Below the pieces are notes generated by a model that was not told where the DNA came from, did no database searches, and saw nothing but the letters and a program-made list of their open reading frames with translations. This document shows, in pieces, positions 1-64,000 of a DNA stretch of 64,000 bases. Each line of letters opens with the position of its first letter. Positions within the stretch are counted from its first letter, which is position 1. The DNA is taken from NCBI GenBank assembly GCA_946965045.2, contig OX337229.1:2108001-2172000 (forward strand), written 5' to 3'. Both the position numbers and the translations under genes were made by a program. This DNA comes from Epithemia pelagica (Eukaryota; Protista; Bacillariophyta).

Positions 1-389
1 TGAGACGAGTCGGAGAGAATATTCGAAATCCATGAACATAGTACAAACATTTTCAGATCGCTCAAACCTTTTTGTCGCCGTACCGGGTGCCTATAGAGCT
101 ACCTAGGTAGTCTTTCACATTGTGTGGAGAATGTCGAGAAACCTTCTTACTTCTTACAACTTCCATCGCTCTGATTCAATGCAGAGAGGCGATCGCTCAA
201 GAAATCACACACACAAGAGTAAGAGTTAAGAGTTCCCTCTTGCATGGAATTGAACGGGGAAATCGGAAGCTGTTCCTTACATGCTTACGTCACAAATTAC
301 TCCTCAGAGCGATGGAACGCCATTATTTAAACAATTTTTGAGCCGTAACATCTTCCGAATACTAAGAAAGTGGTGTGAAGCGTGTGTCG

Positions 390-1409
390 ATGACATCCCA
401 CTTGGCAATGCGTGGGAGGTTGAAGGTAGTCCAAGTACTGAGTAAACATCTCATGTTGTTGTGGACGTTCTACATCTTGGCGATTGTCCGTCTTTCATCA
501 ACAATCGACGAACTTGGAGAGCAAGTAGTGCAAAGTAGCAACAGCAGTAGTATGCAAACAGCCAATCAACCCGCCATCAAGCTCACGTACTTTAATGATT
601 CAAAGGGGAGGAATGAGCTGACTCGTCTCATTTTCGCCGTCGGAAATGTACCCTATCACGACGAGTTGATCCCAGCCAAAGAATATCGTGAGTTGCGCAG
701 CCAGAATGCGATTCCCTGGGGACAATTGCCAACTTTGACCTTGAGAGTAACAAATAATGAAGGAAAAGAAGAAGAGGAAGTTCATGGTCAATCCTGTTCG
801 ATTGCTCGCTACGCGGCCAAACTAGCCAAGATCTACCCCGAGGAATCTTCGATGGATGCCCTTCGCACGGATGCAGTCGTGGATTCATGGCGTGATTTGT
901 TGGATTTGTTCTATGATACTGTGTTCAAACGAAGTGTCATTGGTGGCAACTTACAAATGTTTCCTCGTCTCCCATCGGAACGAGCAGGTCGACTCCAAGC
1001 ATTTCTTGAGACCGAATTACGGCAGACCTTGGAACGATATGAACGTCTATTGAGTAAAAACACTGGTGGTCAAGTGTGTCGTGAAAGTGCGATTCCATTT
1101 CCTAGTTGGGCCGATTTGGCCATTTTCGATGTCGTCAAGACCATGGAGGGACCACTCACAACAAGTCAATTCCAAAGCGTTATGGAAGGAAAACCGACAC
1201 TTACCAAACTTGTGGATCGTATTGATAGTATGGAGGCCATTCAACAACACTTGAAGAAGTATCCCTACAAGGATTTGTCGTTCTTATTTGCCGTCGTGCC
1301 GTGGTGGAAACGATTGCTGCATGCCGTACTGTTTCCCGTTTTGGAATGTTTCTACGGAGTCAAAACATTGCTCGCCCACTATGAGGCTAAGAAGAAAAAT
1401 AAGAACTGA
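390..1409 (+). CDS. Glutathione S-transferase, sigma/hematopoietic PGD-synthase-like, with hydrophobic N-terminal segment
   Basis: GST N-domain motifs IKLTYF-KGRNELTRL-IPWGQLPTL-QSCSIARY and C-domain SWADLAIFD (N-cap). Start is uncertain: in-frame ATGs at 390, 408 and 453, the last opening MLLLWTFYILAIV. Confidence 0.8.
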   Translation: MTSHLAMRGRLKVVQVLSKHLMLLWTFYILAIVRLSSTIDELGEQVVQSSNSSSMQTANQPAIKLTYFNDSKGRNELTRLIFAVGNVPYHDELIPAKEYRELRSQNAIPWGQLPTLTLRVTNNEGKEEEEVHGQSCSIARYAAKLAKIYPEESSMDALRTDAVVDSWRDLLDLFYDTVFKRSVIGGNLQMFPRLPSERAGRLQAFLETELRQTLERYERLLSKNTGGQVCRESAIPFPSWADLAIFDVVKTMEGPLTTSQFQSVMEGKPTLTKLVDRIDSMEAIQQHLKKYPYKDLSFLFAVVPWWKRLLHAVLFPVLECFYGVKTLLAHYEAKKKNKN

Positions 1410-1979
1410 ATCGCTTGTCATATACAATGCGTTTCGTGCAGATTTCTGCCATCCAAAGCCACTCTCTGGAGTGGTTGTTGTGTTGAAGATGAGACATGCT
1501 TCGACTACTGCACTGCAAACAACCAATTAGAACCCCGTATGGTATAGGAGCTAATAATACCACCATAAGAAGACGCCCACGTCTAGGTCATGAGAAAAGC
1601 TGGTGTCGTCAGGATCATATAGCTTTTTATCTCATAGATTTTTCCATTTGCCTCGGACTGCACGGCAAGAAACAAAGTCGTTTATTTCAGACCCATCAAC
1701 ACTTCAAATCGTACGTAATCATCATTCTAGCGGAACTGATGTACGCTACTTGTGTAATGGCAACTCACGTATCGACAAGGCTATGAGCATGAGGAACTTT
1801 TGCCTCTCTCACAACAACAAAGGCGGTACTCTAGGATTACTAGAGGAGTATATAAACTTCGTTCTGTGCGCTTCGGGAGAGATAGAGAGGGTAGACTTCA
1901 CGTCCGTCCTTCGTCGCGCGGAGGCACATCCAAACACCAAGTGAGCACAATTGGGATCATCATCTGTGACGTTCAGACA

Positions 1980-4028
1980 ATGATGACCACGACGGAACCA
2001 GAACCTTCTGGATCCAAGGAGGATGTGAAAAGTGGAGAAGGCAACGAGGACGCTCCCGAGACAGAATCAGCCCCTCAAACGCAATTTCATTTGAGTTTGT
2101 TTCAAACCTTGAGCCGTGTCCAATCGGAGCATGGCATCCCTCTTTTGGATTACGCTCAATATCATGAGTACTGTACGAAACGGTTGCATCGCATCCGTCA
2201 TCATAAGGATGTCCGGAATCAACTCGTAAATAGCACCAAGTATCGAAAACAGGCCGCGACGTCAGCGGCGGGTGCCAAGGCAGGGAGTGGTGGTGGCGAT
2301 GCAACTGCTGCTGCGGCTTCCAGCAAAAAGTCACGATCGCGATCTTCGGCAGGAGGACGGCATGCCTTTTGTGCACAACCAGTCCTTCCTGAAAATGGAG
2401 TGATATCCCATGAATACGTGTTGTGGAATTTGGTGTTTCAAGCGGAACGAGCCTGGTCCATGGCATGCTCGATGCAAGGGAATGATAGCGCAACTTCATC
2501 CGGACCAAATAGTAGCAACAACAACAGCACCTTTGGAAAGAAACAAAAGGCTCCATCCAAGAGTCATATCATTTCTCGCTTGAATAAGGCTGTTCATTGG
2601 GCTAGCTTGCTGGAAAGTGCCACCTCCAACGGCACTTGCGTGACTCCCACTACACAACGAGAAATTCAATCCTATTTGCAATGGATGAAGGGCAACCAGC
2701 AGCTACAGAAGCAAGATTATGTTGGCGCCTTTCGATCATTCACTTCCAGTCGAACACTTTTGCTCGAACTGGCTAGCACGAAGGATGGCAGTGGTGAGGC
2801 CACGACGGATGCCGAACAGGTAGCAAGGCAAGATATGTGGACCAATCGAGCCAACGATCTCTTGCTTCCTTTGATTCGGTACTGTCAGTACGAAGCCAAA
2901 GATGACGATTTGGTGCAGCCAGAAGAGTCTGCGAGCTCTGAGACGAAAGTAAAAGCGAAGAAAGAAAGTCACGGAATATCTGTTGAGTTTCGAAACCAAA
3001 CCATTGTCTTGGACTCGTATGCACAACTGGCGGTGCTGTATCTCAAGCTTGAAAAACACTTGGTCGGATCAGCTTTGGAAAAAGACGAGAACGAAAACGA
3101 AGTTACTAGTAGCCCATTATCGGAAACGGAGTTCTTGCAATGTTTATCGGATTTGGACGATGCCTTACGGCTGAGTGTGCAAGAACTTAAGCGATACCAA
3201 GCCTTACCAGATGGTCCTGCAGTCCACGCCAAACGAAGAGAACTTTCCAGTCTGAAGGCCTTTTTCCAGTACCATAAATTGTCCTTGCAGCGTCAACACC
3301 AAGAGGACCGTCTGGAACAACAAGAAAGTAATGTCTTTGTCGCGGACGCGGCCGAAATGCTTCATGTGTACGAGGCCTTGTTGAAGAACGTACAAGCCAT
3401 GGCAGACTTGAATCGTCAAGACGAGAATGATAGTGCCGAGAATCCCGATGCGAAATATTATCCCGAAGATGATCCGTTGTGGTTGGAAGCCCAAACGCAT
3501 GTAGTTCGGATTCGTGCCCTTCGTTGTTTTCAGTTGGCCCGGCTTTACGAGTCGCCCCAATGGCTCACAGGGACCACCACAGAGCAGGTACTGGCGCTCT
3601 TGCATCAATGCCGTCGTCTCGAACGACGAGCTCAGGAGGAAGTGGCGGCCTGTGAATTTGCCAACCCGGCTGATGAGGAGAAATATCAGAAACAACTGGA
3701 AATGCTCCATGTCCATGTCTTGGCAATGATTGCGCGTGTCAGTGCGGTCAGATTCCTCGAACAAGGAGAAGCTGCTACGGCCTCCAGCAAAGCAACGAAC
3801 CGACCATTGTGGCTGCGACTACGAGACTTGGATGCAGGAGTGGTCTTGGCTGATCAAGATCCCTCCCCGATCCTCATGCCGATTCCTTGCAAGCCGGTTT
3901 TCTATGACGTGGCATGGGAACATGTGACGGATTCCATGTCGTCCATGAATGTGTTGGACGATTATATTGCCCGAAGTGAACCCCAAAAGACGAAGTCGGG
4001 ATCTGGATTATTTGGGTGGTTCTCGTAG
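1980..4028 (+). CDS. SRP68: Signal recognition particle subunit SRP68
   Basis: N-terminal LSLFQ..SEHGI..DYAQYHEYCTKRLHRIR and C-terminal PIPCKPVFYDVAW...GLFGWF match SRP68 hallmark segments. First ATG at 1980. Confidence 0.9.
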   Translation: MMTTTEPEPSGSKEDVKSGEGNEDAPETESAPQTQFHLSLFQTLSRVQSEHGIPLLDYAQYHEYCTKRLHRIRHHKDVRNQLVNSTKYRKQAATSAAGAKAGSGGGDATAAAASSKKSRSRSSAGGRHAFCAQPVLPENGVISHEYVLWNLVFQAERAWSMACSMQGNDSATSSGPNSSNNNSTFGKKQKAPSKSHIISRLNKAVHWASLLESATSNGTCVTPTTQREIQSYLQWMKGNQQLQKQDYVGAFRSFTSSRTLLLELASTKDGSGEATTDAEQVARQDMWTNRANDLLLPLIRYCQYEAKDDDLVQPEESASSETKVKAKKESHGISVEFRNQTIVLDSYAQLAVLYLKLEKHLVGSALEKDENENEVTSSPLSETEFLQCLSDLDDALRLSVQELKRYQALPDGPAVHAKRRELSSLKAFFQYHKLSLQRQHQEDRLEQQESNVFVADAAEMLHVYEALLKNVQAMADLNRQDENDSAENPDAKYYPEDDPLWLEAQTHVVRIRALRCFQLARLYESPQWLTGTTTEQVLALLHQCRRLERRAQEEVAACEFANPADEEKYQKQLEMLHVHVLAMIARVSAVRFLEQGEAATASSKATNRPLWLRLRDLDAGVVLADQDPSPILMPIPCKPVFYDVAWEHVTDSMSSMNVLDDYIARSEPQKTKSGSGLFGWFS

Positions 4029-4335
4029 TCAGCGGAGGAAGAATGGATTTTAGGGAGAATCAAGTTGAGAGGAAACATGTCATTTTTAAAGCCTGTCACA
4101 AGGAATACGCAAAATTCGATGATTTCACATCGCACCCACATCACAACAAATGACACGGACGGAATTCCATTATGGTAGATGGCACACACCCTCATCTGAC
4201 AATAAAATATGTTATGCTTCTTGTTGAAAGTTCATTTAGATGGAATTTCATAATTATTCTCGTGGTTTTTAGAGCTAAACACGTCCTCTCTCCTTTTCTT
4301 TGTGGAGAGCAGCTATGAGCGTATCCCAGTAAATG

Positions 4336-4486
4336 TCCAATCAGATTGCCGACCAGATGCGACTGAAAGTTTGTATTTCCAGTAGAGCTCCAATCAGGTT
4401 GCCGACCCGCCCATTTTCGCGGGAACGCTCGCCGCGCCATCCCCCACCGCGTACGGTCCGCCTGTTGTCTCTTGCTTGGCGGCAAA
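4336..4486 (+). promoter_or_regulatory. Putative POLD3 promoter: duplicated CCAAT element plus two E2F-like sites
   Basis: TCCAATCAG(A/G)TTGCCGACC at 4336-4354 and 4389-4407; TTTCGCGG at 4415-4422; TTTGCCGC on the minus strand at 4486-4479; about 190-330 bp upstream of the POLD3 ATG. Confidence 0.5.
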
Positions 4487-4670
4487 TCTCTATCGACAAT
4501 GATAATAACTCCTGTTGTTGCTTCTTGTCGCTGTCACCACAATCTCTCCGAGACACTGCTAAGTACAGCCAGAGAAACAGGGACGCAACTCATTGAGTGT
4601 TTATTCCAAGCTTCTGTTGGTTCGCCTTTTTTCTGTGAGGTAGAAAACTTTGGAAGAGCCTTCCAACATC

Positions 4671-6213
4671 ATGGCATGCGTCCAAGCTCAACAACAGGAT
4701 GATCAAATGCAGCAACACGTTCGTGAAGTGACAAGTTTGTTGCAGGATGACCGAGAATGTGTATCTGTGACGAGGCTAGCAACGCGCTTGCATATTTCTC
4801 GCACCAAGGCCAGTCAAGTGCTCTCGCAAGTTCTGGAAGAGCAACAAGAACGCGTGACACGGAATCAGTCCGGACCAGCATTGGCCTCTCCCACCTACAT
4901 TACCAGCTCTACCTTGACGAGACGCGGCTGTGAAAGCACTCAGGGGACATGCGATCCTCCACCAGAGGGCGGTGATGTGGTACCGTGCACAGGTGAGATC
5001 TCGGTGAGATGGTTACTGCTACATATCAGATCTGTCCTTTATCACAAGGAATCTCACATTTTCTCTGGTTTCTGGACCAGTCTTCTCCTTCTCTGCATCC
5101 TCTATCCAAGAAAAAGAATCAAGCTCGTACATTAACAATCGCTTCCTCTATGCGTTAGTTCCCATGGAAGAAGAGGAGGCAAAGATGGATCCAGATACGA
5201 GTCGGAGTCACCAACTTCAGCAACTTACTTCGATGCATGAACAGACCCTGGCTGTCTGGCGTGATATGATACGAGATCGAGATACCGAGCAACTTCAGGC
5301 CAGTGTGGAGGCTGTACAAGATATCATTGGTCTCGATGAGGCAACGACAAAGGAAGAATGGCAAGCGCGATGGACCAAGTATCAACAGCCATCGACCGAG
5401 CTGGGGGCCAAGGCCGTTTCCCAAATGGCTGGAACTTCCCGAAGTTTGAAAATGAGAAAGAAAAGAGCTGTAACAGCATCAAGCTTTTTCGGTGGCTCTT
5501 CAAGTAACAAAACGACGAGTAGCACCAAGACTTCCTCGAGTACGACCAGCCTTTCTAATCGAGGTGCCACAGCGACAATGGTCAGCAAGACAAGCCAGAC
5601 CAAAAAGCAAGGTCCCTTTTCGAAAAGCGGTTCGAAGAAAAAAGCAGGAATGGCAGAAAAGGAAAATAAATTGCAACCTTCCAATGGGTCCTCTGTTAAA
5701 GTGGGAACCGCGGATGATTTTGTCGGTGATATTGACGATGAAGATGAAGAGGACGACATGGGGAAGTGCTATGATTCAAATATGGATGTGACTAAGCCAC
5801 TTGAGCAAGTACCAATGGTGGTCGAGAAACAGGGACCCAGACCTACGTTGGAAAATGGCGTGTCCAACGATGCAGAAGTTGCCGGTGAGTCCAACCGGCA
5901 AAGCGAGAATGATCTCATGGAAATGGAAGCTCCACCCGCTGCTCAGAAAGCATCGACAGGGGAACGCCGTAAGCCGCGTCGTAAAAAGTTGGTCAAGACA
6001 ACATACAGGGATACCAATGGATACTTGCGTTCTGAAATGAAAGAAGTGTGGGAGGAAATCCCGTCAGATGAAGAGGACGACAAGTCGGCGGTGAAACTGA
6101 AACAAACTCGTCCACTACCACACAAACAACCACCATCAAAGAAGAAAAAACCTGCTGCTGGCAAGCCTTCCAAATTGAAGCAAGGCAGTCTCTCTGCATT
6201 TTTCAAGAAGTAA
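4671..6213 (+). CDS. POLD3: DNA polymerase delta subunit 3 (Cdc27/p66)
   Basis: Exons 4671-4992 and 5159-6213; the GTGAG..TTAG intron at 4993-5158 restores the frame. N-terminal winged-helix-like segment (VSVTRLATRLHISRTKASQVL), KKLVKTTYRDTNGYLRSE motif and terminal PIP box QGSLSAFF. Confidence 0.88.
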
Positions 6214-6513
6214 AATAGAGCATGTCTTTTAAAAAGGGGACCTATTGTTTATTCTGTGGTTACCTGAACTCTACCATAAATATTGCGTGCTTATCACTTA
6301 GGACGGGCCATCTTCCTAGCTCTTTCGTTCTTGCAGTGTATGACCAAGCATGCATATAAAGTACAACGTCGTATAATAGAAAAATCACATTATATGTATC
6401 AATATAACCCCAAAACACACAATTCCACCCCCGTCAAGTGCTGATGTCACTTGTGCTAATGGACAATCGGAACGAGATTCATTCGATTCATACTCACCAC
6501 CACCAGCCTGTCC

Positions 6514-9500
6514 TCACTTCCCAAACATGTTGGCCAAGAGAGCAGCGGCCTCCAATTCACCGCGAATCCGTGGATCGCCATCCTTTTTGCCATCTTTGGA
6601 ATTCGTACCGTTCTTATTATCAAGCTTCTCTTTCGAATAACTCTCCAACCTTGATGACTCCCCGCTTGTTTTCTTAATATTTTCATCAGTTTTCTTTTCC
6701 TCCTCCACTTCTGTTTCTTTCACATCGACCTTATCTATCGTCTCAGTGGTGGAACTAGCACCCAAATTGGCCTTTTCATCGTTTGTCTCACGGTCAACGA
6801 CTTCAGTCGAGATATCTTTTGCCAAGGTTGCCGATATCTCATCTTTCATTTTATCCTCCAAGACAATAGATTCTTCCTTCCCTTGTACAGACGCGTCCTT
6901 TTCTTGGTTATGCTGCGGAGCTCTGCTCGAGTCATTACCGGAAGCGGCGGACTCCAGTGTCGTAGCATCAGCCACAGAAGAAATAGGGTCTTTCTTTCCC
7001 TCCTCTGATGTCTGGTCCTTATTGTTATTGTCGTCAGAGGGAGCCGCGGTTTCAGGTAAAGTCGGTGAGGTCTTGTCAGAGGGAGCCGCGGTTTCAGGTA
7101 AAGTCGGTGAGGTCGACGTGGAAGGTGTTTGAGAAGGAGGAGCGGCAAGAGGTGGTGGTGGTCCATATCCCGTCGGAGGCACATAGACACCAGAAGAAGA
7201 GGCACGGCGAACCAATTCGTCCATCTTTTGCATTTCCTGGGCTACAATGGACGCTTGTCGTTGAATCGCAGCAACAGCTTCAGGATTATGATGAGGAGGT
7301 GGCTGGTTACCCGTTACTGGATTCTTTGTCGGCTCTCCTGATGGTAGAGCGGATTGAGAAGGAGGGGCATGTTGACTGTTTTCCTGGGTCCCAGTCGCAC
7401 CGGATACACCATTGGAAGAGCCACTTGGGGCGTTGGTTCCACTATTTGCGTCTTTACCACCAACTTCCAAAGGCGAAGAGGAAGGACTTTTTCGTTGTGG
7501 CATGGAAGCATTGCCTTGTCCTGGGTCTCCATCACTTGGGCTTCCTGTAGGATTACTGTCGGGAGGAGATGTCGAGGAGGCTGGTGCTACTCCATTGACA
7601 GGTTGCATCGACGGGGCGTGATGGCCAGGACCTCCAGGAGCGGGACCGTACATCATAGCGGATGGTGTCGGTCCTCTGTCGCTAGGATCATTTGCGGGTT
7701 GTGGGTTACCCCTATGCATTCCAGGATGAGCCGTAGGCACGTAACCAACACCACTGCCGTCCATGTTCGGTGCTTGCTGAGGTGGATGAGGGGGGTATCC
7801 ACTTGCGTACATCATGCTGGGCGTTGGAGTACGCTCCGTTCCATCCGTGCTGCCACCACTGGCTGCAGTGCCAGTCGATGGAGCTGCGTTCGAACCCGGA
7901 TTTGTTGGGATGGGTACCGTTGGTGGTGGATATCCATTCATCGCGCCATAAGGAATATGACTATTTGGAGGTGGGCCATTGGGAGCAGCACCCGGTGGCA
8001 TAGGTCGAGACATGTAGCCGCCATTGTACATCATGCTGGGTGCCATGCCCCCCTCATAACCCTGAGTCGTGCTTCCATTATTATTGTTGTGATGACCGAT
8101 GCCTGGGTTGGAGGGGGGTGGAGCCATGGCTGGATGAGGCATGTACGAATTGCCATACATCATTCCCTGCGGAGGAGGATACGGCCCAGATGGAGGGACG
8201 TTCCAATGAGGATGCGGGGGCATTGGATGATGAGGAGGAGGACCATGTGGGGGAGGAGGGTAATAATGCTGCATAGCTCCCGGTTGGCCCGATGCGGGAT
8301 GCACTCTCTGTGGGTGAGGCTGTTGTGGCTGCTGGCCAGCATGAGACTGCTGGTCGTCCGAGGGCACCATCCGAGGATCAACCATGCGATCAGCAATGGT
8401 TGGTCGAACTCCACCCGGACCACGCTCTCGCTTAAGATCACGCAGTGCTTGACAAGTCTTTATGGTTTAAAAGGAACAATTTCATACTTGAATGTTAGAT
8501 CATTCATTCAAATACAAACGACAACACCACCTATTTAGGGTGACTGTCAAGAAACCAATCGTACCTTTTCGAGAATTTTGGACTGAGCAATTTCGTACCA
8601 CTTATTGTCCTTTGCATTTTGTTGGAGAAAGCGGCCGGGTGGAGTTTGACGACGCCAGTTGGTAATAATGCCAAGGGCCACTCGTTTCTTGCTGCGGCTG
8701 GTTTGGTATTCTTGCCGAGAATACTTGATCAAATCCAAAAATCGTTGATTCGCAACACGGTGAAAGTGTTTCCGCCCTCGTCCGCCATACAACACGTCGT
8801 TGTCCCTATCATACAAGCGACACAAACAAAACACAGAAAGAGATGTAAGATTGCAGTCCAGCCAACCGAGTGGAGTGCTGTTTTTTGGGGACATATATCC
8901 TTACATGAGGGGCCAAACGGGTTTGGAGGGATCCGTTTTGGACACATCACCCTTGGGAGAAGAAGAATCGTCCTCGAGGGACTCCGATACTTCCATCGGC
9001 GTTCTAGTAGAATCCTCTGCTCCACCTGCACTAAGAGAACCGGGTGATGGTTGTTGCGTAGCCATCGTTACTGGTTGCCCTGGTACTCCCTCTGAATTGC
9101 CGCTAAAATCAGATGTTGCATTCGGTAGGACTGCAATCGCTTTGTTGTCTTGTTCCAATGATGCATCCAGGGGATTAGATGGATTAGTTCCCTCTTTCGG
9201 AGAGAATTTCAAAGATAATCCCACTCCTGGCTCACTGATAAGCTCGTTTGGCGCCGAATCGGTACCTGAGATGGCAGTTGTATCCATGGCTTCACTTCCT
9301 TGTTGATGTTGTTCTTGTGGAGGCGAGGAAGGTGATGCCGAATCAGGTGTGGCAGTTTCTGACATGGAAGCAACCGTCAAGGATACTTTGCGGGTCAAGG
9401 ACGCTATGGAAGTTTGCGCGTGGCTGCTCGCGTTATTTTTCTTTTCGCGAAGGGCCTGGCATGTTTTTTCAATGGCTCGTTTGCGTGGCACTTCCTTGAA

Positions 9501-9909
9501 CCGTTTGTTGTCGGCCTGCGGCTCGAGGAAGCGACCTGGTGGTTCCAGGGCAGATATTTCGTTGATCACAAGCTCAGCAACAGAACCCTTGACATTACGA
9601 GGCGTTTGTGCATAGAGAGGCTTGTATTTGTTGATAATGGAGCGGAACATTTGGTTGCCAGGGAGACAGTTAATTCCATTCCCCTTCCCCAAAACCTGCA
9701 ACGACGTTAACCAGACAACAAATCAGGAAGATTGAGATACGTTGGGATCATAGAGGAGTGTTTGGTTTGGAACAAGCAAAACTGGTTTCTCATTCACTTA
9801 CCACATCATGCGGTGTAAAGGTTTCTTCCGTCAAATCGGCGCAAAGTTCTTCTGGTACTTCGCCTCCAATGACAGGGGAGGCCCGTGAAGATGGTAATGC
9901 TTCTGCCAT
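6514..9909 (-). CDS. Protein with two DUF6824 domains and a long Pro/Gln/His-rich disordered C-terminus (putative transcriptional regulator)
   Basis: Exons 9909-9802, 9695-8905, 8805-8565 and 8457-6514; introns GTAAGT..CAG, GTAAGG..TAG and GTACGA..AAG, all frame-consistent. Splicing rebuilds PHDVVLGKG..PGN..FR..PPGRFL..EKTCQALRE and DVLYGGRG..PPGRFL..WYE..EKTCQALRD. Confidence 0.8.
7033..7114. repeat. 42-bp in-frame tandem duplication (TSPTLPETAAPSD x2)
   Basis: gtcagagggagccgcggtttcaggtaaagtcggtgaggtc at 7033 and again at 7075. Confidence 0.95.
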
Positions 9910-10949
9910 GATTGTAATGGACTTCGACGATGACAACGAGAAGAATCAACAACGGATCCCAACACAACGACAACAATCACAAAATCCCACCACTACCGAG
10001 GTAGACAACAGCACCACGCTTTCCCCTTCCGACGCCAATCCTTCGCAATCTCCCCTTCTTCCCCTAGACAAGAGAGCCTTCAATCAATCAACCAACCAAC
10101 CTACCAGAATATAGGGATGGAACCTAGAGATGCCTCACCCACAACTACCAAATACAATAGAATCGGATCTGGGAGCAATCGGAAAGGAGAGAAAGGAAGG
10201 CGAGAAATGGAGGCTGTCGATCGCAACAACAGCCAAACTACTTCCCAGTGTTTGTACTCTGTATGGCTTGTAAATTTTACTAAACATTAAAATACTCTAA
10301 GACGCTTTCAGGAGTAAATCGTCTACGACCAAGACTACGGGTTGGTACTTCTCCACGAACAAGAGCAAGTAGGACCTTATATGGCCCCAAACTTTGAGTC
10401 ATTGCGGTACTCTATGAACCACAGTCAAACCGTTCGCCTCGCAGTCTTGATACCGTTGGCGCCGATCTTTGCTCTTGTTCACACCGAGCGCCCGTGTACT
10501 TCGAGATGGACAGTCCCATCCATTCGTTTTTGCGCTTTTGAGGCACTAAGACTAACTAAGACTAACGATGAGACATCGACCGAGACCACCAGACTTCTCT
10601 GTAACATCTACATTTCAGTATCCATTTCACATATCTTATGACTAAATGAGCATAAACTATATGTTACAGTGTAATGTCCGGCATGCGGACAGGACCAAAA
10701 CGGATCGTTGGGCATGCGCGCAAGACATAGCAGATAGGATGGAGTCCGATCAAGATTTAGGCTCCAGTTACTTATGGTTGGAGGGCCGTACGGTATGGGA
10801 GTAGTTATGATTTCGTGACCCAACGCCCAAGTCCAACTGACAACGACTGACATGTCAAATTTTTGTACAAATTATTGTCATAGTCAAACTAAATATCCAT
10901 TGTTTTGTACTAGAATAGACCATATTGTAAGAACAAACGTATCCCCACT

Positions 10950-11032
10950 CCCCACCTCGCCTCCAAACCCGAATCCTTTCTTCTCTGTAGGTGTTGGCCC
11001 CACCTCACCTCCAAACCCGAATCCTTTCTTCT
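10950..11032. repeat. About 35-bp direct repeat with 48-bp period, upstream of the ABC-F ATG
   Basis: ccccacctc(g/a)cctccaaacccgaatcctttcttct at 10950 and 10998. Confidence 0.9.
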
Positions 11033-11088
11033 GTCCACGTCTCGACAAAACGAGCGTCCAGATCAAGATCTCTCCCCCCAAAAGAAAA

Positions 11089-13284
11089 ATGAGTAGCGAG
11101 GACGAAGACGACAGCAACGAGGTGAAGAAGAAGAAGAGCCACAATAGCTCCCTCAATGAAGTCACTGAGTCCCAGCTGGAGAGTTTGAACGACGCTGACG
11201 CTTTTGGCACGGCATGGCAAGAAATTCTTCGCCAGTCAAGGAACAACGATGACAGCCATCCGAATCGAAAGATTCAGTGGGGTGGTCGAGGTCAAGGAGG
11301 TCGAGGTCGTGGAAGGCGAACCTACCAGCCTCATAATGTGGTGGTGGATAACCTGTCATTGGAGTATGCAGGAACTACCATGGCGTCATCGAAAGTGTTG
11401 TTGCATGAGACTCAACTCAAGCTCTTATCGCCCCATTCGTCTCCGGTCGACCAAGCAAGAGAGGAAGACACTCTTTTCCTTCCGCCAAACGTTTATGCCT
11501 TGGTAGGACGCAATGGCAGTGGAAAATCGACACTCCTTAAACGAATGCACGATGGATCGATTCCAGGATTTCCACCTCATATATCGACTCTTTATCTCCC
11601 CCAAGAACTTGGGATGGAGGACAACGATCAAACACCGGCCCGATTTCTTGAGCAACAAATCAATCAACAAACAAAACTAAACTCCAAAGCTAGAGAACAC
11701 TCCATTCAAACCTTGGAGGAGGAGATGGAGGAACTTGATTTGTCTCAACCAGAACAAGAGGAGGAAATGGAACGGCTCATGGACCAAATGGCGGCTCATC
11801 AAGAAGAGTTGGATCGACAGAATGAACTAGAGTCTCGAATACAGGATCGAATACGTCTTGCACTAGAATTCATGGGAGTGTCTGACACATTGATGAAGGT
11901 GCCCTTGTCTTTGCTTTCACCTGGACTTTGCAAAAAGGTCATGTTGGCCTCGATATTGGTGTGTCCCTGTGATCTACTACTGCTGGATGAACCAACAAGT
12001 CACCTGGATGTAGCTGGACTCATTCAATTGCGGCGGTTACTGATGGAGCCAACTTTGGTAGGACCTGAAGAAGATGACATAACATCAAGGGCCTCCATGG
12101 TGCTGTTGGTATCCCATGATTTGGAGTTTGTCAATCACATGGCGACCCACATTATCGAGGTCCGCGACCAACAATTGTTTCCGTTCAAGGGAAATTATGT
12201 TTCCTACGCTAAGCAAAAGCGCCAAATGGAATTGCATCATTTACGCCAAGATTTGGTTGTGGAGAAAAAGAAACAAGCGATTCGAGGGACCATACAACAT
12301 CTCAAGGAACAAAATCCATCCCGGCGAAAAGGCGGTGCCAAGAAGAAACAACGACAAATTGAAAGCCACAAGAAACAGCTTGATCGAATTGATCGGCATC
12401 ACATTCCATCATCGTCTCCTAATCCAATCAAAAGAACGCAAGAGCTGCTGCACAAGACTGAAGATGGAGCCAATGCCCCTTCCAAGGAAGTGCAATTTCA
12501 TTTTCGGGATCCTAAGAGCGAGTGGGGTCAACCTCTTATAGTAGCGCAGGAAATTGCATTGGCCTTGCCGCACACGGAGGGGGCTTCGCCATTTCACGAA
12601 TCGTTAGAACCATCCGTACCAGATGGTTCTGCAAATGCCATTAGGAAGAAACCAGGCTATTTGTTTGATTTGGTGGACTTTTGTATTGATGAGGGAAAGA
12701 GATACTGTATCTTGGGTGCGAATGGTAGTGGAAAATCGTGTTTGTTGCGTCTCTTAGCCAAGAAGGAGACACCGACGGAAGGGGAAATCGCACACGCGAC
12801 CAATCTTGATGTGGCATTGGTTCATCAAGAGCTTGCCGACGGAATAATCAAAGCAGGCCTCAACAATGGATCCATGGATGCTCTTTCATTTCTTTCTTGT
12901 TTATATCCGAGTAAGGCAGAGCAAGAGATTCGTAGTGAGCTGACAAATTTTGGCATTGGTCCCTCTCAGGCCACAACAAACTTGCGTTTTTTGAGTGGAG
13001 GTGAACGAGCCCGAGTCGCCTTGGCGGCCCACATGCTCGCGGACCCACAGGTCTTGTTGTGGGACAATCCCACCCTGAATTTGGATGCGGAAAGTGTCCA
13101 AGCCTTGATTCACGGATTGTTGCAGTGGAAGGGGACTTTGGTGGTGATTTCTCATGACACTTTTTTTGTGAGATCCCTTGATCCAACTTGCTTTGTCCTT
13201 ATGGAACATGAGGGGAAGCTGCGGTGGGTTGATGGATCGGTCGACACGTACCTGCGTTCTTTTGCAGCCCTGAAACGGATTTGA
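11089..13284 (+). CDS. ABC-F family ATPase (two NBDs, no transmembrane domain)
   Basis: Walker A GRNGSGKST and GANGSGKSC; Walker B LLLLDEPT and VLLWDNPT; two SHD H-loops; basic helical inter-NBD linker. Likely start is ATG 11089 (MSSEDED). Confidence 0.88.
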   Translation: MSSEDEDDSNEVKKKKSHNSSLNEVTESQLESLNDADAFGTAWQEILRQSRNNDDSHPNRKIQWGGRGQGGRGRGRRTYQPHNVVVDNLSLEYAGTTMASSKVLLHETQLKLLSPHSSPVDQAREEDTLFLPPNVYALVGRNGSGKSTLLKRMHDGSIPGFPPHISTLYLPQELGMEDNDQTPARFLEQQINQQTKLNSKAREHSIQTLEEEMEELDLSQPEQEEEMERLMDQMAAHQEELDRQNELESRIQDRIRLALEFMGVSDTLMKVPLSLLSPGLCKKVMLASILVCPCDLLLLDEPTSHLDVAGLIQLRRLLMEPTLVGPEEDDITSRASMVLLVSHDLEFVNHMATHIIEVRDQQLFPFKGNYVSYAKQKRQMELHHLRQDLVVEKKKQAIRGTIQHLKEQNPSRRKGGAKKKQRQIESHKKQLDRIDRHHIPSSSPNPIKRTQELLHKTEDGANAPSKEVQFHFRDPKSEWGQPLIVAQEIALALPHTEGASPFHESLEPSVPDGSANAIRKKPGYLFDLVDFCIDEGKRYCILGANGSGKSCLLRLLAKKETPTEGEIAHATNLDVALVHQELADGIIKAGLNNGSMDALSFLSCLYPSKAEQEIRSELTNFGIGPSQATTNLRFLSGGERARVALAAHMLADPQVLLWDNPTLNLDAESVQALIHGLLQWKGTLVVISHDTFFVRSLDPTCFVLMEHEGKLRWVDGSVDTYLRSFAALKRI

Positions 13285-13854
13285 AATATCTCTTGAGCAA
13301 AGCAAAGGTTCTGCGTCAACGTGCTGGCCAGCTGTGACGGTTCAGAGCTTATTGTGACCGAAACTCCTTTCGTTTGAGAACGTGCGTCACCCAAACTCTT
13401 CCACTTTCTAATTAACAAGGAGACTGCGATCTCAGTTATGTCAATCGCCCTTTACGTCGACATCGAGGCGAACAAGTACTCCCATATCCTGGTCGCAAAT
13501 GAGACAATGAAGCAATTAAGCATTCTACTTGGGCCATGATCTATGGGATGGGTCCCTTTCCCATTATCCAGAAGCCACCATTCTTATTCACTAGGACATG
13601 GAGTTGTACGTTGACACTTTAGTGACAGCATGCAACTGTGGAAAGAAATACATATGCTTTGTGTTGTAGCTCACGACAAGTTACGTTGTACATTTATAGC
13701 AGGAATGGTGTATGACATAGAATTTAGATGCATCCCTAGGGTTATTTCTGTACTCGACTCACTCATGACTTCATCGTCGTCGATGCATCGTTAACGAGTT
13801 GTGCCCTCTTTCAAGGAAGGCAAACTGATTGCTGGTCGAACGCACCAATGCCGG

Positions 13855-16528
<2,674 letters not shown>

Positions 16529-17570
16529 GGTGATATTGGTACTACTCGTAAGGTTGCCGAAATTTGTGAGCCGTTGGATGGAGATTTTGGTTCCAAATCG
16601 TTTAGGATTCGTTTAGGACTTTCGATTGCTTCCGGAAGATGACCGATCGAAACTCCTAAACAAGAGGCCTTTCAATCGGCCAAATGCGTCTGAACGTCGT
16701 ACGATTTGGAGCGATCTGATTGGCTAAGAATAGGATTTTTAGGAATTTAGGTCAAACCGTTTTCCTCGATTGGTACACGTGTACTCGTAAGGTTACACAT
16801 ATACCGACAAGAACAGGGTTTCCGGTTTCCGCGAGGTCGGAAACAATGGGTTCGTCTTTCGTCTACGTTCTACACGCAATGGCGCAATGGCGCAGGAGAA
16901 TCGAAAGTTCTCTTTTTTTTGTCCGTATGATGTATGATTAGGTTTTCCGTTTTCCTTCTGTCGATTTGCGAAAGTTTGGTGCCATTGTGCGTTGTGTGCG
17001 TTAAGAAAAAAAACAGACCTACACGATACAAGAGTATACTTATGTTCAGGGAACGTGCTCTACGAGCGGGCTGCCGAGTGAAATAAAAATAATACGAGTA
17101 ATATCGAAAATAAAAAAAATGAAGTCGTGTAGGTCGTGCGGGGAATTCTACGCACACAGCGCCAACAGGTTAAAGTGTTTACTGTTTACAGTTACACAGA
17201 CAGTGCTCGTGCACCGTATCAGGAATCAGCCTGTAGGTGCTGCGTGCTGCTTGCCCTTTGCGGACCTTGGACTTCCTTGATCAAGAACAGCAATGGTGAT
17301 GGTGAGCGAGAGAAATAATAAGATCACACAAGAGTGAAAAGTGAAAACCACCGTTGAGCGTTGAGCGTTTACGTTGGAAAAAAAAAGATACCTTACATAA
17401 ACGCTGCCGCGCGGACCCGCTAGAGGGCTAGGGTACCGCGCCCATGCCCCTGGTTTGGTCGCACCCCCGCCGCTTTTACATCTCTCCTCCCTAGTAGGTA
17501 GGAGTACTATTGCTATCTACTTTTAGTAGAGAGACCCTCTATCATAGCTCAATCCTTCATTTCTAAGGAC

Positions 17571-18605
17571 TCATTTTTTGTGTAGAGGCTGAACTTGTTG
17601 GTTGTCTTCGGGTTGTTGCTCCTTTTGTAGTAGTGATTGTGCTTGCTGTTCTTGTTTCAAAACGTTGTCAATGTCTCCTGCCTCGTGACGTTCGGCCAAG
17701 TGCGGCCCCTTGCCCCACACTTGATTGACCAAAATACCGCGTTGTACGGCTGGACGGCTGGCCATGCGACGAGCCCATGCCAGGACATGGGGATACTCTT
17801 GATGGACATTTAAAAAGCGCACGGGATCCTCGTCCTTCTCCAAGTCCATATACTCCCATCCCAAGACCAAACCACCATACCATGGGAAAATGGCCATGTC
17901 CGCAATGGTATAGTCATCTCCCACAATGTACAACCACCCATCCGCCAACTGACGATTCAACACATCCGATTGGCGTTTGATTTCCATGGTAAACCGTTCC
18001 AGAGGATATTCCTGTTTCGTTGGTGCGTAATGATAAAAGTGTCCAAAGCCATCACCCAGGTACGGGGCCGATCCCACTTGCCAAAACAACCAATTCAACA
18101 CTTGAGTCCGTTGGGAACGTGGCAAAAAGGCATTATCAAACTTTTCGGCCAAGTACAAGAGGATATTTCCGGATTCAAACACTTGAACAGGTTCATTCTT
18201 GTCGTTGCCACTAGTTGTCGCTGGTGTTGGATGGTAATCTACCAATGCCGGAATTTTGGAATTGGGATTGACTTGGACAAAGCCGGAACTGAATTGATCT
18301 TGTTTCAAAATATGAATCAAATGGGCATCGTATTCCGCCTCAGGATGATTGCCCGTGGCCAAGAGTTCTTCCAAGAGTATGGTGACCTTTTGTCCATTGG
18401 GTGTGGCTTGACTGTACAATTGCAACGGGTGCTCCCCTCGTGGCAAGTCGCGTTCGAACCGAGGACCAGCCGTGGGACGGTTGATGCTCGAAATGGCGCT
18501 GCTCGGTGATGATTCCTTCCTCCATTGCCAGACCTTGGGTGGAACATAGGCAAGAGAAGCGTTGGTTTGTGCTTGGTCGTTGGAAGAAGAGGATTGAGAC
18601 GACAT
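17571..18605 (-). CDS. yghU: Nu-class GST, GSH-dependent disulfide-bond oxidoreductase YghU homolog
   Basis: Intronless. YVPPKVWQW..INRPTAGPRFERDLPRGEHPLQLYSQATPNGQKVTILLEELL..DQFSSGFVQVNPNSKIPAL..WQVGSAPYLG closely follows bacterial YghU, including the TPN motif. Confidence 0.9.
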   Translation of the reverse strand: MSSQSSSSNDQAQTNASLAYVPPKVWQWRKESSPSSAISSINRPTAGPRFERDLPRGEHPLQLYSQATPNGQKVTILLEELLATGNHPEAEYDAHLIHILKQDQFSSGFVQVNPNSKIPALVDYHPTPATTSGNDKNEPVQVFESGNILLYLAEKFDNAFLPRSQRTQVLNWLFWQVGSAPYLGDGFGHFYHYAPTKQEYPLERFTMEIKRQSDVLNRQLADGWLYIVGDDYTIADMAIFPWYGGLVLGWEYMDLEKDEDPVRFLNVHQEYPHVLAWARRMASRPAVQRGILVNQVWGKGPHLAERHEAGDIDNVLKQEQQAQSLLQKEQQPEDNQQVQPLHKK

Positions 18606-19053
18606 GAGTTTTGCTGGTTTTGGGTTTTGATGATATTGCGGTGATTTGTGCTTGTTGCTGCTGTTTTGATTTTGTGAGAGGAGACATGTTCTTGTCCACC
18701 AACGAAATCTTCCTACTCAAAGTTGATCTCAGAAGCTCTTGATGAACATGGTTTATGTTCGATGTACTCGATATACAGATTGCCGGGGAGGTTATCGTCC
18801 TTGTTTGCTTGGGCACCTTTTGTGCTCATCTGCCGATGTTCTTCGAATTCGAAGGGGTCTGCATCTGCAGAAGAAATTCCGCGAGCCCTGCATCTTCTCA
18901 ATGCGACTGAAATGCAAGGTCTGGGGAATCAATTTTTAAAATTTAAGTTTTATGTGACGTGTACCTCTCTCTTTGTTTCTGAGTTGGAAATGACGCAGGA
19001 TCGGATCTCAAATTCCACAAGACACTGGATACCTCATTCAGTCTTCCATCACC

Positions 19054-20322
19054 ATGACAATGAATCAACAACTACTAATACAGACTACTGCGCTTGTCCT
19101 CGTACTTTTGTTTCCATCCTTGAGTGGTTGGGTACTCCCGATAGCCACCAGAACGACGTTCCAAGCTCGTTCGCTGGTGTCACAAAGTCCTGTTGCTGCT
19201 CTCTGTTTGGTCTCGGACGATGAAGTCTCTGAAGCTGTTTCAACAAACAGTCCCGAATCCTCAGCCCCTGTAGAAAACGAGGCAGACGACGATTCGGAAC
19301 TTGCATTGGAGGATGACAAGGTCCCTTCTTCTACGGATGGTGAGGAGTCTGCAGCACCCACAGATGTTGAGGCAAGTGTAAGCGACGATGATGACGCAAC
19401 AATTGCCATGAAAGAAGATGACGAAGATGATGAAAAAGAAGAAATCGTAGACTTGCCCGAAGAGCCAACTTCGTCATCGTCCGATGAAACACCTGCTGTC
19501 GAGGATGAGACTTCTCTTTTACTGTCATTGCAATCATTGGCGGCAATTACCAGTCGAGGTGAAACCGCAACCCCTGAACAACTGGACCAAGCACGGTCGC
19601 TCGTCGCACAACTAGAGGCTACTGGCACCAAGCCTTCGACTACAGCAGTGTTGCAGGGAACCTGGGAACTCGTTTTTACGGATAACAAACAATTGTTTCG
19701 AAGCAGTCCCTTTTTCATGGCAGGTCGTGCCGTGTGTAAAACACCGGAACAGGCAGATCAATACAATTGGTTCTGTACCATGCACCGAAAAGCCCTGGCG
19801 ATTTCCAACATTGGCCCGGTCAAACAAATTATTACACCCACACAACTTATTTCCGAATTCAATGTCGAAGCCGGCGCGGTTCCCTTTTTGAATGATTTCA
19901 CCCCGTTTTCCTATTCGGGTGGTATCCCCTTGACCATTCAAGGAGCCATTGTTTCCACGGCCGATTTGACCAGTGTGAATGAAACTTCGTTTGAACTATT
20001 GATGGACACGGTCCAAATCAAGGGATCCAATCTACCAGTGTTGCGGCCTCTGTTGGACAATGGTCTACAGCTCCAATCTCGATTTTTGGGAGACTTTTTG
20101 GAAAACACAGTGTCTGACTACAGCAATCCGCGACCCGTCGTACGGTCGACCTTTTTGACGGACCGATACCGAATTAGTCGAGACATGGATGACAATATAT
20201 TTGTCTATGTCAAAACTTCGGACTCGGTCGAACCGACTGACTGGTCCAGTGTGGATGCCGATCTTGGGGTGGCCAGACTACTAGAAGGCTTCAACGATGC
20301 CGTGACCCGATTCTATTTGTAA
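19054..20322 (+). CDS. PAP/fibrillin family protein, probably plastid-targeted
   Basis: Signal peptide ending LSG-W, then an S/T-rich transit region; LAAITSRG..LEA and LQGTWELVFT; C-terminal STFLTDRYRISRD..FVY motif. Confidence 0.8.
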   Translation: MTMNQQLLIQTTALVLVLLFPSLSGWVLPIATRTTFQARSLVSQSPVAALCLVSDDEVSEAVSTNSPESSAPVENEADDDSELALEDDKVPSSTDGEESAAPTDVEASVSDDDDATIAMKEDDEDDEKEEIVDLPEEPTSSSSDETPAVEDETSLLLSLQSLAAITSRGETATPEQLDQARSLVAQLEATGTKPSTTAVLQGTWELVFTDNKQLFRSSPFFMAGRAVCKTPEQADQYNWFCTMHRKALAISNIGPVKQIITPTQLISEFNVEAGAVPFLNDFTPFSYSGGIPLTIQGAIVSTADLTSVNETSFELLMDTVQIKGSNLPVLRPLLDNGLQLQSRFLGDFLENTVSDYSNPRPVVRSTFLTDRYRISRDMDDNIFVYVKTSDSVEPTDWSSVDADLGVARLLEGFNDAVTRFYL

Positions 20323-20754
20323 ATTGGAACAATAGTAAGATAAAATAATTCCCGTGTACACGGTGGTTACTTGTGGTGCAACTTTTTACGATTTGATCGG
20401 AAGGAATCTCACCTACCATATGCTGGAAGGCATGTACGATCTTTGCACTTTGCACAGCGTAGGTTTACCGTGTACCACTGCAAAGGTTGCCTTGTTGTCT
20501 CCGCCGTAAACTTTGTCAATGACACATAGGACTTTGGCTATTTTCGACATCCTGTTTCCATGCGAGAAAAGACTCCATCCGAGAGCGAGAGAGAAAAGAG
20601 ATCGTCGGCTTGCGCTCGTCGCGCCGCCTTCACCTCCTTTTGATCCTGATCAGTCGTGATCACGCGCACACACCTCCATCGCAGCATGATGCTAGCGGAT
20701 AGCGGGGGGAAGAAAAAAATCGTTGTGCCACATTAGGATCTTTCCTTTCTTAGC

Positions 20755-21438
20755 ATGCGGATGAACCAGGTCCGTGCCGTCCTATCAAAAGCAACCACAA
20801 CAGGAAGATTCTGTTCGTCATTCTGGACTTGCTCTTCACGTTCACGTGGTTGTGTCTTATCCGTTGTCAAAATCATGGAAGGTACAACAACAACGACGAC
20901 GACAAGGAACTCGTCCTCCACGACCGCTTCGTCTCCTCCATCGTTTGAAACTCGTGCTTCTCCAGCTCCTGGCTCTCCCTTTCATTACGCCTTTCCAGTT
21001 CATGACTTGGAATTGGCCAAACAGTTCTACAGTGACGTATTGGGATGTGAGGAGGGCCGATCGTCGGCAAAATGGCAAGATTATGCGTTACATGGACATC
21101 AAATCGTGTGTCATTGGGTAGGCAATGACTACCAATGTCAAGATTATTACAACCCCGTTGATGGCGATGAAGTTCCCGTTCCTCATGCTGGACTGGCCCT
21201 GACGGTGGATCAATTCCATGCCTTGGCCAAACGGGTCAAAGAGGCGGGAATCACCTTTCTCATAGAACCACATTTGCGATTTCAAGGCATGCCTGGAGAG
21301 CAATATACCATGTTTTTTAAAGATCCATCGGGAAACAACTTGGAATTCAAAGCCATGACCAAGCCTGAGAACCTGTTTGCCAAGTACAATGTGGTGGATG
21401 GTGATCAGAACAGAGAAGCGGCAGAGACAAAACAATAA
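20755..21438 (+). CDS. VOC (glyoxalase/bleomycin-resistance/extradiol dioxygenase) family protein
   Basis: PFHYAFPVHDL..AKQFY..VLGC.EGRS..W.D..GHQIVCH..VPVPH.G..EQYTMFFKDPSGNNLEFK. Alternative start at 20875. Confidence 0.88.
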   Translation: MRMNQVRAVLSKATTTGRFCSSFWTCSSRSRGCVLSVVKIMEGTTTTTTTRNSSSTTASSPPSFETRASPAPGSPFHYAFPVHDLELAKQFYSDVLGCEEGRSSAKWQDYALHGHQIVCHWVGNDYQCQDYYNPVDGDEVPVPHAGLALTVDQFHALAKRVKEAGITFLIEPHLRFQGMPGEQYTMFFKDPSGNNLEFKAMTKPENLFAKYNVVDGDQNREAAETKQ

Positions 21439-21808
21439 CCAGTATTAGAATCCAAGCTAATATAGAGAATAGCACGAGTTAACAAGGTAGAATTGGACTG
21501 TCTTTGAAGATTTTCGTCGTACTCAAGATGAACGAATATGCAGAGTCAAAGTTTGGTCCACGTAGCGTCGTGGATGAAAATGCCGGAATGTGCGCTAACA
21601 CTCAGTGGCCTTGCTTTTTTGTTGTTGCATGAACAGGTAGCTCCTTTTTGGACAGAGGGCATCTGTGACGTATTTCATTCAGGAGTATACATAATAGTAG
21701 CGGCCATCACATCACTGCAAGTGTGATGACAACAGACTGGGTGTACAAACGTAGCGTGTAAAAAGTTTTTGCTCATGTATTGGGGAGGTGCATGGAGAAG
21801 GTGACAAT

Positions 21809-24088
21809 TCACGAAGGAGCCAGACATGCATCTTCGTTTTCATCGTCTTGGCTTGTAGCGACACAAATTTCTGGAATCGGCTCCTCGGGACCCCTTTCTG
21901 ACGGAACATGACTGGTCTCGTGCTGGGAAGAAGAAGAGTCCGTCTTGGACGCTGCAACCGTCTGGTCATTGCTGGCCGAATTTCGTTTACTGTCTTTGAT
22001 GGGAAACATGACTGTTCTCCAAAGCGCAAAGGCCAGAATGAGGACCGAGACAACAATGCCCAAAAAGCGTTCATGCTGTCGTTTTCGTTTTTCTTCTGGG
22101 ATCGAAAGGGCCATTCCGGAAGCCAAGGGTGCCAAGAGGGATGATGTGCGACGGCGTCGTCGCAAGAGTTTCACATACTCTCGAGGGGACACTCGGCAAA
22201 AATCACCTTGTGATGACTTTGCGTTGGACAAGGAGGAGGAAATCGTTTCTTTCGAGGAATGTTCTTCTTGCTGCTGTGCAGTCCTTTGGGAGTCACTAGA
22301 CTCGGAAGGTCGTTGTTTCCGGACCAGTGCAGCATTGCGAGAGGATCGACTGGGCGCCAATCCTTGTCGTTCTCGAACACGGGCTCGGAGCCACCATTCC
22401 GCTGGTGCTGTGGGACTCAATACCCATGGAGCAGGATCTTTCAACATGGAGGGTACCGCGCTTAAAGTACTGGTGGTACTTGTTGTTGTGGACGAGGATT
22501 GCAACACCTCTTGAACGTGCTCCACACCATAATATCGTTGCGCCAGAACCAAGAGTCGACGCGGAGGCATTCGATGCATGTATTGGACGGCCAAATCCAA
22601 CAATTCTTGAAAGGGTACCTTGGTGGCAGCGTTCTCATCGACCGAGCCAGCCGTGGTCTGCAAAGCCGACAAGGCACTGCTCACGGACACTACATCTTCC
22701 ATGCCCCCACCACTACTGCTGAGCAACGACGGTTGACGCGTGTGCATTCCCGTCGTTCGCGGATTGGAACCCTGAGCAGCACCGCCACCATGCTTGTCCA
22801 ACAAAATTCCTTCTTGCAAAAGAACCATTTCACCCTCCGTGGGCCTGTTGCTTCCACCTCCACCAGACGAAGTGGACCGCACTTCACTGTTCATGCTTTG
22901 TAAACTGTCCGTGTCATCGTCTTGTTCATGATCCGACACATAGCCCTGTCCGGGTTGGTATCTCCATCCAAACGCACTGGAATGTTTGGGCAATCCAACC
23001 AACGTTTGGTGGAGACTGGAAAAGTCGCAGGGCGTGTCCAGAATCTGTTGACGATTGTAAGGGTGCAACATCATGGCAACACAAACGTACAGTGGCAAGG
23101 CTGGATGGGAGGCCAAAAAGGCATCAAACAAGCGTTTGACCAAGGCGGTGTCGCGGATTTCATGAGAAAACCAGGTCAAGACCCAGGGAAGAGCAAAAAA
23201 GGGAGCCATGTCGCAATTGGTCAAGTGTTGATGAACGGGCGCATCCAACAAGGCTACCAGGGGGAAGAGCGTGAGCGTGAGGCAGTTTTGCAAGGGTTGA
23301 AAGGTTTCTTGCATATTGTCCAACAAATGTGATTGCGACACCTGCAACAAGACGGCCGACGGCAAATCCAACAAGGACCAGGTCTTGACCTGCTCGTCCT
23401 GAGTTTCATTGGAGGCTGTCGCGGTCCATTTTCGGGGTGGAGAAGCATCGCGCAATGTCGACAAAATGACACAGGCAATGTCATGATATCCTTGATAATA
23501 ATGCAAACGATTGTCCGAGGCTTGTAGGGTTCGTTGAATGCAAGAGGCCAACCGTCGTTGCTTTTTGCGAATAATACGGGCAATGCGTTTGTGTCGCTTA
23601 TGCTCCATTTGAAGTTTTTGGATACGCTGAGTGCCCGTCAACAAATGCCAGGTACATCGCGCCACATCCAATTCCACTTGGGCATCGTAGGATGCATTCT
23701 TCTTGCCAGTCGAGACAGTGGCGTCTCCCGGAGGACTCCTCTCCTCTGCAGTGTTGTCGTTCGGAAGCCTCTCGGGTTGTTTCGTTTCTGGATTGCGGTT
23801 GTTGTTGTGGTCTTTGGTTGGTGGAGTGTCATCACGCAACAAATCGAGGGCGGCTGCGGTATGCAATCCCACAAAGGCGGGCCAGGCCCGTTGACGAATC
23901 GAATCGTGAACCAATCCTCCTTCGGTCAAGGCCAATTCTCGAAGTTCCCAGAGATCCACAGTGGGTTTGGCCAAAATGGCTTCAATTTGACACGCCTTTT
24001 CGTCCAGTGCCGTGGACAAGGTGGCAGTCTCGTCCCCCTCTCCTCCTCCACCCGGTCCCGTCCAAGAAGCACGAGAGGAATCACTCAT
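21809..24088 (-). CDS. TBC1D20: Rab GTPase-activating protein, TBC1D20/Gyp8 type
   Basis: LRELALTEGGLV..IRQRAW, QVELDVARC (Arg finger), YYQGYHDI (Gln finger), FALPWVLTWFSH and a C-terminal transmembrane helix. First ATG at 24088. Confidence 0.88.
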   Translation of the reverse strand: MSDSSRASWTGPGGGGEGDETATLSTALDEKACQIEAILAKPTVDLWELRELALTEGGLVHDSIRQRAWPAFVGLHTAAALDLLRDDTPPTKDHNNNRNPETKQPERLPNDNTAEERSPPGDATVSTGKKNASYDAQVELDVARCTWHLLTGTQRIQKLQMEHKRHKRIARIIRKKQRRLASCIQRTLQASDNRLHYYQGYHDIACVILSTLRDASPPRKWTATASNETQDEQVKTWSLLDLPSAVLLQVSQSHLLDNMQETFQPLQNCLTLTLFPLVALLDAPVHQHLTNCDMAPFFALPWVLTWFSHEIRDTALVKRLFDAFLASHPALPLYVCVAMMLHPYNRQQILDTPCDFSSLHQTLVGLPKHSSAFGWRYQPGQGYVSDHEQDDDTDSLQSMNSEVRSTSSGGGGSNRPTEGEMVLLQEGILLDKHGGGAAQGSNPRTTGMHTRQPSLLSSSGGGMEDVVSVSSALSALQTTAGSVDENAATKVPFQELLDLAVQYMHRMPPRRLLVLAQRYYGVEHVQEVLQSSSTTTSTTSTLSAVPSMLKDPAPWVLSPTAPAEWWLRARVRERQGLAPSRSSRNAALVRKQRPSESSDSQRTAQQQEEHSSKETISSSLSNAKSSQGDFCRVSPREYVKLLRRRRRTSSLLAPLASGMALSIPEEKRKRQHERFLGIVVSVLILAFALWRTVMFPIKDSKRNSASNDQTVAASKTDSSSSQHETSHVPSERGPEEPIPEICVATSQDDENEDACLAPS

Positions 24089-24875
24089 GTGTTTCAATCC
24101 AACAATTTCCAATCAGCGAGCTACGAATAAAGCCGAGTTTGAAACGCTATTAATCAATGAGGCTTGCGTCCAGTCCGATCACCACGATCACAACAACAAC
24201 AAGGTTACGTCAATCTTTCTCTAGGGGTCCTGCCGTTCTTTTGGAGATATCAAAAGAGGGGCGGTGCAATCCAACCACTCACACACCTCTGTCGTGGCTT
24301 GGAGAGTTGGCGTGGTGGTATTGCGTTTGATTGGATTGTCCTGTTGGTGATTTGTTGATTGTTGATGGCTCTCGTGCAGAACACAAGATAGTCAGCAACA
24401 AAGACAGGGCCAGTCAGTAGCAACGACAGCAAAGCGACGCCAAAAATCTTTTTCCTAGCTGGAGCGTGGTTCAAAATCTCCAGAGAAAATCGTGCCCAAC
24501 AAGTACTGTAACTACATGGAGACAGATCAGGAGTAAGTACGGCGGACAGTTGCTACGACTGATAACAGCGGGGGGGAAGTCTGAGGTGCAGATTGCAGAT
24601 GGAACATGTCCCTCCATTTCAAATAAGCGACTCCGAAGTCATTATGTATTCTTGTCCCCCGCGTTCAAAACTGGCAGGGCACGCGTTGCGGACAGAGTGT
24701 GCATGCGTCCACGCATACCGAGCTCTTGCCAATGCCAATGCCACCGAGAAAACGCAGCACACACAGATCACAGATCTCTCTTGTCAAGACGGAAAAGTTC
24801 TCCTCTTGTACCTTTTATACCCTATGCCAAGCATTTGACACTTGAATTCCTTTTCCTTTTTGCCTATTCATTCGT

Positions 24876-27261
24876 ATGGCGTCTTTGATAAAACCGAAAA
24901 CGTTCAATTTTCGTGACGTCTTTCAAGGATTTTGCTTTGGCAATGAAGTAACAGAACGACTCAAAGGTCCGCAGGGAAGCGCTCTTGCCAACACCCAAGA
25001 GTCGAGTACGGGTCAATATCCCCTTCATTACGTGTTTGAATTGCGAAGTAAGGAATGTGATCATACGACTTCTGTCCCTAATGTCCTCTCGGTCTTGTCC
25101 CTCTTGGTGAATTTGTCTCGGGCCACAGTCCTGGTGACCCCCGACCAACAGGGTCATCTTCCCATCCATCATGCCCTCCCTATTCGTTTGGCTTTCCCCG
25201 AAGGTTATAAAGAAATGAAGGAGTATTGTTCCATCATTTCCCTCTTGCTTAGCAAGAATCCAGAGTGCGCGTCGATCCCATTGCCGGCCACGGGAGAATT
25301 ACCGCTCCATACGGCCTGCAAATGTCTACAAAAAGACGGCTCTGTTCTTATCACCGAGGTGGTGCTCGAACTTGCCAACGCATTTCCACAAGCCATTGTC
25401 ACCACAGACAAGGCTGGGAACCTTCCCATTCATTACTTGTGTGTTTACAACGGTTCCGCAGTGGATAAGATGCGAGTGCGCAAGCTTTTCTACGACCTCC
25501 ACCCCGACTGTTTCTCATGCCCCAATGCCCACCAACGTCTTCCCCTGCATATAGTGTGTGACACGGAAAAGCATTTTTTCACAGCTGCCCTACGAGATCT
25601 TGTCACCTTTCTAGTCGATTGTCATCCCCAGGGAGTGCACCACAAAGACGACCAGGGAAATTTGCCCATTCATTTTGCCGCAGATTCCAACCCATTTGTG
25701 GCCTCACTCCTTCTCGATCGTTTTCCTTCCTTCATTGATACATCTGTAGGTGGAAGAAATTTGCTGCATCTTGCCTGCCAACATCGTCAAGGAATCTTGA
25801 CCAAGGGAATTTTAGGCATTCTCAAGGCCCGCCCCGAACATGCTTCCGTTCCCTATCCCAGTTCTCAAGTGTTTCCACTTCATAAGGCATGTGAGAATGG
25901 CCTTACCATGGTCATTTCCGAGTTGATTGAGGCATTTCCAGAGGCTCTCCGTCTTATGGACGACAATGGCAACCTTCCTATTCATCTTGCGGTCGCCAAA
26001 CCCAATAGAGAATCTAAACAGCAAACGGAGATTCTCCATTCCAATTACCCTCAAGGTTTTCTACAAAAGAATCACAAGGGACAACGGCCCATTGATTGTT
26101 GTGGAAAAGATGACATGTTGTTTGCCCATTTAGCGCATCTTTGCCCGGAAAGCTTACTCATCGTTGACGCCCCCGAAAAGCGTGGCCCTCTCGCACCATT
26201 GACTGCTTATCTTTTACGCCACTACAAGTTTCCTTCCTGTCGAGCGCGGTTTCTTCAACGTGTCTTTGACGCCGTGATTCCCCACAGCAACACGCCCCAT
26301 GACAGCCAGCAACATGCACAGGAAATCATAGAGTTGAAGGAACGTATTCACAAACTCGAAACAGAAGTGGAAACAAGTCAGAACCAGTGCGACGGACAAA
26401 GTGTGGAAAAGCAGAAGCTCATGGAACTCAAAAATGATAAGATACTACAGCAGCAGCAACAACAACAACAGGTCATGAGAAAGACATCGATCCGCGCTTT
26501 CAAACCGTATCCCGATTCCCAGGCGTTTAGACTTCATAATGCATGCGCGTTTGGTATCACCATGGCTATTCCCAAGTTGATCGAGGCATTTCCAGAGGCT
26601 CTCCAACTCATGGACGAGGACGGTAACTTACCCTCATCTTGCGGCCGCAAGCCCCACTAAAGAATCCCAAAAGCATATGGAGATTTTCTTTTCCAAGTAC
26701 CCTCAAGGATTTTTGCAGAAGAATCACAAAGGTCAAATGCCCATTGATTGTTGTGGAAAAGATGACAAGTTGTTTGCCATTATGGCGCAACTGTGTCCGG
26801 AAAGTTTGTACAATGACGAGGCGGACGCACCACAAAAGCGTGGCCCTCTCGCACCATTGACTGCTCATCTCTTGCGCCACTACAAGTTTCCTGCGTGCCG
26901 AGCGCGGTTTCTCCAACGCGTCTTTGACACAGTACTTCCCCACATCAAGTCCCGAGAGAGCCTAAACCATGGACAGGAGATCAAAGAGTTGAAGCAACAA
27001 ATTCACCATCTTCAAACAAAGGTGGAAACAATTCAGAACCAGTGCAACCGACAAAATGTGGAAAAGCAAAAGCTTGACCAGTTGCAGGAACTCAGGAATA
27101 AGAAGGATCAACAGCAGCAACAACAACATGTTACGACAAAGACACCGGTACACTATGTGGATTGTCTTTCCTCCATTTCACATACGGATCAAGAACAGTT
27201 CGAAGAATTCACGGCAAACGGACCATCGAAACGTGCTCGTGTTTCCATAGATGGCTTGTAA
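24876..27261 (+). CDS. Ankyrin-like (LPLH/LPIH repeat) protein with duplicated C-terminal module; frameshift at about 26634
   Basis: Repeated G.LP(L/I)H.A motifs followed by a coiled coil and polyQ. ORFs 24876-26660 and 26677-27261 join across a 2-nt deletion (CCC-T-CAT versus CCT-ATT-CAT in the first copy). Confidence 0.7.
25860..27130. repeat. Diverged tandem duplication, period about 654 bp, inside the ankyrin-like gene
   Basis: gaggcatttccagaggctctc at 25929 and 26583; aagcgtggccctctcgcaccattgactgct, cagaaccagtgc and the CAG/CAA tract all recur. Confidence 0.9.
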
Positions 27262-27749
27262 ATCAAGAGTTTTGCTCCACAGTCCCAAATCATAAAAGAC
27301 GTACAATTACCATCTCGAATCTTGATTGTCGTGTCATGCGACGACACCACGCCAGACACTCTACCGAAACAGATTTTCTCCAAACGACTACCGAATACTT
27401 TCGTTGAGAAATGATGGTTGGCCGCGGAATCAACAGCTAGCAAGGAAGGATGTCGTTCTCGTATCTCTTGGTTCTTGCAAACTAGCATTCGAGCAGACTC
27501 ATGCAACGTTTCCTTGCGAGGCAACGAGCTGCTGCGCGCACCTGTTCATTACCCTTGAATAAACGTCTGTTCCCGAGACAGAAACAATCAGGTATTCCTT
27601 TCAGCTGTGCTTCAGACTGCAAGATGTGATTCAGACTCGTGACATAAGGGAGAAAAGACATGCCGCGTCTAGTGGAGGTCGCTAGATAGGTTATGATGGT
27701 CAGTTATTCTCCCTCTATCTTGTCTCTAGTCGTTCTGGGCATGCAATTG

Positions 27750-30743
27750 TCAGTCATCTGCAATGGCAGTTGTCCCTTCCACGCTTGTCGCAGTGGCGTC
27801 CTCATCATTGCCCTCCTCTTTTGGAGTAGACGGTGAGGAAGGTTCTGGTGCGATGGCAGCCTTTTCTTCAATCAAGACATTGAGCTGCGACCGGTACAAT
27901 TCTCGGACTTCTCGGATGTCGTCCTGCAAGCCTTGAATTTCCAAGGAGAGTTCCTTGTTTTCATTCGTTTGTTGCTGTAATAGTTGTTCAACCGCTGGTA
28001 ATCGTTCCTTGGCCTGCCGTGAGGCGGCCAATTCTGTCACCATTTGTTCCCGAGTCTTTTCCGATTCCTCCAAGGAATGTCGCAAGGTCTTGACTTCGAC
28101 TAACGTGACCTTCAGACGTGATTGTAATTCCTCCAAGGCCGCAAATGAAGAGGAAGACGATGCAGTGGCTCCATTCATTCCAGTTGACAGATGGCTCATG
28201 TTCGCCTCTGCTTCTCCATTCTGGGGGTCCTCGGTGTCATCTTCATCGTCATCTCCAATTCCATTCAGTGCTCCCGCCAAAATTTCAGCTTGTCCCTGAC
28301 CACTGCCCAATTTCTTTGGTGGTGCTTTGGGCATTGTCATTGGTTCGCCAAGTCCTTCATTGTCCATCGGTATCACCATGGCTGTGGCCTTATCCAACAA
28401 TCCCTGAACTTGTTCTTCTAATTGTTGCCGTTTCTCCTTTTCTACAAGTAGTTCCTTTTTCAGGGAATCCAATTGTGACACATGTCGTTCTTCGGCTTCC
28501 ACGACGGTTTGAGCCATTTCTCCTCGTACTCTGGAAACGGCTTCATTGGCCAATCGTTGTGTTTCCTGCCACTCCTGTTGCTCCTTGGAATGCACAACTT
28601 CCATATCAGACAAGCGGGATTCCATGGTTTGCAATCGTTGGGTTTTATCCTCATGACTGGCTCCCAGTGTTTCGAGTTGTGACGTACTTTCCTGGTATTG
28701 TCGTTCCAGACGTTGTGATTTGCTCTTGAGTTCATTGCGTTCCTTTTGCAATTGTTCCACTTGAACAATGGCATCTTCCAACTCTTGTCGCAATTTCGTT
28801 TCCAGTGTCGCCCAACCTGCTGCACGTGTACGATTGGTTCGCTCCATGGATTCCAATTGTCGCAACAAAGGTGCAGTGCTGGATTGTACGTCCATTGACA
28901 AGGAATCCGCACGTCGCACGGCATCTTGCCATCGTTTCCGTAATTCCGATACCTCATGACGCAAGGCATCTTCTCGGACAGCCGCTTCCTTTTCAGTAGT
29001 CCGCAATTTGGTTTCCAAATCGTCCAACATGGAAACATGCTCCTTTTTGAGTTTTTGTTGTTCACGCTCCGAATCCAAGGCAGCCCCGGTACGAGCTTGG
29101 TCGAGTTGATGCACCAAGTCTTTCGATGAAGCTTTGAGTTCTTTGACTTGTTGTTCCAACGCCAAGATGGATGCTGATTTCCGCTCAGACTCTTCCCGTA
29201 CCGACTGCAATTCCAGTTCCAATTTGGAGGCCTGGCTTTCCCCCCTTCGTGCCGCCGCCAAATCGGCCTTGGTACTTTTGAGGTCAGCCTCCAATTTGGC
29301 ATTCTTTTCCAACGCCTTACTACGGGCTTCTTGTTCGAGTTCCAAGGATTCCCGTAGCTCCCGAGCTTCTCCCTTGGCCGTCCGCACTGCCTGTTCCATG
29401 TCCAGTTGTTTACGTGCCAATTTTTCTCCCTCGGCACGCAATGCGGCAATGAGTTCCTCTTGTTGCGCCGTGGCATCGGAGGATGAGGACGATACGGCTG
29501 CAACGCGTTTCTCTGCTGCTTCCACACGTTCCTTGGCCTTGGCCAATCGTCGTTTCGCTTCCTCCTTGGTATTTTCCAATCGCTGTTCCAACTCCCGCGT
29601 TTCTTGATCATGGAGGGATTGCATCGATGTGAGTTGTTGCGTTTTGTTCATGAGTTGTTCTTCCCGTTGCCTTAGCTGTTCTTGCAAGTCCGCCAGTTGC
29701 TGTTGCCATATTGCCTGAGCTTCAAGATTACTTTGGCTACTAGCGAGAGTATTGGCTGCTTGGTGGTCTTTTTCCTCCACAAATTCATCCTGTTGATCTG
29801 GAGTCACTGATGCCTCCTCTGGTTTTGAGTCGACCATTGGTTCAGGTTCGGAAGCGAAGGGCACTGATGATGATGACTCATGAAGTGCATTAGTTACTTC
29901 CATGACATTTTCTGACTGCGTTTCGAGTGGTGTATGATTTGATGATTCCTCCATTGTGGATGCTTGCGTTTCTTCTGTGGGGAAATCATCGTGCAGTGGT
30001 GGATGCTCGGATGATTCCTCCACAAGAGATGTTGGTTCCGATTCGACCTCATTGTTTGGAGAGACGGTTTCCTCAATCAACGAGGGAGTCGCTGGTTCTG
30101 GTTCCGTGGAGGACAGAGGAATATCTGAGGGAGCGGTATCATTGGTTGTGGCATTCTCCTCTGCTTTGTCTTCCTGCATGCCGCCACCTCTATCGACGAT
30201 CGGTGAAGATTCAACTTCGGCAACAGGCGGTTCGCTGGGTGTTTTGGTTGTTATGGTCTCACTTTCAGCGGGAGTCGTTGTCATTGCCGTGGTTGGCATC
30301 TGAATTTCGGCTGAGAGGGATCCCGTCAAATCATTTGCGACGACGGATGTGGTACTTGGTGTCGTATCGGGCAGATTCTCCTCTGGCGATGATTGTGGAA
30401 TAGACTCTTCTGGAATCTCGTTTGATATTGGTGCAAGTGCTTCCTCAGACACCGCCAGGGGCTTGTTGTCGTCGTCATTCATCCTGTCGTTGCTGTTCAC
30501 TTTCTTGGAGGATGAAGAGATATCCAGGTCGTCATCGAGGGGGAAATCATCGTTCCAGGCATTGTCATCGTCATCATCGAGGTTCGGGTCCATGTCATCC
30601 TGCATCCCAAACTTGGAAGATGAGGTGGCGGCTGCTTCCGTGGTTGCACTTGCTTCCAATCCCACACTCTTGTCCAACTGACCCTCCAAATCGGCTGCCA
30701 CCGCCTTGGCTTTTTGAGCCAGATTGCTAAAGGTATTCCACAT
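27750..30743 (-). CDS. TMF1: Golgin, TMF1/ARA160/Sgm1-like coiled-coil protein
   Basis: Acidic disordered N-terminus and long coiled coil; LRAEGEKLARKQL matches the TMF central motif and LQDDIREVRELYRSQL the C-terminal TMF motif. Confidence 0.75.
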   Translation of the reverse strand: MWNTFSNLAQKAKAVAADLEGQLDKSVGLEASATTEAAATSSSKFGMQDDMDPNLDDDDDNAWNDDFPLDDDLDISSSSKKVNSNDRMNDDDNKPLAVSEEALAPISNEIPEESIPQSSPEENLPDTTPSTTSVVANDLTGSLSAEIQMPTTAMTTTPAESETITTKTPSEPPVAEVESSPIVDRGGGMQEDKAEENATTNDTAPSDIPLSSTEPEPATPSLIEETVSPNNEVESEPTSLVEESSEHPPLHDDFPTEETQASTMEESSNHTPLETQSENVMEVTNALHESSSSVPFASEPEPMVDSKPEEASVTPDQQDEFVEEKDHQAANTLASSQSNLEAQAIWQQQLADLQEQLRQREEQLMNKTQQLTSMQSLHDQETRELEQRLENTKEEAKRRLAKAKERVEAAEKRVAAVSSSSSDATAQQEELIAALRAEGEKLARKQLDMEQAVRTAKGEARELRESLELEQEARSKALEKNAKLEADLKSTKADLAAARRGESQASKLELELQSVREESERKSASILALEQQVKELKASSKDLVHQLDQARTGAALDSEREQQKLKKEHVSMLDDLETKLRTTEKEAAVREDALRHEVSELRKRWQDAVRRADSLSMDVQSSTAPLLRQLESMERTNRTRAAGWATLETKLRQELEDAIVQVEQLQKERNELKSKSQRLERQYQESTSQLETLGASHEDKTQRLQTMESRLSDMEVVHSKEQQEWQETQRLANEAVSRVRGEMAQTVVEAEERHVSQLDSLKKELLVEKEKRQQLEEQVQGLLDKATAMVIPMDNEGLGEPMTMPKAPPKKLGSGQGQAEILAGALNGIGDDDEDDTEDPQNGEAEANMSHLSTGMNGATASSSSSFAALEELQSRLKVTLVEVKTLRHSLEESEKTREQMVTELAASRQAKERLPAVEQLLQQQTNENKELSLEIQGLQDDIREVRELYRSQLNVLIEEKAAIAPEPSSPSTPKEEGNDEDATATSVEGTTAIADD

Positions 30744-31378
30744 GATGACTTGTTCTTATATCTTGCTGAAACCAAACCAAATATCATGAATTTCACAAGA
30801 ACCAGAGGGTCGATGCTATGCTTGTTCTTGTTCGGGATCTGCAATAGCGACAACACGATATTGAGAATCAACAACCCCCCAAGATGGTCGCGTTGTTGGT
30901 TCTCTTGATTTTCGGCTGAATACTTGTCTGACACGGTAAAAGTTGCTGCCACTAACAGAAGCACGTAGAAAGTGGTTGAAGAGAAGCGTCTATCAAAGGG
31001 AGGGGTTTGTTACCGCAGTCAGGAACATGCCATTGTCTCCTTCGTCGTTTGCTGATTTATGATGTCTTGTCCAAAGAGGATATGTTTTGGGGGCAGTGCC
31101 ATTTATGCCCCCAAAGACCCTGGCGATGTGGCGCTTGAAAGGGGGTGGATTCAGTTGCTATGTTACTCCGACTGGGAGTGCTTTATCGACAATGATACGC
31201 CTATTACTTCTAGAATTTAGAATGACTACCTAATCTTTCCCATGCCTACAACTTGGTGCCCACAAACATGAAGCAAATAGTTTGTGAAGAAGAAGCCGTA
31301 AAGACCATTCCCTTTCCTACAATAAAGACACATCAAGTATCGGTCAAAATGAGGTTGTATACTCGTGTAAGCATGTGC

Positions 31379-33872
31379 TTAGGGTGAAAACTCAAAGCCG
31401 CTGTCCCCACCACCACCTCCAGGTCTACGGACACTACTGTGAGGATATTTCGATCCAGCTCGTCGTGTCCTCCCACTGGACGTCGCACTGGTGGAAGTGG
31501 AGGTATTTGGTCGGGACCGGGTCGATGTGGTGGTCATGGAGGAGGTGCGGTTGCGCAATTCTCGAAGCATGGCCTTGGCCATGTCTCGTTCGGGACCCGC
31601 ATATTCAAGTAGTCGCGAACAAAAGAGAGCGGCTGTTTCGTATTCCCCACGATTCTTGTGATGGGTGGCCAGATATAACAAGGCTTCCGCTTCGGTATCT
31701 TCCACTACCAACTGTTGCAACATGAGTTCCAACGAGACGGGGCCATTGTTGCTGTTGTAGTCTGACACTGCAGCATTGGGACTGGTAATTTGATGACGCA
31801 ATTCCAAATGTCGAAAATAACACTGGGCCGCCTTGTCGTCTTGCCCCTGCTCTTCGTAGAGAGTGGCCAATTTTTGTGTCGCCAATCCTTCCGTATCATC
31901 TTGTTGAATCGCCCGTTCGTAGGCACGAATGGCATCGTCTTTGCGAAACAAGTGACTGTAAATTTGTCCCAAGGCTGACCACATGCGGGCATCGTAGGGT
32001 CGTAACTGCGCAGCTTGTTGATAATAGTATAAGGCCGACAAGTACATGCTCAGTAATTCATACGTTTGACCCAGTCCATACCAGGCTCGGTAATCGCGCG
32101 GTGCAACCTGTACGGCCCGACGATAGGCCTCCATGGCATGGGCCGTTTGTTTCCATTCGACATACTCATGACCCATTAATGTCCACGCACTAACATAGGT
32201 CCGATCCAAGGCCAACGCCCGTTGAAACGCTTGAATGGCCCGAGCTCTCATTTGTTTGAGACTATAGTAATTGCCAATGATACAGCTCGTTTCGGCCCGA
32301 TACTTGTCCACTTGAACGGCCACGTGAGCAAGTTGACTCAGGGACACCGCGTCTTCCTGAACGTAAAGAATATTGGAATAAACGTCCATACAGTCTAGTC
32401 GATAGGGCATATCGGCATGCATTTCGGCCAGAATACTTTGGGCGGCGGCAAAATGTCGCAATTGGTAGTGAACGAGGGCGCATTGTGACAAGAGATAGGG
32501 TGACCCTCCAAACATGGTGGCATCCATCCATCGCTGATAAATGGCCAACGCAGTAGCATGATCTTGATGCAAGGTTTGCAAATGGGCACAAAAGAAATGA
32601 TACATGAAATGATTGGACAAGGTCATGGCCAAGGGTGAGTCATCGCGTTCCAATTCTCGTTCGACGGCACGATCGGCAATGGCACAATCGGCCAAATCCA
32701 ACCAGGCACTCCAATTGTAGGGAAAGAGCTGAATGGATTGCAGCAATACCTTGTGCGCCTTGGGTGTACGACGCACTGGCAGTGCCAAATGACATTCCTG
32801 TGCTGCCACCAAGACCATTCCATATACATACAAACCAAAGGCATCTAGACAAGGACCATCGTCGCCCATATTGTCGTCGTGTTCGTCGTCTGGACGCATC
32901 GCCGCCGTCCCCAGAAGTCTGGTATTGCGGTAAGCTTCTCCCAGTTCCTCCACAAGCTGCAACAGGTACGGATTTCGGAGCGAGATGGCAACACCGACAC
33001 CCGAACCATGACCATCCTTGTCACTGTGACAGATGAAGAGGAGAAGAGTGATTCAGATGAACCAGATAGGAGGAGGTAAAACGTAAAAACAGAAAGACAA
33101 TTGCAAAGCATAAGTGGGCATTTGCCTTGCTCGCAATGGCAACATTCATGACTTTCTAAATACGTTGTACAACATGGAGGTGTCTCGTACTTTGATTGTC
33201 AACCGAATGCAGTTTGCTCGAAACATACCTTGGATTCCTCGCTGTAGTTCCGCCTGTACCAGGGGTGTTACCGCTGCCCTGATTTTCAGGATTGTTGCGT
33301 TCATGAAATTCTTCTTCCTTGCGTTGTTCACCAGCCATATAGAGGGCATATGCTCGCAATCCAACCGCAGCTGGGCTCAAATCCGGCAAGGGAGGTGGCA
33401 TGGTTTCGACCGTTGTGGTTATGCCTGTCTCATCACCACCACTCGACGCGGCTTGACTTAATACGGCGGCGGCATGGGCATATTCGGATAAATCCATCAG
33501 TGTTTTGGCATAGCAATAGAGTGGCGACGACGATGAGGCTGATGCGTCGTTGCAATATTCGACGGGGATGCTGCAGGGAGGCAACTGCATGTGATCGACG
33601 GCAGGCAACCCCATCCATTGTTCGGCCGCCCACTTGGCAGCCAGTTTGAATCCACGTTCCGTCAATATCTGGCAGGCTCGTTGCAAGTCAACATAGGCTT
33701 GTGAGGGATTCCATTCGACGTTTTGTTGTGGTAGCTGTGATTGTGGGTCCAATCGAAACACAGAAGGCGTCATTGTGGAATGTCCTGGTGAAGTCAATAT
33801 ACTTGATCCTCGTGGAGTAGATGTCGACGTCGACAACATCATGGGAGAAAAGGGCTGAGGGCGGTTCGGCAT
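31379..33872 (-). CDS. CDC23: Anaphase-promoting complex subunit 8 (Cdc23)
   Basis: Exons 33872-33229 and 33023-31379 (intron GTATGT..CAG). LTERGFKLAAKWAAEQ, YNWSAWLDL, MDVYSNILYV, ETSCIIGNYYSL, AWTLMGHEYVE and DYRAWYGLGQTYE TPR motifs. Confidence 0.95.
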
Positions 33873-34544
33873 TTTGTGAAAATAAACAAATCAAGATGGA
33901 ATGAAATGTGCTTGTTCTCGAGCGATGTCAGAGCATTCACAAGTCAATAAAAGGCAGGAACTGGAATCGCTTTGGGTTGGGTCCAACAATGTGCTCTCCG
34001 TCTTCGTTACAGGACAAAAGAGACCTTTGGGTAAGGGATTTATTGCGAGAGAGAAGTGAGTGATGTCTTATCACAACATATGATGTATATGGCGAAGAAG
34101 GGAGGTCCATAGATCCAATGACGACAATCCGTCGATGTCAAATCGAAAACAGAAACAGAAACCTAAACGGAAATATAAAATATCTACCATTACTGTTGCT
34201 CCTCTAGCTACTCTCTCTAGAGTGAAAGCCTTTCTCCTTGATCACAATGACCCATTCGAGTATTTGTTGATCTAACCCTCACGTACCATAGATATATGGA
34301 ATGGCTCATGGGTCGGATACACATTAGGAGGAGCTGTCACAACAAAGATATCCACAATCACAAATGGGAATGCCTCCCAAGTGTCCGACTTGAGGTGACA
34401 TTAGCCATGACATCTACCAGATACAGCGCAGACAAGATCCAGTAGAGCAGAGAGTCAAAACGTCATCCTCTGGACACCATAGGCACACGGTCTTATCCGT
34501 AGTCCCGTACCGCATGAAAGGAATATTCCAAATATCATGAACTC

Positions 34545-36065
34545 TCACCGTTTGAATGCTTTCATTGCCTTGGCCAATGCGTCCTTTTGTTGAGGAAGTT
34601 GCGGTTGTTTCGGTTCCTTGGCAAAGTAGAGGCCATGTTGACGGACAGCACGTTGAATGGCCATGAGAACTCGTTCACGATTGTCATAATATTCGTCACT
34701 CAATATCTTGAGTCGGAAATGAGCATCCACAACCACATCCAAACAATCGCTTTGAATGTCACTCCAATACACGCGAAAGGGTCGACTGCCATCGGTAATG
34801 AGGGTGGGACAGTCATTGAAGATTTCATCCTTGATACTGGCAATGACCTCGGGCATTTTCTCGGCATCCGATAAGCGGAATTTCAACACTTGATAGACTT
34901 GACTGTATCGGACCCGACTTAGATTGCTTACTTGTTGTTTTACCAGGTCCGTGTGGGGGACACTGACCATGACTTCATCAGACCCCCGAATAATGGTTTC
35001 CATCCATCCAATTTGAGCAATGGTACCGGAGAGGCCATTGCCGAATCGGACGACATCTCCTTCGTAAATCCGATCACTACTGGCCAACATGAGTCCATTC
35101 AAAACTTGTGTGGCAATGCCTTGAGAAGCCAAACCCAGGGCCAATGTACCAACACTTCCGACAGCCAAGAAGGAATTCAAGGCCACGCCCATTTGAATTT
35201 TAAGAATGTTAATCACGAGCAGGGCGGTGCCGGCAATAATGGCGGCATTCAAAAGACGATCCGTGACACGGATACGACCATAGGTCTCGGGGTGCGAAGA
35301 CACATAACTCCGCAGCAAGTGCTTTTTCCCCACGGCCAATCGTTGAGCGATCCAAATGGCAAAGGAGAGCTGGGCAAACGCGTGGGGAAAGTTTTGCATC
35401 TGCCACATATTGAACCCCATACTCACAGCAATAATACGAAAGACATCCATAAAATACACCAACAAGGCAATCTTGGATATCTGTTGGACATGATCCGAGG
35501 CCAAAAACAAGTACGTCGATTGAAACGAAGGTGTCGACTCATGGGGATGACTCCCGAACAATGCCGAGCGAGGAGCGACAGAAGAGGTTGAAGGTAGGTG
35601 CTTCGTATGATCGGTTTTCTCTTGTGACTCTTTCATATCTCGGGGATGACTCGTAATGGCCGACCGCAACAACAGTCGGCTCTGAATGACATTGTAGAGA
35701 AATCGAAGAATGGGAACCAACATCCAACCCAAAACACCCATGATGCACATATCCTCGATATGGACCTTGGAACGTAGGACGGAAACCATGCGGTCTAACT
35801 CTTGTCGCGATAACAAGAGCCGTTTCACAAAGGGGGACAAATGATGTTTGCCTGCCAACGTTGTGAAGACAAAAGATTCATTCCAAAAGTCATTTCCTTC
35901 GTTGGGAGGAAAAGTGGGAGGTTTCGGTTTGGCCGCATGGACGAGTGACAGCAAGCCGTTGCGGTGGTTGGTCGCCCCCGAAAGAAACACCACCATTATC
36001 GCCCACAGCAACGAGTTCTTCCTGTTTCTCATCGTCTTCTGTAACATTATCTTGTCTATCGGCAT
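34545..36065 (-). CDS. Small-conductance mechanosensitive channel (MscS-like)
   Basis: Transmembrane helices followed by GSVGTLALGLASQGIATQVLNGLML..IYEGDVV..SGTIAQIGWMETIIR..VSVPHT. Hydrophobic N-terminal presequence. Confidence 0.88.
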   Translation of the reverse strand: MPIDKIMLQKTMRNRKNSLLWAIMVVFLSGATNHRNGLLSLVHAAKPKPPTFPPNEGNDFWNESFVFTTLAGKHHLSPFVKRLLLSRQELDRMVSVLRSKVHIEDMCIMGVLGWMLVPILRFLYNVIQSRLLLRSAITSHPRDMKESQEKTDHTKHLPSTSSVAPRSALFGSHPHESTPSFQSTYLFLASDHVQQISKIALLVYFMDVFRIIAVSMGFNMWQMQNFPHAFAQLSFAIWIAQRLAVGKKHLLRSYVSSHPETYGRIRVTDRLLNAAIIAGTALLVINILKIQMGVALNSFLAVGSVGTLALGLASQGIATQVLNGLMLASSDRIYEGDVVRFGNGLSGTIAQIGWMETIIRGSDEVMVSVPHTDLVKQQVSNLSRVRYSQVYQVLKFRLSDAEKMPEVIASIKDEIFNDCPTLITDGSRPFRVYWSDIQSDCLDVVVDAHFRLKILSDEYYDNRERVLMAIQRAVRQHGLYFAKEPKQPQLPQQKDALAKAMKAFKR

Positions 36066-36568
36066 TGACTTTTGCCATCACATGACAACAAAGATTTCTT
36101 TGGATCTTTCCGCGACCCCCAATTAAAAGATACCTCATCCATGTATGCTTGCCCCCAAAGTTAGAGGGGTGAGGTGACCACCCTTCATTGGCACAGAAGG
36201 AATCTACCGACTACCGACTACAAGTTAGGTACCTCTAGCTCGATAATCAACATAGCTTGATGAAGAAATGCGCTATTCTATCATCCAACAACCACTAAAA
36301 TGTTTGTAGGAGAGGGAGAATGCGTCTCACAGCGCCCACTTTATTGGCTAGATCAGGATACTCTGCTCGTTTTCCTTACGTGAAACACTATTGGTGATGT
36401 TCGACAAAGAACATCGCAGGTGACAATCACCACACGGAATGGGACACGACTTTGCATGCGAGCTAGGTGTACGCTCAATCTAGATTTCCGATGAAGAAAA
36501 ACAAGTTGTTGCATCCATACAGTACCTTTGGACAAACCAAAAGAGGCGGGAATTGTTTGTAGTTGGTC

Positions 36569-38307
36569 TCATTGGGTTTTCTTGGTTCCCAGATTCCGTT
36601 GCTTTTCAGCCGCTTCTTGTGCTTCTTGTTTGGAAGGAAGCAGTTGTGATAACGAAACTGTGGAACACATCCACAAAGCAACGACTCCAAAGGAGAGCCT
36701 ACCGAGGCCACGAAGACTTGTCCATCCCACGGCCGTCAACCCGGATAATCTGTTCCGTCACAAAGCAAAAACAGACAACAAAAGAAAAAGCAAAACCACG
36801 TGAGACGATACACATATCAGGAAAACGTCCTTGGGAATGAGCGTACGTACATTAAAGACATGCCAGATTTTCCAAATCGGGATCCAAACACGCCGAGAAT
36901 TTCTTTTCCTAGATAGCGACTTTCAAAGTCCAATGGCTGATACACCATGTTGTAAACCACTGTTCGGATCGAGTAGTCCGTGACCTTGGCAATAAACATG
37001 GCCGTAGCCACTAGTGTAAGGCTCAAGTCCGCTTGAAGCAGCTGCAAGAAGCAGACCGTCAAGGGAAAGAGTGGCATGACTCGCCAGATCCATCGTGGTT
37101 CGGCATATTTCATAAAGGAGGGCAAGACCAGAAACTGCAAAACAGCGGCAACCCCATTGACATAGGAGTAAAACTGACCCGTGTAGGCCGACCGTGCCAC
37201 GTCGTCGGAAATCGCCGCCTTGAGGGCTGTAATAAAGGCAACGCCCAGAATTGTATTGAGAGACTGCCACGAGAGGACTTCCACAAACAGGGCTTTGAGT
37301 GTGGGAACCCTTTGAAACAAATCCAACGCTTGCCGAATGCGACCAACTTTAGCTGTGCTCGATTCCATGGTCTCTTTTTCTTTTTGTTTGCTCAACTGTT
37401 TGGCTTTCATTTGTGCTTTGGGATCAAAGTTGTATCGTTCTCCCAAAGCATATGCTTCATCTCCCGAAATCAGACAGAGCGACAAGGTCAAACATGTGCA
37501 TGCCATTAGTCCGTAGAGTCCTGTAAATGGAAGGAGATAAGGGACAAGTCCACCAAATAAACTGCATACGATACTAGTAAATCCTCCCAAAAATGCAAAC
37601 CATCTGGAGCCTTCGTCGGGTGTCAGGACCGAGCCAACAAAGGACCAATATTGTGTGTAGAGCAGATACTGATAACTGTTTTGAAACAAAAACGTCAGTC
37701 CAATCAAGGACTGACTCACAATTCGAGGCATTCCCGTCGTTTTACAGAGCCACAGGGACAAGGCGGCGGCTCCGATGAAAACAATGGAAAACAATGTGGT
37801 GTTCCGTAAGGCGACACGAGGTCCTTTGGCATCGAGCTGCTGGCCATATCCCCACAAGAGAATCAAGGAAAATGGACTCACGCAAGCGTTTGCCAAAGGA
37901 AATGCGGCGGAAGAGGAAAAGCCATATTCCGACGAGGTGAAGAGGCCCAGACACGAGTTGCGAAAGAATTCGTATCCACCAAAATGCAGTGCCATGGCAC
38001 TGGCCATGAACACCACAGCACGATATCGAGGTTGTGCTAGTCTCGTCACTGTCTCGGACAACTTGGATCTATCCTTGTCGTCTTTTGTTGTGTCAGTAGA
38101 TTGGTGCTCGGAGAGGCTTGGACTGTCGTCCTTATTGTCGGTAGAGTCGCTCATGGCCGATCGCAGTCGCGAGGCCTGATGGGCAATGGCCGGAAGGGCA
38201 AGCGAGGAAGTCAAAGGAAGCACTACGTGTGACGACAAGGAGGTTTGCTGGAGGAAACCCAAGGCTGACGGTGGTACACCACTCATTGACCCCACCGTAT
38301 GAAGCAT
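36569..38307 (-). CDS. TLC/AAA-family nucleotide carrier-like membrane protein (NTT-like)
   Basis: About 12 transmembrane segments; YWSFVGSVLTPDEGSRWF and KVTDYSIR..MVYQPLDFESRYLGK..VFGSRFGKSG resemble TLC-family motifs. Intron 36850-36750 (GTACGT..CAG) adds a final TM exon ending at TGA 36569. Start uncertain. Confidence 0.7.
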
Positions 38308-38701
38308 AGGATGATCCGCATGTAATGGTGGTCGGCACACACATGTACAGTGGCTGATGGCTGATGGCGCTGGCCCTAAACGACGTCTAATGAAAAAGAT
38401 GAACTCCGACGGACGTCAGACCTGTTCCGATTCGTGATTCAATGGAGAACAAGGACTATACAATACCTAGCGGTAAAAGCATTTTGTGTTCAGTCGTGTG
38501 GACGCCGTCATTGCTGGACGGTGATGCGGTGGCGGTGGCGCACGAAGATCGACGTGTGTTCTTGTTCGTTTTCGACTCTCGACAATGTTCCGGATGCGGA
38601 CCGATTCGACACATCCAAGAAAGCAACGGATGACCTTGGCATAACTTATTCCCTCTACCATATCCTATACCATTGATCCACCCAGAACAGAATTCAAGGC
38701 A

Positions 38702-39397
38702 ATGATTACGTTACATCATCTTGAGAATTCCCAGTCATTTCGCATTGTCTGGCTCCTGGAAGAGCTGGAGATGCCGTATGAGTTGAAGATTTACCAACGA
38801 ACCGAGGAGCAACTTGCACCTCCGGAATACAAGGCCATTTCTCCTCTGGGAACGTCTCCCACCATTACCGTGGCCGATAGCAATCTGGCTCTGAGTGAAA
38901 GCAATGCCATTATGGAGTACATTCTGGATGAAGCCCAACATTCGGGAACCGACAAGAATCTCCGACCAAGTCCTGGTTCACCCGAACGAGTCGACTTTTT
39001 GTTTTGGTTCCACACATCGGCGGCAACCTTCCAGACTCTCATGTCCATAGATACGCTTTTCCAGATTCTTCCCAAGCGTGTTCCTTGTCCCATTAATTCG
39101 ATTCTACGGGTTGTGGCTTCCAAAGTCGATGAATCCTACATTCGACCACGATTGGATGCCGTGTTCAAGCTGGCGGAAGAAAAACTGTCGACCGACCCGT
39201 TTTTGGCCGGAAGTCACTTGACGGCAGCCGATATAACAATCATTTATTCGTTCGATGCGGCCTTTGCCCGCATTGCCGATCTGAAATCAACCTACCCATT
39301 TTGTTACAAATGGCTAGGACGAATGTTGGAACGTCCAGCACTGAAAAATGCCTTGAAAAAGATTGGACAAGACTCTATTTCGTTCAAGGATTTCTAG
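38702..39397 (+). CDS. Glutathione S-transferase, GTT1-like class
   Basis: MITLHHLENSQSFRIVWLLEEL..YEL..LAPPEYKAISPLGTSPTI..LSESNAIMEY and FLAGSHLTAADI. Confidence 0.9.
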   Translation: MITLHHLENSQSFRIVWLLEELEMPYELKIYQRTEEQLAPPEYKAISPLGTSPTITVADSNLALSESNAIMEYILDEAQHSGTDKNLRPSPGSPERVDFLFWFHTSAATFQTLMSIDTLFQILPKRVPCPINSILRVVASKVDESYIRPRLDAVFKLAEEKLSTDPFLAGSHLTAADITIIYSFDAAFARIADLKSTYPFCYKWLGRMLERPALKNALKKIGQDSISFKDF

Positions 39398-39652
39398 TGT
39401 ATTTTGTGTGTAACATGTTATGGAATTTCGATTGTACTGTCAACTTTGCCATCTCGATTCTCGATACAAAATCTGCTCACAATGTCGTAGGCAGAGAAAA
39501 GTAGTTTGAACTCCAACGTTCCGTTCGGAATAACCGTGAATCTCCCAGGTCTTGTTGCGCTATGACAAAGCGAAAGGACATACCTTTCATACGACAAGAC
39601 TATGGCAGACAGAAGTGATTGCTGGTCCTATATAGGACTCTTTGTCCGTGTC

Positions 39653-40387
39653 TCAAAATGCCATGGTCGAAATCTGTTCCACCGTTGCGGTCATGACGAC
39701 ACCCAGGAGAATGAGGGCCGTGGCCGCCAACACTGGATTGTCCCCCGAGTTCCATTTGGCTTGTTTCAAAACGGGTAAGGCTGGTTCTTTTTGACGACCC
39801 GCCACGGCAGGCCCCTTGTTGAGCCAATCGGAAAACAACCATCGTTCCAAGGCACGATCCTTCTTCTTGACAGCAGTGGACGACTCGACTCCCTCCAGGC
39901 TGTCTGTCGTGCCATGAATGCTGTCCGTCGCATTGGAACTCACAGTTAGATTGGTAGTCGGCAGTGCCGTCGCAGCAGAGTCTTGGAGTTCGTCCAAATA
40001 GTCTTTGAGAGGACCACGTTTCTTGTCGAGCGCCAGATTGGTACGAGACACGGGAACGACTTGATAGGCCCACACCCACACGGCCAACGCGGTCAATAGG
40101 ACAATGACTCCAAACCCAATCAACACGGTGGGTTCCGGAAGCACGGGTTCAAAGGTTGTCGCTGGCGTCGTCGTCGTCATGGAGCTATCTGTCCACATGC
40201 TGCTACCGTCCACTGGCGAACCACTCACAACATCTGCTGCCTCCTCTACCACTGGACGACCCATCCATGCATCCTCCTTCGACGCGAAACCACGAGCCGT
40301 TGTTCGACGATGGATCGGCAAGTATTGTCGTCGTGGAGCTTGGAACCCACACCTGGTACAGGTAGACGACCACGGTGCCATTGTCAT
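39653..40387 (-). CDS. Uncharacterised membrane protein with two predicted TM helices
   Basis: 244-codon ORF with an R/S/T-rich N-terminus and two hydrophobic helices (VLIGFGVIVLLTALAVWVWA; PVLAATALILLGVVMTATV). No family recognised. Confidence 0.65.
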   Translation of the reverse strand: MTMAPWSSTCTRCGFQAPRRQYLPIHRRTTARGFASKEDAWMGRPVVEEAADVVSGSPVDGSSMWTDSSMTTTTPATTFEPVLPEPTVLIGFGVIVLLTALAVWVWAYQVVPVSRTNLALDKKRGPLKDYLDELQDSAATALPTTNLTVSSNATDSIHGTTDSLEGVESSTAVKKKDRALERWLFSDWLNKGPAVAGRQKEPALPVLKQAKWNSGDNPVLAATALILLGVVMTATVEQISTMAF

Positions 40388-40530
40388 TCTTTCACCACTC
40401 TTTCATCTAATATAACATAATAATCTATTGGATAGTTCATTCATCTTTCATCTGTTGACTTGCGACATTGATTACGCTAATGAATCTCTTCTGACTTCTG
40501 ACTCAAAAATCAACAAAAGATGAGCGATGG

Positions 40531-40553
40531 TGACGTCTGACGTCATTTGACGC
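40531..40553. promoter_or_regulatory. Cluster of three TGACG (CRE/CCRE-like, bZIP-type) elements in a bidirectional promoter
   Basis: TGACGT at 40531-40536, perfect palindrome TGACGTCA at 40538-40545 and TGACGC at 40548-40553, between divergent ATGs at 40387 and 40784. Confidence 0.6.
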
Positions 40554-40783
40554 GGCAAACGGACAGATCTTCCATCAAAATGATGTGTGTGTGTGTGGTG
40601 TTCGTGTGGTTCGTGAGTTTTTTTGAGTGGATGTGGAAGGTTTTCTCTGGTGCCAGCTGTCAAACCAGACGAAGACTTCTTGTAACGCTCTCCATATCGC
40701 CTTCGCGGCAATCGAGCAATCTCTTTCTATCGCTGTTTGATCGATAGACCACCAGATAGAGGAAGATCAAGACATCTTGACCT

Positions 40784-42403
40784 ATGTCCGCAACCATGTG
40801 GACGAATTTTACAAGGAAGCGTTGCTCTACCGGGGGGCTGTTGTTGCTTCTTGTTTGGACCGCACAGTGGTGGTCTGCTGCCCATGCGTTGATTCCCTGG
40901 AGTCCAACGACTTTCTCACAACGTCCGGCAGTCTTTCCTAGTAGACCAACCACGACATGCATGCCTTTTCGAGTAAGCTTGCATGACCGGGGGAGGGCCC
41001 ACCGGAATTGGCGACCACAACAACATGTCGTGAGTTCCCGACGAATGGGACAGGAGGGTCGTTATTATTCGGTGGAAGAACGATATCAACCCGATCAAGA
41101 TCGAGAAGCACAAGAACCGCGAGCACGATGGATCCGATGGATGATTGGAGGCAAACCTCGGGGTACCAACAAAGTTATTTTGCGGGAAGCGGTAGAATTG
41201 GGAGGTGTTCCCCGCAGTGATCGATACTCGAGCCGCGATTGGTTGCATTCCTTTATTACCCTTCCCAATTCCAATATTTTGCAAGATATTGCCAGTCCTG
41301 TACGAGCAATCACCCTTTGGGCTACCGTCTTGTCGTTGGTACACCATTTTGGACTAAAAGCGCAGGCCTCCTGGGTTTCGTACTTGTATTTGCCCTCTAC
41401 AGCGCCCCATTCCCTCATGATGTCCGCCTTGGGTTTGCTCTTGGTCTTTCGAACGAATTCGGCCTATCAACGGTTTGCGGAAGGACGAAAAATTTGGGAA
41501 GACATTGTCAATACATCGCGTGATTTGTATCGTATGATGATGCTCTATGAAACGGAAATTGGAATGGACAAGCGACGACGGTTGCAAAAACTATTGGCTG
41601 CCTTTCCCTATCTCTTGCGTCATCGCATTCGTCCCAATCTCGTCATGAAACCTTTGGACGACCAATTCGACCGTGACCCGGAACATACCATCTTGTTGTA
41701 TCAAGATCAAGGTCCAACAGACGATGACGAAAAGGCGGCAGCCCTGGCACAAACAGAAGAAGATTCCACGCACATGAGTTTTAGCGACGGTCGACTCCCC
41801 CTTTTTTGGGTGGATAAGCGGACCTTGCCATGGCGATTGTTGCCATCCGATGGTGCCTTGGAAAAATGTGCACGAGCTCAAAACCGACCATTGTGGGTCT
41901 GCGATCGCATGGCACAAGAACTACGGACCGTACCGGATGGTCCACAATTCACCAATCGAGAACGATTAGGGTTGATTGGTCATGTGGATAAACTGTCGCG
42001 ATGTATTGGTGGCGCAGAGCGGATTCATCAAACGGTCGTTCCCTTGAATTATGCTCGACATACCCTCCGTGCGTTGACCGTGTGGTTGTTTTCCTTGCCC
42101 TTTGTGCTGGTCAAGGACTTGAAATTGTTGACGGCTCCGGTCTTGTTTGTCATGTCATGGATGCTCTTTGGTGTCTTTGAAGTGTCCTGTGCCATTGAGG
42201 ATCCATTTCAAGGAACTCTGCGCTTGTCGATATTATGCGATTCCATTAGAAGGGACGTTTTGGGTGATGAACCCATTCGATCGACGGCCTTTCGCTTGGA
42301 AGAACGACGACGAGCGGCGGCGGCGGCAAGTGATTCGTCCGCCGTCCATCGGAACGGAGGTGACAATTCACCGAGCGGAGGACTCGACACCACCTTTGAG
42401 TAA
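40784..42403 (+). CDS. Bestrophin-like anion channel (UPF0187/YneE/VCCN type), probably plastid-targeted
   Basis: LGLLLVFRTNSAYQRF.EGRKIW, ERIHQTVVPLNYARH and FGVFEVSCAIEDPF. Bipartite presequence (LLLLLVWTAQWWSAAHA-L plus an S/T/R-rich transit region). Confidence 0.9.
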   Translation: MSATMWTNFTRKRCSTGGLLLLLVWTAQWWSAAHALIPWSPTTFSQRPAVFPSRPTTTCMPFRVSLHDRGRAHRNWRPQQHVVSSRRMGQEGRYYSVEERYQPDQDREAQEPRARWIRWMIGGKPRGTNKVILREAVELGGVPRSDRYSSRDWLHSFITLPNSNILQDIASPVRAITLWATVLSLVHHFGLKAQASWVSYLYLPSTAPHSLMMSALGLLLVFRTNSAYQRFAEGRKIWEDIVNTSRDLYRMMMLYETEIGMDKRRRLQKLLAAFPYLLRHRIRPNLVMKPLDDQFDRDPEHTILLYQDQGPTDDDEKAAALAQTEEDSTHMSFSDGRLPLFWVDKRTLPWRLLPSDGALEKCARAQNRPLWVCDRMAQELRTVPDGPQFTNRERLGLIGHVDKLSRCIGGAERIHQTVVPLNYARHTLRALTVWLFSLPFVLVKDLKLLTAPVLFVMSWMLFGVFEVSCAIEDPFQGTLRLSILCDSIRRDVLGDEPIRSTAFRLEERRRAAAAASDSSAVHRNGGDNSPSGGLDTTFE

Positions 42404-42548
42404 GAAGCAAGGAAGATTTTCTGTAAATAGCAGTGGGAACATATGTACATAACGACGAATTAGATATTATAGACATGAATGTTCTAGAGGAATTATTGTC
42501 GAAGGGTGTACATCCATGCCAAACACTGCGGCATTTGAGAGATAGACT

Positions 42549-44073
42549 TTACTTTGCATACTCTTTCTGCAACAATTTGGCTATGGTTTGTAGCTGGATG
42601 TTTGATGTCTGACTCGAAAAAACGAATGATGACTGTGAGTTTAAAGAATATTCCTCAAAGCTTTTTCATTCCGCCAATGTTACAACGTACCCCTTCGTAG
42701 ATTGACCCAACTTTGCAATCGCGATAAAATTTCTCTGCGAGCAAGTCCTTGGTAAATCCAATTCCTCCCAACCATTCAATCGTTTTCTGTATATAGCAAG
42801 AAGAACGGTAACACGTGAGAAAAGACGCATTTCTTCAAGTACGGGAACCACTCTAAACACAACGTACACTGGCCACTGCTTCTGCCACTTGACTGGAGTA
42901 TAACTTGGCCATGCTTGCTTCCTTGACAAAGGTTTGTTTGTTTTCTTTGAGACGACACGCATTGTAGGTGAGGAGGGATGCGGCTTCAATCTGTGTCGCT
43001 AATTGTGCGTATTGATGTTGCATGCCTTGAAAGTCTCCAATGGGCTGTCCAAATTGCTGCCGTTCTTGGAGGTATGGCATGGCAATATCCATGCACCCTT
43101 TGGCAATCCCGATTTGCTGGGCGGCAATACCAATGCGACCTTCATTGAGAATCTCAATACAGTACTTGTACCCCTTCCCCTCCTCGCCCAAACGATCGTG
43201 GACTAGGACTTTGACATTTTCCAGCGTAATGGGACAGGTCGAAGACGCACGCAAACCCAGTTTGGATTCAGGAGAACCCACAGTAACGCCAGGAGTTTGG
43301 GCATCCACCATAAAGGCGGTAATGCCCTTGTACCCAGCCGATGGATTGGCATTGGCAAAAATGAGAAAAACTCCTGCCTGTTGTGCATTGGATATCCACA
43401 GTTTCGATCCATTAATGGTATAAAAGTCTTCTCCCTCCCGTCGGTGAGCCGTCGTTTTCATGGCAAATGCATCCGTCCCACTACCTGCTTCGGAAAGGCA
43501 GAAGGAACTCACTGTATCACTGGCAAGACGAGGCAACCATCGTTCTTGTAAATCCATGGAACCCCAGAACCGAACGGCATTGTTGGTCAAGGTATTGTGA
43601 ATGTCCACCAAGATTGCTACGGACGGATCGACACGTGATATTTCTTCCACCACCAAGCATGCCGTCATGAAGGACATGGCACTCCCACCATAGTCTTCTG
43701 GGATTTCCATTCCCATAAAGCCTTGATCGAATAAGGACTGTAAAATATCGGGACGCAACTGACCTTGGTCGTCCATTTCTCGAACAATGGGAAGAAGATC
43801 CTGTCGAGCCCAGCTTCGTACAGTTTCCTGGACGAGTCGTTCATCTTCATCAAACATTGTCAATGGAAGATGTGTTGTTGTGGAATCATCGCTCGTAAAA
43901 GTAGTAGCCGCAGTTGATAGGGAACAAGAACGAATCGGAGAATGTAAAAGCCGCCGCCCTGCAATACAATCCACCAGCGGTTTCGACTTGACGACAACGC
44001 GGACTCGTGAACCATCGGATATAATCGATTGAGCGATACGCCTCCCAGTTGTCATCGACATTGTGGTTGCCAT
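42549..44073 (-). CDS. ACADSB: Short/branched-chain acyl-CoA dehydrogenase, mitochondrial
   Basis: Exons 44073-42868, 42786-42691 and 42608-42549. [32 protein letters not shown]; splicing rebuilds [30 protein letters not shown]. Arg/Ser-rich presequence. Confidence 0.93.
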
Positions 44074-44668
44074 GGTTCAAGTGTGCGAAAGGCGAATCAA
44101 ATTGGGGAAACAGCCTTTTGGAATGTGTCGTCGAGTTCTCGTCAACAACAAATGGGATGGAAGATTGTTGTCATCATCATTGTGTAGAATTCTTGATGTG
44201 TTGACGACGAGGTAGACACCATCTGTTGTCTTTTCTTCCATCGATTTTTTTGTGGTCGCTCTTTAGTCCCGCCACCTTTGATAAGCGTGCCGTAAGTAGT
44301 CCCGTGGGAACGCTCCCCGGGTTATTGTCTCAAGTTATGGACAAATGGACTTATGTCTTGTAAAATGTACTTTTTGTGCAAGTTTCTAAGATAGATTCAA
44401 TCATCTGATAAAGGATTACAAGGCTATATGATACCATACTAAACTGTCTGTATTCCTACGAGTACGACACAGAGTTATCGTTTCTTGCATTCCATCACTT
44501 TTCCATCATCGACACAATTGCCCAATCCGTGTGTTCAAAGCACAGGGAAAATAGATGATGCGGATACTGACCAATGCAACAAAGATGGGAGGGCACAGGG
44601 GTTGGACCAACACATGGTCTCTCTTCTGGACATGTGCACACACCACAATAAAACCACAAATGTGTACT

Positions 44669-46717
44669 TTATCCTTCTGTTCTTGGTTGTCCTTCCTCCT
44701 CCTCGGCATCATAGTCATGATTTGCAAAAGGAGGCATGGAAAGCTCATCATGGTGCTCCTCACTTTGGATATCGTCTTCGTCGTCCGGCATGTCCTCGTC
44801 GTCAAAAATGATTCTATCGTATTGATTGGAATCGGACTGGAACAAATCTTCAATCTCTTCCAACGAGAGTCCTTTTGTTTCGGGAAGGGCATAATACAGC
44901 CAAAACAATCCAAACAAGGCGACGAGGGCATAGAGCCAAAAGGCTCCATAGGCAGTCAACACTTGTGGACTACTAATGGACAGGAATGTAGCGGCCACCA
45001 CCAAATTCCCAATCCAATTCGTTGCCGTCGAACAACTGACCGCCAAACTGCGATACCTTAGAGGATAAATTTCGGAAGTAATGGTCCAGGGAATGCCACC
45101 CATACCAATGCCAAAGGCAAGCAGGTACGCCACCATGAAGAAGACGGAAAGATTGCCGGTTGGATTTTGACAGGTATTGTACACCCACTCCGAGTCGTTG
45201 GGGCACATGTTCCAATCCAACGGACCCGTCTCATCTCCAGCTGTACAGTGGCCTCCGCAAAAGCCACATCCCTTGATCTGCGTACAGTCGTAGCAAAAAC
45301 TCGTGAGACCATCCCAAACCAGGGCTGGTTCCGATTGACACTCTCCATAAGCCTTGATCACAGGTTCCGAAAGAACCCTGGCCAGATAGAACGAAAACCC
45401 CAAGCCCAACAGGCTCACGGTGACAGCAGACAATGACATGAGCACCAGTCGACGGCGTCCTGTTCGGTCGACCATATAAATCGACAGTCCAATCCCAACA
45501 ACCTGAGCCAACGCCGTAAATCCAGAGAGCCAAACTGCTGTATTTTCGTCAAATTGGCTCATCTCATAGATACTGGCCGCGTAGTACATGACCGTGTTGA
45601 TTCCACAAAACTGTTGTACAGCCATGAGACCGCAACCCAATATTAGTGCACGTCGTGTCGGTGCGTGGCAAATCATTCCAGTAAAGCGTTCCATAAAACT
45701 CTCTTCCACAATGACATCATTCCCATCCCTGGATTGTCCCAGAGGGTCTTCGACACCATCTTCATCGGAGGGGGACAAACCAATGTCTGTTTCACTATCA
45801 CTGCTATCTTCCAAGTTGTGTTCCGTTTCGTGAGTCACCGCAATCGACTGTCGAATCTCCTCCATTTCTTGCTTGGCCAATTCGTCCGCATCTCGAAGTC
45901 CTTGAAGGACCGCCGTGGCTTCGTCGTTGCGCCCTTTCATGGCCAACCATCTCGGAGATTCCGGCAGCGACATGAAGCCACACAGCATCACCACCGCAGG
46001 AACGGCAGCCAATCCCAGCATGTACCTCCAGCCATGATGAGGCATGATTTCGTCAAAGACACCGTCCACCATGCCCGCAAAAAATTGTCCAAACGTAACG
46101 AGGAATGCATTGACCGTCACCAACGTCCCTCGCATTTCGGGCACGGCAACCTCGGCAATGTACATGGGCGCCGTCAAGGACGTGATCCCAATGCCAATTC
46201 CCACAATGACGCGTCCCAACACCAAGACGGAATAATCCCAAGCCACAAACAGAACCAGAGAACCCATCACAAAGGTACAGGCGGAAAATATAATGCATTT
46301 TCGTCGTCCCCAAGCATTGTTGAGGCTCCCTCCAACGGCAGAACTGCAAAATGCCGCCAAGACTGTAACCGAAACGACAATTTCTTGTTCCGCCGGCGTC
46401 AGTGAAAAGGCTCGTCTCATGGCCGGCATGGCACCCGAAATGACACCCGTATCGTATCCAAACAAAAAGCCACCAATGGCAGCCATCCCAGTAAGAAATC
46501 TCATTTTGCGAACAACTTGTTCCGATCGTACACGTCGAATGCCTTCGGACGCCCAACCGTGATAGTTCCCATCATTGCTCCGTGATGACATTTGGACGGC
46601 TCCCCCTTCCAGAATTTGATTGCGACGTTCTTCCGAAGCCTTTTGATCATCGTGCTCTTGGGCCTCTTTGGCAGACAACCGCTTCCAACCTCCATTCAAA
46701 TCTCTTCGAAGAGGCAT
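44669..46717 (-). CDS. MFS sugar porter, inositol/H+ symporter (INT/HMIT type)
   Basis: [43 protein letters not shown] and the Cys-rich luminal loop [13 protein letters not shown] typical of HMIT/INT. First ATG at 46717. Confidence 0.92.
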
Positions 46718-47233
46718 GGTCTGTCGGATAGGGATAGAAGCGGTGACAACAAGGGATAATGGAATATGAAATGAGGGTGTTGTCGATCGAAACTCTTGAC
46801 AAACAATGCGTGACTGCTCTAGACGCGTCTCTACGAGCATAGCAAGTGCACTGTCCTTGCCCTTGCGCGGACACACGTACACGTAAGTACGTGTTGGTGG
46901 GAGGGAAATGAGGTCGTCCCCCCGTCATCCGTGATGCCCCTGCGAAAAATTTGTGCGGGTGAAGAAATGACGAGGAACATTACTATAAGCAATAATAGTA
47001 TGCGTATAGACCCATAAAGTAGCAGGCATCACTTTACTACTTCCACGTGGAATGTTGCAGCTGCGCGGAACGCGAAGCTGCCCAATGGGAGAAGATTTCT
47101 CGGTTTGAGAAGAGAATACCCTGAAATTTGATGGCGAACAAGACGATCAAGAGAGAATCTAACGCATCTTAGAGAACTCAAGAGCTGTCCGCAAAAATAA
47201 GAGTGTGTGGAACACGATTGCTCTTCCACAACC

Positions 47234-48379
47234 ATGAAAATGATAGTTTCACTGATAGTATCCTCTTGCATTCTCAATGCACTGGTCCTCGGATCCAATG
47301 CCTTTGCTCCGCCGTCCAAGAGCGCAACAAGATACGCATCCTGTCTCCACGCCGAGGCTGCTGTCAAGACAAAAACCCTCGGTTTGTTGACCTTTGATCT
47401 CGACGACACTTTGTATCCCATTCAACCAGTCATCAACGAAGCCAATGCTGCCTTTGCGAGGGCCATGGAACAATTCGGATTCCCTGATATTCAACCCGAT
47501 GATATTAACAAGACGGGGCGAATTATTCGCGAAGAGATTTCCCAGGCCGAGGGACCAGCGGCCGCCGCCATTCTCACTCACACCGAAGTGAGAACCTTGG
47601 CCATTCGTCGCGAAATGGAAAACATTATTCTGCAGCGAAAACTCCAGGCTACTGCGGATGACTGGGCGACACCCGTTTCGGATCTCACCAACATTGTCGT
47701 GGGACATGCACGAAAATGGGCCAAGACGGCCGTGTCCGAGTCCATTGTTCAAGCAGTTTTGAATGCTTGGGAAATGGAACGACACCATGCAGCAGAACGA
47801 CACCTTTATCCTGAATGTATTGATATCTTCAAGCAAATTAAAGAGGAAAACCCGAATATTATTATTGGAGCAGTCACAGACGGACGGGCAAATCCTTTGT
47901 TGATGACCTTCACTCTGGCTCCATTCTTTGATTTCTGCATGTCATGGGAGGATGATCAAGGAAGTCGTAGTAAATTCTTCAAAGAACTGAGCTCGGTAGA
48001 AGGGAATGCCGAGCTCAAGTGGATTTACACGGCTGCCTTGGACAAATATCAGGAACTTTCTGCGGCGCAGGCTGCGCTTGGGAAAGACGCCCCACAAGAC
48101 CCAATTTGGATTCATGTCGGAGACGATTTGGCGTACGATGTAGGAGGTGCGGCACAATGTGGTGCCAAGACGATTCTTTTGGAATTGGCCGACCGCTATG
48201 GACAAACCGCACGACATCGGTTTGAAACGGAAAATCAGCCGAGTTGGTCCACCACCTCTCGCGCCGAATTGGAAAAACGTAGACTTTTGAATGAAGCGGC
48301 GACGGATAAAGTGGACAAGAAAATTGCCTTCCTTTCGAGACTTCCGGAAGCAATCAATGACATACTAAATCCGGAGTAA
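47234..48379 (+). CDS. HAD-superfamily hydrolase, plastid-targeted
   Basis: Signal peptide ending SNA-FAP (ASAFAP motif); motif I FDLDDT, AVTDG and motif IV HVGDDLAYDVGGA. Confidence 0.88.
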   Translation: MKMIVSLIVSSCILNALVLGSNAFAPPSKSATRYASCLHAEAAVKTKTLGLLTFDLDDTLYPIQPVINEANAAFARAMEQFGFPDIQPDDINKTGRIIREEISQAEGPAAAAILTHTEVRTLAIRREMENIILQRKLQATADDWATPVSDLTNIVVGHARKWAKTAVSESIVQAVLNAWEMERHHAAERHLYPECIDIFKQIKEENPNIIIGAVTDGRANPLLMTFTLAPFFDFCMSWEDDQGSRSKFFKELSSVEGNAELKWIYTAALDKYQELSAAQAALGKDAPQDPIWIHVGDDLAYDVGGAAQCGAKTILLELADRYGQTARHRFETENQPSWSTTSRAELEKRRLLNEAATDKVDKKIAFLSRLPEAINDILNPE

Positions 48380-48984
48380 CGGGAGGGTTTCGTTCTAGGA
48401 GTAATCATTAATCTGTCCTTTCCTTCCTTTTCCTTCCTTGTAGTGCCCCTAGCTAAGTGTCGGGCAGGGGGTGTCGCTCGTTGGTCGTCATAATACCCGC
48501 GAGAGCAGAAGCTCAACCACTATGGTACGATAGGCTTATCAGGATACGCAACCGATGGAGAGTGTGAGTTCTGTCATTTTTGGGCGATTTAAAACGGGTA
48601 CAGCACAAAAGCTACGGCGGCAGCTGCTGCCCCTTCACTTCCTCAATCCACATCTTCCTCCCACCACAATCCCAAAAGACGAGGCATCACTAGTGTAAGT
48701 TGAGAACTTGGCAAGAGCAGCGGGAAGAAGTCTGGTAATCAGAAAAAAGCAGATCAACAGTTCATGGATCTGGCGTTGCACGTTTGTTATCATTTTCCGT
48801 TGTTCGTGTTTCGAGTTAATTAGAGTCGAGGTGAAAGCGCACATTCTCAATTCTCACGTTTCTTTGCATCCCTCAACGGTACAGTCGAATTAGACCGTGG
48901 CGTCGTTATTGTTTAGGGTTGCTCAAGTTTCGAGAGAGAAAAATTCACGTGACTCTAGCAAGAAATTCGAAGTAAGAGCCAACA

Positions 48985-50710
48985 ATGTTTGGTCAACCAA
49001 ATACGCCATTTGGCGGCGGAGGTGGAGGGTTTGGCCAACCATCCACAAATACAGCACCAGCATTTGGAAGTCCAGCTCCGGCACCTGGTGGATTATTCGG
49101 AACTCCTGCCCAAGGAGGATTTGGAGCTCCGGCAGCTCCTGGAGGTTTTGGTGCTCCTGCTCCGGCTGGTCCCTTTGGACAACCTGCCCCAGCCGCACCA
49201 TTTGGTTCCTCGTTTGGTTCTCCGGCTCCTGCCCCTGGTGGAGCACTTTTTGGTCAACCAGCTCCTGCCCCAGGTTTCGGATCTACTTTTGGAGCCCCTG
49301 CTCCCGCTGTAGGAGGAGGCCTCTTTGGTCAGCCGCCAGCCCAGGCTTCTGGCATGTTTGGCCAACCGGCACCTGCCCCATCTTCGGCTTTCGGACAGCC
49401 ACCAGCTCCCGGGGGTAGTCTTTTCGGGGCACCTTCAACCACTTCTTCGCCTTTTGGTGCACCAGCAGCATCGACCTTTGGAGCACCGCAGCCGGCACCA
49501 GCGTTTGGTTTTGGTGCACCGGCTCCTGCATTCGGGGCTCCAGCCCCTGTTGGTGGTGGGGGTCTGTTTGGTCAGCCACCAACTCCAGCTGCTCCTGCAC
49601 CCGTGTTTGGTGCATCAAGTACTCCTGCTGGTGGAGGCTTGTTCGGTCAGCCTGCTCCTGCCCCGACTGGATTTGGCGGTTCTACGTTTGGTGCACCGGC
49701 ACCCGCAGGTGGCGGATTGTTTGGAGCACCAGCCCCGGGGGGCTTTGGAGCCCCTACGCCATCGACTCCGTTTGGAGCAACGGCTGGTGCTCAACCGGGA
49801 CAAGAGGGAACACGAGCGGCGCCATTTCAAGTTACGACGAAAAAGGACAACAACACAACCATCAATCTGTATTCCATAACTGCAATGCCGCAGTATGAAA
49901 ACAAATCATTTGAAGAACTACGTTTTGAAGATTACGCTCAGGGGAACAAGGGGTCGGCATCTACACCCACCACTAGCAACGCACCCGGTGGCTTTTCATT
50001 TGCTGGGCAGGCCCCAGCGGGTGGACTATTTGGTGCTCAGCCGGCCCCAGCGCCATTCGGGGCTCCTGCGCCAGCTCCTTTCGGTGCACCTGCTCCCACA
50101 GCATTTGGTGCTCCTCCTGCCCCGAGTGCATTCGGTGCACCTGCTCCAACGGGTGGGTTGTTTGGCGCCAAGGCACCTGCTCCCTTTGGAACACCGGCCC
50201 CGGGTGGACTGTTTGGAGCCCCTGCGCCGGCTCCGTTTGGTGCCCCAGCTCCAACTGGTGGCTTGTTTGGATCGGCAGCTCCGGCGCCATTTGGGGCACC
50301 TGCTCCAGCTCCATTTGGTGCACCCGCTCCGGCTCCCTTTGGAGCCCCAGCGCCTTCAACTGGATTATTTGGGGCAGCCCCTGCTCCGTTTGGAGCCCCT
50401 GCGCCTGCAGGTGGTGGTTTGTTTGGTAACCCCGCACCTGCGCCTTTTGGAGCTCCTCCTAGTGGAGGCCTTTTTGGTCAACCTGCTCCGGCTCCTTTTG
50501 GAGCTCCAGCGCCAGGTGGCTTATTCGGTCAGCCTGCTCCGTCTGCGTTTTCGTTTGGCGCTAAACCTCCTTCGACAGGATTGTTTGGTGCTCCATCACC
50601 AGCCCCTTTTGGTGGTTTTGGATCAACAGCTCCCGCCCCATTTGGCGCTCCAGCACCCACGTCGCTGTTTGGAGCACCGCCACCAGCACCATTTGGAGCG
50701 CAGCCACCCC
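48985..50710 (+). repeat. FG-repeat coding region (PAPFGA / GGLFG units)
   Basis: Dozens of degenerate APAPFG and GGLFG units on both sides of the GLEBS. Confidence 0.95.
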
Positions 50711-53700
50711 AGTTGCAAACAGGCCCCATCCCTCAGAATGCGATTATCATTCCTCCGACAGCCGATGAGGCTAATGTTCAAGGTATCCGGGCGCTTCTTA
50801 GGAGTAAGGAAGAAATGGAGAAATCGGAAATCTGGAAAGGGGACAACGGGGCGAAAAGTAAGGTTTCAACGCCAACAAGTGTTTCGGAATCAGAAAGTAT
50901 TGATCCTTTAACGTCCTCGAAAGAAGGCAAATTTTTCCGTTCGTCGCCATCATTAATAAAAATTCGCCCGAAAGGGTTCCCCAAAACAGCGACTCCAAAC
51001 AAGACCACGTCGCTTCTTTCTGGAATTGGACGAGGTGGTGGTCTTGGTGGAGGCATTATGCTCCCTGATTCAAAGTTCCGATCACCATCAGTACAACTTG
51101 TCGTTGACAAGGGCTCTTTGAGAAAACCGAACCTTCGATCCATGCCTTCTCCTCGAATTCAAGAATCTCCCTCAGTAAACCATCCAGAAGAAACACTTAC
51201 TGATGTTCCAAGTCCAGACCCGTCACCTGCGACCAATCAAGCGAATGGCTCCTCCAATCCTCTTGATAGAAATTCAACTGAAGCTCAAGACAAACAAGCC
51301 AGTCGTTCCGTCGAAGTAGTCCCGACGAACATGGCACCAGAAGGGGAACCATCTCCACGACTTGAAGCATATTACCAAAACACAATCAATTCACCGCAAG
51401 AGCCCATCCCTGAGTCTACTTCATTGCGTCTTGGGTCAAAGAATGCTCCAAAATTGACCAAAGATGGATACGAAGCAAATCCACCAATCGAGGAACTGGC
51501 CTCTTACTCCGATGCAGATCTTGCCGCTGTTCCCAACTTTTCTGTGAGCAGACCAGGATACGGGAAGGTAGAGTGGTTGGGAGCAGTCGATATACGTGCA
51601 TCTGACCTTGATCGGATTGTTGTGATCGAGCCGAAGGATGTGTCGGTGTACAACACAGAAGAGGCCGAGGGAACGAAGCCAGCGGAAGGGACGCGATTGA
51701 ACCGAGCCGCCTATATTACGTACTATGAAGCCTTCCCTAAAGACAACCCAGAAGCTTCCCCGGAAGAAAAACAAAAATATATGGAACGTCTTGAGAAGGT
51801 CACGAGAAAGATGGCGGCCGAGTTTATTTCCTACAATAAGACCACAGGTGAATGGAAGATTCGAGTCCGTCATTTCAGTCGATACGCTCTGGTCGAGGAA
51901 GATTCAGATGTGGAAGATACTGAGTATGACTCTTCCATGGGTGCAGATCGTTTACCCTCAAAGCCCAAATCGATTTTAAACACAAATCCCACTCCTTTCA
52001 AGAAAGGTACAGTTAAATTTGACGTACAACTTTCTCCTGAAGAATCTGAAATCACTGCAGCGAAAATCAGAGAGAGTGTCCGTGCCTCTTCTGAAAAAGC
52101 ATTTGCAGAAGTGTTTGCTTCAGTTCATTCAGAAGACGAACAACCGTCCCCAACAGACGTCGTTGAGATGGAAGATGATGAGAGTGAGTCCGAGCATATG
52201 GTGGAATCAAAGTTCGTAGCCCCCTCGAAGTCTACCATACAGAGTTGCCGGGGCCAGTTTAGTATTGTGTCGACCACCCTTGAAAAGAGGAAGCTTTCGC
52301 ATCGTGCCGTAGACGGTGGATTTCATATGGGGAGGTCGTTCCGTGTTGCGTGGTCCCCAGATGGATCTCTTTTCTGTCCTTCGCGGTGTCCTGTTGCATA
52401 TTCGATTACGAAGGTATGCCCTGTTTTTGGCCCAATCGCTCCTCCAGAGAACAACGAAACGATGAGTGAAGACACTCTGCTGGACGTTCATCTTAGATTT
52501 TCGGAGAAAGAGATGATCACTGGGGAAGATTGCCCTCTCTTTTGCCTGCCATCTTCTTTTTCTGGTGGGGGCTCGGAAAAGTCGCACAACTCTCACCTAG
52601 AAGCTTTGAGGGAGTTTCGCGGAGTGTCTGGGAAATCAATATTCACACTCATCGAGTATTTTGCGGGGTCCACCAGATCTGTGGAGTCCAAGAAGACGGC
52701 GATACTAAAATGGTTGGTTGAAGATTGCGAAGGTGACGTTGCAAAGGATGTTGCTAGTATGCTTTCTCTGAAAAGTCACATCTCAGCTGTTTTTGCAGCT
52801 TTCAGTAGTGGGGATATCCAACAGGCTGCGACGCTTGCAGCAGACAGTGGTTTTCATGAGCTTGCCTGTGTAATCTCGGTTGCCTCATCGGCTGGAGAGG
52901 GCTTGACGGATATGTCTCGTATTGCGTCAGACTCCATCTTGCGGAACTCGGCGATGAATGATCTCCACCGTCTGTTAAAGAATCTCGCCGGTGACAAACG
53001 CTGCGAAGATACTCGCCATAAAATGGCGACAAACGATCTTGATTGGCGTCGTCGTTTGGCGTTGCGTCTGCTAGTTTCTTCGGAAGACGGATTGGACAGC
53101 ATAATTGATACTTTCTTGCATGATGTGAAAAAGGGTTTGGCCCCTCCACCTCTTTCACGTGATGATAAAGCAACAGCTTCATACAGCACCGACTTCAAAG
53201 TGGTGCATGCTGTGTCCTCGTCGGCACCAGGGTCTATGCTGGACATCGTTGAACCAAAGGGCCATACAATTTTCCACAATGATTCGACCATTTCCTTTCA
53301 CTTGTCATCAGTTCTTGCAGGGAACGTCCTTTTCACTAGCGCTTCAGATGAGTATGACAAACTTTGTATGAGTTACGCATCACAGCTACTGTGCGAAAAA
53401 CGATGGCGCTGGGCTGTTTTTGTGCTGCTTTGCATCATTCCACCGACTTCGCATGAAGCCTGTCGGCGACGAATTGAATGTGCAAAATCAATTGTTCTTC
53501 GCTATTATGACAGTTCCGAAGGCGATGTTGAAGAGAACAGGATTTTCCTCGAGCAGGACGTTGGTATCCCAACGTTCTGGTTTTCGGAGGCATTAAGCAA
53601 CAGATCTCTTACCGTTGTTGACTATGTGGCACACACACTGAGTTTCGACCCTCCTGCTGCCCTTCATGTTCTGGAGACACGGTATTTGCCGAGTGTATTC

Positions 53701-54075
53701 TTCACAAGCCGGACACAGGTGGATAAGCTGATGGGAATGGTGGAAGGAATGGCTGCCGCTCAGAATTCAGTGGCATCAGCTGTTTTCCGCTTCTTCTCGC
53801 TTGTAGAGGATGTTCGAAGACTGAAGTTCAGATCCGATGGAGACGTACCAGCTAGTTTGAGGAAACTGTTCCAGGAACACAGCGATCTCTCAAGGATTTT
53901 CCAATCGCATGCGTCCAAGATTCGCACCCAGTCCGTGGACTACAGGTTCTACGTTGATCCCCCAATGCGTGTATCGTTGTCGTCGATGCTTGGTGAAGCT
54001 CTCCGAAAGCTAAATGACATTCGACTTGAACTTGCGGCTCTGAGGGACGCAATAAATTGTGAAGCGTTATATTGA
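48985..54075 (+). CDS. NUP98: Nup98-Nup96 precursor
   Basis: FG/GLFG repeats; GLEBS (GTRAAPF..SITAMPQYENKSFEELRFEDY); autoproteolytic domain ending VRHF/S (codons at 51871-51879); Nup96 motifs MGRSFRVAW and WRWAVFVLL. Confidence 0.97.
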   Translation: MFGQPNTPFGGGGGGFGQPSTNTAPAFGSPAPAPGGLFGTPAQGGFGAPAAPGGFGAPAPAGPFGQPAPAAPFGSSFGSPAPAPGGALFGQPAPAPGFGSTFGAPAPAVGGGLFGQPPAQASGMFGQPAPAPSSAFGQPPAPGGSLFGAPSTTSSPFGAPAASTFGAPQPAPAFGFGAPAPAFGAPAPVGGGGLFGQPPTPAAPAPVFGASSTPAGGGLFGQPAPAPTGFGGSTFGAPAPAGGGLFGAPAPGGFGAPTPSTPFGATAGAQPGQEGTRAAPFQVTTKKDNNTTINLYSITAMPQYENKSFEELRFEDYAQGNKGSASTPTTSNAPGGFSFAGQAPAGGLFGAQPAPAPFGAPAPAPFGAPAPTAFGAPPAPSAFGAPAPTGGLFGAKAPAPFGTPAPGGLFGAPAPAPFGAPAPTGGLFGSAAPAPFGAPAPAPFGAPAPAPFGAPAPSTGLFGAAPAPFGAPAPAGGGLFGNPAPAPFGAPPSGGLFGQPAPAPFGAPAPGGLFGQPAPSAFSFGAKPPSTGLFGAPSPAPFGGFGSTAPAPFGAPAPTSLFGAPPPAPFGAQPPQLQTGPIPQNAIIIPPTADEANVQGIRALLRSKEEMEKSEIWKGDNGAKSKVSTPTSVSESESIDPLTSSKEGKFFRSSPSLIKIRPKGFPKTATPNKTTSLLSGIGRGGGLGGGIMLPDSKFRSPSVQLVVDKGSLRKPNLRSMPSPRIQESPSVNHPEETLTDVPSPDPSPATNQANGSSNPLDRNSTEAQDKQASRSVEVVPTNMAPEGEPSPRLEAYYQNTINSPQEPIPESTSLRLGSKNAPKLTKDGYEANPPIEELASYSDADLAAVPNFSVSRPGYGKVEWLGAVDIRASDLDRIVVIEPKDVSVYNTEEAEGTKPAEGTRLNRAAYITYYEAFPKDNPEASPEEKQKYMERLEKVTRKMAAEFISYNKTTGEWKIRVRHFSRYALVEEDSDVEDTEYDSSMGADRLPSKPKSILNTNPTPFKKGTVKFDVQLSPEESEITAAKIRESVRASSEKAFAEVFASVHSEDEQPSPTDVVEMEDDESESEHMVESKFVAPSKSTIQSCRGQFSIVSTTLEKRKLSHRAVDGGFHMGRSFRVAWSPDGSLFCPSRCPVAYSITKVCPVFGPIAPPENNETMSEDTLLDVHLRFSEKEMITGEDCPLFCLPSSFSGGGSEKSHNSHLEALREFRGVSGKSIFTLIEYFAGSTRSVESKKTAILKWLVEDCEGDVAKDVASMLSLKSHISAVFAAFSSGDIQQAATLAADSGFHELACVISVASSAGEGLTDMSRIASDSILRNSAMNDLHRLLKNLAGDKRCEDTRHKMATNDLDWRRRLALRLLVSSEDGLDSIIDTFLHDVKKGLAPPPLSRDDKATASYSTDFKVVHAVSSSAPGSMLDIVEPKGHTIFHNDSTISFHLSSVLAGNVLFTSASDEYDKLCMSYASQLLCEKRWRWAVFVLLCIIPPTSHEACRRRIECAKSIVLRYYDSSEGDVEENRIFLEQDVGIPTFWFSEALSNRSLTVVDYVAHTLSFDPPAALHVLETRYLPSVFFTSRTQVDKLMGMVEGMAAAQNSVASAVFRFFSLVEDVRRLKFRSDGDVPASLRKLFQEHSDLSRIFQSHASKIRTQSVDYRFYVDPPMRVSLSSMLGEALRKLNDIRLELAALRDAINCEALY

Positions 54076-54359
54076 TGGGGAGAACGTTTGTTTTATTTGC
54101 CGATAGAAGATGAACCAAAAGTTTGCAATGCAAGAGTCACAGATAACTGGCGACAGTACATATGTAAGCGACTGCATGCCTAATTTAGATTTCCATGGAC
54201 TATATGTCTTTTCTATTGCAGATGTAATAGGATGCCGATAAGAGTCAATATGGACGACGGGATAAGTGACCATCAGCCATTGCGAAATGCTATTTCCCAC
54301 GAAGCCCTTCCATCCTATAGAGAAGACGAACGTCGATCAAACGTAAGAACTCGGTATAA

Positions 54360-56253
54360 TTAAAGCCGAAACGATTCTGGTCCAATATCATGAAGGAAGA
54401 ATCGTTTCGCAATTAGCTGCAGAGTTCGCTTCTTTCGAGTAGCCGATGCAGCGTCTCCGGAAAGTTCGTAGAGAGTGCATAAATTGAGAGCACTACGTTC
54501 CGTCAACGACTCCGACGGATTTCGTCGTATTAATTGTTCCATGACATGAACAGCTTCTTGTAAACGACACTAACGTGAATTTTAAGTCAGATGTGAATGC
54601 CATTAATATGGGATGAACAAGGAAGGAAGGACTTACCGTGTAAAGAGCCGTCACAGCTAAATTTGATGTGACTTCGGAATAAAGGCTGTGTCGAGAAACA
54701 GGAGCTATCAATCCTCCACCGACCCAATCCGTTGTAATATACTTGCTCTTGGTCTCCCCCGAGTTGGTGGAGGCCTGTTGATCCATCGTCTCCATGATTT
54801 GCAACGACTTGCGAAAGTGTTCTAACGCAGCGTTATAATCTTGGTGGGCAAATTGTAACAACCCCAAATTGGCTTGAAGTTGGGGTTCCGCTTGTTCAAG
54901 AATTCGCTTGGTTTCTCCATATTTCTTAAGGATATCCAAGAAGACGTCGTTGGATGGAATGTCCTGCCATCGCATCGTGGCACGTTCAAAGAGGATCCGG
55001 GCACCGTCCACGGCACCAATTTGCAGCAGAATGCGACCTTGTCTCGATAAGAGCTCGCATTGACAAGCATCCGTCAAAATTTTTAGAACTTGTGGATCAG
55101 TGCTATTGCTTTGTCCGCCATGTCCTTCAAACCAACGAGCGGCACCCTGTGGAACAAGCTCCATCAATCGTTCCAGAGATTCTAATGCCATCCGCCACTC
55201 ACCTTGAGCACAAAATAAGTTGGATAGAGTCTGATCGACATGAATCACATGCATAACATTGGCTGACATGTCCTTTTCCAAATCGTGCCGAATTTGCCAA
55301 AGGGCACTAGTCGTGGCCGACTTGTCCGACATGGTGAATTGGAGGGCCGTCGCGGCAAAAATATGGATATTCCACGGTATCCATGAGGCTGCAGCTTTGT
55401 TCGCTTCGCTTTCTTCGCGGTTGTCCGTTCGATTGTTGTAATGGCAATAGGACCACTCTTGGACTTCTGCTCCCAACTCTTTGTAGCGCCGCATTTGAAT
55501 CCATGCGTGGCCTTGTAAAATAAGAATCTCCATAAACTCGTTCAACTGTTGCGATTGCAGGAGACTGGGTGGTATTTTGGATTTGGTACCACCCTTGTTG
55601 AGAAACATGGTGTAAATGGCTGCATAATGGGAGGATGGTCCCTTCAAAAGAGAAGCGGTGATACTGAGGACATCACCCCAGGCCCTTCGTTCGACCAGCA
55701 CACGCATTCGTTCCAAATCGGACTGCGTTTCGGGAAGAGGCAACGGTCGCAACAAGGGTTGCACGCCGCCACTGTTATTGTCACCCAGAGTAGTAGTATT
55801 GCTGGTTTCTCCCGTGAGAAACAAATCAGCCAATTCATCGGCATTCAAGTGTTGTTGCGAGAGGGAGGGCATGGAGACCAACTGTTTGGGTACCGCCACA
55901 GCCGATGGTCCAATGGGAGGGGGAGCCGGCGGTAACGTCAAACTAATTGGGGTTTGTTGTGACGCATAATGCGATCCAAACGACGACGACTGGGGTGGAA
56001 GGGGCGGTTGGGCTGGTGGTACGGTCGTTGCGATGGATGGAACCGCCGCCAACGGATGATCGGATCCATGAACGGCCGTCGTCGTTGTTGTTGCTCCACC
56101 AGTAGTAATGTGGTTGCCTTTGGATTGGGTGCCGGCCATTCCTCCCACACCCGGCGGCGCCTGTGGGATGGTTACCAAGGGTGTCGATTGTGCCATGCCT
56201 CCTCCGGAAGCAGGAGGAGGAGGACCAGGCGGAGAAGGGTTTGGATCGTTCAT
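54360..56253 (-). CDS. TRAPPC12: Trafficking protein particle complex subunit 12 (TTC15)
   Basis: Exons 56253-54637 and 54569-54360. TPR C-terminus NLAVTALYT-CRLQEAV..ALNLCTLYEL..KKRTL matches the TRAPPC12 C-terminal pattern. Pro-rich N-terminus. Confidence 0.78.
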
Positions 56254-56573
56254 GTTCCGTTGGTCGATATATGGTTTTGAAGAACGTTGCGAATTGTGCG
56301 ATCGCAAAAACGTTGTCGTTCAAGAGAAAAGGGGGCATCTGTTGTTCGACCCCCAACGTTCATCATAGATTTCCCTAATTGGGTCGCACAAAATTCACCC
56401 CGAACGAAATTTCGGGGGTCTATAGAGGATGAATCTTTTTGACACCCCCAATTTACATTTCTGTCATTGTGCTTTCTGTTTTCTGTATCATCTTGTGGCC
56501 GAGTGCATGAGCTAGAAAATAGTGATCGACTCGACAATCCTTCCTTGACAGAGGTCACCGTTCTCTCAGGACC

Positions 56574-57825
56574 ATGACAACCGATTCTCCACCATCGGCT
56601 GCATCAGTTGTAACTATTTCTTACGACGACTTGGTTCATTTTGACGCTCACAAAAACGACTTGTCGTCGTCATCGATCGAAAACAAGGCTTTGATTGACA
56701 GCATTGGTCGTGCGTTTGGGTCGTCTGCGGAATGTCTTGGTTTGATTGCCGTGGAGGGCGTTCCTAATTTTGGAATCCTACGTGAACGATTGCTTCGATT
56801 GGCCTATGAGCTTGTTCATATGGAAGCAGCGCAACTAGAAAAATGCGAACGATCCGACACCCTGTACTCTGTGGGATGGTCGTGCGGACGAGAACAACTG
56901 GAAGCTGGTCAACCTGATTTTTCCAAGGGAAGCTACTATGCCAATCCTTTAACAGAATCGTTGGTGCAAACTCTCATTGAACGTGAACCTGACAAGGCCA
57001 TGTACTGGACCCAGCAGGGCCAAGCTTTTCCCGAATGTTATGCCGACAATGTTTGGCCAGGCGAGGGATTGCCCACATTTCAAAACGCCTTTGTTGAGTT
57101 GGGTAAAGTCATGAGAAAGACGGGTATATTGCTTGCATCCGTCTGTGATGCATACTGTCGACAGAATGGCGTCGAGTTGCAGCTTGCACGGACATTGCAA
57201 AACTCCATGAACGCCAAAGGTCGACTTTTGCATTATTTTCCAACTTCTAGAAAGCCTGTTGGTTCACAAGATTCCTGGTGTGCGTGGCACAATGATCATG
57301 TACGTGGTCTCGTTATTGGCTGCTCAGATTGCGTCCCACTATGCAACTCTCACAATGCTTTCGTGACAGGGCTCCCTCACAGGTCTGGCTCCCGGAATGT
57401 ACTTGAACGAAGATGGAGAACCATCAGACAATCCCGATCCAGAATATTCAGGGCTTTATGTTCAGGCCAGATCCGGTAAGATATTTCGTGCTCAATTACC
57501 ACCAAGTTGCTGTGGTTTTCAGATTGGAGAAACTTCCCAAATTCAATCCGGTGGTCTCTTGAGGGCAACCCCACATGCCGTCCATCCACCGCGACAAAAC
57601 CCCTCCTCTACTCTACATGCTGTTGTGACACGAGAATCATTTGCATTGTTCATGGAACCTGAATTTGACGAACCACTTGAGCTACCACAGGGAAAGGTCG
57701 TAGAAGACTGCCAAGACGATGACGCCCAACTTCCTCAATCAGTGTTACCACTGCGCAAGCGTTGGAAAGAAGGTTCCACATTTGGGGATTTTCATCGTGC
57801 CACTGTCGCGGGCTTCACCGCCTGA
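56574..57825 (+). CDS. 2-oxoglutarate/Fe(II)-dependent oxygenase (IPNS/DIOX-like)
   Basis: Exons 56574-57299 and 57370-57825 (intron GTACGT..CAG). WHNDH-GSLTGL (HxD), ATPHAV (distal His) and RES (RxS). Confidence 0.88.
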
Positions 57826-57836
57826 CCAGAACCGAG

Positions 57837-59200
57837 TCAAGAGTCGCCTGGTACGCCGGATGCATCCTCCTCCTTCTTCGGTGTATCATTGCCGGACAAA
57901 ATTTCGACAGGTGGCATGTGATGGCAAGAACCTTCCACTCCTCCACAATAAACACGCGGCAAATCGTTGTCTTCATTCCAACAAGACACATTATGGCGAC
58001 ATTCATTACAAACCAACACTAGAATGCGACATTTCCAACACCTGGCTTCCTTGTTTTCACTAGGCGCGTGACCATTGTCAAAGTCGTCATGTGGTGAATG
58101 ACCTTAAAAAGAAAGAAGTGAGATATGATTTCCCTCAAACCAACTTTCGATGACACATACTTACAAACAAGGCACTGACCCACCACCTGATTGCCATGCA
58201 CAGGGTCCGTCCGTCGAGGATCAAAGACAAAATTCTTTCCCTTGAAAAGTGTCGTCTCCGTGGAGTTGGATTCGAGATAGCGTTGTATTCCACCATGGAG
58301 CTGATAGATATGATGCGTGTTTTCCGATCTTTCTGCCAACAAGGATTGCAGAAATACACTGGCTCGCTCACATCGAACGCCACCTGTACAGTACATGAAG
58401 ATATGGTCCGATTTCGCCAACCGGTCCACTTGTTCCACCAAAACTTGAGGTAGCTCTGAGTATTTGCGAGTGTTTGTGAGAACCGTATCCACTTTTGGAG
58501 CACTAAAGAAGCCAACATTTGATTCGTAAACATTGCGGCAATCCAGCAATATTGCCTTGGAACCGCCTTTGTCCTGATTGAATTGCAAAAGCCGCTGCTC
58601 CCATTCCTGAGGTGATAAGTATGTTGCAGGTTGGACAGTTTCTAAACCTTTGACGTAAATCTTTTCGGTGTATCGAGCCAAGGACGATTCTGCAGATCCT
58701 TCTGGGACATTATTCCGCCGCCTTCGACTCTTGCTTCTCTTACGATCAGATGCATCCGTCGTTCCAACCAGGCTAACCACAGATTTGGTGGCATTCACTA
58801 CCAAATTGTCAAACAACTGCACCGCAAACGGCAGATCCTCACGCAAACCACAATATTTCACATCCAGCTCAAACTCAGAAACAAGTTTCGAATTCGCGTC
58901 ATTGCTTTGATCCAGGACTGTATGTTGCAACTCTTTGCGTAAACACTCTTCGTAGTCTTTCAACTGGTAAACAAGACCACTGAGAACACCATTAATACCT
59001 TCTGGCGAAACGCGTATCCGGCCTTTGAGGCTCAATCGACGGCACTGTTCTTGATGGAAATTACAATGCTTGTGTGAATCAGGTATTTTCACGTAGCAGT
59101 AAAATAAGGCGATTTGATGGACATGTTGTGCTTTGAACTCTTCCATCGCCATTCTCGGACGTACTGGTAACCTTATTTTGGTTTGTCCTACGAGCTCCAT
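57837..59200 (-). CDS. Rhodanese-domain protein, TSTD2/TrhO (UPF0176)-like
   Basis: Exons from about 59200 to 58165 and 58102-57837. LFYCY..LKGRIRVSPEGING, LLDCRNVYESNVG, YCTGGVRCE, QLHGGIQRY and FKGKNFVFD; spliced Cys-rich tail C..C..RC..C..VC..C. Start uncertain. Confidence 0.85.
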
Positions 59201-59630
59201 CGAGCGATATGTTGGACAACAGTTGCCCGTCCTTTTCAGGCCCCAACTGCTTTCTCTATTGTGATTCTTGTTGAAGCATATGCTGTACAGGGTACAGGCA
59301 ACAACTTCACAATAACTACTCCTACTTTCTATTTTTCGTAAGGAATGAGCTCGTTTACCACTATTCGTAGATATTCGCTTGCGGACGGTTGTCCACAACT
59401 CGCTTCTAGCCGCTCTTTGGTCGTCGATCGACTGGGACTCCTCGTCCTGATCCAACAATTGGACCGCTTCGCGGTAAAGAGTCGACTAAGTTCAGTATCT
59501 GTTATCTGTGCAGTGGAATCCGTGACTGAACGAACCAGAAGTACTGAAATATGTAGACTACTTAGGAGTGAGAATAAAGAGAGACGGTGCAACTGAACTT
59601 GCTCTGTACTCCTGGGAGTAGTTATGGAAT

Positions 59631-60433
59631 TCTAGTATCCACAGGTTTCGGAATGTGAAAATGTTGTCACTTATATTCCACGCCATACGATATCTGATGA
59701 TGCAATGCAATTTGGGTGCGGCAACTTTGATGGTATAGTTGTTCCTGTTCGACTTGAGGCTATTGTACTACAAGATTTGTCGCCATTTGTTTCGCGTGAG
59801 AACAACTCTAGTATCCAAAGGTTTTGGAATGTGAAACTGTTGTCACTTATAGTCCACGCCATAAGGTATCTGATAATGCAATGCAATTTGGGTTCGGCAA
59901 CTTTGATGGTATACTTGTTCCTGTTCGACTTGAGGCTATTGTACTACAAGATTTGTCGCCATTTGTTTCGAGTGAGAACAACTCTAGTATCCACAGGTTT
60001 TGGAATGTGAAAATGTTGTCACTTATAGTCCACGCCATAAGGTATCTGATAATGCAATGCAATTTGGGTGCGGCAACTTTGATGGTATAGTTGTTCCTGT
60101 TCGACTTGAGGCTATTGTACTATAAGATTTGTCGCCATTTGTTTCGCGTGAGAACAACTCTAGTATCCAAAGGTTTTGGAATGTGAAACTGTTGTCACTT
60201 ATAGTCCACGCCATAAGGTATCTGATGATGCAATGCAATTTGGGTGCGGCAACTTTGATGGTATACTTGTTCCTGTTCGACTTGAGGCTATTGTACTACA
60301 AGATTTGTCGCCATTTGTTTCGTGTGAGAACAACTCTAGTATCCAAAGGTTTTGGAATGTGAAACTGTTGTCACTTATAGTCCATGCCATAAGGCATCTG
60401 ATAATGCAATGCAATTTGGGTGCGGCAACTTTG
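59631..60433. repeat. 176-bp tandem repeat array, about 4.6 copies
   Basis: ctagtatcc recurs at 59632, 59808, 59984, 60160 and 60336; units differ by only a few substitutions; about 41% GC by manual count. Confidence 0.97.
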
Positions 60434-61441
60434 TGTTAGAATTCTCACCGTCTATGGTGGTTAGATTCTACATCTCATCGATTCCCCATGTCACATAGCC
60501 TCGTGCTATCGCATCATGCCATCTAGCTTCGAGCTATGTTCCCTAGCTTCGCGCTATATCGACCTATATTTCTTCACAAATCATGAAAAGTGAGAATAGA
60601 TTGACGAACTCACTCTCAAGACTAAACTGGGTCGTGCGGTATTACAACGGACGTAAATTTGGCCGTTGCTCGGACATTATACTAACGCCCTAAGCGTACG
60701 CGCCCAAAATCATCGAGCGTGCCCAAGCGACATCCGAGCGCTGTCGGCATCTATCCGACCCAACGGTCTAAGTATCCCAAGCACGACACACGATCACGCA
60801 AGACCATATTTCCATTCCCACAATCTCCAAATTGTCAACAAGCTGCGCGCCATGAAAACAACTATGCCAATCCAAAGCAAGAGCTGTTGACCCTGTATAT
60901 GTTATCCGTCCACATATACATGTCATATACATCACATGAATCGACTCCAACTATTCCAAACCTGTTGCCGCCAAGAACCCTACCCCCAAGCAGGGGTGAG
61001 TCCAGGTCGCACATAGGTCGTACCTAAAGGTACATCTGTATACTCACCCCCTTGGCTCGACCACCCAAAATTGGCGGTTTTCCGACATTGATACAAATTG
61101 CATTTTACCTCAACGCATCCACCACGGTGCCAAACTAATGAGGTCGATTGCATCCGCCGTGAAGGCTGTCCAACCGCACCCAAGCCCTTGTAAGCTTTCC
61201 CATCCTACCGACGACACTTCTGCCTACTCGGTGTTGCCTTCAATTGTTCTTTCACGAGCATGGACAACCAGCAAAACACCACATTTCGCGACAACAACGA
61301 GGGAGATGAAGATCCATCAACCGACTTCCCAAACCGCTCTATTACGTCCCTTCCGCCATCTCATTCTCTCCCCATAATACCGAGCGGCCTTCCAAAGGTC
61401 CAGACCTTCTGCACCAGGCACGAACCGGAACAACCATAAAC

Positions 61442-61470
61442 CAAGACAAGACAAGACAAGACAAGACAAG
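61442..61470. repeat. (CAAGA)n pentanucleotide microsatellite
   Basis: caagacaagacaagacaagacaagacaag. Confidence 0.95.
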
Positions 61471-61646
61471 GATGGAAGGTTGTGGTTGTCTCCATTGATA
61501 GTGCCATCTGATACAGCTTTTATCTCTTCTGTCTGTGTGTCTCCTCGGTGAACGAAAGATAGCTTGAATCTTTCCTTTTGTTTCGTGATCTGAAATTGGT
61601 GCAGCGGCGGTCATCTCGTCATTGGACACGCTTTCCCAACAACACC

Positions 61647-62315
61647 ATGTCTTCCTTTCGTTCGGCCTCAATTCCCAGTGTCGATCGCGGCAAACAATCG
61701 ATTGAAACCATTTGTTTGCTCTTGGCCTACAAGATCCAATATCCACTCAACTTTTTTATACTACGAGGCAATCACGAAAGTGCCGGTATCAATCGCATTT
61801 ATGGATTTTACGACGAATGCAAACGGCAGTATTCCATCAAATTGTGGAAAGTCTTTTCCGATGTCTTTAATTGTCTGCCCGCCGCCGCTGTGATTGACGA
61901 ACGAATCTTGTGCATGCATGGCGGGTTGTCTCCTCAATTGCAAGAATTGGACCAGATCGCCGACCTTGAACGACCCTGCGATGTTCCCGATTCCGGATTG
62001 TTGTGTGATTTGTTGTGGAGTGATCCCGATGCTCCCAATTATTGTGGCGAATTTGACAATGCCGGCGGCATGATTACCATTGCACACGATTTAACCTGTT
62101 CCTTTCAAATCCTCAAACCCAGTCATTCTCGTCACAACCCATCTCTGGCTGCAGCAACCACTGCAACATCGCGAGGAGAAGGAACGCGACGTCCAAATCC
62201 CAGAGAGCATAAAAAGGACTCCACCAAGACCACTCCGACAAGCAGTAGCAGTGTCGAACCATCCTCCGTGTCCAGTCGAACCATGGGCAGTGGTCTTCTT
62301 CGCAGCACCTTTTGA
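61647..62315 (+). pseudogene. Protein phosphatase 1 catalytic-subunit fragment, 5'-truncated and with an in-frame internal deletion
   Basis: [48 protein letters not shown] joined directly to [12 protein letters not shown] (junction 62030/62031). No GDIHG/GDY region visible upstream. Confidence 0.85.
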
Positions 62316-62945
62316 GCACATTTACTTTAGGGGCGAGGGCTTTGTTTTGCATCCCCACCATTGGAGCAAGGTTATCGTGTCCCTGGAAAGCTTTGTCGAG
62401 AGATGAAATTCATGGTTCATCCTGCGTCGAAAGCATCCCAGCTTGCGGTCGAAAAGGTTTCTGGGCGACCAGTTGGTGGTGGGCATCGAAGTGAATCCAC
62501 CCCCTTGTGCGACCGTGCACTAGTGTCGGAAACGGGCAACTGCCCTTATTGCACAGACCGACAAGAAATTTGTATCCTGCTGGAGTAGAAACTCCACGGT
62601 TTGTGCCGTGGTGGATGGACCTTTCGGTCCATTAGCAGCGATCATAATTTCTAATTTAAGCTCTGGGACCCTTTCGTAGTATTCTCCACGCCCAACTGCT
62701 CCGTATTTCGTTGCGAAAAGGAATGCTTTGTATGCTTGATGCGACTTGGACTCCACTCGATGGTGAGATTGTCGTTCTCGATAGTGTTGCCAAGGCACCC
62801 ACTCCGGAAGGCTCACTCCAAGTCGGAAGCACCACCATTCAGTGATCTTGATCTCCTACGAGCATAAACTCCCTTGTCTTTTTGGAGAGGGAAACAACAC
62901 ATTCAAAATGATTGGAAGAAGCGATCATTCATTCCTATCGTGCCC

Positions 62946-63300
62946 TTAAAAGAATTGAAGGATGGCACCCAGTACCACCAGGCCACCGGACAACCAGGCA
63001 TAGTATTGTTTCCATTGGATGGCTTCTTGTTGCTGTTCTTGGACTTGTCGCATTTCTTGTAATGTTTGTTGTAATTGTTGTTGCAAGTTCTCTCGTTCTT
63101 GTTTGGCTTGTTCATTCCCCTGCAATACTTGTTGCTGTAACTGCCCTCGTTCCACCCGACCGGCTTCCTGGGCGTTTCGTATTTCGTCTTGCAAGGCTTG
63201 CTTTTCCTGGTTCAGTCGATGTTGTTGTTGTTGATACTGTTTCAATTGTTCGGATTGTTGTTGTTGTAATTGCGCTCGTTCTGTCCGACTTGTTTCCTGG
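62946..63300 (-). other. Gln-rich coiled-coil ORF ending in a C-terminal TM helix; no in-frame ATG (orphan exon or decayed gene)
   Basis: QETSRTERAQLQQQQSEQLKQY..EAIQWKQYYAWLSGGLVVLGAILQFF*. The frame is closed upstream by TGA near 63330. Confidence 0.4.
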
Positions 63301-63491
63301 GAGCTGGGGTAATCCTGAGCAGCTCGCTGTCATTCCAGGCAAAGTCTGACTACAAAGCGGAACACGACCAGAACGCTTAATCGATGTACTATAGCATAAA
63401 CTATGAACATGGACAAATAGAGAACTAATAGAAAGATTTAGGCCCACCACCACCCGGTTTTTGCAACCGCCCCAAATCATACTACATTAAT

Positions 63492-64000
63492 TTACAGACG
63501 CACCATCTTGTGCTTCATGCCGCCTTCAAATTGTGCGTCCGGCTCATGTAGGGAAATCAACAACGCTCTGAATCCGTTTGTTGTGTCGTACATAAATTCG
63601 TAGTCGAACCTGCTTTGGACCATGAAAGGAAGAGAAAGAGAAAACTTTGACCTGACAAAGTCTGTTTCTCTTTTTAGCATCTGATTCATGGCGTCTTCCA
63701 AAGCAAGTTTCATTCGTAGGTTTTTCTCCTCGACATGCCACTCTCTGTGCATGTGTTGGGTTAGATAATGGATATGAGTTGCGTTGTCAGGCCAAATTAC
63801 CTTCACATGTACCTGTAGCTGGCTCGGATCCACTTCAATCAAGCAATTTGTTGTGTCTTCATGTGCAATACCTGTAGGCAACACCACCAAAATCACCAAA
63901 TGACGCTGTTTCTTGTCGTCGACCCACTGTGTCAAGACATGAGGAGGCTCCCAATTCCTCATCATGTCATTACCACTGTCTTCTTCATTCGTCTTTTTCC
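63492..64000 (-). CDS. Hypothetical protein, 5' end beyond the window
   Basis: Frame open from the window edge to TAA at 63492. Compact beta-rich pattern VILVVLPTG..IEVD..LQVHV..FSLSLPFMV. Confidence 0.55.
   Translation of the reverse strand, partial: KKTNEEDSGNDMMRNWEPPHVLTQWVDDKKQRHLVILVVLPTGIAHEDTTNCLIEVDPSQLQVHVKVIWPDNATHIHYLTQHMHREWHVEEKNLRMKLALEDAMNQMLKRETDFVRSKFSLSLPFMVQSRFDYEFMYDTTNGFRALLISLHEPDAQFEGGMKHKMVRL

What the first reader, a model, noticed from the sequence alone, without database searches (positions are those of the whole stretch)
40387..40784. CO2/cAMP-responsive-element-like triplet in a bidirectional promoter driving a plastid bestrophin
Seen in sequence: TGACGT-C-TGACGTCA-TT-TGACGC within 23 bp, centred in the 396-bp gap between two divergent genes. 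I roughly estimate about 0.1 such triple TGACG clusters per 64 kb by chance. Known: the Phaeodactylum ptca1 promoter uses CCREs TGACGT, ACGTCA and TGACGC, bound by a bZIP, for CO2/cAMP regulation, and thylakoid bestrophin-like channels are implicated in algal CO2-concentrating mechanisms. Inference: a CO2-regulated two-gene unit.
Basis: partly seen in the sequence, partly recalled or inferred. Interest (0 to 1): 0.75.

Follow-up and report, generated by a model that had tools for sequence, protein, structure and literature searches.

The report
Conserved CRE cluster upstream of diatom bestrophin
A tight cluster of three bZIP-type (TGACG) binding motifs sits between two back-to-back diatom genes, one a chloroplast-targeted bestrophin channel; its central palindrome recurs upstream of the same gene in other diatoms, so it is probably a real control element, but a link to CO2 sensing is unproven and the same arrangement is already published for a related gene.

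Summary
The motif is real: TGACGT-c-TGACGTCA-tt-TGACGC lies at 40531-40553, between two divergent genes.

The + gene is a Bestrophin_2 protein. Its orthologs carry a signal peptide followed by an A|F plastid-import motif. The genome is not Phaeodactylum; the closest named hit is Epithemia clementina. The gene is not PtBST1-4.

New here: the octamer TGACGTCA occurs once in the window. It is also the only copy in the Epithemia clementina, Nitzschia inconspicua and Seminavis robusta loci, each time 170-430 bp upstream of the ortholog. An unbiased k-mer scan ranks ACGTCAT first (7 of 10 lineages; 6 of 9 without the window, P about 8e-6).

RNA-like contigs leave 40491-40742 untranscribed, with the cluster inside it.

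A conserved bZIP/CRE element is therefore well supported. CO2/cAMP control remains analogy only, because aureochromes bind the same TGACGT. Nigishi et al. 2024 already described a CCRE set upstream of the low-CO2-inducible PtBST1. I class this as a new member of a known kind.

Other unchecked first-reader notes of this scan report TGACGT clusters elsewhere in this genome (GLDC promoter, MITEs).

The parts
40531..40536 (+). Site A, TGACGT (CCRE1-type half-CRE). It reads TTACGT in the close relative L001.
40538..40545 (.). Site B, the perfect palindromic CRE TGACGTCA (holds both TGACGT and ACGTCA). It is the only copy in the window and the evolutionarily conserved core, read as ACGTCAT-Y-Y towards the bestrophin gene.
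40548..40553 (+). Site C, TGACGC (CCRE3-type). Conserved in L001.
40491..40742 (.). Core of the shared promoter, not covered by the RNA-like run X4. The cluster lies 41-63 bp from the edge of minus-gene coverage (40490) and about 190 bp from the first plus-gene contig (40743).
   Evidence: contigs only, so the ends are approximate
40796..42403 (+). Bestrophin_2-family channel gene (the ORF opens at 40784; the likely start is 40796). Single exon. N-terminal signal peptide with AHA|L, against A|F in orthologs.
39653..40387 (-). Divergent 244-aa ORF (the recorded model is 203 aa, starting at 40264). It belongs to a diatom-wide family without a Pfam domain, has two hydrophobic segments, and sits head-to-head with the bestrophin ortholog in L001, L007/L008 and L011 as well.

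Best explanation
The cluster is a functional docking site for bZIP dimers of the CRE/ACGT-core type. It lies in the roughly 250-bp untranscribed core shared by two divergent genes. Its anchor is the palindrome TGACGTCA(T), an old promoter feature of this plastid-targeted bestrophin orthogroup in pennate diatoms. In this species two extra half-sites (TGACGT and TGACGC) were added 7 and 10 bp from its centre. That gives the same three sequence types and the same order as the Phaeodactylum CCRE1-3 module, though much more compact (23 bp against about 45 bp).

Bound bZIP factors set transcription of the bestrophin gene. Because the cluster lies about 40-60 bp from the apparent start of the neighbour's transcript, they probably set that gene's transcription too.

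The most likely single input is the CO2/cAMP pathway through a bZIP11-like factor, repressing at high CO2, by analogy with PtCA1, PtCA2 and PtBST1.

Shown here: the sequence, its rarity, its conservation, its position between the transcripts, the protein family and the targeting signals.

Inferred: bZIP binding, the regulatory effect and the identity of the signal.

Confidence is about 0.55 that it is a functional bZIP element, and about 0.3 overall that the signal is CO2/cAMP.
For: - The cluster is rare: 0.1-0.3% of simulated windows.
- TGACGTCA is unique in the 64-kb window and in each of L002 (Epithemia clementina), L004 (Nitzschia inconspicua) and L006 (Seminavis robusta). In each it lies at -312, -430 and -168 from the ortholog's start.
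- ACGTCAT is the top-ranked 7-mer of 3801 in the 600-bp upstream regions of 10 lineages (7 of 10, p 2e-9). TGACGTCA is a top 8-mer.
- With a noncoding-only background and the window left out, 6 of 9 lineages carry it, P 7.5e-6.
- The element has the same orientation and the same T-Y-Y flank in those lineages.
- There are no TIR or transposon marks around it.
- The RNA-like run X4 leaves 40491-40742 uncovered.
- Where the gene pair is kept (L001, L007, L011), the TGACG elements lie in the shared gap.
- For CO2/cAMP specifically: all three CCRE sequence types are present, on both strands. Nigishi et al. use that criterion for PtCA1- and PtBST1-type promoters. The PtBST1 promoter contains CTGACGTCAT about 290 bp upstream of its ATG. 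Bestrophin-like genes sit in CO2-responsive clusters in Thalassiosira and other algae.
Against: - There is no expression data under different CO2 or cAMP conditions, and no binding data.
- The gene is not in the same orthogroup as the characterised PtBST1-4.
- Only some bestrophin paralogs respond to CO2. In Chaetoceros affinis 4 of 16 met the threshold, in both directions.
- TGACGT is recognised by aureochromes, and probably by other diatom bZIPs; the latter rests on my own knowledge.
- Only the central palindrome is conserved. Site A is already lost in the closest relative.
- Sites A and B overlap by one base, so three dimers may not fit at once (inference).
- The cluster is about 190 bp from the apparent bestrophin transcript start, not at -86 to -42 as in ptca1.
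- Three of 10 lineages (L009, L012 and, strictly, L003) lack ACGTCAT within 600 bp.
Confidence: 0.55

Rival explanations
1. The cluster is a light or circadian element. It would be a set of 'aureo boxes' (TGACGT) bound by aureochrome bZIP-LOV factors, alone or as heterodimers. That would tie expression of a thylakoid or plastid anion channel to blue light or the time of day rather than to CO2.
For: Diatom aureochromes 1a and 1c recognise the ACGT core within TGACGT, and promoters predicted to be their targets hold more than one such motif (PMC4937327). A plastid ion channel related to the plant thylakoid channel (closest solved structure 7EK1) is a plausible light-acclimation gene. In ptca2 the CO2 and light signals converge on the same elements, so the two readings overlap.
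Against: The aureochrome paper describes motifs spaced 100-150 bp apart, not a 23-bp triplet. The full set TGACGT + ACGTCA + TGACGC fits the CCRE description more closely. No binding or light-response data are available for this gene.
Confidence: 0.2
2. The cluster is a generic bZIP site used by another pathway, such as nitrogen or carbon metabolism, stress, or basal activation. In that case it would have nothing specific to do with either CO2 or light.
For: The palindromic CRE is the consensus for many bZIP classes (general knowledge). Diatoms encode many bZIPs. The host is an Epithemia-like diatom, a group with nitrogen-fixing endosymbionts, where nitrogen and carbon balance signalling could matter.
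Against: Nothing points to a specific alternative signal. The resemblance to the published PtBST1 and PtCA1 promoters is closer than to any other described diatom element.
Confidence: 0.15
3. The triplet is a chance or neutral arrangement with no regulatory role. The palindrome in other species would then be coincidence or a compositional effect.
For: At 0.1-0.3% per 64-kb window, about one to a few such clusters are expected somewhere in a diatom genome by chance. The window was chosen because it holds the motif. Window and L001 are too close for their shared 52-bp identical block to mean much.
Against: With the window excluded, 6 of 9 independent lineages carry ACGTCAT within 600 bp upstream, P 7.5e-6 against noncoding background. 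The octamer is unique within each of three 7.5-9.5-kb loci, and each time it lies upstream of the ortholog. It ranks first in an unbiased k-mer scan.
Confidence: 0.1

Closest known systems
CCRE set in the PtBST1 promoter of Phaeodactylum tricornutum (Nigishi et al. 2024, PMC11142338)
   Same: Several TGACGT/C motifs on both strands, including CTGACGTCAT, lie within about 300 bp upstream of the start codon of a plastid-targeted bestrophin-family gene.
   Different: The species is different (Epithemia-like) and so is the bestrophin orthogroup. Here there are three sites within 23 bp rather than sites spread over about 150 bp. PtBST1 is shown to be induced at low CO2, while this gene has no expression data. 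Here the promoter is shared with a divergent gene.
CCRE1-3 of the ptca1/ptca2 promoters, bound by PtbZIP11 (Ohno et al. 2012; Tanaka et al. 2016; read through PMC7378808 and PMC11142338)
   Same: The same three sequences (TGACGT, ACGTCA, TGACGC) appear in the same order.
   Different: The ptca1 elements span -86 to -42 from the TSS. Here the cluster spans 23 bp. It lies about -41 to -63 from the apparent end of the neighbour's transcript, but about -190 from the bestrophin's. Neither bZIP11 binding nor a cAMP response has been tested.
Aureo box (TGACGT) of aureochrome bZIP-LOV factors (PMC4937327)
   Same: The same hexamer with an ACGT core, in multiple copies within one promoter.
   Different: The described aureochrome targets have motifs 100-150 bp apart. 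TGACGC and the full palindrome are not part of that description.
Metazoan and fungal cAMP response element (CRE, TGACGTCA) bound by CREB/ATF
   Same: The octamer is identical and lies near the promoter.
   Different: This is a different kingdom and a different signalling context. It is a resemblance of sequence only.

Membership tests
CO2-cAMP-responsive element (CCRE) module | Presence of TGACGT, ACGTCA and TGACGC | tested here: met
   All three lie in 40531-40553.
CO2-cAMP-responsive element (CCRE) module | Motifs on both DNA strands (the criterion Nigishi et al. use to separate PtCA1-, PtCA2- and PtBST1-type promoters) | tested here: met
   The palindrome TGACGTCA supplies the antisense copy.
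CO2-cAMP-responsive element (CCRE) module | Position close to the TSS (-86 to -42 in ptca1) | tested here: inconclusive
   Contigs of the RNA-like run X4 end at 40490 for the minus gene, which puts the cluster at -41 to -63. They begin at 40743 for the plus gene, which puts it at about -190 to -212. Contigs cannot fix a TSS.
CO2-cAMP-responsive element (CCRE) module | Binding by a bZIP11-type factor | not testable with these tools
   Needs EMSA or DAP-seq.
CO2-cAMP-responsive element (CCRE) module | Transcription repressed by high CO2 or cAMP, and dependent on the elements | not testable with these tools
   No runs on record as RNA were found, and none under defined CO2.
   Met for the central palindrome or ACGTCAT only: 7 of 10 lineages. 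The triplet itself is species-specific.
Bestrophin family (Pfam Bestrophin_2, PF25539) | Domain match above the curated threshold | tested here: met
   180.8 bits against a cut-off of 27, covering residues 152-492. The closest solved structures are 7EK1 (E 2e-25) and bacterial bestrophins (E 1e-18).
Diatom BST1-4 clade (low-CO2-inducible thylakoid or pyrenoid bestrophins) | Orthology to PtBST1-4 or TpBST1-2 | tested here: not met
   None of the PtBST primers is in the window. The N-terminus and the block before the first membrane helix differ from all six printed sequences. The gene's own orthologs, at 55-81% identity, form a separate diatom-wide group. No tree including PtBST sequences was built.
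Diatom BST1-4 clade (low-CO2-inducible thylakoid or pyrenoid bestrophins) | Bipartite plastid presequence (signal peptide followed by an ASAFAP-type motif) | tested here: met
   Most full-length orthologs show a hydrophobic N-terminus followed by A|F. The window copy has AHA|L and L001 has AHA|F. This was judged by eye; no predictor was run.

The most novel reading that the evidence does not exclude
The palindromic CRE marks an ancient, diatom-wide CO2/cAMP (CCRE) regulon. This regulon would include a second, uncharacterised clade of plastid bestrophin channels. In some lineages it would also include a conserved two-helix membrane protein of unknown function, transcribed from the same bidirectional promoter. 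If so, CCRE-type control predates the radiation of raphid pennates and operates in diazoplast-bearing Epithemia-like diatoms. It would also point to two new candidate components of the diatom CO2-concentrating mechanism.
Probability: 0.22. Interest if true: 0.55.

Novelty: new member of a known kind. Interest (0 to 1): 0.38.

Why it matters
Diatom carbon fixation depends on a CO2-concentrating mechanism whose transcriptional control is known from only a few Phaeodactylum promoters. A CRE conserved upstream of one bestrophin orthogroup in Epithemia, Nitzschia, Seminavis and other pennates would extend that control logic beyond one model species and one gene clade. It would also nominate an uncharacterised plastid anion channel, and possibly its neighbour, as candidates for regulated carbon or ion handling. 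Finally, it offers a compact 23-bp natural element for testing how bZIP site number and spacing encode CO2 against light responses.

Tried and rejected
1. I first assumed the window was Phaeodactylum and the gene PtBST1. I rejected this because no PtBST1-4 primer is present, the N-termini differ and the best named hit is Epithemia clementina.

2. I considered whether the cluster was delivered by a MITE or TIR element, as unchecked notes report elsewhere in this genome. No inverted repeats or duplications flank it.

3. I looked for other conserved blocks around the CRE in orthologs. Nothing beyond ACGTCAT-Y-Y aligned.

4. I tried to widen the promoter set with one metagenome scan. Most high-identity hits were short, probably transcript contigs, though their origin was not checked, and they had no CCRE-type hexamer more than about 110 bp before the matched region (L019 and L020 each have one closer in). 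The few genomic contigs, at 44-54% identity, have TGACG-type sites upstream, including a palindrome in L029. Their start codons are only inferred, so I did not count them.

5. The original CCRE papers (PMC3252111, PMC4734587) are not held. Their content was taken from PMC7378808 and PMC11142338.

6. I could not obtain the P. tricornutum or T. pseudonana ortholog or its CO2 response.

7. I did not build a tree with the PtBST sequences, because they exist here only as OCR text and I did not retype them.
Full report
**Observation.** The string TGACGTCTGACGTCATTTGACGC is at 40531-40553. It holds three sites: TGACGT, the perfect palindrome TGACGTCA, and TGACGC. TGACG as such is not enriched in the window, with 131 hits against about 140 expected. 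This is, however, the only place with three or more hits inside 23 bp, and TGACGTCA occurs only here in the 64 kb. In 2000 first-order Markov simulations of the window, an equally dense cluster arose in 0.3% of windows for the pentamer and 0.1% for the strict CCRE hexamers. Across a whole diatom genome, one to a few such clusters are still expected, so rarity alone does not prove function.

**Surroundings.** The cluster lies between a minus-strand ORF (39653-40387, 244 aa) and a plus-strand ORF (40784-42403, 539 aa). The plus protein is a Bestrophin_2 family member: PF25539, E 5e-53, residues 152-492. Its closest solved relatives are the bestrophin-like protein 7EK1 (E 2e-25) and bacterial bestrophins (E 1e-18). 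The minus protein has no Pfam match. It does have 475 relatives, all unnamed and from diatom transcriptomes or diatom-like contigs. The model on record for this genome is 203 aa, which would start at 40264. In the 97%-identical relative L001 the first ATG of the bestrophin ORF is broken by a 1-bp insertion, so the likely start is 40796. The gap is thus 396 bp between ORFs and up to 531 bp between likely start codons, with the cluster near its middle in both cases.

**Organism and gene identity.** The best hits are an unnamed ENA contig (97%) and Epithemia clementina (81%). Amphora, Mayamaea, Nitzschia, Cylindrotheca, Seminavis, Pseudo-nitzschia and centric diatoms follow at 55-75%. The window therefore comes from an Epithemia-like raphid pennate, not Phaeodactylum. 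None of the published PtBST1-4 primers occurs in the window. The N-terminus and the conserved block before the first membrane helix differ from PtBST1-4 and TpBST1-2 as printed in that paper's supplement. This is a separate, diatom-wide bestrophin orthogroup. Most full-length orthologs start with a hydrophobic signal peptide followed by A|F. That is the ASAFAP-type plastid-import signature, and the rule itself is taken from established diatom knowledge. The window copy reads AHA|L and L001 reads AHA|F. 'Plastid bestrophin' is therefore a reasonable description. 'Thylakoid CCM bestrophin' has not been shown.

**Transcripts.** No run is on record as RNA. Even so, run X4 behaves like RNA. Its contigs skip two 81-82-nt stretches with GT..AG ends on the minus strand in the acyl-CoA dehydrogenase gene downstream. 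Its depth also differs strongly between genes and is zero in parts of the intergenic DNA. In X4, coverage of the minus gene ends at 40490, coverage of the plus gene begins at 40743, and nothing lies in the 40556-40709 bin. The DNA-like runs X1 and X2 cover that stretch. The cluster therefore sits in an untranscribed core. It is about 41-63 bp from the apparent start of the minus transcript and about 190-210 bp from the apparent start of the bestrophin transcript. Contigs cannot fix a TSS, so these distances are approximate. The bestrophin coding region is colinear with the RNA contigs, so it has no intron.

**Conservation, which is the main new evidence.** I fetched the DNA around ten orthologs.
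- In L001 the palindrome and TGACGC are kept, but the first site reads TTACGT.
- TGACGTCA lies at -312 in E. clementina (L002), -430 in Nitzschia inconspicua (L004) and -168 in Seminavis robusta (L006). In each of these 7.5-9.5-kb loci it is the only copy.
- Cylindrotheca (L005) has GACGTCAT at about -115 and L007 has CACGTCAT at about -147. Mayamaea (L003) has GCGTCAT at about -124. L011 has two TGACGTG sites 11 bp apart plus a TGACGC.
- All share the orientation ACGTCAT-Y-Y towards the gene.
- An unbiased scan of all k-mers in the 600-bp upstream regions of ten lineages ranks ACGTCAT first of 3801 7-mers (7 of 10 lineages, p 2e-9). TGACGTCA and AATGACGT rank first among 8-mers.
- Against a noncoding-only background, and with the window excluded to remove ascertainment bias, 6 of 9 lineages carry it, P 7.5e-6.
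- No other block around the site is conserved, and nothing suggests a transposon delivered it.

One metagenome scan added mostly short contigs, probably transcripts, though I did not check their origin. These carry no CCRE-type hexamer except one each in L019 and L020, close to the matched region. It also added a few distant genomic contigs with TGACG-type sites upstream. I did not count those, because their start codons are only inferred.

**The gene pair.** The 244-aa gene lies head-to-head with the bestrophin ortholog in L001, L007/L008 and L011, at 47-85% identity. In those loci the TGACG-type elements lie in the shared gap. The pairing is absent in E. clementina, Nitzschia, Cylindrotheca, Seminavis, L009 and L012. 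It is also absent at two loci fetched through the 244-aa family. The CRE therefore travels with the bestrophin gene. Co-regulation of the neighbour is plausible here, given the geometry, but it is not a general rule.

**What is known.** In P. tricornutum the ptca1 and ptca2 promoters carry CCRE1-3 (TGACGT, ACGTCA, TGACGC) at -86 to -42. These mediate the CO2 response via cAMP (PMC7378808). Nigishi et al. 2024 reported TGACGT/C motifs on both strands within about 300 bp upstream of PtBST1. They linked the motifs to bZIP11 and cAMP and showed low-CO2 induction of PtBST1-4. The printed PtBST1 upstream sequence contains CTGACGTCAT. Bestrophin-like genes belong to a CO2-responsive cluster in T. pseudonana and respond in several algae, but only some paralogs do, and in both directions. 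TGACGT is also the 'aureo box' of the blue-light aureochromes. The motif therefore identifies the class of factor (bZIP), not the signal.

**Verdict.** This is very probably a real, conserved bZIP/CRE promoter element of a plastid-targeted bestrophin orthogroup. In this species it has grown into a compact triplet that matches the CCRE sequence set. The CO2/cAMP interpretation remains an analogy, at roughly 0.3. Light or aureochrome control, or another bZIP pathway, are live rivals. The arrangement has a published precedent (PtBST1), so I class it as a new member of a known kind, of moderate interest.

**Other notes.** Other first-reader notes of this scan, which I did not check, report TGACGT clusters elsewhere in this genome: at the GLDC promoter, on MITEs and upstream of a pump gene. 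A genome-wide test of a CCRE regulon would be the natural follow-up.

Noticed in passing
window 39653-40387 (-): The 244-aa neighbour belongs to a diatom-wide family (475 hits, no Pfam domain). It has a strongly conserved block, roughly TFEP-LPD, one membrane helix, then WVWANQVVPVSRTNLA, and a second hydrophobic segment at the C-terminus. Many orthologs begin M-x-A-F directly, without a signal peptide. The start codon in the window is uncertain (40387 or 40264).
   Followed up: partly
window 42609-42690 and 42787-42867: Run X4 contigs skip 82 and 81 nt with CT..AC ends (GT..AG on the minus strand). These are two short introns of the acyl-CoA dehydrogenase gene downstream, and they show that X4 is RNA-derived although it is not recorded as such. 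One X4 contig runs from the bestrophin gene into that gene, so the 3' ends of the two convergent genes may overlap.
   Followed up: partly
window 40784-40798; L001 about 3990-4003: The first ATG of the bestrophin ORF is not conserved in the 97%-identical relative (a 1-bp insertion). The likely start codon is 40796.
   Followed up: yes
window 40584-40597: A (TG)7 microsatellite lies 30 bp downstream of the cluster. It differs in length and sequence from L001. The stretch just upstream of the cluster (about 40497-40530) is also rearranged between the two, while the cluster and the 32 bp after it are identical.
   Followed up: no
window 36817-44073; L001, L002, L011: Gene order is conserved. TLC-type transporter, GST, the 244-aa gene, bestrophin, acyl-CoA dehydrogenase and a sugar transporter appear in that order in L001. 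The bestrophin and acyl-CoA dehydrogenase pair is also kept in E. clementina (L002) and in L011.
   Followed up: partly
window 14568-14681: This is the second-densest TGACG region of the window (4 hits in 100 bp, both strands). It lies inside the range another note calls an AdoMetDC-aminopropyltransferase fusion gene, so it is probably coding. It contains no strict CCRE hexamer cluster.
   Followed up: no
window 40043-40410: Runs X2, X3 and X4 carry variant letters (for example 40043 A>C, 40087 A>G, 40233 T>C, 40410 A>C) that are absent from X1. This suggests allelic or strain variation in the 244-aa gene and its 5' region. No variant was listed inside the motif cluster.
   Followed up: no
window 34460: This is the only other ACGTCAT in noncoding-like sequence of the window (AAACGTCATCC). 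It lies about 590 bp upstream of the minus-strand ORF 33156-33872.
   Followed up: no
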